Positions 1-64,000 of a stretch of DNA of 64,000 nt are shown here, one piece after another. The DNA comes from an uncultured Clostridia bacterium (GTDB lineage Bacteria; Bacillota; Clostridia; TANB77; CAG-508), in the NCBI GenBank assembly GCA_944386195.1, contig CALXAD010000003.1, positions 2,653 to 66,652 of the forward strand, given 5' to 3'. Under the pieces are notes generated by a model, which worked only from the letters and a program-made list of their open reading frames with translations, searched no databases and was not told where the DNA came from. The stretch's first letter is position 1. Every line of letters starts with the position of its first letter. Position numbers and translations under genes: made by a program.

Positions 1-631
1 GGAAGATTAAAAAAATATGGAAATTATGACTTCTTTCAAAATATACAAGTATTAACTCCTACTAAAAAAGGAAAATTAGGAACAAAAGAATTAAATAAAA
101 TATTACAAGAAAAACTAAATCCTAATATTGATAATTTACCAGAAAAAGCAAGTATGGGAGCTGTCTTTCGTGCTGGAGATAGAGTTATGCAAATAAAAAA
201 CAATTACGATATTTATTGGGAAAGAGAAGGAACAGGAACTAAAGGTGGAATTAATAATAAGGAAATAGGAAGCGGAGTTTTTAATGGAGAAATAGGAACA
301 ATAATAGAAGTAGATGAAAAAGAAAAGCAGGTAGAAATAAAATTTGATGATGAAAAAATAGCGTGGTATGAATTTTCAGACTTAGACCAAATAGAGCATA
401 GTTATGCAATAACAATCCATAAAGCACAACGGAAGCGAATTTGATGTTGTAATAATGGTAGTACCACCATCATCACCAATGCTACTTACAAGAAATTTAT
501 TATATACAGGAATAACAAGAGCAAGAAAATTACTAATTATTATAGGAATGGAAAAAGTAATAAACTTTATGATACAAAATGTAGATAGCAGAAAAAGAAA
601 CACAGGACTAGAATTCAAAATGAGACAATAG
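1..631 (+). pseudogene. RecD2/YrrC-like ATP-dependent DNA helicase, 3' end, interrupted by +1 frameshift near 430 (extra C in ...AITIHKAQ|GSEFDVV...)
   Basis: ORF 154-444 ends ...AITIHKAQRKRI*. Shifting one base restores the conserved helicase C-terminus GSEFDVVIMVVP...LLYTGITRARKLLIIIG, ending at TAG 629-631. Could be a sequencing error rather than a true pseudogene. Confidence 0.6.
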
Positions 632-656
632 GGACGGAGCTTTTTTGTCTCATTTT
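617..656. terminator. Hairpin aaaatgagacaa-[loop]-ttgtctcatttt after the helicase stop; its 3' arm is the left terminal inverted repeat of the transposase element
   Basis: 12-bp stem read directly from sequence, followed by a T-rich run. Confidence 0.5.
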
Positions 657-1684
657 GATGATTTTTATAAATTATTTTAAAAATACTTGATTTAATAAAA
701 AAAGTAAATTATAATAACAAATACAAAATAAAATAATTAAATTCAAAAATAGATAAGTTTTATTAAAAGTTTAATCAGAAAAAAATTTTATAATTCAATA
801 GATATAAAAAATATTTTAAATTTATATCTTATATTTATAATCCAAAATAATCATAAAAAAGAAAATTATATAAAAAGGAGAAAGTGAATTTGACGAGAAA
901 AAGAAGAAAATTATTAAATGGTAAAATATGCCATCATATTGTACAAGGAATAAATAAAGAATATATCTTCAAAGAAGATGAAGATAAAAAGAAATATTTA
1001 GATTTATTAAGAAAATATTATATGGAGTATGAAATAGATATTATATGTTATTGTATTATGGATAATCACGCACATTTAATATTATATTCATCAAACATAG
1101 AAAATATAAGTGATTTTATGAGAAAAGTAAATTCAATATATGCAATGTATTATAATAAAAAATATAATAGAGTAGGGTATGTTTTTAGAAATAGATTTAA
1201 ATCAATATTAATATTAACAAGAAAACAATTATGTATATGGATAAAATATATACATATGAACCCGGTAAAAGCTAATATAGTAAAAAATGAAAATGAATAT
1301 AAATATTCATCTTATAATGATTATTTAAACAAATCAGGATTTTTAAATCAACGAATTTTAAATTTCTTATTTTTAAAACCTCAAAATTATATAGAAAAAT
1401 TCAAATCAATACCATATAAAAATATTTATGATAATAAAATTGTTTTAAAAAATATTTTAGATAAATTTTTAAAACAGGAAAATATTTGTTTAAATCAGTT
1501 AAGAAAAAAAGAAAATTTAGTTGAAAAATTTATATCTTATTTAAATTCAAAGAAATATAATTATTCAAAACAAGAATTAGCTGATATTTTAAAGATTAGC
1601 AGAGCTACACTATATAGAAAAATAAAGAAGGTGAGAGAGAAAAATGACAGAAAATAAAAAAATGAGACAAAAAAGCTCCGTCCC
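631..1684 (+). mobile_element. IS200/IS605- or REPtron-like element: Y1 HUH transposase flanked by a perfect 26-bp inverted repeat (GGGACGGAGCTTTTTTGTCTCATTTT)
   Basis: 631-656 is the exact reverse complement of 1659-1684. The internal ORF has an HxH motif. Confidence 0.6.
884..1657 (+). CDS. Y1 (HUH) transposase, IS200-like / REP-associated tyrosine transposase family, with C-terminal HTH
   Basis: HUH motif CIMDNHAHLIL; conserved N-terminus HHIVQGINKEYIF; C-terminal HTH ELADILKISRATLYRKIKK. Confidence 0.7.
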   Translation: MNLTRKRRKLLNGKICHHIVQGINKEYIFKEDEDKKKYLDLLRKYYMEYEIDIICYCIMDNHAHLILYSSNIENISDFMRKVNSIYAMYYNKKYNRVGYVFRNRFKSILILTRKQLCIWIKYIHMNPVKANIVKNENEYKYSSYNDYLNKSGFLNQRILNFLFLKPQNYIEKFKSIPYKNIYDNKIVLKNILDKFLKQENICLNQLRKKENLVEKFISYLNSKKYNYSKQELADILKISRATLYRKIKKVREKNDRK

Positions 1685-2348
1685 CAAAATTCTCAATCTA
1701 ATTTATCCACCAATGTGTGGTATTTGTGGAAAACTTAATAATAATTTTTTATGCCCTAAGTGCCAAAAAATATTAGAAAATGAAGCTGTTTTTGGTATTG
1801 ATAAATATAAAAAAATGGAAATAGAGAAAAACTTAGAAGAAAGAAAATATTTTGATGAACATTTATATATTTTTGAATATGAGGGAATAATAAGAAGAAT
1901 AATTTTAAAATATAAATTTCAAGACAAGGCGTATTTATATAAGACTTTTGTAAATTTTTTGTTAAAAAATGAAAACTTCTTTGAATTTATAAAAAAATAT
2001 GATACAATAATCCCAGTTCCAATTAGTAGAAAAAGAAGAGCTTTGAGAGGATATAATCAAAGTGAATTAATAGTAAAAGAAATAGCAAATTTTACTAACT
2101 TAAAAAACGAATCAAATTGTCTTTTTAAAATAAGAGATGTTATAGAACAAAGTAAATTAAATAAAGAAGAAAGACAAAAAAATATACAAGGAGTATATGA
2201 ATTAAAAAATAAAGAGAATTTATATAAAAATAAAATTTTATTAGTAGATGATATATATACAACAGGAAGTACAGTAAATGAATGTTCTAAAATATTAAGA
2301 AGGGCAAAACCTAAAAGAATAGGAATATTTACTATAGCAAAAGACTAA
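1644..2348 (+). CDS. comFC: ComF family protein (ComFC): double zinc ribbon plus phosphoribosyltransferase domain. The N-terminus overlaps the right repeat of the transposase element, so the start is uncertain.
   Basis: LIYPPMCGICG...CPKCQ zinc ribbon and C-terminal LLVDDIYTTGST PRTase motif. Confidence 0.7.
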   Translation: MTENKKMRQKSSVPKILNLIYPPMCGICGKLNNNFLCPKCQKILENEAVFGIDKYKKMEIEKNLEERKYFDEHLYIFEYEGIIRRIILKYKFQDKAYLYKTFVNFLLKNENFFEFIKKYDTIIPVPISRKRRALRGYNQSELIVKEIANFTNLKNESNCLFKIRDVIEQSKLNKEERQKNIQGVYELKNKENLYKNKILLVDDIYTTGSTVNECSKILRRAKPKRIGIFTIAKD

Positions 2349-2390
2349 TAAACAAAAAATAATTATAAATACCAAGGAGGAATAACAAGA

Positions 2391-4346
2391 ATGGAGGACT
2401 TAGTTGAAAGTATTTTAGATTATATAAGGTCAGATTATACAGATTATGCAATAATGATAAATGGTGAATGGGGTTCTGGAAAAACTCATTTCTGGAATAA
2501 TAAAATAAGAAAAAAGATTGAATCTATGCAATTAAACGGAAGAAGATATACGACCATATATATGTCATTATATGGTATATCTAATTTGGAAGAAATAAGT
2601 AAAAAGATATTTATTGAAACAACTCAATTAATGGATAAGAACTTAAGAAGATTTATGGAAGCAAATGGGCAAACTGCAATACCAGAATATGCAAAAACTG
2701 GAATTGATATGGCAAATTTCTTTGGAGTAACTCAAAATGAAAATAGAATAGATTATAGTGAATTTTTCTCAACTGATGATAAGGTACTTTGTTTTGATGA
2801 CTTAGAAAGAGCAAATGTTGATGTTATTGATATTTTAGGATATATAAATAATTTTGTTGAACATGACCATATAAAAACAATAATTATATGTAATGAAAAA
2901 GAATTATCTACAAAATTAAAAAGTTCTAATTTAGAGATGAAAACATTTATAGCAACTTATCTTTTAGACAAACAAGATGAATTAAATAAAGCAGATAAGC
3001 CAATAGTAGAAAAGATACAAGACAAAATAGAGCATGTATTTGATAAGGCAAATGATTATGAAAGAATAAAAGAAAAATTAATAGGAGAAACATTTGAATA
3101 TGCTCCTAAGTTTGATTATATTATAAATGGAATATTAATGCGTTATGAAAATAATCCTGATTTAATACGTTTCTTAAGAGAAAATACAGGATTAATAATA
3201 TCAACATTCAATAAGTCAGGAACAAGAAATTTAAGAATATTAAAACATGCATTAAATGATTTTAAGAAAATTTATGAAATGGTAAATAAATCATATCCAA
3301 ATACGAATAATAGAGTAATGCAAACAATGCTTATATTTACAATAGCAATATCTTTTGAAATAAAAGCAGGAAAAGTAACAAAAGATAAATTTGTAAATAT
3401 AAAAGATAATGAAGAATATAAATCAATATTAGTATCATCAAGAATACTTATGGATAATAGGCAATTTTATATCAAAGAATTTGATAATAATTATTATTAT
3501 AATTTTAAATCAGAATACAGATTCTTTAAATTTATAGAATATTATGTAAGAACACGTATATTTGATATGAAGTTATTCAAAGAGAATATGGAAACAATAA
3601 GAAATACTGTAGACACAGAAAATTTACCAGCATATAAGAGATTACTTACAGAAGAATATTGGAAAATTTCAGACGACCAATTTGCTAATGTTATAAAGGA
3701 AATAATAGATGATGTAAAAGAAGGAAAATTAAGCTTAATAGATATTGTAAAATTATTTGCTTATTTTAGTTATTTCTCAAGAAAGGGCTTAATAGAGTAT
3801 GATTTAAAAACATTAAAAAGTATATTTTTTAATGGAATGAATATAGCTTCACTAAATTCTAAATATTGTGATAATGTAGATGAGGAATTAGGAAAAATAG
3901 CAATTGAAGAAGTTGCAGAAGATATGGAAGATATATTAAAACATTTCAATATGTTAAATGAACAATTACATGATAAAATGTTTAAAGAAAAAGCACAAGA
4001 AATAATGAAATGTGTACCTATGAAAATGGAACAATTCTATGAAAAATTTGATAAAGAATGTATGGATATACCAATATTTAAATATTATGATCCATTTCAA
4101 TTGTTCCAGAGAATATCATGTGCAAGTAATGAAGATATAGTATTAATAAAAGAAAAATTGCTAGATAGAGCAGATAGATATACTAAGAAAATAGAACCAG
4201 AAATGAAAAATATAAAACAATTAAAACAAATAATAGATGATTATTTAAAAGGAAAAGACCCATCTATAAAAATTGTTATGTTAAAGGAATTTTCTGAAAG
4301 TCTAGGAATTATACTAGGAAAATATAAAACAAGTTTCCTACCATAA
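2391..4346 (+). CDS. KAP-family P-loop NTPase
   Basis: Walker A INGEWGSGKTHF near the N-terminus, long alpha-rich C-terminus, 651 aa. RBS AAGGAGG upstream. Confidence 0.6.
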   Translation: MEDLVESILDYIRSDYTDYAIMINGEWGSGKTHFWNNKIRKKIESMQLNGRRYTTIYMSLYGISNLEEISKKIFIETTQLMDKNLRRFMEANGQTAIPEYAKTGIDMANFFGVTQNENRIDYSEFFSTDDKVLCFDDLERANVDVIDILGYINNFVEHDHIKTIIICNEKELSTKLKSSNLEMKTFIATYLLDKQDELNKADKPIVEKIQDKIEHVFDKANDYERIKEKLIGETFEYAPKFDYIINGILMRYENNPDLIRFLRENTGLIISTFNKSGTRNLRILKHALNDFKKIYEMVNKSYPNTNNRVMQTMLIFTIAISFEIKAGKVTKDKFVNIKDNEEYKSILVSSRILMDNRQFYIKEFDNNYYYNFKSEYRFFKFIEYYVRTRIFDMKLFKENMETIRNTVDTENLPAYKRLLTEEYWKISDDQFANVIKEIIDDVKEGKLSLIDIVKLFAYFSYFSRKGLIEYDLKTLKSIFFNGMNIASLNSKYCDNVDEELGKIAIEEVAEDMEDILKHFNMLNEQLHDKMFKEKAQEIMKCVPMKMEQFYEKFDKECMDIPIFKYYDPFQLFQRISCASNEDIVLIKEKLLDRADRYTKKIEPEMKNIKQLKQIIDDYLKGKDPSIKIVMLKEFSESLGIILGKYKTSFLP

Positions 4347-4348
4347 TG

Positions 4349-4401
4349 CCAATTACCAATTGGGGACGTTTCTTTTTGGACATTTTGTCCATTTGGGGAC
4401 A
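4349..4401. repeat. REP-like palindromic element (ccaattaccaattgg + GGGGACGTTTCTTTTTGGACATTTTGTCCATTTGGGGACA)
   Basis: Near-identical copy in inverted orientation at 8575-8615 (1 indel); shares the GGGACG core with 631-656 and 11913-11932. Confidence 0.6.
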
Positions 4402-4518
4402 TATCTTAAGACCTATTAATTTAGGTCTTTTTTATTTTAAAAAAATGAATAATTTTTTCCTTTTTTGTAATAATAAGATTATAAAACAAAAAATGCTTAT
4501 GTTAAGAGGAGGATAATT

Positions 4519-5073
4519 ATGAAAGCAACTGGAGTTGTAAGAAGAATAGATGATTTAGGAAGAGTGGTAATTCCAAAAGAAATAAGAAAAACGCTTAGAA
4601 TTAAAGAAGGTGAGCCTTTAGAAATATTTACAGATAGAGAAGGTCAAATTATCCTAAAGAAATATTCTCCAATTGGTGAGCTTTCTGAATTTGCAGCTGG
4701 TTATGCTGAAACTTTATCAAAAACAACAGGACATATTGCATGTATAACAGATAAAGATACAGTTATAGCGGTATCAGGGGGTTCTAAAAAAGAGTTCTTA
4801 GAACAAGATGTAAGTCGAGAATTGGAACAATTAATGGAAGATAAAGAGGTTTATGTAAGCAGAGATAACAGTGATATTGCAATGCCTATTACAAAAAATG
4901 AAAATCCAGATAGAAAAAATAATGCACAAGTTGTATATCCAATAATCTCTAATGGAGATACAATTGGAACTGTAATTCTTATGTCAAAAGAGGCTAATCA
5001 AAAAATGAATGAAGTAGAACAAAAAGTTGCACAATCAGCCGCAACATTTTTAGGAACTCAAATGGATATATAA
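4519..5073 (+). CDS. spoVT: Stage V sporulation protein T (AbrB-type N-terminal domain plus GAF)
   Basis: MKATGVVRRIDDLGRVVIPKEIRKTLRIKEGEPLEIF AbrB swapped-hairpin motif; 184 aa; RBS GGAGG. Confidence 0.85.
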   Translation: MKATGVVRRIDDLGRVVIPKEIRKTLRIKEGEPLEIFTDREGQIILKKYSPIGELSEFAAGYAETLSKTTGHIACITDKDTVIAVSGGSKKEFLEQDVSRELEQLMEDKEVYVSRDNSDIAMPITKNENPDRKNNAQVVYPIISNGDTIGTVILMSKEANQKMNEVEQKVAQSAATFLGTQMDI

Positions 5074-5118
5074 AAAATAAAAACAAGTAATAATTTTATA
5101 AATTATTGACTTGTTTTT

Positions 5119-5337
5119 TTACATATTTTTATTATTTGTAAGTCCAACTATATAATCAATTGATGTGTTATAAAATTTTGCTAAAGTAATTAAATGTGAA
5201 ATAGGAATAGTACGATTTCCTTTTTCATATTCTGAATAATATTGTTGAGAAATTCCAAGTATTTTAGCTATATCTTTTTGAAGTAAATCGTTATCTTCTC
5301 GTAAATCTTTTAATCTCTTAAATTTCAATATAATCAC
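5119..5337 (-). CDS. XRE-family HTH transcriptional regulator
   Basis: LQKDIAKILGISQQYYSEYEKG HTH motif, 72 aa. Confidence 0.75.
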   Translation of the reverse strand: MIILKFKRLKDLREDNDLLQKDIAKILGISQQYYSEYEKGNRTIPISHLITLAKFYNTSIDYIVGLTNNKNM

Positions 5338-5531
5338 CTTGTAAATTTTGTAAATTATAATATGATTTTAACAAAAAAATAGAATAATAAAACCTACTAC
5401 ATAATAAATTATGTAAATATTACAAAATTATTACATTTTAATTAAAATTAAATATTTTGTTGAAAAATTCTAAAAGATATTATATATTGTTTATACATAA
5501 AATATTATGTATAAACAAAGGAGAATTTTTT

Positions 5532-6671
5532 ATGAAAAAAAACACAAAAGGAATAACTTTAATAGCACTAGTTATTACAATAATTGTATTATTAATACTT
5601 GCAGGAGTAAGTATTGCAATGCTGACAGGTGATAATGGAATATTAACGCAAGCACAAAATGCAAAAAATAAGACTGAGAGAGGAAAAGTTAATGAAAAAA
5701 ATACATTAGAAAGTTATGAACAAATGATAAATGCAAGTACAGGAGTAACTTTAGGCGCAATAACAGGGGATGAAAAAAACAATACAATAACACAAGATAG
5801 TTTGGGAAATAGAGTAGTAGTACCAGCAGGATTTAAGGTGGTAAATCCAAATGAGAATGTAGAAGACGGAATAATAATAGAGGATGTAAGTCATGGAGAT
5901 ACAGTAGGAAGTCAATTTGTCTGGATACCAGTAGGAACAGGACTAAAAAAGAAGGATGGTACAAAATTTGATATAAAATTAAGTAGATATGTATTTGATG
6001 CTTCAGGAATTCCATCAGATAGAGGTTCAAATATTTTAGGAGATTTATGGCAAGAATTAAATATTGGAAAAAAGAATTCAACAGCAAAAGAGAATATTGA
6101 AAGTGAAAATGAAGGATTTAGAGGAAGTACAATAGCCAATGGAGGATATTATATTGGAAGATATGAAGCAAGAGATGGAGAAACAGATACAGAAAGAACA
6201 GATTTGACAGAAGATACAAACCAAATAACTTTAGCTTCTAATAATTATATTTATAATTATGTAACACAGCCACAAGCGGCAAGTTTAAGCCAAGAAATGT
6301 ATAATGATGATAATTTTGAAAGTGATTTAATGAATAGTTATGCATGGGATACAGCTGTATATTTTTTACAGAAATGTGATGATAGAAAAGATAAATCTAT
6401 ACCATATTCAAAACAAACAGGAGTAATTCCTACTTTTGCACCACAAGGGACGAATAATTTAAATACTAAAGATATAATATGTAATATATATGATATGGCA
6501 AGTAATTGCATTGAATTTACAACAGAAACAGCTGATAACGAAAATGGAATTGTTATGCGAGGGGGAGGATTTAATAGTAAAAGTAATCAAATCACGGCAG
6601 CTCGTATTGGAACTCCTCATGGAGATGATATTGTAATTTCCTTTCGACCAGTCTTATACTTAAATTATTAA
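5532..6671 (+). CDS. Membrane-anchored (pilin-like N-terminal TM) protein with C-terminal FGE-sulfatase / C-type-lectin-like fold
   Basis: N-terminus MKKNTKGITLIALVITIIVLLILAGVSIAM; C-terminus MRGGGFNSKSNQITAARIGTPHGDDIVISFRPV resembles the FGE/CLec C-terminal motif (RGG.F...R...P...GFR). RBS AAGGAG at 5517. Confidence 0.5.
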   Translation: MKKNTKGITLIALVITIIVLLILAGVSIAMLTGDNGILTQAQNAKNKTERGKVNEKNTLESYEQMINASTGVTLGAITGDEKNNTITQDSLGNRVVVPAGFKVVNPNENVEDGIIIEDVSHGDTVGSQFVWIPVGTGLKKKDGTKFDIKLSRYVFDASGIPSDRGSNILGDLWQELNIGKKNSTAKENIESENEGFRGSTIANGGYYIGRYEARDGETDTERTDLTEDTNQITLASNNYIYNYVTQPQAASLSQEMYNDDNFESDLMNSYAWDTAVYFLQKCDDRKDKSIPYSKQTGVIPTFAPQGTNNLNTKDIICNIYDMASNCIEFTTETADNENGIVMRGGGFNSKSNQITAARIGTPHGDDIVISFRPVLYLNY

Positions 6672-6821
6672 AATTTAATAAGTAATGAGTTTGGATATAT
6701 AGTTTTAAACATACATAAAAATCAAGGAAGAATTAATATCATTTTTTCCTTGATTTTTTGCTTGTTTTAGAGTATAATTTTTATGTTAAAGATAAAAAGG
6801 AAAAGTGAGAGGAAGATAAAA

Positions 6822-8570
6822 ATGAAAGCAATAGAAATAAGAAAAAAATATTTAGACTATTTTAAAAGACATGGACATGCAGTAATTCCATCAGCACCAT
6901 TAATACCAGAAAATGACCCATCAGTATTATTTACAACAGCAGGAATGCAACCATTAGTACCATATTTATTAGGGGAAAAACATCCAGAAGGAAAAAGACT
7001 AACAGATTATCAAAAATGTTTAAGAACAAATGATATTGATGAAGTTGGAGATAATCGTCATTTGACATATTTTGAAATGCTTGGAAACTGGTCGCTTGGA
7101 GATTATTTTAAAGATGAATCAATAGCAATGAGTTTTGAATTCTTAACAAAAGAATTAGGAATTCCAGTAGAAAAATTATCAGTAACATGTTTTGCAGGAG
7201 ATAAAGATTGTCCAAGAGACGAAGTAGCAGCAAACGCATGGAAAAAAGCAGGAATACCAGAAGACCATATTTATTATTATGGAAAAGAGGATAACTGGTG
7301 GATAGCAGGAGAAGAAGGACCATGTGGACCAGATACAGAAATGTTTTATGATACTGGAAAACCAGCATGTGGACCAGATTGTCAACCAAGTTGCGATTGT
7401 GGAAAATATGTAGAAATTTGGAACAATGTATTTATGGAATATTTCAAAGATGAAAATGGATATAGAAAATTAGAACAAAAAAATGTTGATACAGGACTTG
7501 GACTAGAAAGAATGACAATGTTATTACAAGGAAAAGAAACACCATTTGATACAGAATTATTTAGTCCAGTAATGGAAAAATTAAAAGAATTAGCAAAAGT
7601 AGAAAATATAGAAAGTAGAAGAATAATAGCAGAACACTTGCGTTCAAGTATGATGGTAATCGCAGATGGAGGAAGACCAAGTAACTTAGACAGAGGATAT
7701 GTATTAAGAAGATTAATTAGGAGAATGATTCGCCATATGAATAAATTACAAATAGATTTAAATGAATTAAAAACATTAATAGATATCTATGTAGAAAACT
7801 TAGGCGAAATGTATCCAGAATTAGTAAAAAATAAAGAAACAATAGAAAATGTAATAGAAGAGGAAAAAGACAAATTTGTAAAAACACTTGCACATGGAGA
7901 AAGAGAATTTCAAAAAGTGATATCAAAATTAGGTGATAATAAAATATTACCAGGAGAAGTAGTCTTTAAATTATATGATACATACGGATTTCCACCAGAA
8001 GTAACAAAAGAATTGGCTGAAGAAAATGGATATGAAATAGATATGAAAGCTTTTGATGAATTATTTAAAAAACATCAAGAAAAATCAAGAGCGGGTTCTG
8101 AACAAAAATTTAAAGGAGGTTTAGCCGAAACAACTGAAGAAACAATAGCATATCACACAGCAACACATTTATTGAATGCAGCTATAAAACAAGTAATTGG
8201 TAAAGATGCACATCAAAGAGGTTCAAATATAACAGTAGATAGAATGAGATTTGATTTTAACTGCGACCATAAATTAACAGATGAAGAAAAACAAAAAATA
8301 GAAGATTTAGTTAATAAATGGATAGATGAAGGACTACCTGTAACGAAACAAGAAATGAAAAAAGAAGATGCTATAAAATCAGGAGCAGAGTGTATGTTCA
8401 TTGATAAATATCCGGATATTGTAACAGTGTATACAATAGGAGATGTATCAAAAGAATTATGTGGAGGACCTCATGTTAAAAATACAAAGGAATTAGGTAG
8501 ATTTAAAATAAAGAAAGAAGAATCAAGTTCATCAGGAGTAAGAAGAATAAAAGCAGTATTAATAAAATAA
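6822..8570 (+). CDS. alaS: Alanine--tRNA ligase, atypically short form (aminoacylation plus tRNA-recognition plus editing domains; no beta-barrel and no C-Ala domain)
   Basis: N-terminus KAIEIRKKYLDYFKRHGHAVIPSAPLIPENDPSVLFTTAGMQP; FEMLGNWSLGDYFK; GPCGPD...IWNNVFMEY; GYVLRRLIRRMIRH; editing motifs HTATHLL and CGGPHV; protein ends right after VRRIKAV. Confidence 0.7.
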   Translation: MKAIEIRKKYLDYFKRHGHAVIPSAPLIPENDPSVLFTTAGMQPLVPYLLGEKHPEGKRLTDYQKCLRTNDIDEVGDNRHLTYFEMLGNWSLGDYFKDESIAMSFEFLTKELGIPVEKLSVTCFAGDKDCPRDEVAANAWKKAGIPEDHIYYYGKEDNWWIAGEEGPCGPDTEMFYDTGKPACGPDCQPSCDCGKYVEIWNNVFMEYFKDENGYRKLEQKNVDTGLGLERMTMLLQGKETPFDTELFSPVMEKLKELAKVENIESRRIIAEHLRSSMMVIADGGRPSNLDRGYVLRRLIRRMIRHMNKLQIDLNELKTLIDIYVENLGEMYPELVKNKETIENVIEEEKDKFVKTLAHGEREFQKVISKLGDNKILPGEVVFKLYDTYGFPPEVTKELAEENGYEIDMKAFDELFKKHQEKSRAGSEQKFKGGLAETTEETIAYHTATHLLNAAIKQVIGKDAHQRGSNITVDRMRFDFNCDHKLTDEEKQKIEDLVNKWIDEGLPVTKQEMKKEDAIKSGAECMFIDKYPDIVTVYTIGDVSKELCGGPHVKNTKELGRFKIKKEESSSSGVRRIKAVLIK

Positions 8571-8574
8571 GAAC

Positions 8575-8615
8575 TGTCCCCAAATGGACAAAATGTCCCA
8601 AAAAGAAACGTCCCC
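8575..8615. repeat. REP-like palindromic element, inverted copy of 4362-4401
   Basis: TGTCCCCAAATGGACAAAATGTCCCAAAAAGAAACGTCCCC is the reverse complement of the 4362-4401 copy with one extra base. Confidence 0.6.
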
Positions 8616-8638
8616 AATAGGACAAAGGAGGTATTGTT

Positions 8639-8983
8639 ATGGAAGATTGTTTATTTTGTAAGATTATAAAAGGAGAAATACCAAGTAAAAAGGTGTATGA
8701 AGATGATGAAATTTATGCATTTGAAGATATTAATCCAGTAGCACCTATACATATATTATTTGTACCTAAAAAACACATAGAGTCTATTGCTAAAATAGAA
8801 AAAGAAGATGAAAATTTAATAGGAAAAATTTATAGTGCTATAAATAAAATAGCAGAAGAAAAAAGTGTTAAAGATAAAGGATATAGAGTAGTTACTAATT
8901 GTGGAAAAGATGCAGGACAAACAGTAAAACATTTACATTTTCATTTATTAGCAGGAACAAACATGGGAGAAAAGCTACTATAA
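8639..8983 (+). CDS. HIT-family (histidine triad) protein
   Basis: HLHFHLL histidine triad, 114 aa. Confidence 0.85.
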   Translation: MEDCLFCKIIKGEIPSKKVYEDDEIYAFEDINPVAPIHILFVPKKHIESIAKIEKEDENLIGKIYSAINKIAEEKSVKDKGYRVVTNCGKDAGQTVKHLHFHLLAGTNMGEKLL

Positions 8984-9110
8984 ATAGGAAAAAAGATAGA
9001 AACTTGTGCTATTTTGTTAATTTTTATAAAAAACAAGTGATTCTATCTTTATTTTTTTTTGAATATATGTTATAATATAGATAGTAGAAAAATGTACGGA
9101 GGTAAAAATT

Positions 9111-9791
9111 ATGTTTGAGAGTAAATATAGTAAAGTATTAACTATTATATTAGTAGTTGTAATTATAGCAATTATTGGATTATTGGGATTTTTAGCATTT
9201 GATTATTTCCATAATTATGTATCATCAAAAGATGCAACAGATTTTGTTGATGATTTTAATGGAGAGGTTTCCACAACTCAAGATAATAATACTACGACAA
9301 CAGCGGATGCAAATACAGTAGATGATGGAACAAACCCATTTGACCAAATTCAAAGTACAAATACTGGTAATGCATCAGTTCAAAAAACATACAAAGGATT
9401 CGGAGTTTTAGGAACTATGGAAATTCCAGCAACTAACTTTAAATATCCAGTTTTGGATAAAGTAAGTCCAAAATCAATTGAAACTGCAGTAGCATTTCAA
9501 TGGGGAGCTGGATTAAACCAACCTGGAGATAGTGTTATTATAGGTCACAATTACAGAAATGGAAAATTTTTCTCAAATAACAAGAAATTACAAATTGGAG
9601 ATAAAATATACATAACAGATTTAAGTGGAAATAAATTAACATATACAATTTATGACAAATTTGAAACATCTGAAACAGATACAGCATTCTATCAAAGAGA
9701 TACACAAGGAAAGCCAGAAGTTACATTATCAACATGTACAGATGATAGTAAAGCAAGATTAATAATTTTGGCAAGAGCAGATGATCAATAA
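9111..9791 (+). CDS. Sortase family transpeptidase (N-terminal TM anchor)
   Basis: TM segment; IIGHN...; catalytic TLSTCT motif. Confidence 0.65.
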   Translation: MFESKYSKVLTIILVVVIIAIIGLLGFLAFDYFHNYVSSKDATDFVDDFNGEVSTTQDNNTTTTADANTVDDGTNPFDQIQSTNTGNASVQKTYKGFGVLGTMEIPATNFKYPVLDKVSPKSIETAVAFQWGAGLNQPGDSVIIGHNYRNGKFFSNNKKLQIGDKIYITDLSGNKLTYTIYDKFETSETDTAFYQRDTQGKPEVTLSTCTDDSKARLIILARADDQ

Positions 9792-9854
9792 ATATAAATA
9801 ATTATAAAGGAATTTTAAAAAATTCCTTTATTTTTTTTGTTAAATTGTATATAA

Positions 9855-11891
<2,037 letters not shown>

Positions 11892-11912
11892 TATTTTGGT
11901 TATGTATTTGTT

Positions 11913-11932
11913 GGGACGTTTCTCATATGAGA
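11913..11932. repeat. REP-like element fragment GGGACGTTTCTCATATGAGA
   Basis: Shares the GGGACGTTTC core with 4362-4401 and 8575-8615. Confidence 0.4.
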
Positions 11933-11941
11933 TATTAAATA

Positions 11942-12211
11942 ATGGGAGGAATATACATGGAAGATTATACATTTGAAAAAATGTGGGTAGATTTACGAGA
12001 TGGGTATCAAATATATTATACTTATGTAGGAAATAGATATATGTTATTTAAAACAGCGGATAATTGTTATACACAAAAATTATTATCTATTCACAAAAAA
12101 AATCCACAACCACACATGCAAATGTTGACATTAAAAAGAGTAAAAGAAATGTTTCCACATATGGAAGATATAGAATATAAAGTAGCAGATGGGCTAAATA
12201 TCAATGATTAG
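11942..12211 (+). CDS. Hypothetical protein (host side of attL)
   Basis: 89-aa ORF with RBS GGGAGG; no recognisable motif. Confidence 0.35.
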   Translation: MGGIYMEDYTFEKMWVDLRDGYQIYYTYVGNRYMLFKTADNCYTQKLLSIHKKNPQPHMQMLTLKRVKEMFPHMEDIEYKVADGLNIND

Positions 12212-12221
12212 AAATTAAAAT

Positions 12222-12249
12222 ACGTTGTTTTGTCAACGATTTGTCAACC
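12222..12249. repeat. Prophage attL core (cgttg..tgtcaacgatttgtcAacc)
   Basis: TGTCAACGATTTGTC (15/15) plus flanking matches recur as a direct repeat at 60681-60707; integrase is adjacent. Confidence 0.65.
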
Positions 12250-12278
12250 AAAAAATTCTTCCGTTGACAAAAAATATA

Positions 12279-12299
12279 GAGGAGAAAAAATCTCCTCTT
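12279..12299. terminator. Bidirectional hairpin gaggagaaaaaatctcctc
   Basis: 7-bp GC-containing stem lying between convergent ORFs. Confidence 0.5.
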
Positions 12300-13529
12300 C
12301 TATTTTGCTTTTGAAATTTGTTCAAATAAATTAACTGTGTTTTTTGAACTATTTTCTGTTGGATGAGTATAGGTATCTAATGTAGTTTCAATACTTGCAT
12401 GACCTAATCTTGTTTGAACATCTTTTATATTTGCTCCATTTTGTATCAATAAAGTAGCATGAGTATGTCTTAAACTATGAAATTTAAAATCTATATTAAG
12501 TTCATAATTTACAACTTTTGATACATATTTCATTCCATTAGTTGTAAGTAAATTTCCATCTATTCTTGAACATATAAGAGATTCTTGTTTTAAATCTCCA
12601 CTAGGAATACTAGCATATAAAACATATAATCTTTTTAATTTCTTATTATTTACCAATTCTTCTTTTGAATATATTATTTTATAATATTCTCCATATTTAA
12701 GTTTATTTTCCATTTGTTTCTTTTTGAATTTTTTTAGTATGTTAATTAGAGTATCTCCTATTTTAATAGTTCTATTGCTTGTAAATGTTTTAGTAGGTCC
12801 AAAATACCATTGCTTATTATCATCATTAAAAATTAAGGATTTATTGATTGATATTGTTTTATTTTTAAAATCTATATCATCCCATGTTAAAGACAAAACT
12901 TCGCCTATTCTGCAACCAGTATAGAAACCAATCATTAGTGGTAAATAATAATCTGTAGTTTCTGGAAATCTATCTATTATAGTATTAAATTCTTCTAAGG
13001 TTATGGTTTTTACTTCTTCCGTATTTTTCTTTTCATATTTAGGCATAGAAATATATTGCATAGGATTTTCTTTAATAAACTTACATGGGTGGACAGCATA
13101 TTTTAATGATAAATTTAGTACACTAGATATTCTTTTTAACATACTTTTGGAAGATCCATTTATATATTTTTTATTTATATAATTTTGTAGAATACTTGGT
13201 GTTAATGACTTTAATTTATATATACCCAATGATGGTTTTAAATAATTTTCTACAATACCCTTGTAGTTAGTAATAGTATTTGTTCTTAAATTCAATTCTA
13301 CATAATTTTCTAACCAGTAATCAAGATAATCTGACATTGATATTTCTGATGGCTCAAAATGTAGTCCAGAGTTATTATATTCTGCTAGAGCTTTCACACC
13401 TGCATCAAGTGCTTCCTTTTTCGTATTGAAACCAGATTTTGTAATTTGTTTTCTTTTTCCTTCAATTTTTGCAGCTTCAAATTGATACTGCCATTTTTGA
13501 CCTCTTTTTCTAACATTAATTTGTGACAT
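12300..13529 (-). CDS. Phage tyrosine integrase
   Basis: C-terminal HSLRHTHATLLIQNGANIKDVQTRLGHASIETTLDTYTH (R..H.R.Y catalytic signature); N-terminal SAM-like domain; RBS GGAGG. Confidence 0.9.
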   Translation of the reverse strand: MSQINVRKRGQKWQYQFEAAKIEGKRKQITKSGFNTKKEALDAGVKALAEYNNSGLHFEPSEISMSDYLDYWLENYVELNLRTNTITNYKGIVENYLKPSLGIYKLKSLTPSILQNYINKKYINGSSKSMLKRISSVLNLSLKYAVHPCKFIKENPMQYISMPKYEKKNTEEVKTITLEEFNTIIDRFPETTDYYLPLMIGFYTGCRIGEVLSLTWDDIDFKNKTISINKSLIFNDDNKQWYFGPTKTFTSNRTIKIGDTLINILKKFKKKQMENKLKYGEYYKIIYSKEELVNNKKLKRLYVLYASIPSGDLKQESLICSRIDGNLLTTNGMKYVSKVVNYELNIDFKFHSLRHTHATLLIQNGANIKDVQTRLGHASIETTLDTYTHPTENSSKNTVNLFEQISKAK

Positions 13530-13678
13530 AAAAAAACCTCCATTTTTCTAATATTTATTTCCATAAACACTTGAAAAATAAGGTACATTTAGATATAATA
13601 CAAATGTAGTCACTTTTCAAAGTGTCTATGCTCTGGATAATGTGTGTTGTGCCGCAAAACTCAAAACACATTATCCTT

Positions 13679-14068
13679 TTATTTTATATAATTTTGCATT
13701 GTACTAATATAGTTTCCTTCATTATATAAATAATTATCTGCAAATCTAATAGATTTAATAACACCATCTTTTAAATAAAGAATCGCGTTGTAATTATCTG
13801 TTTTTATTCTAAAACCTAGTGTATTTTCTCCATCTAAATTGTCAAGAGAATCATCACGAGATAAAGAATAATTAGTAAAACCGCATTCAGTTAATATACT
13901 TAAAGAATTTTTTATTTCTTCCGCTTCCATAAAGTCTTTTAATACGGAATAATTTTCTTCTGATTTATTAGTAGTAGAATTTATAAAGATGAAAAATATA
14001 ATCAGAAAAATTATTAAAATTAATCCAGGAATAACACCTGTAATTCTTCCGTTAGAATTCATTAACAT
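13679..14068 (-). CDS. Membrane-anchored hypothetical protein in the lysogeny module (possible superinfection-exclusion or moron function)
   Basis: N-terminal TM segment; 129 aa; located between int and cI. Confidence 0.4.
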   Translation of the reverse strand: MLMNSNGRITGVIPGLILIIFLIIFFIFINSTTNKSEENYSVLKDFMEAEEIKNSLSILTECGFTNYSLSRDDSLDNLDGENTLGFRIKTDNYNAILYLKDGVIKSIRFADNYLYNEGNYISTMQNYIK

Positions 14069-14092
14069 TCATTTCACCCCCTTCGTTTTATT

Positions 14093-14746
14093 CTATTTAA
14101 AAGCACTTTTATTTTCTGCTTTAATAACTCTACCAATTATTTTAAAATCATTATTTGATAATTTTTTAACAGGATAATATGGATTCATTGCATGTAGTTC
14201 AATAATATCTTGTACTATTATTATTTTCCTAATACAAACAATATTATCATTTATCATAATTAAGTATGTCTTTCCATTCTCATAATTATTTTGTTTACAA
14301 ACAATAGCTAAGTCTCCAACATCTAACAAAGGTAACATAGAATCATCAGATACCTTATAAGCAAAATATTCTTTTGAAGGATTTAGCTTATCTTCTAAAT
14401 TAATATACTTACCATTATGATTAGCCATAAATGATCCATTTTCAAAAATTATATTATCAATAATAGGAATAGAATTACCGTGTTGATGAATAGAATCTTC
14501 AAAAAAATTATCAATTATATCTATATAATCACATATTTTCATCAAATCATCATAGGTTGTTAATCCTTTTGAAGCATTTGCAATACCCTTTAAAATTTTA
14601 GGAGATGGGGGGGTATCTAATTTTAAGTTCATATATTGTGATAAATATGTTCTATTAACTCCAGAGGCATTAGCAAATTGTGTTTGATTTTCATATAATG
14701 AATTAATTTTTTTTAAAATATTTGCAAAATCTATTTTATTAAACAT
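14093..14746 (-). CDS. CI-like phage repressor (XRE HTH plus S24 LexA-like peptidase)
   Basis: HTH TQFANASGVNRTYLSQY; S24 motifs SDDSMLP and KIIGRVIK; AGGAGG RBS 9 nt upstream of ATG 14746. Confidence 0.8.
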   Translation of the reverse strand: MFNKIDFANILKKINSLYENQTQFANASGVNRTYLSQYMNLKLDTPPSPKILKGIANASKGLTTYDDLMKICDYIDIIDNFFEDSIHQHGNSIPIIDNIIFENGSFMANHNGKYINLEDKLNPSKEYFAYKVSDDSMLPLLDVGDLAIVCKQNNYENGKTYLIMINDNIVCIRKIIIVQDIIELHAMNPYYPVKKLSNNDFKIIGRVIKAENKSAFK

Positions 14747-14802
14747 ATAAAAAAACCTCCTAGACATAGAATAACACAAGTTTTAAAAAAAATCAATAAA
14801 AA

Positions 14803-14819
14803 TGTTAAAAAATTTAACA
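14803..14819. promoter_or_regulatory. Operator O1, 17-bp palindrome TGTTAAAAAATTTAACA
   Basis: Perfect palindrome; one of three copies in the cI/cro intergenic and cro-distal regions. Confidence 0.55.
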
Positions 14820-14825
14820 AAAGTA

Positions 14826-14854
14826 TTGACATTTTTTAAAAGGATGTATATAAT
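14826..14854 (+). promoter_or_regulatory. Consensus sigma-A promoter (TTGACA-17-TATAAT) directing cro-like transcription
   Basis: TTGACA 14826-14831 and TATAAT 14849-14854 with a 17-nt spacer. Confidence 0.6.
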
Positions 14855-14859
14855 GAATT

Positions 14860-14876
14860 TGTTAAAAAAATTAACA
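14860..14876. promoter_or_regulatory. Operator O2, 17-bp palindrome TGTTAAAAAAATTAACA
   Basis: Perfect palindrome immediately downstream of the -10 element. Confidence 0.55.
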
Positions 14877-14901
14877 AAAAAAGAAAGGAGGAAAAAATGT
14901 A

Positions 14902-15117
14902 GTGAAAGTAAATGTAGCAGCAGTTCAAGAATTAATAAATGAACATTTTAGGGGAAATCAAACGTGGTTCGCGGAAGAAATAAGTGTAGCACCAGCTTAT
15001 GTAAGCAGAATTTTAAATAATAAAGTGGAGGGCAATAGCGATAAGGTATGTAATGGAATTATAAAATTCTGCGAACTTAACGGTTTAGATTTTAGAAAGT
15101 ATATTATTTTGTCTTAA
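14902..15117 (+). CDS. Cro-like XRE-family regulator (GTG start)
   Basis: Divergent from cI; RBS AAGGAGG; HTH-like VAPAYVSRILNNK. Confidence 0.55.
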   Translation: MKVNVAAVQELINEHFRGNQTWFAEEISVAPAYVSRILNNKVEGNSDKVCNGIIKFCELNGLDFRKYIILS

Positions 15118-15119
15118 AA

Positions 15120-15136
15120 TGTTAAAAAAATTAACA
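15120..15136. promoter_or_regulatory. Operator O3, TGTTAAAAAAATTAACA, identical to O2
   Basis: Exact repeat of the operator palindrome located downstream of cro. Confidence 0.5.
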
Positions 15137-15206
15137 AAAAGAAAGGAAGTAAAGATGAAAAAAATTTTTAAAAATGCGGCACAACACACAAGAAAGGAGA
15201 ATTTGA

Positions 15207-15422
15207 ATGGAAGATGTTTTATATACAGTTTCAGAGGTAGCGAAATTAATAAAAACAAATTCTAATTATGTTTACGAATTAATAAAAAAAGGATATTTAC
15301 CAGCATTAAAATTAGGAAGTTTTAAAATAAGGAGATCAGCATTGTTAGAATTTTTAGAAAAATACGAAGGACAAGATTTAACAGATTTAACAAATGTAAA
15401 AGAATTGAAGGAGGTAAAATAA
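15207..15422 (+). CDS. Excisionase-like / HTH_17 DNA-binding protein
   Basis: YTVSEVAKLIKTNSNYVYELIKKGYLPALKLGSFKIRRSALLEFL matches the Xis/MerR-type HTH_17 pattern. Confidence 0.65.
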   Translation: MEDVLYTVSEVAKLIKTNSNYVYELIKKGYLPALKLGSFKIRRSALLEFLEKYEGQDLTDLTNVKELKEVK

Positions 15423-15423
15423 A

Positions 15424-15606
15424 ATGTTATGTGTAATTAGTTTTATATTTGTTTTTATAGTAGTAGCACAATTAGAAGGTGGAGATATTACATTTGGACA
15501 AGCTATATTTTATGGTTTTTATGGATTACTTATGTTTTATCATACATCAAAAAAATATTGGAATTATGAAGAACCTAAAAGAATGAAAAAAGGAGGTAGA
15601 AAATAA
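15424..15606 (+). CDS. Small hydrophobic protein
   Basis: 60-aa ORF with one TM segment. Confidence 0.3.
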   Translation: MLCVISFIFVFIVVAQLEGGDITFGQAIFYGFYGLLMFYHTSKKYWNYEEPKRMKKGGRK

Positions 15607-15854
15607 TGGAAGAATCAAATGTATTTCAAGGGGTAGGACCAGATGAAATGGTTATAAGTATTGCAGAATATGAAGAAATGAAAAAGAAAATTGAACATTT
15701 CCAAAAAAGAGAACAAGTTAATTTTGAAATAAGAACACAAAAGAACGAAGAAATAGAAAAATTAAAGTTAGAATTAGAGAAAACAAGTTATGAAAATAAC
15801 AAGTTAAAAAGGGGAATTATAAAATTTGTAGCGATTTTTGGAGGAGATTTTTAA
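15606..15854 (+). CDS. Hypothetical coiled-coil protein
   Basis: 82-aa ORF with translationally coupled start. Confidence 0.35.
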   Translation: MEESNVFQGVGPDEMVISIAEYEEMKKKIEHFQKREQVNFEIRTQKNEEIEKLKLELEKTSYENNKLKRGIIKFVAIFGGDF

Positions 15855-16041
15855 ATGGAATATTACGAAATATTATTAGAAGAATGTAGTTATTTACAAG
15901 TAGATAAGGAAAGATTGGCAAAGATGAAAGAAACATTAAAGATATTACAAGATAAACTATATAATTTGCCAGTACCAAAATCAAAATTAGGGATCCAATA
16001 ACTATTAAATATAAATTTGGATTAATTAAATTGAAAGGAGT

Positions 16042-16275
16042 GTGAAAAAAATGTCAGATGAAAATAGAAGAATGTTAGATACAGAAAATGCAGCAAAGGA
16101 TAGATATGACTTATGTAAAAAAATATTAGTTGCATTAAATGAGGAAAACATTGAAAAAGCCAAAACTATTATAAAAGAAGATATGAAAATTTATGAAGAT
16201 GAATATTTGTATATTCTTAATGATAGTGATGGCGATAATGTAATAGAGTTACCCAACCGTCGCCAAACAAATTAG
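16042..16275 (+). CDS. Hypothetical protein
   Basis: 77-aa ORF with RBS GGAG. Confidence 0.35.
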   Translation: MKKMSDENRRMLDTENAAKDRYDLCKKILVALNEENIEKAKTIIKEDMKIYEDEYLYILNDSDGDNVIELPNRRQTN

Positions 16276-16362
16276 ATAACTCTATTTAAAAAACAATTTT
16301 TTAAGTGTTTCTGTTTATAGTATATCACATAATATAGGCAGTTGCAAGGAAGGAGAAAGGAA

Positions 16363-16629
16363 ATGAATAATACAGGAATTACAAGACCTGTTGATAATTT
16401 AGGCAGAGTTGTTATTCCAGTTGAAATAAGAAATCAGCTTGAAATAAAAGAAAAAGATAAAATCTTATTTTTAACAGAAGGAAAAGATATCATTTTAAGA
16501 AAACATCAACAAGAGTGTATCTTTTGTGGAAAACAAAAAGAATTAATTGACTTTAAGGAGCAAAAGATATGTAAAAAATGTTACGAAGAAATAAAAGGGG
16601 GATTTATTAATGAAGAAGAAATGCCCTAA
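16363..16629 (+). CDS. AbrB/MazE-type (SpoVT-AbrB domain) DNA-binding protein with C-terminal Cys4 zinc ribbon
   Basis: ITRPVDNLGRVVIPVEIRNQLEIKEKDKILF swapped-hairpin motif; CIFCG...CKKC; RBS AAGGAG. Confidence 0.6.
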   Translation: MNNTGITRPVDNLGRVVIPVEIRNQLEIKEKDKILFLTEGKDIILRKHQQECIFCGKQKELIDFKEQKICKKCYEEIKGGFINEEEMP

Positions 16630-16848
16630 ATGTGGAGGACCATTGGGAGATAGGCCAGCATTAAGTCGTAGAGATAATAAAACAGATATATGTTCAGAAT
16701 GTGGTTTTAGAGAAGCAATGGAAGATGCACAAAAAATAATAAATTCATATCGAAAGGAGAAAGTATAGATGTGTAGTTGTCCTAATGGATGTGATTGCCC
16801 TAATTCTAATTGTCAAGGTTGTTATTGGAATAAAGGGAGGAAATAGAA

Positions 16849-17499
16849 ATGAATGAAAAAAAACAATCTAAAAGTAGAGAACAATGGTTACAAGAAAGAA
16901 AAAAAGGAATTGGTGGTAGTGATGCAGCAGTTGTAATAGGTAAAAGCAAATGGAAAAATAATGTTCAATTATGGGAGGAAAAGACAGGAAGAATAGAAAC
17001 ACCAGATATATCAGATAAACCTTATGTTCAATATGGAATACAAGCAGAGGATCATATAAGGCAGATGTTTGCATTAAATAATCCGGAATATGAAGTATTG
17101 CATGAAGAAAATACAATAATAAAACATTCTAAATATCCATTTCTTTTTGCTAGTTTAGATGGAATATTAACTAATAAAGAAACAGGAGAAAAAGGAGTAT
17201 TAGAAGTTAAAACAACAGAAATAGTAAGAAGTATGCAATATGAGAATTGGAAAGATGAAAATATACCAGATGCTTATTATTGTCAAGTATTACATTATTT
17301 GAACGTTACAGGATTTACGTTTGCGAAGTTAGTTGCAGAATTAAAATATTCAGCTGATTATCAAATAAGAAAAACCTATACTATTTTAAGAAGTGAAGTA
17401 GAAAAAGATATTCAATATCTGGAGCAAGAAGAAATTAAATTTTGGAATGAATATGTTATTAAAGATATTCGACCACCATTATTATTGCCAGAGATATAG
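16849..17499 (+). CDS. YqaJ-like phage exonuclease (PD-(D/E)XK)
   Basis: GIGGSDAAVVIGKSKWKNNVQLWEEKTG is the YqaJ signature. Confidence 0.7.
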   Translation: MNEKKQSKSREQWLQERKKGIGGSDAAVVIGKSKWKNNVQLWEEKTGRIETPDISDKPYVQYGIQAEDHIRQMFALNNPEYEVLHEENTIIKHSKYPFLFASLDGILTNKETGEKGVLEVKTTEIVRSMQYENWKDENIPDAYYCQVLHYLNVTGFTFAKLVAELKYSADYQIRKTYTILRSEVEKDIQYLEQEEIKFWNEYVIKDIRPPLLLPEI

Positions 17500-17501
17500 G
17501 G

Positions 17502-18029
17502 GTGAGAAATTTGGAAAAAACAGAATTATTAAAAAAATTAAAAGCATTAAGTGATAGAGGGGTATCAGGAGAAAAAGAAAATGCAACAGAATTATTAAAA
17601 AAATTAATGAAAAAATATGGAATATCAGAAGAAGAAATACAAGAAGATGAAGTGAAAGAAATCTATATTAATTTAAGAACAGATATAGAAGTAAGATTAG
17701 CTTCTCAAATATTATATGCTTTCTTTGATAATGCACCATTATATAAATGTTATAAATCAAAAATCAAACATTATACAAAATTAACTGCTTCACAAGCAAT
17801 AGAGTTTAAATATATGTTTTCAATTTATTTGGAAGACTTTTATAAACAGGAATTAGTTTTTTATAGAGCATTTTTAAATAAAAATAGAATTTTTCCTAAA
17901 AATTTGAAAGCAACAAATTTAGACGAAATACCACCAGAGGAAAGAAAAGAAATAATGTTATCTCAAGTGATGGCACAAGGGATAGAAAGAACAAAAATAA
18001 GAAAAGCATTAGATGCTGGAAAGGATTAA
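17502..18029 (+). CDS. Hypothetical protein
   Basis: 175-aa ORF. Confidence 0.4.
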   Translation: MRNLEKTELLKKLKALSDRGVSGEKENATELLKKLMKKYGISEEEIQEDEVKEIYINLRTDIEVRLASQILYAFFDNAPLYKCYKSKIKHYTKLTASQAIEFKYMFSIYLEDFYKQELVFYRAFLNKNRIFPKNLKATNLDEIPPEERKEIMLSQVMAQGIERTKIRKALDAGKD

Positions 18030-18031
18030 AA

Positions 18032-18817
18032 ATGGAAATACATCAATTAGATTCAAACCTAGTTAATAGAGCAAATAGTAATAGTTTCAATGGAAATAGA
18101 GGAGATTTATCAGCACAATCTTATAAATCATATATAGAAGAAATTTTAAGTTGGAATATATCAGATGTAAAAAAACAAAAGTTATTAGACCAAACTTATA
18201 AAAAATATACACAAATTTTAGAATTAGAAGCACAGCATGTTTCGGTTATGGTTGCAGGACCAGCTAATTATAATTCAAAAAAATTAGATAAAGGGGAAGC
18301 AATATTACAAAAATCTAATGAATTTTATAAGTGGTTTGATGATTTAAGACAACAAATAGAAGAATCTAAAAAGGAAGATTCAAAAGAAGATAAAGTAAAA
18401 TATATCATTCAAGGAATAAAAAGACTTATAGAATTAAATTTAGATCCAACAAAAGATATTATGTGTTTAGCAACTATTGATAATAAAAAATTTATAGAAA
18501 TATTTGAACAATTACAACCTAAATATAAATGGAGAAAGAATAGTAATATTTATAAATTATATGTTGCATCTCTTAAAGGAGAAGTGAAAGAAGTAAAAAA
18601 AGAAATATTTTTTGAAGATGAGAATTTAACAGCTTATATTGAAGGAGATAGAGCATATATAAAATTTACTATGAAAATTCAAAGACAATTAATAGTTGCT
18701 CTAAAAAGCAGAAAATGGTGGTGGAACTCTTACAAAAAGGCATGGAGCACATATTTAGATAGAGTTGATAGGGAATGGATTAAATCTATTAGTGAAAAAT
18801 ATTCACAATATTTATAA
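18032..18817 (+). CDS. Hypothetical protein
   Basis: 261-aa ORF. Confidence 0.4.
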   Translation: MEIHQLDSNLVNRANSNSFNGNRGDLSAQSYKSYIEEILSWNISDVKKQKLLDQTYKKYTQILELEAQHVSVMVAGPANYNSKKLDKGEAILQKSNEFYKWFDDLRQQIEESKKEDSKEDKVKYIIQGIKRLIELNLDPTKDIMCLATIDNKKFIEIFEQLQPKYKWRKNSNIYKLYVASLKGEVKEVKKEIFFEDENLTAYIEGDRAYIKFTMKIQRQLIVALKSRKWWWNSYKKAWSTYLDRVDREWIKSISEKYSQYL

Positions 18818-18833
18818 AAAGGGGGATAGATTA

Positions 18834-19253
18834 ATGAGTTATTTTGATGATTATGTTGCAGATGGTTTATGTTGTCAAGTTTGTGGAGCATATATAGATG
18901 GAGAAGAACCAGGATATCTTAGAACTTGTGAAGATTGTCTACAATTTGAAGAACAAGAGGTTAAGAAACAACAATTAAGGAAAAAAGGTAAGAAATTACT
19001 AGAAGAAGTAGAAAAAAAACTACAAGCGAATAATATTAGTTATGTATTAAAAAATCCTAATACAGGACATTTTCATACAAGAACAAAATATGATGACCAA
19101 TTAATTGAATATTATGCTTTTACAGGAAAAATATCTATTGTTGGACAGATACAGAAACCAAGAGGAATAAAAGCATTGTTAGAAATTTTATTAAGAAAAA
19201 CTAAAAATAAAAAAATTAATAAAGGAGGAACAAATGAAAATTCAAGTAAATAA
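18834..19253 (+). CDS. Hypothetical Cys-rich (zinc-finger) protein
   Basis: CCQVCGAYIDGEEPGYLRTCEDC; RBS AAGGGGG. Confidence 0.4.
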   Translation: MSYFDDYVADGLCCQVCGAYIDGEEPGYLRTCEDCLQFEEQEVKKQQLRKKGKKLLEEVEKKLQANNISYVLKNPNTGHFHTRTKYDDQLIEYYAFTGKISIVGQIQKPRGIKALLEILLRKTKNKKINKGGTNENSSK

Positions 19254-19944
19254 AACAACAATAAAAGTTCTTGAAGGAAAAGAACAATTAAAACAAAAGA
19301 AAATTACAGGCACAAGGTTGGCGACGATTTTAGGATTGAATAAATTCAATAGTCCTTTTAGTGCATGGGCAGAAATGACAGGATTATATAAACCAGTAAT
19401 TCCAGATAAATACCTAAAAGTAGGACAAGTTTTAGAAAAACCAATTATTAAAGAAATTGAAGATATGTATGACTTTAATATTAAAACATTTGATAAAAAT
19501 GAAATCAAATTTGACAATTTTAAGGATAATCCTATTTTTGGTGGAATGGTAGATGGAATTGATGAAGAAAAGAAAACGCTTATAGAAATAAAAACAACTA
19601 ATGTAAAAAACAAAAAATATTGGGATAGAAACATACCTATTGAATATTGGTATCAAGCACAACTTTATTGCGAGTTAGCAAAACTAAAAGACATATTATT
19701 TGGGGTGGCATATATAGAAAATGAAGATTATGAAAATCTAAACAATATTCCAATAGATGATAGAGATATAAGAATATATCCAATAGAAAAAGCAGACATC
19801 AAAGAAGAAATGCAAAAAGCTATTGAGTGGTATAAAAGATGCATATTAACTTATGAAAGCCCTAAATTTAATCCTAATAGTGAAAAAGATATGAAAATAG
19901 TAAACGAAATTAAAAAGAATTGGAGGAATTATATATGCAATTAG
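19234..19944 (+). CDS. Second YqaJ-like / PD-(D/E)XK nuclease, partner of RecT
   Basis: ITGTRLATILGLNKFNSPFSAW; LIEIKTT...YWYQAQLYCEL. Confidence 0.55.
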   Translation: MKIQVNKTTIKVLEGKEQLKQKKITGTRLATILGLNKFNSPFSAWAEMTGLYKPVIPDKYLKVGQVLEKPIIKEIEDMYDFNIKTFDKNEIKFDNFKDNPIFGGMVDGIDEEKKTLIEIKTTNVKNKKYWDRNIPIEYWYQAQLYCELAKLKDILFGVAYIENEDYENLNNIPIDDRDIRIYPIEKADIKEEMQKAIEWYKRCILTYESPKFNPNSEKDMKIVNEIKKNWRNYICN

Positions 19945-20795
19945 AAGTAAGTGAGATTAAGGCATTGGAGCCTATAAAATTTAATTTTGAACAATTAAAA
20001 CAAGAAATAACTACAAAGGTAGAAAATTACAAAAATATAGTATATTCAGAAGAAAATATAAAGGAAGCAAAAGCAGATAGAGCAAATTTTAACAAATTAG
20101 CAAAAGCACTTAATGATGAAAAAATCAGAGTAAAAAACACTGTATTAGAGCCATATTTACCTTTTGAAAAACAATGTAATGAATTAATTGATTTAGTAAA
20201 AGAAGCTAGCACTCATGCAGATACACAAATAAAGAGTTATGAGCAACAAATAAAAGATGAAAAATTAAAACAAATAATGAATTTCTTTTTAGAAAATGTA
20301 GGAGATTATGCTGATTTAATTAATTTTGATGACATATACAATGAAAGATGGCTAAATGCTACATATAAGATGGAACAAATAGAGAAAGATATTTTACACA
20401 CTTTGGCAAAAACAAAAACAGATATGGCTGTTATTGATAGCCAATTTAAAGAAGAAGATATAAATAAGCAAGTGAAGATGGAATATTTTAATAATATCTC
20501 TAATCCTTCAGTATTAACAATGGCAATTTTAAAAGGCAATACTATTATTGAGAATAATAAAAAATTAGAAATGTTAAAACAAAAAGAAGAAAGTTCACAA
20601 AATATAACAAAAAGTGAAGAAAAAATAACAAATAATACAGAAAATGTAACAGAAAGTTTAGGAAATTCACCAGAAGATGAAGAATTACAAATATTAGATT
20701 TTAGAGTACATGTAACACAAAGACAAAAATTTGCATTAAAAGAGTTTTTAAAATCAAATAATATTAAATTTGAAAGAGTACCTAACAATAATTAA
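19920..20795 (+). CDS. Phage protein, DUF1351-like (recombination-module associated)
   Basis: 291-aa coiled-coil protein between the nuclease and RecT, as in many Firmicutes phages. Confidence 0.45.
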   Translation: MEELYMQLEVSEIKALEPIKFNFEQLKQEITTKVENYKNIVYSEENIKEAKADRANFNKLAKALNDEKIRVKNTVLEPYLPFEKQCNELIDLVKEASTHADTQIKSYEQQIKDEKLKQIMNFFLENVGDYADLINFDDIYNERWLNATYKMEQIEKDILHTLAKTKTDMAVIDSQFKEEDINKQVKMEYFNNISNPSVLTMAILKGNTIIENNKKLEMLKQKEESSQNITKSEEKITNNTENVTESLGNSPEDEELQILDFRVHVTQRQKFALKEFLKSNNIKFERVPNNN

Positions 20796-20809
20796 TGGAG
20801 GAATAGTTA

Positions 20810-21112
20810 ATGGCAAGATTATATAAAAATGAGTCAAATAGTGTAGATTATTTTATCATAAATTTACATGAATTAACGGAATATAACTCATCAGAAAAAT
20901 CAGTATGTGATGAATGTCTACGAAAACTAAATAATGATGATCAAATAATTCTTATACCAATACTTAATGAAGCATATGATTATAAATGTGGGATAGATAA
21001 GGTAAATTGGTTAAGAAATATAAAAAATATTTCGCCAGATGAAGAAATACAAAAAAGAAGAACAAAATTTTATATTCAATTCTTTAAAAGTATAAATAGT
21101 ATGGAAATATAA
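20810..21112 (+). CDS. Hypothetical protein
   Basis: 100-aa ORF. Confidence 0.35.
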   Translation: MARLYKNESNSVDYFIINLHELTEYNSSEKSVCDECLRKLNNDDQIILIPILNEAYDYKCGIDKVNWLRNIKNISPDEEIQKRRTKFYIQFFKSINSMEI

Positions 21113-21129
21113 GAAAGGAGAAAATTAAA

Positions 21130-22107
21130 ATGGCAGTAAATAATAGTTTAACAAAATCAAATAATCAAAAAACATTTAGTAATTTCTTAATGGGAGATGC
21201 AATAAGAAGAAAAATCAATGAAACAGTAGGAGGTGCAAATGGCCAAAGATTTATTACAAGTATATTAAGTGCTGTTAGTACAAACCCAGCATTACAAGAA
21301 TGTGAACATAGTTCAATTATATCAGCAGCATTTTTAGGGGAAGCATTAAAATTAAGTCCTAGTCCTCAATTAGGTCAATACTACATGGTACCATTTAATA
21401 AAAAATCTTATGATGCAAACGGAAAAGAAATAAAAATAAAAGTAGCACAATTTCAATTGGGATATAAAGGTTATATACAACTAGCAGAAAGAACGGGTAC
21501 ATATAGAACAATTAATGTAATGGCAATAAAAGAAGGAGAATTAATTAAATATGATCCATTAAATGAAACAATTGAGGTAAATCTTATTGAAGATGATGAT
21601 ATAAGAGAACAAACACCAACAATTGGTTATTATGCAATGTTTGAATATCTAAATGGATTTAGAAAAACAATGTATTGGACTAAAAAGAAAATGTTATCAC
21701 ATGCAGATAAATATAGCCAAGCATTTAATAAAGAAACATATCAAAAAATATTAGATGGAAAAATACCTCAAAAAGATATGTGGAAATATAGTAGTTTTTG
21801 GTATAAAGATTTTGATGGAATGGCATTTAAAACAATGTTAAGACAGCTAATTTCTAAATGGGGAATAATGTCAATTGAAATGCAAGAAGCATATACAAAA
21901 GATATGGCAGAAATAAAAGAGAATGGAGATTATGATTATATAGAAAGTCAAGATATAGAAGTTACTAATCATGAAGTAGTAGAAACTAATATTAGTGAAG
22001 AAAAACAAGAAGTTAATACACAAACTGTTGAACAAATAGAACAAAATGAAGTAGAAAATTCTAATAGCAAAGATAATAGTAATTTTGATGATGATTTCTT
22101 TAACTAA
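21130..22107 (+). CDS. RecT-family single-strand annealing recombinase
   Basis: QLGQYYMVPFN and LGYKGYIQLAERTG motifs; acidic C-terminal tail. Confidence 0.8.
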   Translation: MAVNNSLTKSNNQKTFSNFLMGDAIRRKINETVGGANGQRFITSILSAVSTNPALQECEHSSIISAAFLGEALKLSPSPQLGQYYMVPFNKKSYDANGKEIKIKVAQFQLGYKGYIQLAERTGTYRTINVMAIKEGELIKYDPLNETIEVNLIEDDDIREQTPTIGYYAMFEYLNGFRKTMYWTKKKMLSHADKYSQAFNKETYQKILDGKIPQKDMWKYSSFWYKDFDGMAFKTMLRQLISKWGIMSIEMQEAYTKDMAEIKENGDYDYIESQDIEVTNHEVVETNISEEKQEVNTQTVEQIEQNEVENSNSKDNSNFDDDFFN

Positions 22108-22291
22108 TATCTTAAAGTGAGGATATGAATATGGAAGTTATAGTATGCAAAAGATGTGGAAGAAAATTAAAAAGTAAAAAGAGTAAGGAAAAGCAAATAG
22201 GACCAACTTGTGAAAAAAAAATGCTACTAGATTTCTATAAAAAAAGGCAAATTACCATAGATGATATTTTAGGAAAAGGAGAGTGTAATAA

Positions 22292-23305
22292 ATGAAAGAT
22301 AACAAAACAAGAAGTAAAGATACATATTATTTTAGTCATGATTCAAATGCACTCTCTGACCCTAAAATATTGTCAATGAGATGTGACTATCAATTAGAAG
22401 GATACGGTTTATATTGGGCTATTATAGAAATGTTAAGAAATGAATCTACATATAAACTATCATTAGATAAAACAACATATAGAGCAATACAAATGCAAAC
22501 ACATACCAAAATAAATGTAGAGAAATATATTCAAGATTGCATTAATGAATATAAAGAAAGTTCACAAGGTAATGGATTATTTAATACAGATGGTACATAT
22601 TTTTGGTCAGAAAGTTTATTAAATAGAATGTCAAAAATGGAAAGTGTTAGAGAAAAAAGAAGTGAAGCGGGAAAGAAAAGTGCTGAAAAGAGATGGGGCA
22701 AAAAAGAGAAAAAAAAACGAATAATTAAAAGACCATATATTGATAAAAATAACAAAAGTATAACAAGTGTTACAAAATTTATAACAAATGTTACAAAAAA
22801 CAATAACAATGTTATGGGTTTGTTACGAAAACCTATAACAAAAAATAACAAAATAAAAGAAAATAAAATAAAAGAAAATAAATTAAATAATATTATTAAA
22901 ACTAAATTAAATAAAACTAAATTAAATAATTTATTTATATATATAATAAATGGTCAAAAAAATGATGAAAACATTTCAGACATTGACAGAACGGCTTTAA
23001 TAACTTGTTTACAGAATTTAGAACTATATTTTTCTGATATAGAACTTTTAAAATATTTAACTGATGAACAACAGCTAGATTATGAATTACAATACTGGAC
23101 CATAAAAGAAATATATTTTAGTCCGTATAAAATATATTTAAACTCATTAACAAGAACAAAGTTTTTATTAAAATATTTGCAAACAAAAAAATATATTTTA
23201 ATTGATAATGAAGACAAATTAACAGATTTTATTAATTATTTTATAAAAATTTTAAGAAAAGATTTTGAAAAAGAGGAGAATATAATAAATGGAAAAAGTA
23301 TGTAG
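22292..23305 (+). CDS. Phage replisome organiser / replication initiator (N-terminal Lin1244/DUF4373-type domain); contains the ori iterons
   Basis: YYFSHDSNALSDPKILSMRCDYQLEGYGLYWAIIEML; internal DNA direct repeats ATAACAA(A/G)TGTTACAAAA. Confidence 0.65.
   Translation: MKDNKTRSKDTYYFSHDSNALSDPKILSMRCDYQLEGYGLYWAIIEMLRNESTYKLSLDKTTYRAIQMQTHTKINVEKYIQDCINEYKESSQGNGLFNTDGTYFWSESLLNRMSKMESVREKRSEAGKKSAEKRWGKKEKKKRIIKRPYIDKNNKSITSVTKFITNVTKNNNNVMGLLRKPITKNNKIKENKIKENKLNNIIKTKLNKTKLNNLFIYIINGQKNDENISDIDRTALITCLQNLELYFSDIELLKYLTDEQQLDYELQYWTIKEIYFSPYKIYLNSLTRTKFLLKYLQTKKYILIDNEDKLTDFINYFIKILRKDFEKEENIINGKSM
22755..22850. repeat. Iteron array (putative phage origin of replication) inside the replication gene
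   Basis: Repeated ATAACAA / TGTTACAAAA units, at least 3 direct copies plus degenerate ones. Confidence 0.5.
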
Positions 23306-23419
23306 AAATTGTTGCAAAATATTTTGTTCTGAAAGAGATAAAGTGACAGAATGTAACAAACAAATAACATTTGTTACACAGCTGTTAAGAAAAATTGATA
23401 GAAAGGCAGGTGTGAGAAA

Positions 23420-23656
23420 ATGAATCAAGATGAGGAAATAGTAAAAAGTAAATTACAAAAAATCGCAAGAAAAGTAGATAATGAATTGCCAGAAGACTTT
23501 GGATTTATTGTACTAACATTTAAGTTTAATGAAAAACCAGATACAGCACAGATGATGTATGTATCAAATGCTAATAGAGATGATGTAGTAAAAGCTATGG
23601 ATGAATTTATACAAAAAACAAAAGGTAATTATGGCAATGATATAGGTAAATATTAG
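23420..23656 (+). CDS. Hypothetical protein
   Basis: 78-aa ORF with RBS GGCAGG. Confidence 0.35.
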   Translation: MNQDEEIVKSKLQKIARKVDNELPEDFGFIVLTFKFNEKPDTAQMMYVSNANRDDVVKAMDEFIQKTKGNYGNDIGKY

Positions 23657-23882
23657 AACTTCTATAAATATCATTTTTAATATACAGAAACAAACACGAA
23701 TGGAAGTTATAAATAGGAGAGATTTTATATGAATATAGAGAAAGCACTGTTAATAACAAAAGATAGAATTGAAAATATGAAACTATTTATTCCAAGCAAT
23801 CCAAGTGAAGTAAGAATCAAAGAAGAAACAGTAGAATGGTTAGATTTTATTGAGAAAATATTAGAAGAGGAAATAAAAAAAT

Positions 23883-24263
23883 ATGAATAAGCAAGAACAT
23901 TGGAACATTGAAAAATATCAAGAATATTTGCAAAGTAGAGGAAAAAAAGTATTTGCTGGAGGAAATAGAAGTAAATATGGAGCAAAAAAAACTAAAATTG
24001 ATGGACATGTTTTTGATAGCGAAAAAGAGGCAAATTATTATAATGAACTAAAAATAAGGCTACAAGCGAAGGACATTAAAGGATTTTGTTTGCAGCCTAC
24101 TTTTATATTAGCTTCTGGACTTTCTTATAAAGCAGATTTTATAATTTTTAACAATGATGGAAGTAGTGAAATTATAGATGTAAAAGGTTTTAAGACAAAA
24201 GAATATATTGCAAAAAAGAAAGTATTTGAAGATAAATTTAATTTAAAAATTAAGGAAGTGTAA
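23883..24263 (+). CDS. DUF1064-family phage protein
   Basis: NRSKYGAKKTKIDGHVFDSEKEANYYNEL pattern. Confidence 0.5.
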   Translation: MNKQEHWNIEKYQEYLQSRGKKVFAGGNRSKYGAKKTKIDGHVFDSEKEANYYNELKIRLQAKDIKGFCLQPTFILASGLSYKADFIIFNNDGSSEIIDVKGFKTKEYIAKKKVFEDKFNLKIKEV

Positions 24264-24268
24264 GCAAT

Positions 24269-24478
24269 ATGAAAGAAAAAAAAGAATATGCAATTTATAA
24301 AGGAGATAAATTTATAGATCTAGGTACAAGAGAATATTTAGCAAAAAGGTTTGGGGTAACAGAAAAATATATTAGTTTTTTAGCAAGTCCAACAGCAAGA
24401 AGAAGAGGAAGACAGGAAGATTCAAACAAATTAATAGCTGTGAAAATTGAAGATGATGAGGAGGAGATTAAATGTTAA
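24269..24478 (+). CDS. Hypothetical protein
   Basis: 69-aa ORF. Confidence 0.3.
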   Translation: MKEKKEYAIYKGDKFIDLGTREYLAKRFGVTEKYISFLASPTARRRGRQEDSNKLIAVKIEDDEEEIKC

Positions 24479-24666
24479 TTAAAACATTTAAAATATACAA
24501 TAGATTATCAGACAAGACAACAGAATATAATTGCCAAGTAATATCAAGAAAAGAATTAATAAATAAACAATTTAAAGAAAATGTGCATTATAGGTGTACT
24601 CAAAATGGTTACGACATTTATGTTTCAAATAGATATTGGAAATATTATGCAGTTAAAGAAAGGTAG
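24472..24666 (+). CDS. Hypothetical protein
   Basis: 64-aa ORF. Confidence 0.3.
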   Translation: MLIKTFKIYNRLSDKTTEYNCQVISRKELINKQFKENVHYRCTQNGYDIYVSNRYWKYYAVKER

Positions 24667-24679
24667 GATTGAAATACTA

Positions 24680-24871
24680 ATGATAGTAATACCAAAGTAT
24701 AGAGGAAGATTATTAAATGAAGTAAAAAGGTATCCTAATTTTATATTATTTGAAGATCCAAAAACGAAAGTAAAGATTAGTTATACATATCAAGAGTTAG
24801 GATATAAGACCTCTCAAATGAAAGGAAAACAAAATGCAGAAAGTAATGGAAAAACAACTATCAATATTTGA
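24680..24871 (+). CDS. Hypothetical protein (internal start of ORF 24581-24871)
   Basis: RBS AGGTAGG precedes ATG 24680. Confidence 0.25.
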   Translation: MIVIPKYRGRLLNEVKRYPNFILFEDPKTKVKISYTYQELGYKTSQMKGKQNAESNGKTTINI

Positions 24872-25253
24872 TTTGCAAATTCAAAATCAAAAACCACAAA
24901 GAGAGAAGGGACTAATAGAAGAATTAACTAATTTATCTAATCAATATTTAATAGATAGTCATTATAAAAAAATAACATTTGGCAGAACATTAACAATAAG
25001 TCAAATAGCACAAAGTTTAATGAGATTTAAAAGATTTCCAGAGTACATAGATAAAGTATATGAAATTTTATCCAAGTATTATGAAATAGTAGAATCAAAA
25101 ATAGGTGGTTTTGATGTAGTAGGAATAGAGAAAAGAGATGATTGTATTAGGATATATCAACCACGAAAGCAATATTCTATTTATTGTATTTCAATGATAG
25201 ATGCAGAATTTTATAAATATTCAAAGGAGGAAAAAATAGATGAAGATTTATGA
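24834..25253 (+). CDS. Hypothetical protein
   Basis: 139-aa ORF. Confidence 0.4.
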   Translation: MQKVMEKQLSIFDLQIQNQKPQREKGLIEELTNLSNQYLIDSHYKKITFGRTLTISQIAQSLMRFKRFPEYIDKVYEILSKYYEIVESKIGGFDVVGIEKRDDCIRIYQPRKQYSIYCISMIDAEFYKYSKEEKIDEDL

Positions 25254-25467
25254 TAAAGAAATATATAAAAAATCAGAAGCAATAAAAGCATTATTTATTA
25301 TTTTATTTATATTCTTATTTGGCTTTGGTTTAGGTTATCTTATTAACAATTATGAATCACAAAAAATTATTAAAGAAAAAGAAGATAAAATAATAAATCA
25401 AGCAATTGAATTAGATAGTTTAAGAGAAACAGTATATATATATCAAATGAAAGAGAAAACAAAATAA
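25240..25467 (+). CDS. Small membrane protein
   Basis: TM segment ALFIILFIFLFGFGLGYL. Confidence 0.35.
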   Translation: MKIYDKEIYKKSEAIKALFIILFIFLFGFGLGYLINNYESQKIIKEKEDKIINQAIELDSLRETVYIYQMKEKTK

Positions 25468-25679
25468 TGAGGAAAGGAGATAAAAAAATGTATAACAGGT
25501 ATCCAATATTGGTTGGAAAATGTCCTACATGTGCTGGTTGCAATTTACTTGAAGACGTTAATTTTAAAGGTAAGCAACAATGCGAAAATTATCTCCTTTT
25601 AATTAATCCAAAGGTACAAGAATCAATTAAACAAATTCATAAAGTTTTAGGAATAGAAGGAACACAAATGAAATTATAG
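25467..25679 (+). CDS. Hypothetical Cys-containing protein
   Basis: 70-aa ORF with CPTCAGC motif. Confidence 0.3.
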   Translation: MRKGDKKMYNRYPILVGKCPTCAGCNLLEDVNFKGKQQCENYLLLINPKVQESIKQIHKVLGIEGTQMKL

Positions 25680-25809
25680 GAGGAATAAGTAATGAATATT
25701 TTTATAGGATGTCTAATATTTGCAATAGGTGTATTTGTAGGAATAACCTTAATGTGTATATTACAGGTTGCAAGAGAATGCGATGAGGAAGAGGAAAGGA
25801 GAAAATAAA

Positions 25810-26322
25810 ATGGCAGATATATCACCATATTTTAGATTTAATTTTAATGATAAGTTTATGGCACAAGAAATAATTAAGAGAGAAGGAACACCAGAAGCTA
25901 TAAAGTATTTTAGTGAACATTGTGAAAAACTAACAAATTATGGATATTGGTTTTTATTATCTACATTATGGGTAAGTTATACAGGATTTTCTGATATTGA
26001 ATTATGGAAAAAGTTATTTTCATCAGACAGAAGTCAAAGACAAAAAAGTATTATGAAACCATCAGAAGTAAAAGAATTCAATTATTTGCCATATTTTATA
26101 ACAGTTTATAGAGCGAAGAGACCAGGAGAAAAACAATGGATTGCTTATACATTAGATTTAGAAATAGCAAAGAGATTCGCAAAAGAAAGAAAGGTAAATA
26201 AAATTACAAAATATGAAGTTAGAAAAAAAGATGTATTAGCATTATTTCTTCGTAGGGGAGAAAAAGAGATAATTGTACTAGATGAAAATAAGCCAAAATT
26301 TATTGAAGAAATCGAGGTGTAG
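25810..26322 (+). CDS. Hypothetical protein
   Basis: RBS GGAAAGGAG; 171 aa. Confidence 0.4.
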   Translation: MADISPYFRFNFNDKFMAQEIIKREGTPEAIKYFSEHCEKLTNYGYWFLLSTLWVSYTGFSDIELWKKLFSSDRSQRQKSIMKPSEVKEFNYLPYFITVYRAKRPGEKQWIAYTLDLEIAKRFAKERKVNKITKYEVRKKDVLALFLRRGEKEIIVLDENKPKFIEEIEV

Positions 26323-26324
26323 TT

Positions 26325-27029
26325 ATGAAACATATAGTAAGTTTTAGTGGAGGAAAAGACAGTACAGCAATGTTACTTCGTATGCTAGAAGAAAATATGT
26401 TAATAGATAAGATAATTTTTTGTGATATAGGTAAGGATTTTCCAGATATGTTAGAGCATATTAAGAAAATACAAAGTTATATAGCACATAATTATGGAAA
26501 AGAAATAACAATATTAATTCCTAAACATAGCTTTGATTATTATATGTTTGAGCATGAGAAAATAAAAGGAAAAAATAAAGGAAAGAAAGGTTATGGCTGG
26601 GCAACAATGAGATGTAGATGGTGTACTAGCAACTTAAAAACACAAACAATAAAAAATTATTTAAAACAATATGAAAAAGAAGGGTATGTTGAATATGTTG
26701 GAATAGCTTATGATGAAACTAAAAGAATAAAAGATAAATGTTATCCACTTGTAAGTTGGAAAATGACAGAAGCGGATTGCTTAAAATATTGCTATGCTAG
26801 AGGATTTGATTGGAATGGATTATATGAAAGATTTAATAGAGTAAGTTGTTGGTGTTGTCCTTTAAAGAATCTTAAAGAACTAAAAAATTTATATAAATAT
26901 TATCCGGAATTGTGGCAAAAATTAAAAGAAATGGATAAAAAAAGTTATAACCAATTTAGAGCAGATTATAGTGTAGAAGAATTAGAAGAAAAATTCAAAA
27001 TTTATAATAAAAATGGGGTGGTTAGATGA
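26325..27029 (+). CDS. PAPS-reductase-like PP-loop protein (phosphoadenosine phosphosulfate reductase family)
   Basis: SFSGGKDST PP-loop motif; C-terminal Cys cluster RVSCWCCP. Confidence 0.75.
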   Translation: MKHIVSFSGGKDSTAMLLRMLEENMLIDKIIFCDIGKDFPDMLEHIKKIQSYIAHNYGKEITILIPKHSFDYYMFEHEKIKGKNKGKKGYGWATMRCRWCTSNLKTQTIKNYLKQYEKEGYVEYVGIAYDETKRIKDKCYPLVSWKMTEADCLKYCYARGFDWNGLYERFNRVSCWCCPLKNLKELKNLYKYYPELWQKLKEMDKKSYNQFRADYSVEELEEKFKIYNKNGVVR

Positions 27030-27511
27030 GTAACATAGAAGAAGATATAGAATTATTAAAAAGTTTAGATACAACAGGAGATAAAGGATTAACACAAGCA
27101 ATAAAAAATATTTTAAAAGAGCTAGGCAATTTAGATAAAACTAATAATGATTTGAGATTATTATATAGAAGAACGGCAAAAAAATTACAAGAAAATGGAA
27201 AAGAAGAATTAGCAGAATACTTTTTAGCACAAATATATGAAGTGCCAACATTTGTAGTTGATGATGATATAGATTATTACAAAGAATATCATAAACAAAA
27301 AGAAAGAATAACTGAATTAGAAGCGGAAAATCACATACAAAGAAGTCAATTAATGACAGCTTTTGATAGAGGGTTTATACCAAAACAAGTAATAATAGAT
27401 GCAATAGCCAGAAATTTAGAAAAGGATAGTGCAGGTAGATTGGTATTTGATTTTAATAATTGCCAAAAGTTATCAATAGAAATTGTAAAATTAATGAGAG
27501 AAGGTATTTAG
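27026..27511 (+). CDS. Hypothetical protein
   Basis: 161-aa ORF. Confidence 0.35.
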   Translation: MSNIEEDIELLKSLDTTGDKGLTQAIKNILKELGNLDKTNNDLRLLYRRTAKKLQENGKEELAEYFLAQIYEVPTFVVDDDIDYYKEYHKQKERITELEAENHIQRSQLMTAFDRGFIPKQVIIDAIARNLEKDSAGRLVFDFNNCQKLSIEIVKLMREGI

Positions 27512-27703
27512 ATGGAAGAACGAGATTATATAGAATTAAATACTTTATTAGCAAAGTTAAGAGTATTTTGTTTAAAAGAGATAGGTAATCCAGATATTAG
27601 TACAAGTGAAAGAGAAGGAAATTTTAAATTAATAAGAAATATAGACAACATAAGAAATAAAATGCCATTAATTATTGGAGATGGCACGATAGAAATAAAA
27701 TAA
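27512..27703 (+). CDS. Hypothetical protein
   Basis: 63-aa ORF. Confidence 0.3.
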   Translation: MEERDYIELNTLLAKLRVFCLKEIGNPDISTSEREGNFKLIRNIDNIRNKMPLIIGDGTIEIK

Positions 27704-27717
27704 AGGAGGAACATAAA

Positions 27718-28176
27718 TTGGATGATAAAGAATATGTTAAAAACACTTGTAGCAAATGCTTGAATAAATATAATGACAAAGATTTGTGTAATATAGTAAA
27801 AACTATTGATGGCAAATTCAAATGTTGTAATGAGGATTTAGGACAACCAGGAGAATTTGTTAGAACAGAAAAAGGTTATATATTTCCGATAGATAAAAAT
27901 AAGGATCTTTTAAAATTAGCATTTTTTTTAGATGCATCAATTGGAAAAATAAAAAAACATAGTAGAGATTTGTTAGATTTAATAGAGCAAGGAGATGTGC
28001 TAGAAATTGAAGAAGATGGCGATATTTTTTATATAGGTATTAAAAAAGATATAACTACATTTAGTTATTCTGATATAAAGGAAAGCATAAGGAAGAAAGA
28101 AGTTAAGTTGTTAAGAATATTAACGCATGAGCAATTTGAAGAAAATAGTTTTGATGGAGGTTATTACTATGATTAA
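27718..28176 (+). CDS. Hypothetical Cys-rich protein
   Basis: 152-aa ORF with RBS AAGGAGG. Confidence 0.4.
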   Translation: MDDKEYVKNTCSKCLNKYNDKDLCNIVKTIDGKFKCCNEDLGQPGEFVRTEKGYIFPIDKNKDLLKLAFFLDASIGKIKKHSRDLLDLIEQGDVLEIEEDGDIFYIGIKKDITTFSYSDIKESIRKKEVKLLRILTHEQFEENSFDGGYYYD

Positions 28177-28336
28177 AAATTTATTAGGAAAACATGTCAT
28201 TACATATGATAATCACGAAGGAATAGTTATAGATCAATACAAACCTACAGGACGAAATCAAGAAAGTGTACATATACAACAAGCCGATGGTCGAATATGG
28301 TTTTGCCCTGTCGATAATATAGAAAAAGAGGTGTAA
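28169..28336 (+). CDS. Hypothetical protein
   Basis: RBS GGAGG precedes ATG 28169. Confidence 0.3.
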   Translation: MIKNLLGKHVITYDNHEGIVIDQYKPTGRNQESVHIQQADGRIWFCPVDNIEKEV

Positions 28337-28338
28337 AA

Positions 28339-28542
28339 ATGAGCATAGAAAGAGATTGTAAAAAAATACATAAAAAAATCAGAAAGTTTTATGAAAAATA
28401 TAAAGATAAAAGGAATATTTGTTTTAATTTACACTGTGATAAAGAAAACAATTCTTATGATATATGTTTATATGTTAATCCTAAAATAAAAGAGCTTGAT
28501 GTAATGGAAGAAAATATAAAAGTCGAAAGGAGAAAATTATGA
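28339..28542 (+). CDS. Hypothetical protein
   Basis: 67-aa ORF. Confidence 0.3.
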   Translation: MSIERDCKKIHKKIRKFYEKYKDKRNICFNLHCDKENNSYDICLYVNPKIKELDVMEENIKVERRKL

Positions 28543-28745
28543 AAAAGTTTCTATTAAAATTAGCAGATAAAATTCATAAGAAATATGGAAGAGATGGATA
28601 TTTCATATTTAATAACAAGTTATTTAGAATAGAGAATATTACTTATACAGAAAATAGAGAAATGATACCAATATTAGTAATAAGAGCATATAGTTTTCCT
28701 GGTGTTGTATTAAAAGAAGAATGGTACCGACAAAACTGTCGGTAG
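28539..28745 (+). CDS. Hypothetical protein
   Basis: 68-aa ORF. Confidence 0.3.
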   Translation: MKKFLLKLADKIHKKYGRDGYFIFNNKLFRIENITYTENREMIPILVIRAYSFPGVVLKEEWYRQNCR

Positions 28746-28760
28746 GAAGGAGAAATAATT

Positions 28761-29090
28761 ATGTATAATAGAAATTATGAGAATTTAAGTAAAGAAGAAT
28801 TAATAAAGGAACTAAAAAGTAGAGATGAGCAAATTTTAATATTAGATCAAGAATATAAGAAAGAGTTAGTAAAAAAAGAAAATATGCTTAAAGATGAGAA
28901 AAAGTTACACGAATTTTCAATAAAGACAATGAAAAATCAAAGTGAATCACAAATCAAAGGATTAAAAGAAACAATTGTGATGATGGCGACAGCCTCTTAT
29001 AATGCACAAGAAAGTTTTTTTCAAACATTAAGAGATATAGATAAAAAATTAAATTTAATAATAGATTGGAGGAACGAAGATAATGATTAA
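28761..29090 (+). CDS. Hypothetical coiled-coil protein
   Basis: 109-aa ORF. Confidence 0.35.
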   Translation: MYNRNYENLSKEELIKELKSRDEQILILDQEYKKELVKKENMLKDEKKLHEFSIKTMKNQSESQIKGLKETIVMMATASYNAQESFFQTLRDIDKKLNLIIDWRNEDND

Positions 29091-29850
29091 AGTAGAATAT
29101 TCAAAAGATTTACAAAAAGCAAAGATTTCAAATATAGGTGTTGGTATAAATAATAAAAAAATAGTTAGAATATATGAACATGATAATAAAAATAAATATA
29201 AAGTAAATGATACAACAGAAGATGAAGAAACTTTAAGGATAATGAAAGAATGTAATTGTTTAGTGGAATTAACATTTTATCATAATGAAAGCATAGAAAG
29301 TTTAATAAGGGTATTAGAATCTTTAAAAAACAAAGATTTCATAAAAGAAGAAGATAATCCAGAAATGTATAAAAAAATAGAGAATATTTTAGGTGAAAAG
29401 AGTAATTTAGAAAAACATGCAGAAAGAGAATTAAATATGTTATTAGAAAAATGTGAAGATGATCAAGAAGGAAAAGAAATACAAAAATTAATAAATGCTG
29501 ATATGATGGAAATTGTAGAATTGTTTGCTAATCAAGGACATAGTGGTTTTAGTGCTTCTTATGCAAAAAATATGCTTAATAAATTGCTAAATTATGAGCC
29601 CATACTTCCTTTAACAGGTGCAGATGATGAATGGGAAAAATTAGCTTATTCAAAAGATACTTGTTATCAAAATAAAAGATGTCCAAGAGTATTTAAAAAT
29701 GAAGATGGACAGGCTTATGATATAGAAGGAAAAGTATTTTCTGATAACGGAGGAAAAACTTGGTATCAGTCAAAAGATAGTAGAGTTTATATAGAATTTC
29801 CATACAGACCACATACAGAAAAGATTATTTTAGATAATAAGGAGGAATAG
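29083..29850 (+). CDS. Hypothetical protein
   Basis: 255-aa ORF. Confidence 0.4.
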   Translation: MIKVEYSKDLQKAKISNIGVGINNKKIVRIYEHDNKNKYKVNDTTEDEETLRIMKECNCLVELTFYHNESIESLIRVLESLKNKDFIKEEDNPEMYKKIENILGEKSNLEKHAERELNMLLEKCEDDQEGKEIQKLINADMMEIVELFANQGHSGFSASYAKNMLNKLLNYEPILPLTGADDEWEKLAYSKDTCYQNKRCPRVFKNEDGQAYDIEGKVFSDNGGKTWYQSKDSRVYIEFPYRPHTEKIILDNKEE

Positions 29851-29964
29851 TATGCGAAAGATAAGATATTATTTATTTTGTATAAAATGGTTATATAAAA
29901 ATAAAGATTGGAAAAATACAAGACAAAAATATAAACAAATGGAAAAAGATTTTAAAAACAGTAA

Positions 29965-30156
29965 GTGGTGCAAATGAAATTGAAAAATATTGTTACAATG
30001 GATGAAGAATTAACTTTTAGAAATGTCGAGATATTAAATATAAAAAATGAAAAACAATTAGATAAAGCAATACAAAATAATAAGGTATTAAAGATTAAAG
30101 AAAAAAATATTATTTATAACTTAAATTCATCATATATCATTTTTTATCAGCTATAA
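29965..30156 (+). CDS. Hypothetical protein
   Basis: 63-aa ORF. Confidence 0.25.
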   Translation: MVQMKLKNIVTMDEELTFRNVEILNIKNEKQLDKAIQNNKVLKIKEKNIIYNLNSSYIIFYQL

Positions 30157-30183
30157 GATACAAAAGTAGAAAGGAGAAAGAAA

Positions 30184-30750
30184 ATGTCAAATGAGAATAT
30201 GAAAGAATTTGTATTTGATAAAGAAAATTTAGAAATTTATAAACAAATGGTAAGAGAAGCAACAGAAAATGCAGTAAAACAAATAGAAAAAGAAAAACAA
30301 GATAAAATCAGAAATAGATATGATAGAAGATTAAGGAATACAGAGATGTTATTGAGGAATTATAATAATTTTAAGGAACATGCAGATAAAGCAATATATG
30401 AAGATATTGAAAAAGAAGATGTAAAAGAAGATATGGATTATGACAAAGATATAGATAATTTATTTATTAATTCAATATTAAAGACTAAGAAAAGAACGGA
30501 AATAATGCTAAAACATATTGATAATTGTATAGAATATTATACTTATAAATGTTTAGCTTCAGATAGAGATGATATTCAAAGAAGAATACAAGTAATAAAA
30601 ATGTTATACATAAACGAAAATCCAATGACTTATGAAGAAATTGCAGAGGAATTAAATTGTAGTACAAAAACAATAAATAATACAAAGAAAGCAGCAATTA
30701 AAGAATTATCAGTATTATTTTTTGGAATTGATGGTGTTAAATTATATTAA
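30184..30750 (+). CDS. ArpU-family / sigma-70 region-4-like phage late transcriptional activator
   Basis: C-terminal HTH TYEEIAEELNCSTKTINNTKKAAIKEL; positioned immediately upstream of the packaging module. Confidence 0.55.
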   Translation: MSNENMKEFVFDKENLEIYKQMVREATENAVKQIEKEKQDKIRNRYDRRLRNTEMLLRNYNNFKEHADKAIYEDIEKEDVKEDMDYDKDIDNLFINSILKTKKRTEIMLKHIDNCIEYYTYKCLASDRDDIQRRIQVIKMLYINENPMTYEEIAEELNCSTKTINNTKKAAIKELSVLFFGIDGVKLY

Positions 30751-30777
30751 GTTCAAAAACATTTCCAAAATGTTTCC

Positions 30778-30806
30778 TTGACACTTCTTTTTTGAAAATC
30801 TATAAT
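30778..30806 (+). promoter_or_regulatory. Consensus promoter TTGACA-17-TATAAT followed by a leader hairpin; putative late-operon promoter
   Basis: TTGACA 30778-30783 and TATAAT 30801-30806 with a 17-nt spacer. Confidence 0.55.
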
Positions 30807-31013
30807 GTTAGTGTGAAAAATTGTTTTTATCAAGAAACAATCCCCTTTTATTTTCAATAAGCTCACTAGAAATAGTGGGCTTTTAGTAATATATAGGGTA
30901 AAAAATGTAGTATAAAATGAACAAAAGAAGGTTGAAGAATATGAATTTTGAAATGTGCATGAAAAGGGCTTGTAAGCAATGTAAAAACAATAAAAAATGT
31001 TTTAGAGAAGGAG

Positions 31014-31538
31014 ATGAGAAAAGTGGACATTTCAAAAGTGAAAATTCAAACAATGCCGCTAGAAAAGCTAAAACCAGCAGACTACAACCCAAGAAAAAAT
31101 TTAACAAAAGAAGATAAAGAATACCAAAAACTAGAACAAAGCCTTAATTCATTTGGTAATGTGCAACCTGTTGTATATAACGAAAGGACTGGTAATGTTG
31201 TTTCTGGCCACCAAAAATTAAATATACTACATGAAAAAGGTTTTAAAGAAACAGATTGTGTAATTGTGAACTTAAATAATGAAGAAGAAAAAGCATTAAA
31301 TATAGCATTAAATAGAATAACAGGAAAATGGGATTATTCAAAATTAGAAAGTGTACTTAATGAACTTGCAGAAAATGAATACGACTTAAGCAAAACAGGA
31401 TTAGATGAAGAAGAAATAGAAGATCTAATCAATGAACTTGATGTTAGTGATGAGGATTTTATACAAGGTACAGAAATAGTAAAAGAAAAACCATCAAAAG
31501 AAATAATTTGCCCTAATTGCGGATTCAAAATCGAATGA
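31014..31538 (+). CDS. ParB-like nuclease domain protein
   Basis: MPLEKLKPADYNPRK...VVYNERTGNVVSGHQKLNIL matches the ParB N-terminal domain. Confidence 0.7.
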   Translation: MRKVDISKVKIQTMPLEKLKPADYNPRKNLTKEDKEYQKLEQSLNSFGNVQPVVYNERTGNVVSGHQKLNILHEKGFKETDCVIVNLNNEEEKALNIALNRITGKWDYSKLESVLNELAENEYDLSKTGLDEEEIEDLINELDVSDEDFIQGTEIVKEKPSKEIICPNCGFKIE

Positions 31539-32290
31539 GGATATTTTTAGCAGGAATTAATAGTGGCATGAATAAGCAAATAAGGCAAGAAATTTATAAA
31601 AAATATAAAGCTAAATATGCATTAGAAACTTTTTTTAATGGCGAAAATAAATGTAAAAAAGCACTTGACTTTGTAGGAAATGAGAATTTTCTATTAGACT
31701 CAGGTGCTTTTTCATATATGAATGGAGCAAAAATCACACTTGAAGAAATGCAAAAGTATGTAAATAGATATATAGAATTTATTAATAAATATGATATTAA
31801 ATATTTCTTTGAAATAGATGTAGATAATATTTTTGGATTAAAGCAAGTGGAAAAATGGAGAAAACAAATAGAAAAAGAAACAAATAAAAAATGTATTCCT
31901 GTATGGCATAAAGGTAGAGGTGTGCAATATTGGAAAGATATGTGTGAAAAATATGATTATGTAGCAATAGGAGGATTAGTCTTTCATGTTAAAAAACAGG
32001 AATATGAATTGATAAGAAAATTAGTTAATTATGCATATAAGAAAGGTGTAAAAGTTCATGGATTAGGTTTTACAAAAACGGCTGATTTACATAGATATAA
32101 ATTTTATAGTGTAGATAGTGCGAGTTGGATTAGGGCAGCCGCATTAGGACAACAAAAATATACTTTTGTTCATGACCACATGATTTGTAGGCGAATATCC
32201 TCCAAAGGTAAAAAAACAAATATAGCACTCTTATCAGCAAATAATTATATAGAGTGGTGTAAATATCAACGATATATGGAGGAAAGATAA
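31535..32290 (+). CDS. DpdA-like queuine-tRNA-ribosyltransferase-fold protein (candidate 7-deazaguanine DNA transglycosylase)
   Basis: tgt-family motifs LLDSGAFSY (DSGGFQ-like), VAIGGLV, YSVDSASWIRAAALG (DCV.PTR.AR.G-like); ATGA overlap with the upstream gene. Confidence 0.55.
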   Translation: MRIFLAGINSGMNKQIRQEIYKKYKAKYALETFFNGENKCKKALDFVGNENFLLDSGAFSYMNGAKITLEEMQKYVNRYIEFINKYDIKYFFEIDVDNIFGLKQVEKWRKQIEKETNKKCIPVWHKGRGVQYWKDMCEKYDYVAIGGLVFHVKKQEYELIRKLVNYAYKKGVKVHGLGFTKTADLHRYKFYSVDSASWIRAAALGQQKYTFVHDHMICRRISSKGKKTNIALLSANNYIEWCKYQRYMEER

Positions 32291-32904
32291 TGAAGAAATT
32301 AGAAATAGAAAATTATTTATTTGGTATCTATTGTGCTGGAATTATAATACAAAATATTCTTGCAACAAAGAATATAGATATTTTAATGTTTACAGTAACA
32401 ACGGGGATTTTGGTATCTCCGTTAGTTTTTATTATACAAGATGTTCAAACAGAGATTTTTGGCTATAAAAAAGCAAAAAAGATGATTATTTTAGGTTATG
32501 CAATGAACTTTATAGCTATAATTTTATATATGCTAAGTATATGTATTCCAAGTTCAGAAACATATACTAACCAAACAGCATTTGCAACAATATTAGGGAC
32601 AACTCCAAGAATAGCAATAGCAAGTTTTATTGCTTATATAACAGGGTCCTTAATGAATTCTAAAATTATGGAAGGCTTGAAGAAAAAATATAATAACAAT
32701 TTATTTTTTAGGGCAATTTCTTCAACGATAGTAGGACAGTTTATAGATAATATGCTTTTTTCTGTTATTGCTTTTATTGGAATATTACCAATGCAAACAA
32801 TAATTTCAATGATAGTAGGTGGAACAATTTTTGAAATAATTTATGAAATAATATTTTACCCTATTACCAAAGCTTTAATAAAAAAGATAAAAGCAAACAG
32901 ATAA
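32290..32904 (+). CDS. YhhQ/VUT-family queuosine-precursor (preQ0/preQ1) transporter
   Basis: About 6 TM segments; 204 aa; YhhQ-like ending IFEIIYEIIFYPITK. Confidence 0.6.
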   Translation: MKKLEIENYLFGIYCAGIIIQNILATKNIDILMFTVTTGILVSPLVFIIQDVQTEIFGYKKAKKMIILGYAMNFIAIILYMLSICIPSSETYTNQTAFATILGTTPRIAIASFIAYITGSLMNSKIMEGLKKKYNNNLFFRAISSTIVGQFIDNMLFSVIAFIGILPMQTIISMIVGGTIFEIIYEIIFYPITKALIKKIKANR

Positions 32905-32946
32905 TAGATATTATAAATTATAAAAAAGGTAGGTGGGTGAGATGCT

Positions 32947-33687
32947 GTGAATCAAAAGAAAATAGAAGAAATAAAAGAAGACTATATGCTAGGATTAACA
33001 TATAAAGAAATAGAACAAAAACATAGCATTAAGCCTAATCAATTAAAGTGGTTAATTCAAAAGCATAAATGGAAAAGAAAAAGCAATAGAAAACAAGCAC
33101 AAAAAGGAAATCAAAATGCAAAAGGAAATAAAGGTGGAACAGGAGCAAAAACAGGAAATAAAAATGCTCTTACTACCGGAGAATATGAAACAATACTCTA
33201 TGATGTTTTATCAGAAGAAGAACAATCACTTTATAAAAAATTAGAAATTCAAGACAAGAAAAATGTATTACAGGAAGAATTTAAAATATTAACAATAAGA
33301 GAACTGAGAATACTAAAAAGAATTAAAGAACTTAAAGATAAAAACAAAGACATGAATATTGAGAAAATTATACAAAGAAAATATAGTTCTACAATAGAAA
33401 AAGAAACAGAAACAACAACTGAAGCAGTTAATGTAATTACACCATTACAAAAATTAGAGGATGCTCTTACGAGAATACAGGATCAAAAAAGAAAATGTGT
33501 TGATAGTTTACACAAGATTGAAAATGATGATAGAAGAATGGAATTAGAAATTATAAGATTAGAAATGGAAGCATCAAAAGAAGATTTAAGCAATAATGAC
33601 AATGTCAAAGATGATAGCTTTATAAAAGCATTACAAGATAGCGCAGAAAGTGCATGGGATGACTATGAAGAAGAAACAACAGAGTAA
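32947..33687 (+). CDS. Terminase small subunit (GTG start)
   Basis: N-terminal HTH; basic Gly/Asn-rich region GNQNAKGNKGGTGAKTGNKNA typical of TerS. Confidence 0.7.
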   Translation: MNQKKIEEIKEDYMLGLTYKEIEQKHSIKPNQLKWLIQKHKWKRKSNRKQAQKGNQNAKGNKGGTGAKTGNKNALTTGEYETILYDVLSEEEQSLYKKLEIQDKKNVLQEEFKILTIRELRILKRIKELKDKNKDMNIEKIIQRKYSSTIEKETETTTEAVNVITPLQKLEDALTRIQDQKRKCVDSLHKIENDDRRMELEIIRLEMEASKEDLSNNDNVKDDSFIKALQDSAESAWDDYEEETTE

Positions 33688-35065
33688 AAGTTTAGATGAA
33701 AGAATTTCTAATCTAAAAAAGCAAATAATGAAAAATGCTATCACATTGAGAAAGAAAATAAAAAATGGTACTGTATTCAAATTTAAAAAATTTAGTAAAA
33801 AACAAAGAAAAATTTTGACTTGGTGGTGTGATAATAGTCCTGTAAAAGATAAAAATGGAATCATTGCAGATGGAGCAATAAGGTCTGGAAAAACTGTAAG
33901 TATGTCTTTATCTTTTGTATTATGGGCTATGACAAGATTTAATGGTCAAAATTTTATAATGGCTGGTAAAACTATTAGTGCATTTAGAAGAAATGTACTT
34001 TTTTGGTTAAAGCTAATGCTACGAGTACAAGGTTATTCAATAAAAGATAAAAGGTCAGATAACTTAATAGAAATATCAAAAGGCGAAGTAATTAATTACT
34101 TTTATGTGTTTGGTGGAAAAGACGAAAGAAGTCAAGACCTAGTTCAAGGTATTACAGCAGCAGGGGTATTTTTAGATGAAGTTGCATTGATGCCAGAAAG
34201 TTTTGTTAATCAAGCTACTGCTCGTTGTAGTGTTGAAGGCTCAAAGTATTGGTTTAACTGTAATCCAGAAGGACCAAATCATTGGTTTAAAGTTAACTGG
34301 ATTGATAAAGCAAAAGAAAAAGGATTAATTTATCTACATTTTACAATGGATGATAATTTAAGTTTATCAGAAGAAGTAAAAGCTAGATATAGAAGTATGT
34401 ATGTAGGTGTCTTTTTCCAAAGATTTATTTTAGGATTATGGGTACTTGCGGAAGGAATTATATATCATAATTTCAATAAAGATAAACACACAATAAAAGA
34501 AAATGAAATTCCAGATAAATTTGATTTTTATTATGTAACATCTGATTATGGAATAACTAATCCACAGGTGTTTTTATTATGTGGAATTAAATATATAAAA
34601 ACTAAACCTCATTTGTATATTTTAGATGAGTATTACAATACAGGAACTAAAAAAAATAAATATGGTCAAGAAGAAAAAATTGTAAAAACTGATGCATTAT
34701 TTTTAGAAGATTATAAGAAATTTATTAGAGATTTACCAATAAGAAAAACAATTATAGATCCAAGCGCAACATCTCTTATAAATTTATTTAAAGAAAACAA
34801 TATTAAAGTTAAAGAAGCAGATAATGCCGTAGTTGATGGAATAAATTTAGTTTTAAATTGGCTTGAAGAAGGAAGGATACATATTATAGCAAAAAGATGT
34901 CCTAATTTGATAAAAGAATTTTTTAGCTATATATGGGATGCAAAAGCACAAGAAAGAGGAGAAGATAAACCTGTTAAAACTAATGACCATGCTCTTGATG
35001 CTTTAAGATACTTATTAATGACAATATTCCCAGTTAAGAAAAAAGGTGCATTTTTTGCTAGATAG
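33650..35065 (+). CDS. Terminase large subunit (PBSX-type)
   Basis: Walker A GAIRSGKT; Walker B VFLDE; nuclease motif DHALDALRY. Confidence 0.85.
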   Translation: MHGMTMKKKQQSKSLDERISNLKKQIMKNAITLRKKIKNGTVFKFKKFSKKQRKILTWWCDNSPVKDKNGIIADGAIRSGKTVSMSLSFVLWAMTRFNGQNFIMAGKTISAFRRNVLFWLKLMLRVQGYSIKDKRSDNLIEISKGEVINYFYVFGGKDERSQDLVQGITAAGVFLDEVALMPESFVNQATARCSVEGSKYWFNCNPEGPNHWFKVNWIDKAKEKGLIYLHFTMDDNLSLSEEVKARYRSMYVGVFFQRFILGLWVLAEGIIYHNFNKDKHTIKENEIPDKFDFYYVTSDYGITNPQVFLLCGIKYIKTKPHLYILDEYYNTGTKKNKYGQEEKIVKTDALFLEDYKKFIRDLPIRKTIIDPSATSLINLFKENNIKVKEADNAVVDGINLVLNWLEEGRIHIIAKRCPNLIKEFFSYIWDAKAQERGEDKPVKTNDHALDALRYLLMTIFPVKKKGAFFAR

Positions 35066-35076
35066 GAGTTGAGATA

Positions 35077-36666
35077 ATGGAAATAACAGAAATGGAAAAA
35101 ATAGATTATATCTTGCGAGAAGGAGCAAAAAACACAATAGGATTTTTAAATTTTATAAAAGAAGAAATTAATGAATTTGAACAATCTCCAAAAAGAAAAG
35201 ATATGCTAATAGGACAAAGATATTATGAAAATGAAGGAGATATAAAAGACAAAAAAAGATATTATATTGCTGATGGTGGAGCAGTAAGAATAATAGAAAA
35301 TAAATTTTTTTCTAATTATAAATTAGCACATTCAATACCAAGAAAATTAGTAAATCAAAAGGCAGGATTCTTATTAAAAAAGAAGATGAATGTAAAAGAA
35401 ATATTAAAAAAAGATGAAAAAGAAGATGAAGATTTTAAAAAGGTATTGAAAACAATATTTAATGATAGAACTCATAAACTATTAAAATATACACTAATAG
35501 AAGCGGTCAATAAAGGAATTAGTTGGTGGCAAGTATATATTGATGAAGAAGGAAAACTAAAATTAAGAAGAATCAAAGCAGAAAAAATCGTTGCTCTATG
35601 GAAAGATGATGAGCATGAGAAATTAGATGCTATAATAATAGTTTATAAAGTAATTGCTTATGTAGGCAAAGAAAAGAAAATTATAAAGAAAGCAGAATAT
35701 TGGGATTTAGAAGGCGTAAGATATTTAGTATATGAAGATGGCAAGCTAATAAATGATGTTGAAAGAATTGAAGAAGTAAAAGATACTATTATAAACGAAA
35801 ATGCAAAAGATGAAGATGAAATAATCTTATGTAGTCATTTTATAAAAAATGGAAAGCCAACTAATTGGACTAGAATACCATTCATATATTGGAAGTACAA
35901 TGGTGATGAAAAGCCATTGATTTTTTATTTAAAATCATTAGTAGATTGCTATGATGAGTTAACATCAATTTATGCAGATACAATAAAAGATACCCCAAAC
36001 GGTGTCAATGTTGTAAAAAATTATGGCGAAGATATAAAAGAATTCAATAAGAATTTACAAGAATTAAATACAATATTCCTAGATGAAGATGGAGATTATA
36101 AAAGAGAAAATGTTTCAATAGATATAAAGGCTTTTAAAGAATTTATCGAACTTTTAAGAAGAGATATATACGAAACTGGTGCAGGGGTAGATACACAATC
36201 AGAAAAATTTCAAACAGCACAAAGCGGTGTTGCTTTACAAGAGTTATTCAATGATTTAGATTTAGATTGTTCTAATATTGAAACAGAATTTCAAAGTAGT
36301 TTAGAATATTTAATGTTTTTCGTATATGAATATATGAAAATAATAGAAAGTAAAGATTATACTAACAAAGAGGTAGAATTTATCTTTAATAAATCAATGA
36401 TTACAAATGAAACAGAGAAAATATCTAACTGTAATGTTAGCACAGGAACAATAAGTAAGAAAACAGTATTAGCAAATCATCCATGGGTTAGAGATGTTGA
36501 TGAAGAACTTGAACAAATTGAAAACGAAGAAAAAGAAAATCAGCAAGAATATGACAAAATATTAAAACAAATGCAAAATAATAAAACAGTAAATAATGGA
36601 GAAAAAAAGACAAATAATAATGATGGCCAAGAAGATGATAAAACAGCAAAAGTTGGTGATGCTTGA
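35077..36666 (+). CDS. Portal protein (SPP1 gp6-like)
   Basis: 529 aa, located immediately after TerL, acidic C-terminus. Confidence 0.7.
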   Translation: MEITEMEKIDYILREGAKNTIGFLNFIKEEINEFEQSPKRKDMLIGQRYYENEGDIKDKKRYYIADGGAVRIIENKFFSNYKLAHSIPRKLVNQKAGFLLKKKMNVKEILKKDEKEDEDFKKVLKTIFNDRTHKLLKYTLIEAVNKGISWWQVYIDEEGKLKLRRIKAEKIVALWKDDEHEKLDAIIIVYKVIAYVGKEKKIIKKAEYWDLEGVRYLVYEDGKLINDVERIEEVKDTIINENAKDEDEIILCSHFIKNGKPTNWTRIPFIYWKYNGDEKPLIFYLKSLVDCYDELTSIYADTIKDTPNGVNVVKNYGEDIKEFNKNLQELNTIFLDEDGDYKRENVSIDIKAFKEFIELLRRDIYETGAGVDTQSEKFQTAQSGVALQELFNDLDLDCSNIETEFQSSLEYLMFFVYEYMKIIESKDYTNKEVEFIFNKSMITNETEKISNCNVSTGTISKKTVLANHPWVRDVDEELEQIENEEKENQQEYDKILKQMQNNKTVNNGEKKTNNNDGQEDDKTAKVGDA

Positions 36667-38243
36667 TGAATAGGGATAAGGAATATTGGATAAAAAGATT
36701 TGAATATTTAGAAAAAGCACAAATAGAAAATGAAGATAAATATGTTTCTACATTACTAGAAGAATATGATAAAGCAAAAACAAATATAGAAAAAGAAATA
36801 AATAGTTGGCTAACAAGGTTTGTAATAAATAATCAAATATCATTAAAAGATGCTAATAAATGGTTAAATTCTGATGAATTAAAAGAATTGAAGTGGGATA
36901 TAGAAGAATATATAAAACATGGGCAAGAAAATGGAATTGATTTAATATGGAAAAAAGAATTAGAAAATGCAAGCGCAAAAGTTCATATTTCAAGGTTAGA
37001 TGCATTGAAATTACAGATACAACAACAAATAGAAGCATTATCATATAAAGAAGCAAATGATACACAAGATTTTATTTTAAATACATACGAAAATACATAT
37101 TATACAAGTGCTTATGAATTACAAAAAGGTCATAATGTAGCTTTTGATATTCCAAAACTAGATGTAAATACTATAAATAAAATCATTTCAAAACCATGGG
37201 CTCCAGATGAGCAAATTTTTTCTGATAGAATATGGAAAAATAAAGTATCATTAATCAATACTTTACATACAGATTTGACACAAGCAATTATAAGAGGAGA
37301 TTCACAAGATAAACTAATAGAAAAAATTTCAAAAGATTTTAATTCATCAAAAAATAAAGCTGCTAGATTGGTAATGACAGAATCAGCATTTTTTTCAAGT
37401 GCTTCAAGAAAAGATTGCTTTAATGAGTTAGGTGTAGAAAAATATGAAATAGTAGCAACACTAGATTCTCATACTTCTGACATTTGTAGAGGATTAGATG
37501 GAAAAGTTTATGAAATGAAAGATTATGAACCGGGGGTAACGGCTCCACCTTTTCATGTATGGTGTAGATCTACAACAGCCCCATGGTTTGAAGATGAATT
37601 TGAATTTAGTGAGCGAGCAGCAAGAAATACAAACGGAAAAACATATTATGTACCAGATAACATTACATATAATGATTGGAAAAAAAGGTTTGTTAGTGGA
37701 CAAGAAAGAATAGAAAAGAATTCAAAAAATAAAGTAGATAATATAATAACCACTATGCCAAATAAAGTAAAAAATGCTATTCAAGATACAAAATTTGTGG
37801 AAAAAGCTAATACAAGTGATTATGATAGAAAAAATAATATAATACATCTAATGAAGAATCCAAGTAAATATGAAATATTACATGAAATAGGTCATGCGGT
37901 AGAAACAAAATATGATATTTTTAATGATAACAAATTTATTGATGTATTGAAAGATAATATTTCTGATATAGATATATTAATGGCTAAAACGGATGATACT
38001 ACATTTGAACAGGCAATAGATTTAATAGAAAATGATAAGTTTATAAGTAAATATCAAGGTAGAATATATAATTTTGACATGTATGGAAAAGAAAGATATA
38101 ATAGTAATAATAAAGAATTTAATTATAAAGTATTAGGAGAATATTTTAGTGAAGGTTTTGCTACATATTTTACTAATGATAAATTACTATTAAAGAAAGA
38201 TAAAAAATTATATGACTATATAAAGGAGCTATTAAATGAATAA
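36663..38243 (+). CDS. MuF / SPP1 gp7-family minor head protein with C-terminal HExxH zincin-like extension
   Basis: MuF motif VATLDSHTSDICRGLDGKVYEM; C-terminal LHEIGHAVE (HExxH). Confidence 0.75.
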   Translation: MMNRDKEYWIKRFEYLEKAQIENEDKYVSTLLEEYDKAKTNIEKEINSWLTRFVINNQISLKDANKWLNSDELKELKWDIEEYIKHGQENGIDLIWKKELENASAKVHISRLDALKLQIQQQIEALSYKEANDTQDFILNTYENTYYTSAYELQKGHNVAFDIPKLDVNTINKIISKPWAPDEQIFSDRIWKNKVSLINTLHTDLTQAIIRGDSQDKLIEKISKDFNSSKNKAARLVMTESAFFSSASRKDCFNELGVEKYEIVATLDSHTSDICRGLDGKVYEMKDYEPGVTAPPFHVWCRSTTAPWFEDEFEFSERAARNTNGKTYYVPDNITYNDWKKRFVSGQERIEKNSKNKVDNIITTMPNKVKNAIQDTKFVEKANTSDYDRKNNIIHLMKNPSKYEILHEIGHAVETKYDIFNDNKFIDVLKDNISDIDILMAKTDDTTFEQAIDLIENDKFISKYQGRIYNFDMYGKERYNSNNKEFNYKVLGEYFSEGFATYFTNDKLLLKKDKKLYDYIKELLNE

Positions 38244-38630
38244 AGAAATAGAAAATAAATTATTAGAAACTAATTCATTAAATGAATTTAGAGAGATAAT
38301 ATCTAAAAATGAAATAACTACAACAAAAGAACTGTCAGAAACAGTGTTAGAACACTATAATAAATTAGGAAGTATGCAAACAGCAGAAAAGCATACTGAT
38401 CCAAGAATGAAATAATAAAATGTAGTGGCGGAATAGACAAATATAGTTTGATATTATATTTGGTAAAACTAAACGGCTTTATCTTAAACATAATTAGATT
38501 TTGCTGAATGGTAATAGTAGACGCTTATGTGATTTAAAAGATATGTGATAGGCTGGTCACAGAGTTCCTACATATTATGTTAGGTGCAAATCCTAACCTA
38601 CATTTATTAAATTAAATAGTTTTTAAATTT

Positions 38631-38656
38631 AGACACTTTAAAAGGTGTCTTTTTTT
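38631..38656 (+). terminator. Rho-independent terminator agacactttaaaaggtgtcttttttttg
   Basis: Perfect 9-bp stem followed by T8. Confidence 0.6.
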
Positions 38657-38777
38657 TGTATAAAAATTGGTCAAGTGGTAGACCTGAATAATTGCCACTA
38701 TAACAAAATAGTACGGAAGATGGAAAACTGCCTTAAAAAGCCTAGTATTATGGAGTTATAAAGAAAGGAGCAAGTAT

Positions 38778-39398
38778 ATGAAAACAGAAGACTTAAAAGC
38801 AAAAGGTTTAAGTGATGAGCAAATAAATTTTGTAATGGAGGAAAATGGAAAAGACATAAAAACATTACAAGATGAAAATGCTACATTGAAATCAGAAAAA
38901 TCACAACTAGAAAATGACAAAAAGGTATTAGAAAAAGAAAAGGGAGATAAAGAAAAAGCCCTTGCGGACCTTCAAAAAAGCACAATAACAAAAGAAGAAT
39001 ATGATAACAAAATAAAAGAAATTGAAGGTAATGCAAAAAAAGAACATGAAGAATATGTACTTAACCAATTATTAGACCAAGCTATGGAAGATGCAAAAGT
39101 ATTAAAGAATGAAAATGCTAGAGCATCTATAAAAGGTTTATTAGATATGGAAAAAGTAACTATTTCAAAAGACCAAAAATCATTAATAGGTGTTAAAGAG
39201 CAACTAGAAGCAATGAAAAAAACGGATAGCTATTTCTTTGAATCAACAGTAAAAGGTCATTCGCCAGCAGGAGGAAAAGATGATAAAGATGGAGAAGGAG
39301 AAGGCGAAGATAACTTTGATAATAGCAATCCAGTTAATGTTGCAAAAGAACTAAATTCAAGAAATGAACAACAAAAAGAAAGTTCATTTTTTAATTAA
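38778..39398 (+). CDS. Phage scaffolding protein (GP20-like)
   Basis: Coiled-coil protein; N-terminus MKTEDLKAKGLSDEQINFVMEENGKDIKTLQDENATLK; located upstream of the capsid gene. Confidence 0.6.
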   Translation: MKTEDLKAKGLSDEQINFVMEENGKDIKTLQDENATLKSEKSQLENDKKVLEKEKGDKEKALADLQKSTITKEEYDNKIKEIEGNAKKEHEEYVLNQLLDQAMEDAKVLKNENARASIKGLLDMEKVTISKDQKSLIGVKEQLEAMKKTDSYFFESTVKGHSPAGGKDDKDGEGEGEDNFDNSNPVNVAKELNSRNEQQKESSFFN

Positions 39399-39418
39399 AA
39401 AATAAGGAGGAAAGAATT

Positions 39419-39778
39419 ATGTATGTTAAAAGTAGAAATATTGAAGAAATCAATTTTTTAGCATCTGCTAAATATTTATGTTTTACAAGAGAAATAAGTG
39501 ATACAGGGGTTACAGCAAATAGTGAAGGAAGAAAAATTGTACAAGGAGGAACTGTTTATAAAAATTCAAACGGTGTTGCAATTGGATTATTATTAACAGA
39601 TATAGATGTAACAGAAGGACCTCAACCAGGGGCTGTTATATACGAAGGTTGGGTATTAGAATCAAGATTACCAAAAGCAATTACAGCTGAAGAAAAAGCA
39701 ACAATGACAGGAATTAAATTTAAAGATAGTTATGAAGATCAAGAAGCAGCTGAAGATGATAATGAAGAACAAACATAA
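39419..39778 (+). CDS. Hypothetical head-associated protein
   Basis: 119-aa ORF between scaffold and capsid; RBS AAGGAGG. Confidence 0.35.
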   Translation: MYVKSRNIEEINFLASAKYLCFTREISDTGVTANSEGRKIVQGGTVYKNSNGVAIGLLLTDIDVTEGPQPGAVIYEGWVLESRLPKAITAEEKATMTGIKFKDSYEDQEAAEDDNEEQT

Positions 39779-39825
39779 TGGAAGATTAAGAAATTAGAAA
39801 TAAAATAGAAAAGGAGAGATTATAT

Positions 39826-40845
39826 ATGTCAAGAATATTAGAGTTATTTAATACTAAAAAAATTGTTAATTATTTAAGAGATAGAGAATATCCTAAAATG
39901 CTAGGAGAAGAACTTTTCCCAGAAAGAAAAGAAGATGATTTAGATTTTGAAATATTAAAAGAAGGTAGCAAGTTACCTGTTGTTGCTAGTGTTCATGCTT
40001 TTGATACTGAATCAGAAATTGGAAGTAGAGAAGCAGAGGAAATGGCAATTGAAGCTTGCTTAATTAAGAGAAAATTACCATTAAGAGAAAAAGAAATTAT
40101 AAAATTAGAGCATCCTAGAACAGATAAAGAGGAAAAATATCTAATTCAAAAAATCTATTCAAGAGATATAGATAATTTAGTATTAGGTGTAAAAGCAAGA
40201 GTAGAAGTTATGAGAATGGAAGTATTATCAAAAGGTACTGTAACATTAGATGAAAATGGATTAAAAGCAGTTATTAATTATGGGGTACCAGAAGAACATC
40301 AAGCAACACAAGTTGATTGGACAACTTCAACAGAAAATCCAATTCAAGATATTATTGATTGGGTTAATGTTATGGATGAAAAACCAGCTAGAGCATTAAC
40401 TTCTACAACAGTTTTAGGAAAATTATTAAGACATCCATCAACTATTAGTGCTTTATATGGAAAGGATACAACTAGAATCCCAACAGTAGCAGAATTGAAT
40501 ACATATTTAGAAGCATTAGGATTACCTAAAATATATACTTATGACAAAAAATACAGAAAACAAGGTGCAAATGGAAAATATACAGTTCATAGATATTTAC
40601 CAGAGGATGCTTTTGTAATGTTCCCAGATTATCCATTGGGAGAAACATTATATGGACCAACAGCGGAAGAAATAAGACTTATAAATGACCCAACAACAAA
40701 GATAGAAGAAGTTGGAAATATTTTAGCAATGGTTTATGAAGAAGGAAAAGATCCAGTTGCAACATGGGAAAAAGCGGTTGCCACAGCAGTACCAACATTC
40801 CCTTATGCTGACGAAGTTTTCCAAGCAGAAATAAAATTAACATAG
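39826..40845 (+). CDS. Major capsid protein
   Basis: 339 aa; position after the scaffold gene; strong RBS. Confidence 0.65.
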   Translation: MSRILELFNTKKIVNYLRDREYPKMLGEELFPERKEDDLDFEILKEGSKLPVVASVHAFDTESEIGSREAEEMAIEACLIKRKLPLREKEIIKLEHPRTDKEEKYLIQKIYSRDIDNLVLGVKARVEVMRMEVLSKGTVTLDENGLKAVINYGVPEEHQATQVDWTTSTENPIQDIIDWVNVMDEKPARALTSTTVLGKLLRHPSTISALYGKDTTRIPTVAELNTYLEALGLPKIYTYDKKYRKQGANGKYTVHRYLPEDAFVMFPDYPLGETLYGPTAEEIRLINDPTTKIEEVGNILAMVYEEGKDPVATWEKAVATAVPTFPYADEVFQAEIKLT

Positions 40846-40894
40846 AGGGTATTGAGAGAATGCCCTCTAAAATTATATAAAGGAGGAATAAAAA

Positions 40895-41305
40895 ATGCTT
40901 GTAAAAGTAAAAGGAAAAGCTATTAAACTTAATGGTAGATGGTGCTATAAGGGAGAAACAGAAGAAATAACATTAGAACAATATGAAGGAAAAGAAAAAT
41001 ATTTAGAAATTGTAAAAGCTGATAAAGAAGTCGAAGAACTTCCACAAGTACCAGGAGAAGATGTCGTAGAAGAACAATCACAAGAAGAAACAGAAGTAGA
41101 TGAAGAAGAAACTGAAAAAGTAGAGGAAGAAAATCAGCAAGAAGAAAAACAAGAAGAAACAGAAGTAGATGAAGAATTAGAAGCATTAAAAGAAAAAGCA
41201 AAATCATTAGATATTAAAGTTACTGCAAATATGAAAAAAGAAACTATAATTAAAAAAATTCAAGAAAAAGAAGAGGACCAAAACCAAACTAAAAATGAAG
41301 AATAG
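40895..41305 (+). CDS. Acidic repeat protein with C-terminal Rho_N/SAP-like motif
   Basis: Repeated QEETEVDEEE (27-bp DNA direct repeat at 41083-41109 and 41146-41172); LEALKEKAKSLDIKVTANMKKETIIKKI. Confidence 0.45.
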   Translation: MLVKVKGKAIKLNGRWCYKGETEEITLEQYEGKEKYLEIVKADKEVEELPQVPGEDVVEEQSQEETEVDEEETEKVEEENQQEEKQEETEVDEELEALKEKAKSLDIKVTANMKKETIIKKIQEKEEDQNQTKNEE

Positions 41306-41308
41306 TAG

Positions 41309-41812
41309 GTGTTGCTTATGAGTATGTTAGATAATATTAAAAATAGAACACTTATAGATGTTGATTTTTTAATTAAAAGATTAGCAAAAGAATTAAAACT
41401 TTTTGATAAAGATAAGAATATATCAGAAGATGCAAAAGACCAAATTATTTGTTCTTTATATGATACATTAATTATTATTTTAGATACTACACATCAAGAT
41501 AAAGTACCAGAAGGATTATATACAACATGGTTAAATATGACAAAAGACTATTGGTATCTAAATAAATATGACACTTTATTTCAAAATAATGAAAGTAGCG
41601 AAACAGAAAGTGAAAATTCAAACTCAAATAAAAAAACGATAAAAAGTATTCAAGTAGGAGATACAACAACTACATTTACTGACAAATCATCACAAATTGA
41701 TATAAATGGAACTACATATAATACAGGAACTATAAATTTTGATGAAAATATTTTAAAAGAAAAATATAAAAGTGCTTTATATAGGCACAGAAGATTTAGG
41801 AGGCCATTATGA
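41309..41812 (+). CDS. Head-tail connector / DNA-packaging protein (gp6-like)
   Basis: Assigned by position and size in the head-tail joining block. Confidence 0.4.
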   Translation: MLLMSMLDNIKNRTLIDVDFLIKRLAKELKLFDKDKNISEDAKDQIICSLYDTLIIILDTTHQDKVPEGLYTTWLNMTKDYWYLNKYDTLFQNNESSETESENSNSNKKTIKSIQVGDTTTTFTDKSSQIDINGTTYNTGTINFDENILKEKYKSALYRHRRFRRPL

Positions 41813-42177
41813 CAGATATAGAAATGGCAAGAGAAGCAATAGAAAGTACATATATTGGAGAGTGTGATATTGTAGAATATGTGACAATAAAAAATGATAT
41901 AACAAAACGAAATGAACATAAAGAAGAAAAAGTTTTGGAAAAACAAAAATGTAGAATTTCTTTTAAAAGTATTTCTAATTCTAATCAAAGTGAAACTACT
42001 AACAATGTTACACAAATAATAAAATTATTTATATCTCCAGATATAAATATAAAAAATGGATCTAAAATAATTGTTACACAAAATGGAAAAAAACAAGAAT
42101 ATAAAAATAGTGGAGAACCCGCAAGATATGAAACACACCAAGAAATAATGTTAGAATTATTTAAAGGTTGGGCTTAA
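41809..42177 (+). CDS. Head-tail adaptor (SPP1 gp16-like head closure)
   Basis: Position and size. Confidence 0.4.
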   Translation: MTDIEMAREAIESTYIGECDIVEYVTIKNDITKRNEHKEEKVLEKQKCRISFKSISNSNQSETTNNVTQIIKLFISPDINIKNGSKIIVTQNGKKQEYKNSGEPARYETHQEIMLELFKGWA

Positions 42178-42178
42178 T

Positions 42179-42739
42179 ATGGCTAGATGGGGAAAATGTG
42201 ATTATAAACAATTAAAAAAACTTCAAGAAAATATAAATAAATTAGCAAATGGAGATGCAATTAGATTCTATGAAGAATGTGCAAGAGAATTAGCAGCTAG
42301 ATTACTTCGTAAAGTTATAAAAAGAACACCTGTTGGAGAAAACCAATACGAAACAAAAACAGTAAATGGAAAGCAAAAAAAATATGTAATAAGAAATGGT
42401 GGAACTTTAAGGAGAGGATGGACTGCAAGAACAGAAGAAGAAGCAGAAAATGGAAGCAGTAAAAATGCAAAAGATTGGGCTAATTCATTGGCAGTAAAAA
42501 AAATAGGAGATATATTTCAAATTGAAGTTATAAATCCAGTACATTATGCTTCTTATGTCGAATATGGTCATAGACAAGAACCGGGAAGATATGTTCCTGC
42601 AATAGGTAAAAGGCTTGTTAATAGTTGGGTAAATGGTGTGTTTATGCTAACTATATCAGAAAAAGAAATAGAAAGTCAGGCACCTAAAATTCTTGAAAAG
42701 AAATTACTTGAATATTTGGAGGAGAGTTTCAATGTGTGA
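42179..42739 (+). CDS. HK97 gp10-like tail/head component
   Basis: Position and size. Confidence 0.4.
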   Translation: MARWGKCDYKQLKKLQENINKLANGDAIRFYEECARELAARLLRKVIKRTPVGENQYETKTVNGKQKKYVIRNGGTLRRGWTARTEEEAENGSSKNAKDWANSLAVKKIGDIFQIEVINPVHYASYVEYGHRQEPGRYVPAIGKRLVNSWVNGVFMLTISEKEIESQAPKILEKKLLEYLEESFNV

Positions 42740-43172
42740 ATTTAAAGTAAATAAAGTTATAAATGCTATTTCTCAAAAACTAAATGAAATTTTTGGAGAT
42801 GAATATAGTATAGAAACAGATGAAGTAATACAAGGGTTTAAAGGTCCTTGTTTTTTTATACATCAATTTAATGGTAATAGACAACATTTTAGAGGTAAAA
42901 GATATAAATCTAATCTGAATTTTGAAATTATAGGATTTTCTAAAAATGATACATTAGAAGAATTAAACGAGATGGCAGAATGTTTATATCAAATAGAATA
43001 TCTGACATTAGATAATAAAGACATATTAAGATGTATTAATATGGACTATAAGATAGAAGATAAGGTATTACATTTTATGTTTGATATAAATAATTTTCTA
43101 TATTTGGAAGAAGCAATTCCAGATAAAATGGAAAATATATCAATTAATGGGGAGGTAAAAGAAAATGCCTAA
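42732..43172 (+). CDS. Tail completion-like hypothetical protein
   Basis: RBS GGAGGAG before ATG 42732. Confidence 0.35.
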   Translation: MCEFKVNKVINAISQKLNEIFGDEYSIETDEVIQGFKGPCFFIHQFNGNRQHFRGKRYKSNLNFEIIGFSKNDTLEELNEMAECLYQIEYLTLDNKDILRCINMDYKIEDKVLHFMFDINNFLYLEEAIPDKMENISINGEVKENA

Positions 43173-43350
43173 AAAAGAAAATGAAACAAAAAAAGAAGAT
43201 GTTAAATTTACAAAAGAGCAAATTTTAAAAAGTAAAAAATTTAAAAATAGAGTAGATTTAATTAGAGTTATTTTACAAGATAATAAAAGTTATACATTAG
43301 AAGAAGTGCAAAAAGAAATAGATAAATTTATGAAAAGGAGAGTGAACTAG
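43165..43350 (+). CDS. Hypothetical protein
   Basis: 61-aa ORF. Confidence 0.3.
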   Translation: MPKKENETKKEDVKFTKEQILKSKKFKNRVDLIRVILQDNKSYTLEEVQKEIDKFMKRRVN

Positions 43351-43352
43351 AT

Positions 43353-44648
43353 ATGTTAGGTGGAGGAAATTTTACTACACAAAATAAAAAATTACCAGGT
43401 TCATATATTAATTTTGTAAATGCTTCAAAAGTTGGAGCAACAGTTGGAGAAAGAGGAATAGCAGCAATAGCAATGGAATTAGATTGGGGAAAAGATGGCG
43501 AAATAATGACAATAACACAAAGTGATTTCAATAAAAATTCATTAAGTTTATTAGGTTATGATTATGGTAATGATAAACTAAAAGGATTAAGAGATTTATT
43601 TATAAATATAAGAACTTTATATTTATATAGACTTAATAGTGGAACGAAAGCTAGTTGTACTTATGCAACAGCAAAATGTTCTGGTGTTAGAGGTAATGAT
43701 TTAAAAATATCTATTCAAACTAATATTGATGATGAAGATAAATATGATGTAAGTACAATATTAGGAACAAAAGAAATAGATAAGCAAACAGTAACACAAG
43801 CTAGTGAATTAATAGATAATGATTTTGTAGAATTTAAAAAAGATGCAACATTGGCTGTAACTGCTAGTACACCACTTACAGGAGGAAGTAATGCAGAAAG
43901 TGTAACAGGAGAAAATCATCAAACATTTTTAGATAAATTAGAAGCATATAGTTTTAATTCATTAGGTTGTAATTCTGATGACGATTCAATAAAAACTTTA
44001 TACGAGAATTTTACTAAAAGATTAAGAGATGAAATGGGGGTTAAATTCCAAACTGTAATTTTTGATGATGCTTCTGATTATGAAGGAATTATCAATATTG
44101 TTAATGAAACAGAAGAAGATACAATCGGTTTAATTTACTGGGTTACTGGAATAATCGCTGGTTGTGCAATAAATAAATCAAATACTAATAAAGTATATGA
44201 TGGAGAATATACAGTAAAGGTAGAACAAACTCAAACAGAACTTGAAACTTGTATAGATACTGGTAAATTAGTATTACATAAAGTTGGAGATGAGGTTAGA
44301 GTTCTTAAAGATATAAACAGTTTAGTAAATACAACAGATGAAAAAGGAGAAGATTTTAAAAATAATCAAACTATTAGAGTATTAGACCAAACAGCAACTG
44401 ATATTGCTAATGTATTTAATAATAACTATATTGGCAAAGTTCCTAATAACCAAAGCGGTAGAGTTAGTCTTTGGAATGAAATTGTATCTGTATTTAATCA
44501 ATATCAAACATTACAAGCTATTGAAGAATTTAATTCTGAAGAAATTACCGTAGAGCAAGGTAATGATAAAACTTCTGTTGTAGTTAATAGTGCAATTCAA
44601 CCAGTTAATGCAATGGAAAAATTATATATGACAGTAGTAGTAAATTAA
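43353..44648 (+). CDS. Contractile tail sheath protein (XkdK-like)
   Basis: 431 aa; N-terminus MLGGGNFTTQNKKLPGSYINFV typical of sheath proteins. Confidence 0.8.
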   Translation: MLGGGNFTTQNKKLPGSYINFVNASKVGATVGERGIAAIAMELDWGKDGEIMTITQSDFNKNSLSLLGYDYGNDKLKGLRDLFINIRTLYLYRLNSGTKASCTYATAKCSGVRGNDLKISIQTNIDDEDKYDVSTILGTKEIDKQTVTQASELIDNDFVEFKKDATLAVTASTPLTGGSNAESVTGENHQTFLDKLEAYSFNSLGCNSDDDSIKTLYENFTKRLRDEMGVKFQTVIFDDASDYEGIINIVNETEEDTIGLIYWVTGIIAGCAINKSNTNKVYDGEYTVKVEQTQTELETCIDTGKLVLHKVGDEVRVLKDINSLVNTTDEKGEDFKNNQTIRVLDQTATDIANVFNNNYIGKVPNNQSGRVSLWNEIVSVFNQYQTLQAIEEFNSEEITVEQGNDKTSVVVNSAIQPVNAMEKLYMTVVVN

Positions 44649-44669
44649 AAAAAGGGAGGAGAATAAGTT

Positions 44670-45143
44670 ATGAATAAACAAGTAATGAATGCAAAAGATT
44701 CTGTATCTGCTAGTTTAGCAGAGTGTTTTGTAACAATAGAAGGTAGAAGATTAAATTTTATGCAAGCTATAAATGTTGAAGCAAATTTTGAAAAAACTAA
44801 AAGTGAAGTACCTATTTTAGGAAAGACAGGAAAAGGAAATAAATCTACTGGATGGACAGGTAGTGGGTCAGCTACATTTCATTATAATACTTCAATTTTT
44901 AGAAAATTAATGCAAAGATATAAAGAAACAGGAGAAGATATTTATTTTGATATGCAAGTAACAAATGAAGATCCAACAAGTTCTGTGGGTAGACAAACTG
45001 TAATATTAAAAGATTGCAATATAGATGGTGGTGTTCTTGCAAAATTTGATGCAGATGGAGAATATCTTGACGAAGATATGGACTTTACATTTGAAGATTT
45101 TGAAATGCCAGAAGAATTTGCAATGCTTGATGGTATGGAATAA
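44670..45143 (+). CDS. Tail tube protein (XkdM-like)
   Basis: 157 aa, immediately after the sheath gene. Confidence 0.75.
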   Translation: MNKQVMNAKDSVSASLAECFVTIEGRRLNFMQAINVEANFEKTKSEVPILGKTGKGNKSTGWTGSGSATFHYNTSIFRKLMQRYKETGEDIYFDMQVTNEDPTSSVGRQTVILKDCNIDGGVLAKFDADGEYLDEDMDFTFEDFEMPEEFAMLDGME

Positions 45144-45185
45144 TTTATTAAAATTTTATTTTATGAAAGGAAAAGGTGATTATAA

Positions 45186-45602
45186 ATGGAAAATTTAGAA
45201 GCATTTATGATAAAAGAAAAAGAGGAGATAGTAGATTATATAGCATCTTCAAAATTTAAAGACAAAGAAGGAAATCCAGTACCATGGAAAATAAAAAGTA
45301 TAACAGCAGATGAAAACCAAAGAATAAGAAAAGACTGTTATATTAATATTCCTATAAATGGTAAGAGAGGTAGATATACAAAAGATTTTAACACACAAAA
45401 ATATTTAGTTTTATTAGCAACAGAATGTGTAGTTTATCCAGATTTACAAAATGCAAAGTTACAAGATTTTTATAAAGTAAAAGGTGTAGAACAATTGCTA
45501 GGTAAATTACTAAAACCAGGAGAATATGATGATTTAATGGAAAAAATTCAAGAAGTAAATGGTTATAGTTTAGAGGAAAAAGTCGAAGAAGCAAAAAACT
45601 AA
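45186..45602 (+). CDS. Tail assembly chaperone (XkdN-like), frame-0 product
   Basis: 138 aa located between the tube and tape-measure genes. Confidence 0.65.
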   Translation: MENLEAFMIKEKEEIVDYIASSKFKDKEGNPVPWKIKSITADENQRIRKDCYINIPINGKRGRYTKDFNTQKYLVLLATECVVYPDLQNAKLQDFYKVKGVEQLLGKLLKPGEYDDLMEKIQEVNGYSLEEKVEEAKN

Positions 45603-45799
45603 TAGAAGAAGGAGATGCTGATGCAAATTATGCTCACTTCTGCCTTCAAAAATTAAGAATGCTTCCAAGTACATTTATGGAATTACCTTTTTGGGAAAAA
45701 GCATTTGTTATAGCTTCTACACAAATTAGAGTAGAAGATGAGAAGAAAAAAGCAAAAGAATCACAAAGAAAAGCTAAAAGAGGTAGAAGGAAAAAATAA
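45593..45799 (+). CDS. Predicted -1 programmed-frameshift extension of the tail chaperone (G/GT-like)
   Basis: Slippery heptamer A_AAA_AAC at 45593-45599 immediately before stop 45600-45602. The -1 frame is open to TAA 45797-45799 and has no start codon of its own. Confidence 0.5.
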   Translation, partial: KKLIEEGDADANYAHFCLQKLRMLPSTFMELPFWEKAFVIASTQIRVEDEKKKAKESQRKAKRGRRKK

Positions 45800-45836
45800 A
45801 CTTCTATCTCTATTTTTTTGAAAAGTAGGTGATAAA

Positions 45837-48773
45837 GTGGCAACTATAAAAACAGCTATACAAATACAAGATGGTATGTCATCTGTTTTTAAATCTATGA
45901 ATACAGTAATGAATTTAGTATTAAATACTTTTGAATCTATACAGAGTACAGCAAGCAAACCAATAGATGTAAGTAGCATACAAGCAGCAAGAGAAGAATT
46001 ATCAAGAGCACAAGTAGTTGCTAATGAATTTCAAAACCAATTATTAGAATTAAGTTCAAGTCCAGTCAATATAGGAATGAATAATAATAATCCTAATATA
46101 AACAATCCCCAAAGTATGTACGACGAAGCAATAGAAAATAATAGAATCCAAGATAGTATAGTTAATAGTATAACAACACAACAGCAATATAACCAATTAT
46201 TAAAAGAATCAACAAATAAATTACAACAAATGGAACAAATAGCAACTGATATTTCTAATATTACAGGAGAAGATAAGAGTTTACTTATGGCCAATAATAG
46301 TGAATATCAAAGAATGGCTAATATTAAAAGTATCTTACTACAAAAAGAACAGGAAATACAAAATACTATTGCAAATCAGAAACCCCAATGGGAAAACTTG
46401 AATATGCCAATATTTACGAATACTGGATTAGATAGATACGAACAGGAGATAGCATCAGCAAATAACATGATAAATAAATTATCACAATCTCAAATGAAAA
46501 TGCAAGTTCAAGCACAAATGATGGATTTATTACCAAAGGATGCTATTAAAGATTTTGATGTTCTAAATACTAGAATTGATAGAATAAGAACAACTTTACA
46601 AAAAGTTGAGAATAAAAAATTAACAGGTATGGAAGCAGACAAAGCAAGTAATCAAGTTGAAACATTAAGACAACAATTATTTGAAGCTGTCAAAACACAA
46701 GAAGAATTAACAAGAGCAATGAAAACTATGGATATCAAAGCTACAAATATGGCTTATAATAAATTAGTTAGTAATTTAGATACAGCAGAGAAAAATATTA
46801 GAGATAATATAAGTAATCAAAATCAATTTAATAATAGTATAAATACTGGTGTTAATTCTGCAGATGGTTTATTAGGTAAATTTAAGCAAATTGCTTTGAC
46901 AGTTGCATCAATGGCAGGTATGCAAAAAGTATTAGGATTATCTGATCAAGTGGCAAGTAATAGTGCAAGATTAGATTTGATTGTTGATGACGGTGGTAGT
47001 GTTGAAGAATTAGAAGACAAAATATTTGCCAGTGCAATAAGGTCAAGAGGTTATTATTTAGATACGGCTAATGTAATTTCAAAATTAGGAATTTTAGCTG
47101 GTAATAGTTTCAAAAATAATGATGAAATGGTTGCTTTTGCAGAGCTTATGAATAAAAACTTTATTATAGGTGGTGCAAGTATTCAAGAACAAACTGCAGC
47201 AATGTATCAATTAACACAAGCAATGGCAGCAGGTAAATTACAAGGAGATGAATTTAGAAGTATTATGGAAAATGCACCTTTATTGGCGGAAGCAATTGCT
47301 GAATATACTGGAAAAACAAAAGGAGAATTAAAAGAAATGTCATCAGAGGGTGTAATCACAGCAGAAATAATAAAAAATGCAATGTTTGCATCAGCTGATG
47401 AAATAAATACTAGATTTGAAAAAATGCCTATGACTTGGGCACAAATTTGGACTAAAATGAAAAATATTGCTTTAAAAGCATTTGAACCAGTATTAAAGAA
47501 ATTAAATGAATTAGCTAATAATCCTCAAATACAAGGAGCATTTCAATCTTTAATTAATGTATTAAGTATTGCAGCACAAGCATTTTTAGGATTAGTTGAA
47601 GGAGCAATGTGGTTATATAATGTATTGGAACCAATAGCACCGGTAATTTTAGGAATAGTTGGGGCTTATGTTGCATTTAATATTATTTCTGGAATTGTAA
47701 GTGCTGTATTAGGAATAATGTCTACAATACAGACAATTCAAGCAGCGGCTAGTATGTTACAAGCTGGAGCAACACTTTCAGCAACAGCTGCTCAATATGG
47801 TTTAAATACAGCTTTATATGCTTGTCCTATTGTATGGGTAGTTGCACTTATATTAGGTCTAATTGTTGCACTAACATATCTTTGGTTTACTAATGATGAA
47901 GTTGCTTATGCATTACTATACTTATGGGATGCTTTACAATTAGGAATTATGGCAGCTGGTTTAGGAATACAAGCTGTTTGGTATGGATTACAATTGGCAG
48001 CTTTATTTTTATGGCTTGGAATTCAAACGGTTGTATTAGGTTTAATGACTGCTTGGTATGGTTTCCAAACTGGGGTAGAAGCTGTATGTCTTGGTGTATT
48101 GTCTATATTCCAAGGATTATATAATGGAATAGTATCAATAGTTAATGGAATTATAACTGTATTAAATAAAATACCAGGAGTTGAAATAGATACAGTAGAA
48201 GCAGCAACTTTTGCAGATGATTTTGCGGGAAAAATGGCAAACAATATTATAGATAGAAATGCAAAATTGCAAGAAATGGCTAGCCAAATGGATGGAACTA
48301 TGGACCAAATAAATGAAATAAAAGGAAAAATGGGATCAGAACTTAGTGCATCTGCTACTAATATTCAAAATAAAGCAATAGAATTAAATGCAACAAGAGA
48401 TGACAGAGTGGCACATAGAAACGATTGGATAAGTGGAGCAACAAGTGCAGTAAAAGATGCAATGAATATGGATAGTTACGATTTTAGCAATATGGGAAGT
48501 AATTTAGGTGGCATTGGAAATAACGTTGGTAAAATTGCAGGAGATACTGGTAGCATAAAAGATTCATTAGATGTAACAGAAGAAGATTTAAAATATATGA
48601 GAGATTTAGCAGAAAGAGATGTAATAAATAGATTTACAACAGCAGAAATAAAAATTGATATGACAAATAATAATAACATTAATAGTGAACAAGATTTAGA
48701 TGGAATTATAAATACTTTATCAGAAGGATTATACGAAACAATGACTATTGCAGCAGAGGGGGTGCATGAGTAA
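45837..48773 (+). CDS. Tape measure protein
   Basis: 978 aa; coiled-coil N-terminal half; TM/Gly-rich core. Confidence 0.85.
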   Translation: MATIKTAIQIQDGMSSVFKSMNTVMNLVLNTFESIQSTASKPIDVSSIQAAREELSRAQVVANEFQNQLLELSSSPVNIGMNNNNPNINNPQSMYDEAIENNRIQDSIVNSITTQQQYNQLLKESTNKLQQMEQIATDISNITGEDKSLLMANNSEYQRMANIKSILLQKEQEIQNTIANQKPQWENLNMPIFTNTGLDRYEQEIASANNMINKLSQSQMKMQVQAQMMDLLPKDAIKDFDVLNTRIDRIRTTLQKVENKKLTGMEADKASNQVETLRQQLFEAVKTQEELTRAMKTMDIKATNMAYNKLVSNLDTAEKNIRDNISNQNQFNNSINTGVNSADGLLGKFKQIALTVASMAGMQKVLGLSDQVASNSARLDLIVDDGGSVEELEDKIFASAIRSRGYYLDTANVISKLGILAGNSFKNNDEMVAFAELMNKNFIIGGASIQEQTAAMYQLTQAMAAGKLQGDEFRSIMENAPLLAEAIAEYTGKTKGELKEMSSEGVITAEIIKNAMFASADEINTRFEKMPMTWAQIWTKMKNIALKAFEPVLKKLNELANNPQIQGAFQSLINVLSIAAQAFLGLVEGAMWLYNVLEPIAPVILGIVGAYVAFNIISGIVSAVLGIMSTIQTIQAAASMLQAGATLSATAAQYGLNTALYACPIVWVVALILGLIVALTYLWFTNDEVAYALLYLWDALQLGIMAAGLGIQAVWYGLQLAALFLWLGIQTVVLGLMTAWYGFQTGVEAVCLGVLSIFQGLYNGIVSIVNGIITVLNKIPGVEIDTVEAATFADDFAGKMANNIIDRNAKLQEMASQMDGTMDQINEIKGKMGSELSASATNIQNKAIELNATRDDRVAHRNDWISGATSAVKDAMNMDSYDFSNMGSNLGGIGNNVGKIAGDTGSIKDSLDVTEEDLKYMRDLAERDVINRFTTAEIKIDMTNNNNINSEQDLDGIINTLSEGLYETMTIAAEGVHE

Positions 48774-49438
48774 TGTATTATTTTTATTTAGATAAATTAT
48801 TATTACCAATTGCACCAGAAAAGTTGCAATTAAAAATAGGAAATAATAATAAAACTCTTACTTTAATTAATGAAGGAGAGATAAACATATTAAAGAAAGC
48901 AAAATTAACAGAAATAGACTTTGATATTTTACTTCCTAATGTAAAATATCCATTTGCAACATATAATAATTCTTTTCAAAATGCATCTTATTTTTTAGAG
49001 AATATTGAAAAATTAAAAACAAGTGAAAAACCGTTTCAATTTATTGTTTCTCGTAAAATGCCAAATGGAAAAATCTTATTTGATACAAATATAAAGGTTT
49101 CACTAGAAGATTATACAATATCAGAAGAAGCAGAGGAAGGCTTTGATGTAAAAGTAACAATTAAATTGAAACAATATAAAGATTATAGCACAAAAACAGT
49201 ACAAATAACTATAAAACAAGAAAGACCAAGACCAGTTGTAGTACAAACACCTTCGCGACCAGCTACAACAGCTCCTACAACAAGAACATATACGGTAGTA
49301 AGAGGAGATTGCTTATGGAATATAGCAAAAAAATATTATGGCAATGGAAGCCAATATACTAAGATTTATAATGCTAACAGAGATAAAATAAAAAATCCAA
49401 ATTTGATTTATCCTGGACAAGTGCTTGTAATACCATAA
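48773..49438 (+). CDS. LysM-domain tail protein (XkdP-like)
   Basis: C-terminal LysM motif YTVVRGDCLWNIAKKYYGNGSQYTKIYNANRDKIKNPNLIYPGQVLVIP. Confidence 0.75.
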   Translation: MYYFYLDKLLLPIAPEKLQLKIGNNNKTLTLINEGEINILKKAKLTEIDFDILLPNVKYPFATYNNSFQNASYFLENIEKLKTSEKPFQFIVSRKMPNGKILFDTNIKVSLEDYTISEEAEEGFDVKVTIKLKQYKDYSTKTVQITIKQERPRPVVVQTPSRPATTAPTTRTYTVVRGDCLWNIAKKYYGNGSQYTKIYNANRDKIKNPNLIYPGQVLVIP

Positions 49439-49451
49439 GGAGATGTTATAT

Positions 49452-50420
49452 ATGAGTGAAAATATAGAAATATTAATACAAAATGGAAATACAGTATATG
49501 CTCCAGTAGTAGAGGAAGGCATAAGTTGGGAAACGGAAAGAAAAGGTGTTCCTGGTAAACTAACTTTTAAAGTTGTAAAAGAAGGAGAATTAAGTTTCAC
49601 AGAAGGAAATCCAGTAAGATTTTCTTATGGAAGTACAAATGTATTTTATGGTTTTGTTTTTTCTAAAAAAAGAGATAAAGAAAAAGTTATTACTGTTACA
49701 TGCTATGATCAATTAAGATATTTAAAAAATAAAGATACTTATGTATATAAAAATAAAACAGCTGGCGATTTAGTTGAAATGATTGCCAGAGATTTCTTAT
49801 TAAATACAGGTAAAATTGAATATACTGGATATACAATAGGAGAAAGAGTTGAAGATAATAAAACATTATTTGATATTATACAAAACGCATTAGATTTGAC
49901 TTTGCAAAATACAAGAGAAATGTATGTTCTTTATGATGATTTTGGAAAGATATGTTTAAAAGGATTAGAAAGATTAAAATTAGGATTAGTTATAGATGCA
50001 GAGACAGGAGAAAATTATGATTATACTTCGTCAATTGATAATGAAACTTATAATAAGATAAAACTAATTTATGAAAATAAAGATACAGGAAAAAGAGAAA
50101 TATATATTACAAAAGATAGTAATAATATTAATAATTGGGGAGTATTACAGTATTTTGAAAAATTAAATTCTAATGAAAATGCACAATCAAAAGCTGATGC
50201 TTTATTACAATTATATAATAGAAAAACTAGAAAGTTACAAATAAAAAACGCACTTGGAGATATTAGAGTCAGAGGTGGTTCAAGTGTGATAGTACAGTTA
50301 GATTTAGGAGATTTAAAAGTTCAAAATTTTATGATTGTTGATAAAGTAAAACATAATTTTAATAATGGAGAACATTTTATGGATTTAACTTTAATTGGAG
50401 GAGATGGTTTTGTATCATGA
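49452..50420 (+). CDS. XkdQ-like baseplate/tail protein
   Basis: 322 aa; RBS AAGGAG; position in the PBSX-like tail order. Confidence 0.5.
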   Translation: MSENIEILIQNGNTVYAPVVEEGISWETERKGVPGKLTFKVVKEGELSFTEGNPVRFSYGSTNVFYGFVFSKKRDKEKVITVTCYDQLRYLKNKDTYVYKNKTAGDLVEMIARDFLLNTGKIEYTGYTIGERVEDNKTLFDIIQNALDLTLQNTREMYVLYDDFGKICLKGLERLKLGLVIDAETGENYDYTSSIDNETYNKIKLIYENKDTGKREIYITKDSNNINNWGVLQYFEKLNSNENAQSKADALLQLYNRKTRKLQIKNALGDIRVRGGSSVIVQLDLGDLKVQNFMIVDKVKHNFNNGEHFMDLTLIGGDGFVS

Positions 50421-50920
50421 GTAGTTATACAGAATTATTAGAAATAATTAAAAAAGCATCAAAAGAGGTTATGGAAGCGTCTAACCCAGCAGGAATATTA
50501 TTTGGGACAGTAACAAATGTAAGTCCTCTTGAAATAAATGTCGAACAAAAAATGACATTAAGTCAAGAGTTTTTTATTTTGACAAAAAATGTAATAGATT
50601 ATACAGTTGACGTTACTATGAATTGGAATACTAACACTAGAAGTTTAAACGCAAATCATACTCATTCAGGTAGTGCAGATGTTTCTGTAAATTCAAAGGC
50701 AACAATGAGTCCTAACCCAGAAAATGCAAATATAACTATAAATAATGAGATAAATAGTAATATAAGTATTGACCAAACAAATATTAATTTATCACATAAT
50801 CATTCTATTACAGGGACTAAGAGTTTAACAATTCATAATGGTTTAAAAGTAGGAGATAAAGTTATTCTTATTCAAGTACAAGGTGGTCAAAGATATATAG
50901 TATTAGATAAAGTGTATTAA
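50417..50920 (+). CDS. XkdR-like baseplate protein (DUF2577-like)
   Basis: Position and size. Confidence 0.4.
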   Translation: MSSYTELLEIIKKASKEVMEASNPAGILFGTVTNVSPLEINVEQKMTLSQEFFILTKNVIDYTVDVTMNWNTNTRSLNANHTHSGSADVSVNSKATMSPNPENANITINNEINSNISIDQTNINLSHNHSITGTKSLTIHNGLKVGDKVILIQVQGGQRYIVLDKVY

Positions 50921-50922
50921 AG

Positions 50923-51348
50923 GTGGTGATTAAGATAATACCAGCAATAGCAAATAGTAATGAATTAACGCAGGATTTTGATTATATCACACAGCCTAGT
51001 AAAACATATAGATTGAATATAGAAAATAATACTATATCAGGAGGATATGTTGATGAAAAAGAAGCTATAAAACAAACAATATATTGTATATTAAATACTG
51101 AAAGATATGATTATTTAATATATAGTTGGAATTATGGTGTCGAAATAAAAAATCTTATAGGAGAACACCTAACTTATGTAATACCAGAGTTAGAAAGAGT
51201 TATAACGGAAGCCTTAATACAGGATGATAGAATAGAAGAAGTTAATAATTTTAATTTCGAAACTATTGATAAAAATACATTATTAGTAACTTTTGAAGTA
51301 GTAACTATTGAAGGTATTATAGATGTAGAAAAGGTGGTGAGTGTGTGA
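50923..51348 (+). CDS. XkdS-like baseplate protein (DUF2634-like)
   Basis: Position and size. Confidence 0.4.
   Translation: MVIKIIPAIANSNELTQDFDYITQPSKTYRLNIENNTISGGYVDEKEAIKQTIYCILNTERYDYLIYSWNYGVEIKNLIGEHLTYVIPELERVITEALIQDDRIEEVNNFNFETIDKNTLLVTFEVVTIEGIIDVEKVVSV

Positions 51349-64000: not shown

Follow-up and report, generated by a model that had tools for sequence, protein, structure and literature searches.

Modification of phage DNA with 7-deazaguanines is an established phenomenon, and the locus described here is a candidate for a scavenging form of it. That some DpdA-only phages might scavenge the base is an idea that reportedly dates to 2019. Among the closest described systems are the DpdA1 modules of phages 9g, CAjan and Rosebush, for which we draw on Hutinet 2019 (PMC6884629) and Kot 2020 (PMC7544227). 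In Rosebush about 28% of G is present as dPreQ0 (PMC6884629), the 9g DpdA is active in E. coli with no ParB partner present (PMC6884629), and the yhhQ gene of CAjan is dispensable (PMC7544227). DpdA by itself is no guarantee of modification, as the DpdA-only phage Orion carries no modified bases and phage 7-11 carries traces (about 50 dADG per 10^6 nt; PMC6884629). The preQ0 pathway is missing from Clostridium hosts of DpdA-only phages (PMC6884629), a gap that would explain a phage-borne importer, and gut Clostridia rely on salvage of queuosine (Q) precursors (PMC11130926).

Here we analysed a stretch of 64,000 nucleotides (“the window”) from a gut Clostridia genome that houses, within a prophage of ~47 kb, a three-gene module encoding a ParB_N-domain protein, a DpdA-like transglycosylase and a YhhQ-family transporter; host flank makes up ~16 kb of the window. 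We consider it probable (roughly 0.7) that a temperate Clostridia phage uses these genes to modify its DNA with a salvaged 7-deazaguanine and that it expresses them alongside its packaging genes in the lytic cycle. The module is real and selected, and probably functional, with anti-restriction as its putative role.

Prophage setting and gene order

The first-pass annotation placed three ORFs at 31014–32904, and all are present: tightly packed on the forward strand, with overlapping junctions, in the order ParB_N (31014..31538), DpdA (31535..32290) and YhhQ (32290..32904). The ATGA overlap that it reported between the ParB-like and DpdA genes is seen in the junction, which reads ...CGAATGAGG, and the DpdA/YhhQ junction (GATAATGAAG) has a 1-nt TAATG overlap; together, these overlaps suggest co-translation of all three genes. 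The true start of the ParB_N gene is probably GTG 31023 instead of ATG 31014, since the GTG lies 9 nt past a GAAGGAG ribosome-binding site that the ATG abuts. Each of the three genes evolves under purifying selection (dN/dS 0.35 for ParB_N and 0.17 for YhhQ).

To the left lies a sigma-70 region 4/HTH regulator-like gene (30184..30750, + strand; HTH_11 and Sigma70_r4 in Pfam; phrog_1558, 3.5e-50), probably a late-operon activator. A homologue is found 550–790 nt 5' of DpdA in many related loci, making it a conserved left neighbour. It is followed by a sigma-70 promoter-like site, TTGACA-17-TATAAT (30778..30806, + strand), recognised by its 12/12 consensus match only, and by a leader of ~200 nt with a 10-bp hairpin at about 30859–30882; the leader fold is non-significant (z -1.9). 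Relatives that have the sigma-like gene also show promoter-like matches (10–12/12) 150–240 nt 5' of ParB. No preQ1 riboswitch was detected in the whole window at gathering thresholds, nor in 30740–31040 at E<=10. The anti-defence gene Tad3 (Pfam) lies 1.2 kb 5' of the module.

To the right, the terminase genes adjoin YhhQ, which bears out the placement of the module just upstream of the packaging genes. The candidate small subunit (32947-33687, + strand) and the large subunit (33650-35065, + strand) were identified as a TerS/TerL pair by Terminase_6N and Terminase_6C (Pfam). These genes (32947..35065) form the right-hand boundary, such that the module heads the packaging operon, and in related loci, too, TerS and TerL homologues come after the module.

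A compact DpdA-type transglycosylase

The central gene (31535..32290, + strand) encodes a minimal DpdA-type guanine transglycosylase of 251 aa with a TGT-superfamily TIM barrel, as judged by profile, phmmer and structure comparison. It matches phrog_887 (“queuine tRNA-ribosyltransferase”; 3.6e-58) and the CAjan DpdA (phmmer 2.6e-19), while the match to NCBIfam NF041059 DpdA is partial (1e-7; 31.2 bits vs a cut-off of 200; residues 140-223 alone) and no Pfam family, TGT included, was found at E<=0.01. A score below the NF041059 cut-off together with the lack of a Pfam match suggests that the protein belongs to a subfamily of its own, as yet uncurated, and is no equivalog of bacterial DpdA. Searches of the PDB by sequence, whether with the protein or with a 30-member profile, returned noise only, and a broader profile reached 7ui4 at an insignificant E of 0.09; because these searches are insignificant, the fold assignment rests on structure comparison. 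This comparison, which the first-pass annotation had proposed as a check alongside HMMs, recovers a TGT-type (beta/alpha)8 barrel, with fold and catalytic residues both in agreement with solved DpdA/TGT.

The catalytic aspartates on which the earlier DpdA call hinged are present and invariant. D55 aligns to Asp95 of Salmonella (Sm) DpdA and Asp102 of Zm TGT (general acid/base), and D194 to Sm Asp256 and Zm Asp280 (nucleophile); both Salmonella residues are essential by mutagenesis (PMC10164549). The base-pocket residues F59, D95 and L177 align to Sm DpdA Phe99, Asp130 and Leu236, with the Asp130 equivalent being D95 or D97, depending on the aligner. An invariant G146-G147 aligns to the AVGGLAVGE motif of E. 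coli TGT, though an hhalign comparison of the single sequences aligned the GGL motif alone, at a probability of 0.3%, and was given no weight. The motifs quoted in the earlier annotation (LLDSGAFSY, VAIGGLV and VDSASWIRAAALG) all occur in the translation, at family alignment columns with little or no variation.

The protein stops 57 residues past D194, has no conserved Cys/His cluster there, and carries no Zn-binding CxCxxC...H subdomain. The reported lack of a tRNA-binding extension thus holds over the full 251 aa—neither a tRNA-binding domain nor a Zn subdomain is present—and this fits a DNA-acting DpdA better than a tRNA TGT. Also missing is the large insertion with which bacterial DpdA binds DNA. 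That the enzyme instead has a non-DNA target, either tRNA/RNA or a protein to which 7-deazaguanine is attached in Cap10-like fashion, is highly improbable, since a Zn subdomain, a PUA domain and any other tRNA-binding domain are all absent, the nearest sequence relatives are phage DpdAs of proven DNA activity, the neighbourhood has neither a QueC-like Cap9 nor a CD-NTase, and the partner has a ParB_N DNA-binding domain. DNA as the target is further suggested by sibling prophages, in which the slot of the related ParB_N holds C5 and N6/N4 DNA methylases (see below).

The compact DpdA family in Clostridia prophages comprises ~2,800 clusters at 90% identity and ~5,400 at 50%; hardly any member has a name, and Pfam recognises no domain in any of them. 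Two apparent DpdA-Vut_1 fusions, P0186 (465 aa) and P0165 (382 aa), have a conserved but out-of-frame-looking linker and were set aside as probable frameshift or gene-calling artefacts.

Probable import in place of synthesis

The third gene (32290..32904, + strand) encodes a 204-aa 7-deazaguanine-precursor importer of the YhhQ/QPTR family (COG1738, PF02592 Vut_1), identified by family HMMs. It passes the cut-offs of Pfam Vut_1 (141.1 bits vs 27.2; 4.8e-41) and TIGR00697 “queuosine precursor transporter” (114.7 bits vs 50.95), misses that of the E. coli-type equivalog NF008406 (65.9 vs 252), and shows six hydrophobic segments (Kyte-Doolittle), in keeping with its earlier description as a 6-TM YhhQ-family gene. 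Substrate range in this family (preQ0, preQ1, queuine) varies and is unpredictable from sequence (PMC11130926).

That the base is imported rather than synthesised had been proposed from the lack of queC/D/E/folE in the window. This reading is supported by the following tests. When CAjan QueC/D/E/FolE were searched by phmmer against the window ORFs of >=50 aa at E<=10, zero matches were returned, though in related phage loci these queries do recover the genes (our positive control), and a Pfam scan of the early-region ORFs recovered recombination and other phage functions only, with no preQ0 genes. Among relatives, YhhQ and the Que genes alternate in one slot. Our comparison set comprised 47 dereplicated lineages, with the post-DpdA slot scorable in 32: YhhQ only was found in 21, Que only in 10, both in 0 and neither in 1, and this last lineage (L048) has a 354-aa YhhQ-matching ORF overlooked by the adjacency test. 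Full-length YhhQ is hence directly 3' of DpdA in 21/32 scorable lineages and never beside Que genes (Fisher p 1.7e-7, uncorrected for phylogeny). The Que cassette consists of QueC-QueD-QueE-FolE alone and, like YhhQ, is sited between DpdA and the terminase. As a short Vut_1 paralogue co-occurs with Que genes in L069 and CAjan, exclusivity is limited to full-length YhhQ in the post-DpdA slot.

This either-or pattern supports import replacing synthesis. Because the Que set of the sister lineages is only QueC/D/E/FolE, it also points to preQ0, which by analogy is the likely imported base. Moreover, the importer is strictly kept wherever Que genes are absent, which suggests a system that is in use and for which the supply of substrate is important. 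This retention speaks against a module that is intact yet usually silent, with phage DNA left un- or trace-modified through scarce free preQ0/preQ1 or a very low insertion rate. Such silence would be in line with the unmodified DNA of Orion and the trace dADG of phage 7-11 (PMC6884629), with the low insertion (below 0.1% of G) of bDpdA and DpdA2 (PMC10516641), and with the synthesis genes missing from the window; however, purifying selection acts on all three genes and the family counts thousands of members, so we regard a silent module as unlikely.

A near-universal ParB_N partner

The first gene (31014..31538, + strand) encodes a stand-alone ParB_N protein (ParB/Srx fold; 174 aa) that ends in a conserved W106...TGLDEEE/CPNCG tail bearing a CPNCG knuckle, and scores 31.4 bits against Pfam ParB_N (cut-off 26.3). 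Its matches include phrog_620 (4e-45) and the N-termini of phrog_498 “DNA methyltransferase” (1.5e-43) and PADLOC MTase_II (7.8e-37). The first-pass annotation had listed a ParB-like gene as a neighbour overlapping DpdA; the overlap stands, but “neighbour” understates a gene that proves to be the most constant partner of DpdA, being found 5' of it in 38/45 lineages by phmmer and in 3 more by Pfam (about 41/45). At the position of the DGQQR motif of DpdB, it reads SGHQK here vs GH(T/G)R in most relatives.

PHROG labels this gene a partition protein, with which its architecture disagrees. Assignment as a partition ParB (CTPase clamp) was rejected: TIGR00180 scores 16.3 bits vs 58.45 and matches the N-domain alone, and no ParA is nearby. 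DpdB membership was rejected likewise, as the protein has no DGQQR motif, matches no DpdB/DndB model (NCBIfam, PADLOC), is only 174 aa long and finds its best matches in ParB domains at the N-termini of methylases. Judged from its sequence, ParB_N is an analogue of DpdB and not a DpdB member.

Sibling ParB_N loci were gathered by a homologue search plus four neighbourhood look-ups; a single-protein scan gave 3 loci, and the ParB_N alignment has no stretch conserved enough for an alignment-driven locus scan. In sibling prophages the same pre-terminase slot holds a closely related ParB_N with a C5 methylase or a ParB_N::N6_N4 methylase fusion, and ParB_N accompanies DpdA or DNA methylases across differing terminase types. 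One homologue lies directly 5' of the terminase without any modification enzyme. We tentatively suggest that ParB_N may be an all-purpose, interchangeable adaptor that loads phage DNA-modifying enzymes or targets them to DNA—DpdA here, C5 and N6/N4 methylases in the siblings—though the activity of 9g DpdA without a ParB partner means that it may be dispensable.

These same loci bear on whether the genes are mere neighbours, with YhhQ mainly a lysogenic-conversion gene feeding host tRNA queuosine and ParB_N helping the terminase as a packaging or nuclease factor. The perfect sigma-70-type promoter-like site makes expression in the lysogen conceivable, gut Clostridia need Q-precursor salvage (PMC11130926), and the one ParB_N homologue placed before a terminase and lacking a modification enzyme would fit as well. 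Yet the ATGA and TAATG overlaps point to co-translation, sister lineages swap YhhQ for preQ0 synthesis genes and show no independent loss, and ParB_N tracks DpdA or DNA methylases irrespective of terminase type and is even fused to methylases. We consider this reading unlikely.

A PAPS-reductase-like gene outside the module

The first-pass annotation had suggested that a PAPS-reductase-like gene at 26325-27029 may share the modification theme. Its domain was verified (PF01507, 3.4e-9, 37.4 bits), whereas its membership in the module was not borne out. It matches PADLOC SspD (3.6e-21) and falls below DndC equivalog cut-offs, and no Dnd/Ssp partner (DndA/B/D/E, SspA/B/C) occurs in the window. 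Those related DpdA loci whose upstream flank is long enough hold no convincing relative (a weak match in L012 has E 7e-5), and 0 of the 23 loci encoding relatives of this gene have DpdA or YhhQ, nor do these loci have conserved neighbours in common with the window. Co-occurrence thus rules out linkage in both directions; the SspD/DndC-like character of the gene leaves at most a common DNA-modification theme.

Proposed mechanism and significance

In the mechanism that we propose, YhhQ in the host membrane would take up a 7-deazaguanine from the gut as the free base, most likely preQ0 and possibly preQ1. Once the phage DNA has been replicated, the 251-aa DpdA would put the imported base in place of selected guanines via TGT-type double displacement, D194 acting as the nucleophile and D55 as the general acid/base. 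The co-translated ParB_N would provide DNA binding, loading or targeting, tasks that in the bacterial system fall to DpdB and to the large DNA-binding insertion of DpdA. ParB_N may load where the packaging operon begins, with the minimal barrel modifying DNA just before packaging, and the packaged, modified DNA would withstand restriction endonucleases in the next host.

This locus and its relatives add three elements: comparative evidence for scavenging as a real, selected strategy; an importer and four preQ0 synthesis genes as alternative cassettes for one slot; and a near-universal ParB_N partner in the compact DpdA family. If confirmed, these would make thousands of “hypothetical proteins” annotatable, provide a tractable model for ParB_N domain function with DNA-modifying enzymes, and tie restriction evasion by gut phages to queuosine-precursor availability. 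If both the adaptor role and salvage-only supply were true, the anti-restriction armour of these phages would depend on the environmental queuosine-precursor pool, a micronutrient common to the microbiota and the human host.

Comparison with known systems

The transglycosylase is homologous to those of the 9g/CAjan/Rosebush DpdA1 systems (26% identity to CAjan; blastp 3e-7 to Rosebush) and has the motif set DSGAF...D...H...GG...H...DS(S/T)W in common with them. From this type, dPreQ0 as product and anti-restriction as function would be expected for the window module, too. However, the window DpdA is shorter (251 aa vs 306 to 385 aa), its phage is a temperate one of gut Clostridia, and its module is without FolE/QueD/QueE/QueC, such that the base would have to be imported. 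In Rosebush, a Mycobacterium phage, the ParB-like gp1 overlaps DpdA and the terminase adjoins, as here, but QueC-D-E-FolE lies between DpdA and the terminase. CAjan combines a short YhhQ with synthesis genes, whereas the window has a full-length YhhQ in place of synthesis.

The bacterial Dpd system of Salmonella Montevideo (PMC10164549, PDB 7ui4) differs in architecture. Its DpdA carries a 128-residue DNA-binding insertion, Ins8, that is missing from the window DpdA, and the window is without DpdC and the restriction genes DpdD-K. Its partner is the DndB-like DpdB, a ParB-fold ATPase whose activity is required for insertion by DpdA; DpdB carries the NTPase motif DGQQR and, at its C-terminus, a helical domain like that of SspE. 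The window partner has neither and is a classical ParB_N as fused to methylases, though the two are alike in having an N-terminal ParB/Srx fold domain encoded beside dpdA.

The same gene order—ParB-like, “queuine tRNA-ribosyltransferase”, “queuosine precursor transporter”—recurs in Fusobacterium phage phiFN37 (OR492271), and its DpdA is 36% identical to that of the window. In phiFN37, an extra small ORF separates DpdA from YhhQ and the module lies away from the terminase. Finally, phages also carry ParB_N-DNA methyltransferase pairs and fusions (ParBc, PF02195), and the window ParB_N matches the N-terminal domain of such phage methylase families; those systems pair ParB_N with a methylase, whereas here it is paired with a base-exchanging transglycosylase.

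Gene organization and expression signals

The three genes that the first-pass annotation had described—ParB_N (31014–31538, +), a DpdA-like gene (31535–32290, +) and YhhQ (32290–32904, +)—are all present as given, co-oriented and overlapping, with ATGA at the end of the ParB gene covering the DpdA start and TAATG joining the DpdA stop to the YhhQ start. They are under purifying selection (dN/dS of 0.35 for ParB_N, 0.10 for DpdA and 0.17 for YhhQ against L019, an 85%-identical relative), and the same module occurs at 99% identity on a metagenome-assembled contig (L002) of an uncultured Clostridia bacterium. Translation of ParB probably begins at GTG 31023, since the ATG at 31014 lies right against a GAAGGAG ribosome-binding site.

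The module is preceded by a sigma-70 region 4/HTH gene (30184–30750) whose position is conserved across many relatives. A perfect TTGACA-17-TATAAT site follows (30778–30806, +), and 10–12/12 matches recur 150–240 nt 5′ of ParB in regulator-bearing relatives, all of these being consensus matches only. The leader after the site contains a 10-bp hairpin with a short U-run (AAGCUCACUAGAAAUAGUGGGCUUUUAG), ~130 nt before the ParB start, that could be an attenuator or small RNA (promoter site and hairpin together span 30778–30885, +); Rfam gave no match here, and folding of the leader as a whole lacks significance. A search for a preQ1 riboswitch found none.

A minimal DpdA-type enzyme

The DpdA-like protein matches phrog_887 (“queuine tRNA-ribosyltransferase,” 3.6e-58) and, partially, the NCBIfam and PADLOC DpdA models (~1e-7), with no match in Pfam; the bacterial DpdA equivalog was rejected as an assignment (31 bits vs a cut-off of 200). 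A homologue search returned 2,798 cluster representatives, nearly all ~253 aa and none with a Pfam domain, of which the few named by their sources (including those from Clostridioides difficile and Thomasclavelia) are all “hypothetical protein.” An exhaustive profile search reached 5,400 representatives at 50% identity, 386 of them scoring below 1e-30.

To place the active site, a profile combining the window protein with distant relatives and the DpdA of phage CAjan was aligned to Salmonella DpdA (7ui4; chain numbering offset by 20). In this alignment, D55 corresponds to Asp95 (general acid/base), F59 to Phe99 (base-stacking gate), L177 to Leu236 (which sandwiches the base) and D194 to Asp256 (nucleophile), positions that are invariant or nearly so in the family and common to CAjan DpdA. 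Alanine substitution of either Asp95 or Asp256 abolishes Salmonella DpdA activity (PMC10164549), and deletion of CAjan dpdA removes dPreQ0 from the phage DNA (PMC7544227). The chain ends only 57 residues past D194 and has no conserved Cys/His cluster after it, so that the zinc subdomain of TGT is missing and, as first proposed, so is any tRNA-binding domain. As the 128-residue insertion with which bacterial DpdA binds DNA is absent too, these computational data show a minimal DpdA-type barrel with the TGT/DpdA fold and an intact catalytic set.

In loci L131/L132 (3970–4869, +), a more divergent DpdA-like protein of 299 aa (24% identity, E 6e-10) retains DSG and SADS and has “YIALS” instead of the invariant “AIGG”; its gene is flanked by ParB_N and Vut_1 genes upstream of the terminase. 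In several distant relatives (L087, 10001–10861; L069, 4472–5389; protein P0151), the N-terminal beta-1 segment “M-x-(I/V/L)-(Y/F)-L-A-G” is repeated in tandem, 2–5 times, within an in-frame ORF 5′ of DpdA and ahead of the true DpdA start (in P0151: MNVYLAQ..., MNIYLAG..., MDVYLAG..., MKIYLSM..., MNIYLAE...). Two homologues (P0186, 465 aa; P0165, 382 aa) appear as DpdA–Vut_1 fusions, but their similar ~100-residue linkers resemble the yhhQ start translated out of frame; a frameshift or gene-calling error is the probable cause, with programmed frameshifting a less likely alternative.

The transporter and the preQ0 synthesis genes as alternative cassettes

Assignment of the third gene to the YhhQ family was borne out by matches to Vut_1 (141 bits) and to TIGR00697 “queuosine precursor transporter” (114.7 bits vs the curated cut-off of 50.95); the protein has six hydrophobic segments. 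The proposal that the base is imported had also noted no queC/D/E/folE, and CAjan QueC, QueD, QueE and FolE queries, which readily pick up Que genes in related loci, indeed matched no window ORF of ≥50 aa even at E≤10. Pfam scans of the early region returned recombination and other phage functions and nothing else.

We scored the slot right after DpdA in 97 loci encoding DpdA relatives, dereplicated at 90% identity to 47 lineages. Full-length YhhQ without Que genes occupied it in 21 lineages and at least two of QueC/QueD/QueE/FolE without full-length YhhQ in 10, while no lineage combined the two (Fisher's exact p 1.7e-7, ignoring shared ancestry). One lineage scored as neither (L048) holds a 354-aa YhhQ-matching ORF that the adjacency test missed. 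As gene order in the Que lineages is ParB, DpdA, QueC, QueD, QueE, FolE, (TerS), TerL, the synthesis cassette occupies exactly the place of YhhQ in the window. This exclusivity holds for full-length YhhQ immediately after DpdA and no further, since L069 has a short Vut_1 protein (167 aa, 27.4 bits) within its Que cluster, much as CAjan has a short YhhQ alongside its Que genes. Within that limit, full-length YhhQ and the preQ0 synthesis genes are alternative cassettes in one slot. Because the Que lineages carry the four preQ0 genes only—no QueF, amidotransferase-fused QueC or ArcS was seen in them—gene content points to preQ0 as the substrate of this DpdA clade. In one Que-carrying relative (L068, 5995–6360, +), a small phosphoribosyltransferase-like ORF (Pribosyltran 4e-6) sits between QueC and QueD.

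A constant ParB_N partner in a swappable slot

The ParB_N partner (Pfam ParB_N, 31.4 bits vs a 26.3 cut-off) is near-universal among relatives. In 38 of the 45 lineages that could be scored, phmmer places the end of a ParB-like gene no more than a few bases from where DpdA starts; Pfam adds three more (L069, L075, L081), and in a further lineage (L052/L060/L061) the upstream gene has a GHGRLLA motif and aligns with the ParB family without a Pfam match. In the Que-carrying L084–L098 lineage no ParB could be recognised; upstream of DpdA it has instead a DUF4417 protein (2.2e-32; L087, 8201–8971, +) and a 223-aa protein without annotation, possibly a different accessory.

Most ParB_N members have NPR, G-H-x-R-x-x-A and D-N-K motifs and a C-terminal acidic segment ending in CPxCG; the window protein has GHQK and ALNR at corresponding positions. 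The C-P-x-C-G knuckle (31509–31523, ParB residues 166–170), preceded by an acidic D-x-D-F-x-Q-D-T-E-I segment, is invariant in DpdA- and methylase-linked ParB_N (alignment A3). The lone CxxC hints at a metal site that dimerisation or the partner enzyme would complete. DpdB-family identity was rejected, since the DGQQR motif is missing and neither DpdB nor DndB models matched.

The best matches of ParB_N are instead the ParB domains at the N-termini of phage DNA methylases (phrog_498, 1.5e-43; PADLOC MTase_II, 7.8e-37), and closely related ParB_N genes occupy the same slot in sibling prophages with other partners. Locus L108 reads sigma-like gene, ParB_N, C5 methylase, ParB_N::N6_N4 methylase fusion, TerS, TerL; the P0310 and P0338 contigs read ParB_N, C5 methylase, TerS, TerL; the P0383 contig reads ParB_N, small ORF, divergent DpdA-like protein, Vut_1, small ORF, TerL; and in the P0288 contig ParB_N directly precedes the terminase. 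By these gene orders, the stretch immediately before the terminase is a swappable DNA-modification cassette with ParB_N as its constant element, which argues for DNA as the DpdA substrate. They also suggest that ParB_N may give DNA binding or loading to its catalytic partner. ParB domains beside DNA-modifying enzymes of phages have been described as lacking an assigned role (PMC12783734).

Prophage setting

The module lies in a ~47 kb prophage of a spore-forming Firmicute (window G+C ~26%), bordered on both sides by host genes (e.g., a SpoVT-like gene, ligA, folD and two tRNAs). A tyrosine integrase (12300–13529, −) and S24/HTH repressor (14093–14779, −) are followed by YqaJ/RecT recombination genes, structural genes from ~33 kb and an amidase endolysin (57888–59171). 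A Tad3 gene (29083–29850, +; type I Thoeris inhibitor; Pfam Tad3 8.2e-40, residues 107–231) 1.2 kb upstream of the module makes this part look like an anti-defence region. Between the tail fibre and lysis genes, an RT-18 RNA (55434–55514, +; Rfam, 69 bits vs a gathering score of 41) directly precedes a 354-aa reverse transcriptase (55530–56594, +; RVT_1 8e-18; PADLOC RT_UG17 and Drt3a-like), probably a defence-associated RT that the prophage carries together with the matching non-coding RNA. The host flank carries a KAP-family P-loop NTPase (2391–4346, +; PADLOC candidate defence system PDC-S49, 3.4e-80) and an ORF (884–1657, +) in which an IS200-like Y1 transposase domain is joined to an HTH at the C-terminus, next to a ComF-like phosphoribosyltransferase/zinc-ribbon gene.

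The first-pass annotation had tentatively linked a PAPS-reductase-like gene (26325–27029, +; PP-loop PAPS_reduct domain; PADLOC SspD 3.6e-21) to the same modification theme. Its product is nearest to SspD and DndC of DNA phosphorothioation systems; no Dnd or Ssp partners are present in the window, and its neighbours are ORFs 25768–26322 and 27026–27511. Judged by co-occurrence in both directions, the gene does not belong with the module: it is absent, bar one weak match, from related DpdA loci with 6–10 kb of upstream flank, and 23 viral loci encoding its relatives (38–85% identity) contain no DpdA, no YhhQ and no conserved neighbours in common with the window gene.

Proposed mechanism and comparison with known systems

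During lytic growth, YhhQ would import preQ0 (possibly preQ1), DpdA would swap guanine in phage DNA for the imported base by covalent catalysis via D194, with ParB_N supplying DNA engagement, and the modified DNA, once packaged, would resist restriction. The main reason for caution is that the DpdA-only phages Orion and 7-11 show no modification or traces only (PMC6884629).

The module is a further case of a known class, the phage systems for 7-deazaguanine DNA modification, within which the 9g/CAjan/Rosebush type is its closest known relative. Mycobacterium phage Rosebush, with ~96,500 dPreQ0 per 10^6 nt (PMC6884629), shares its layout: gp1 overlaps DpdA (gp2), followed by QueC, QueD, QueE, FolE and terminase, and gp1 is 26% identical to the window ParB_N over 130 residues of the ParB core (pairwise E 0.002). 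The equivalent ORF of phage CRB2 was guessed in 2019 to be a dpdB homologue (PMC6392294), Fusobacterium phage phiFN37 is an annotated look-alike, and salvage by phage-encoded YhhQ was already anticipated in 2019. What the comparison adds is the size of an uncurated compact DpdA subfamily, the either/or cassette logic of YhhQ vs Que genes, the coupling of ParB_N to DpdA, and the finding that DpdA and methylases replace one another in this slot.
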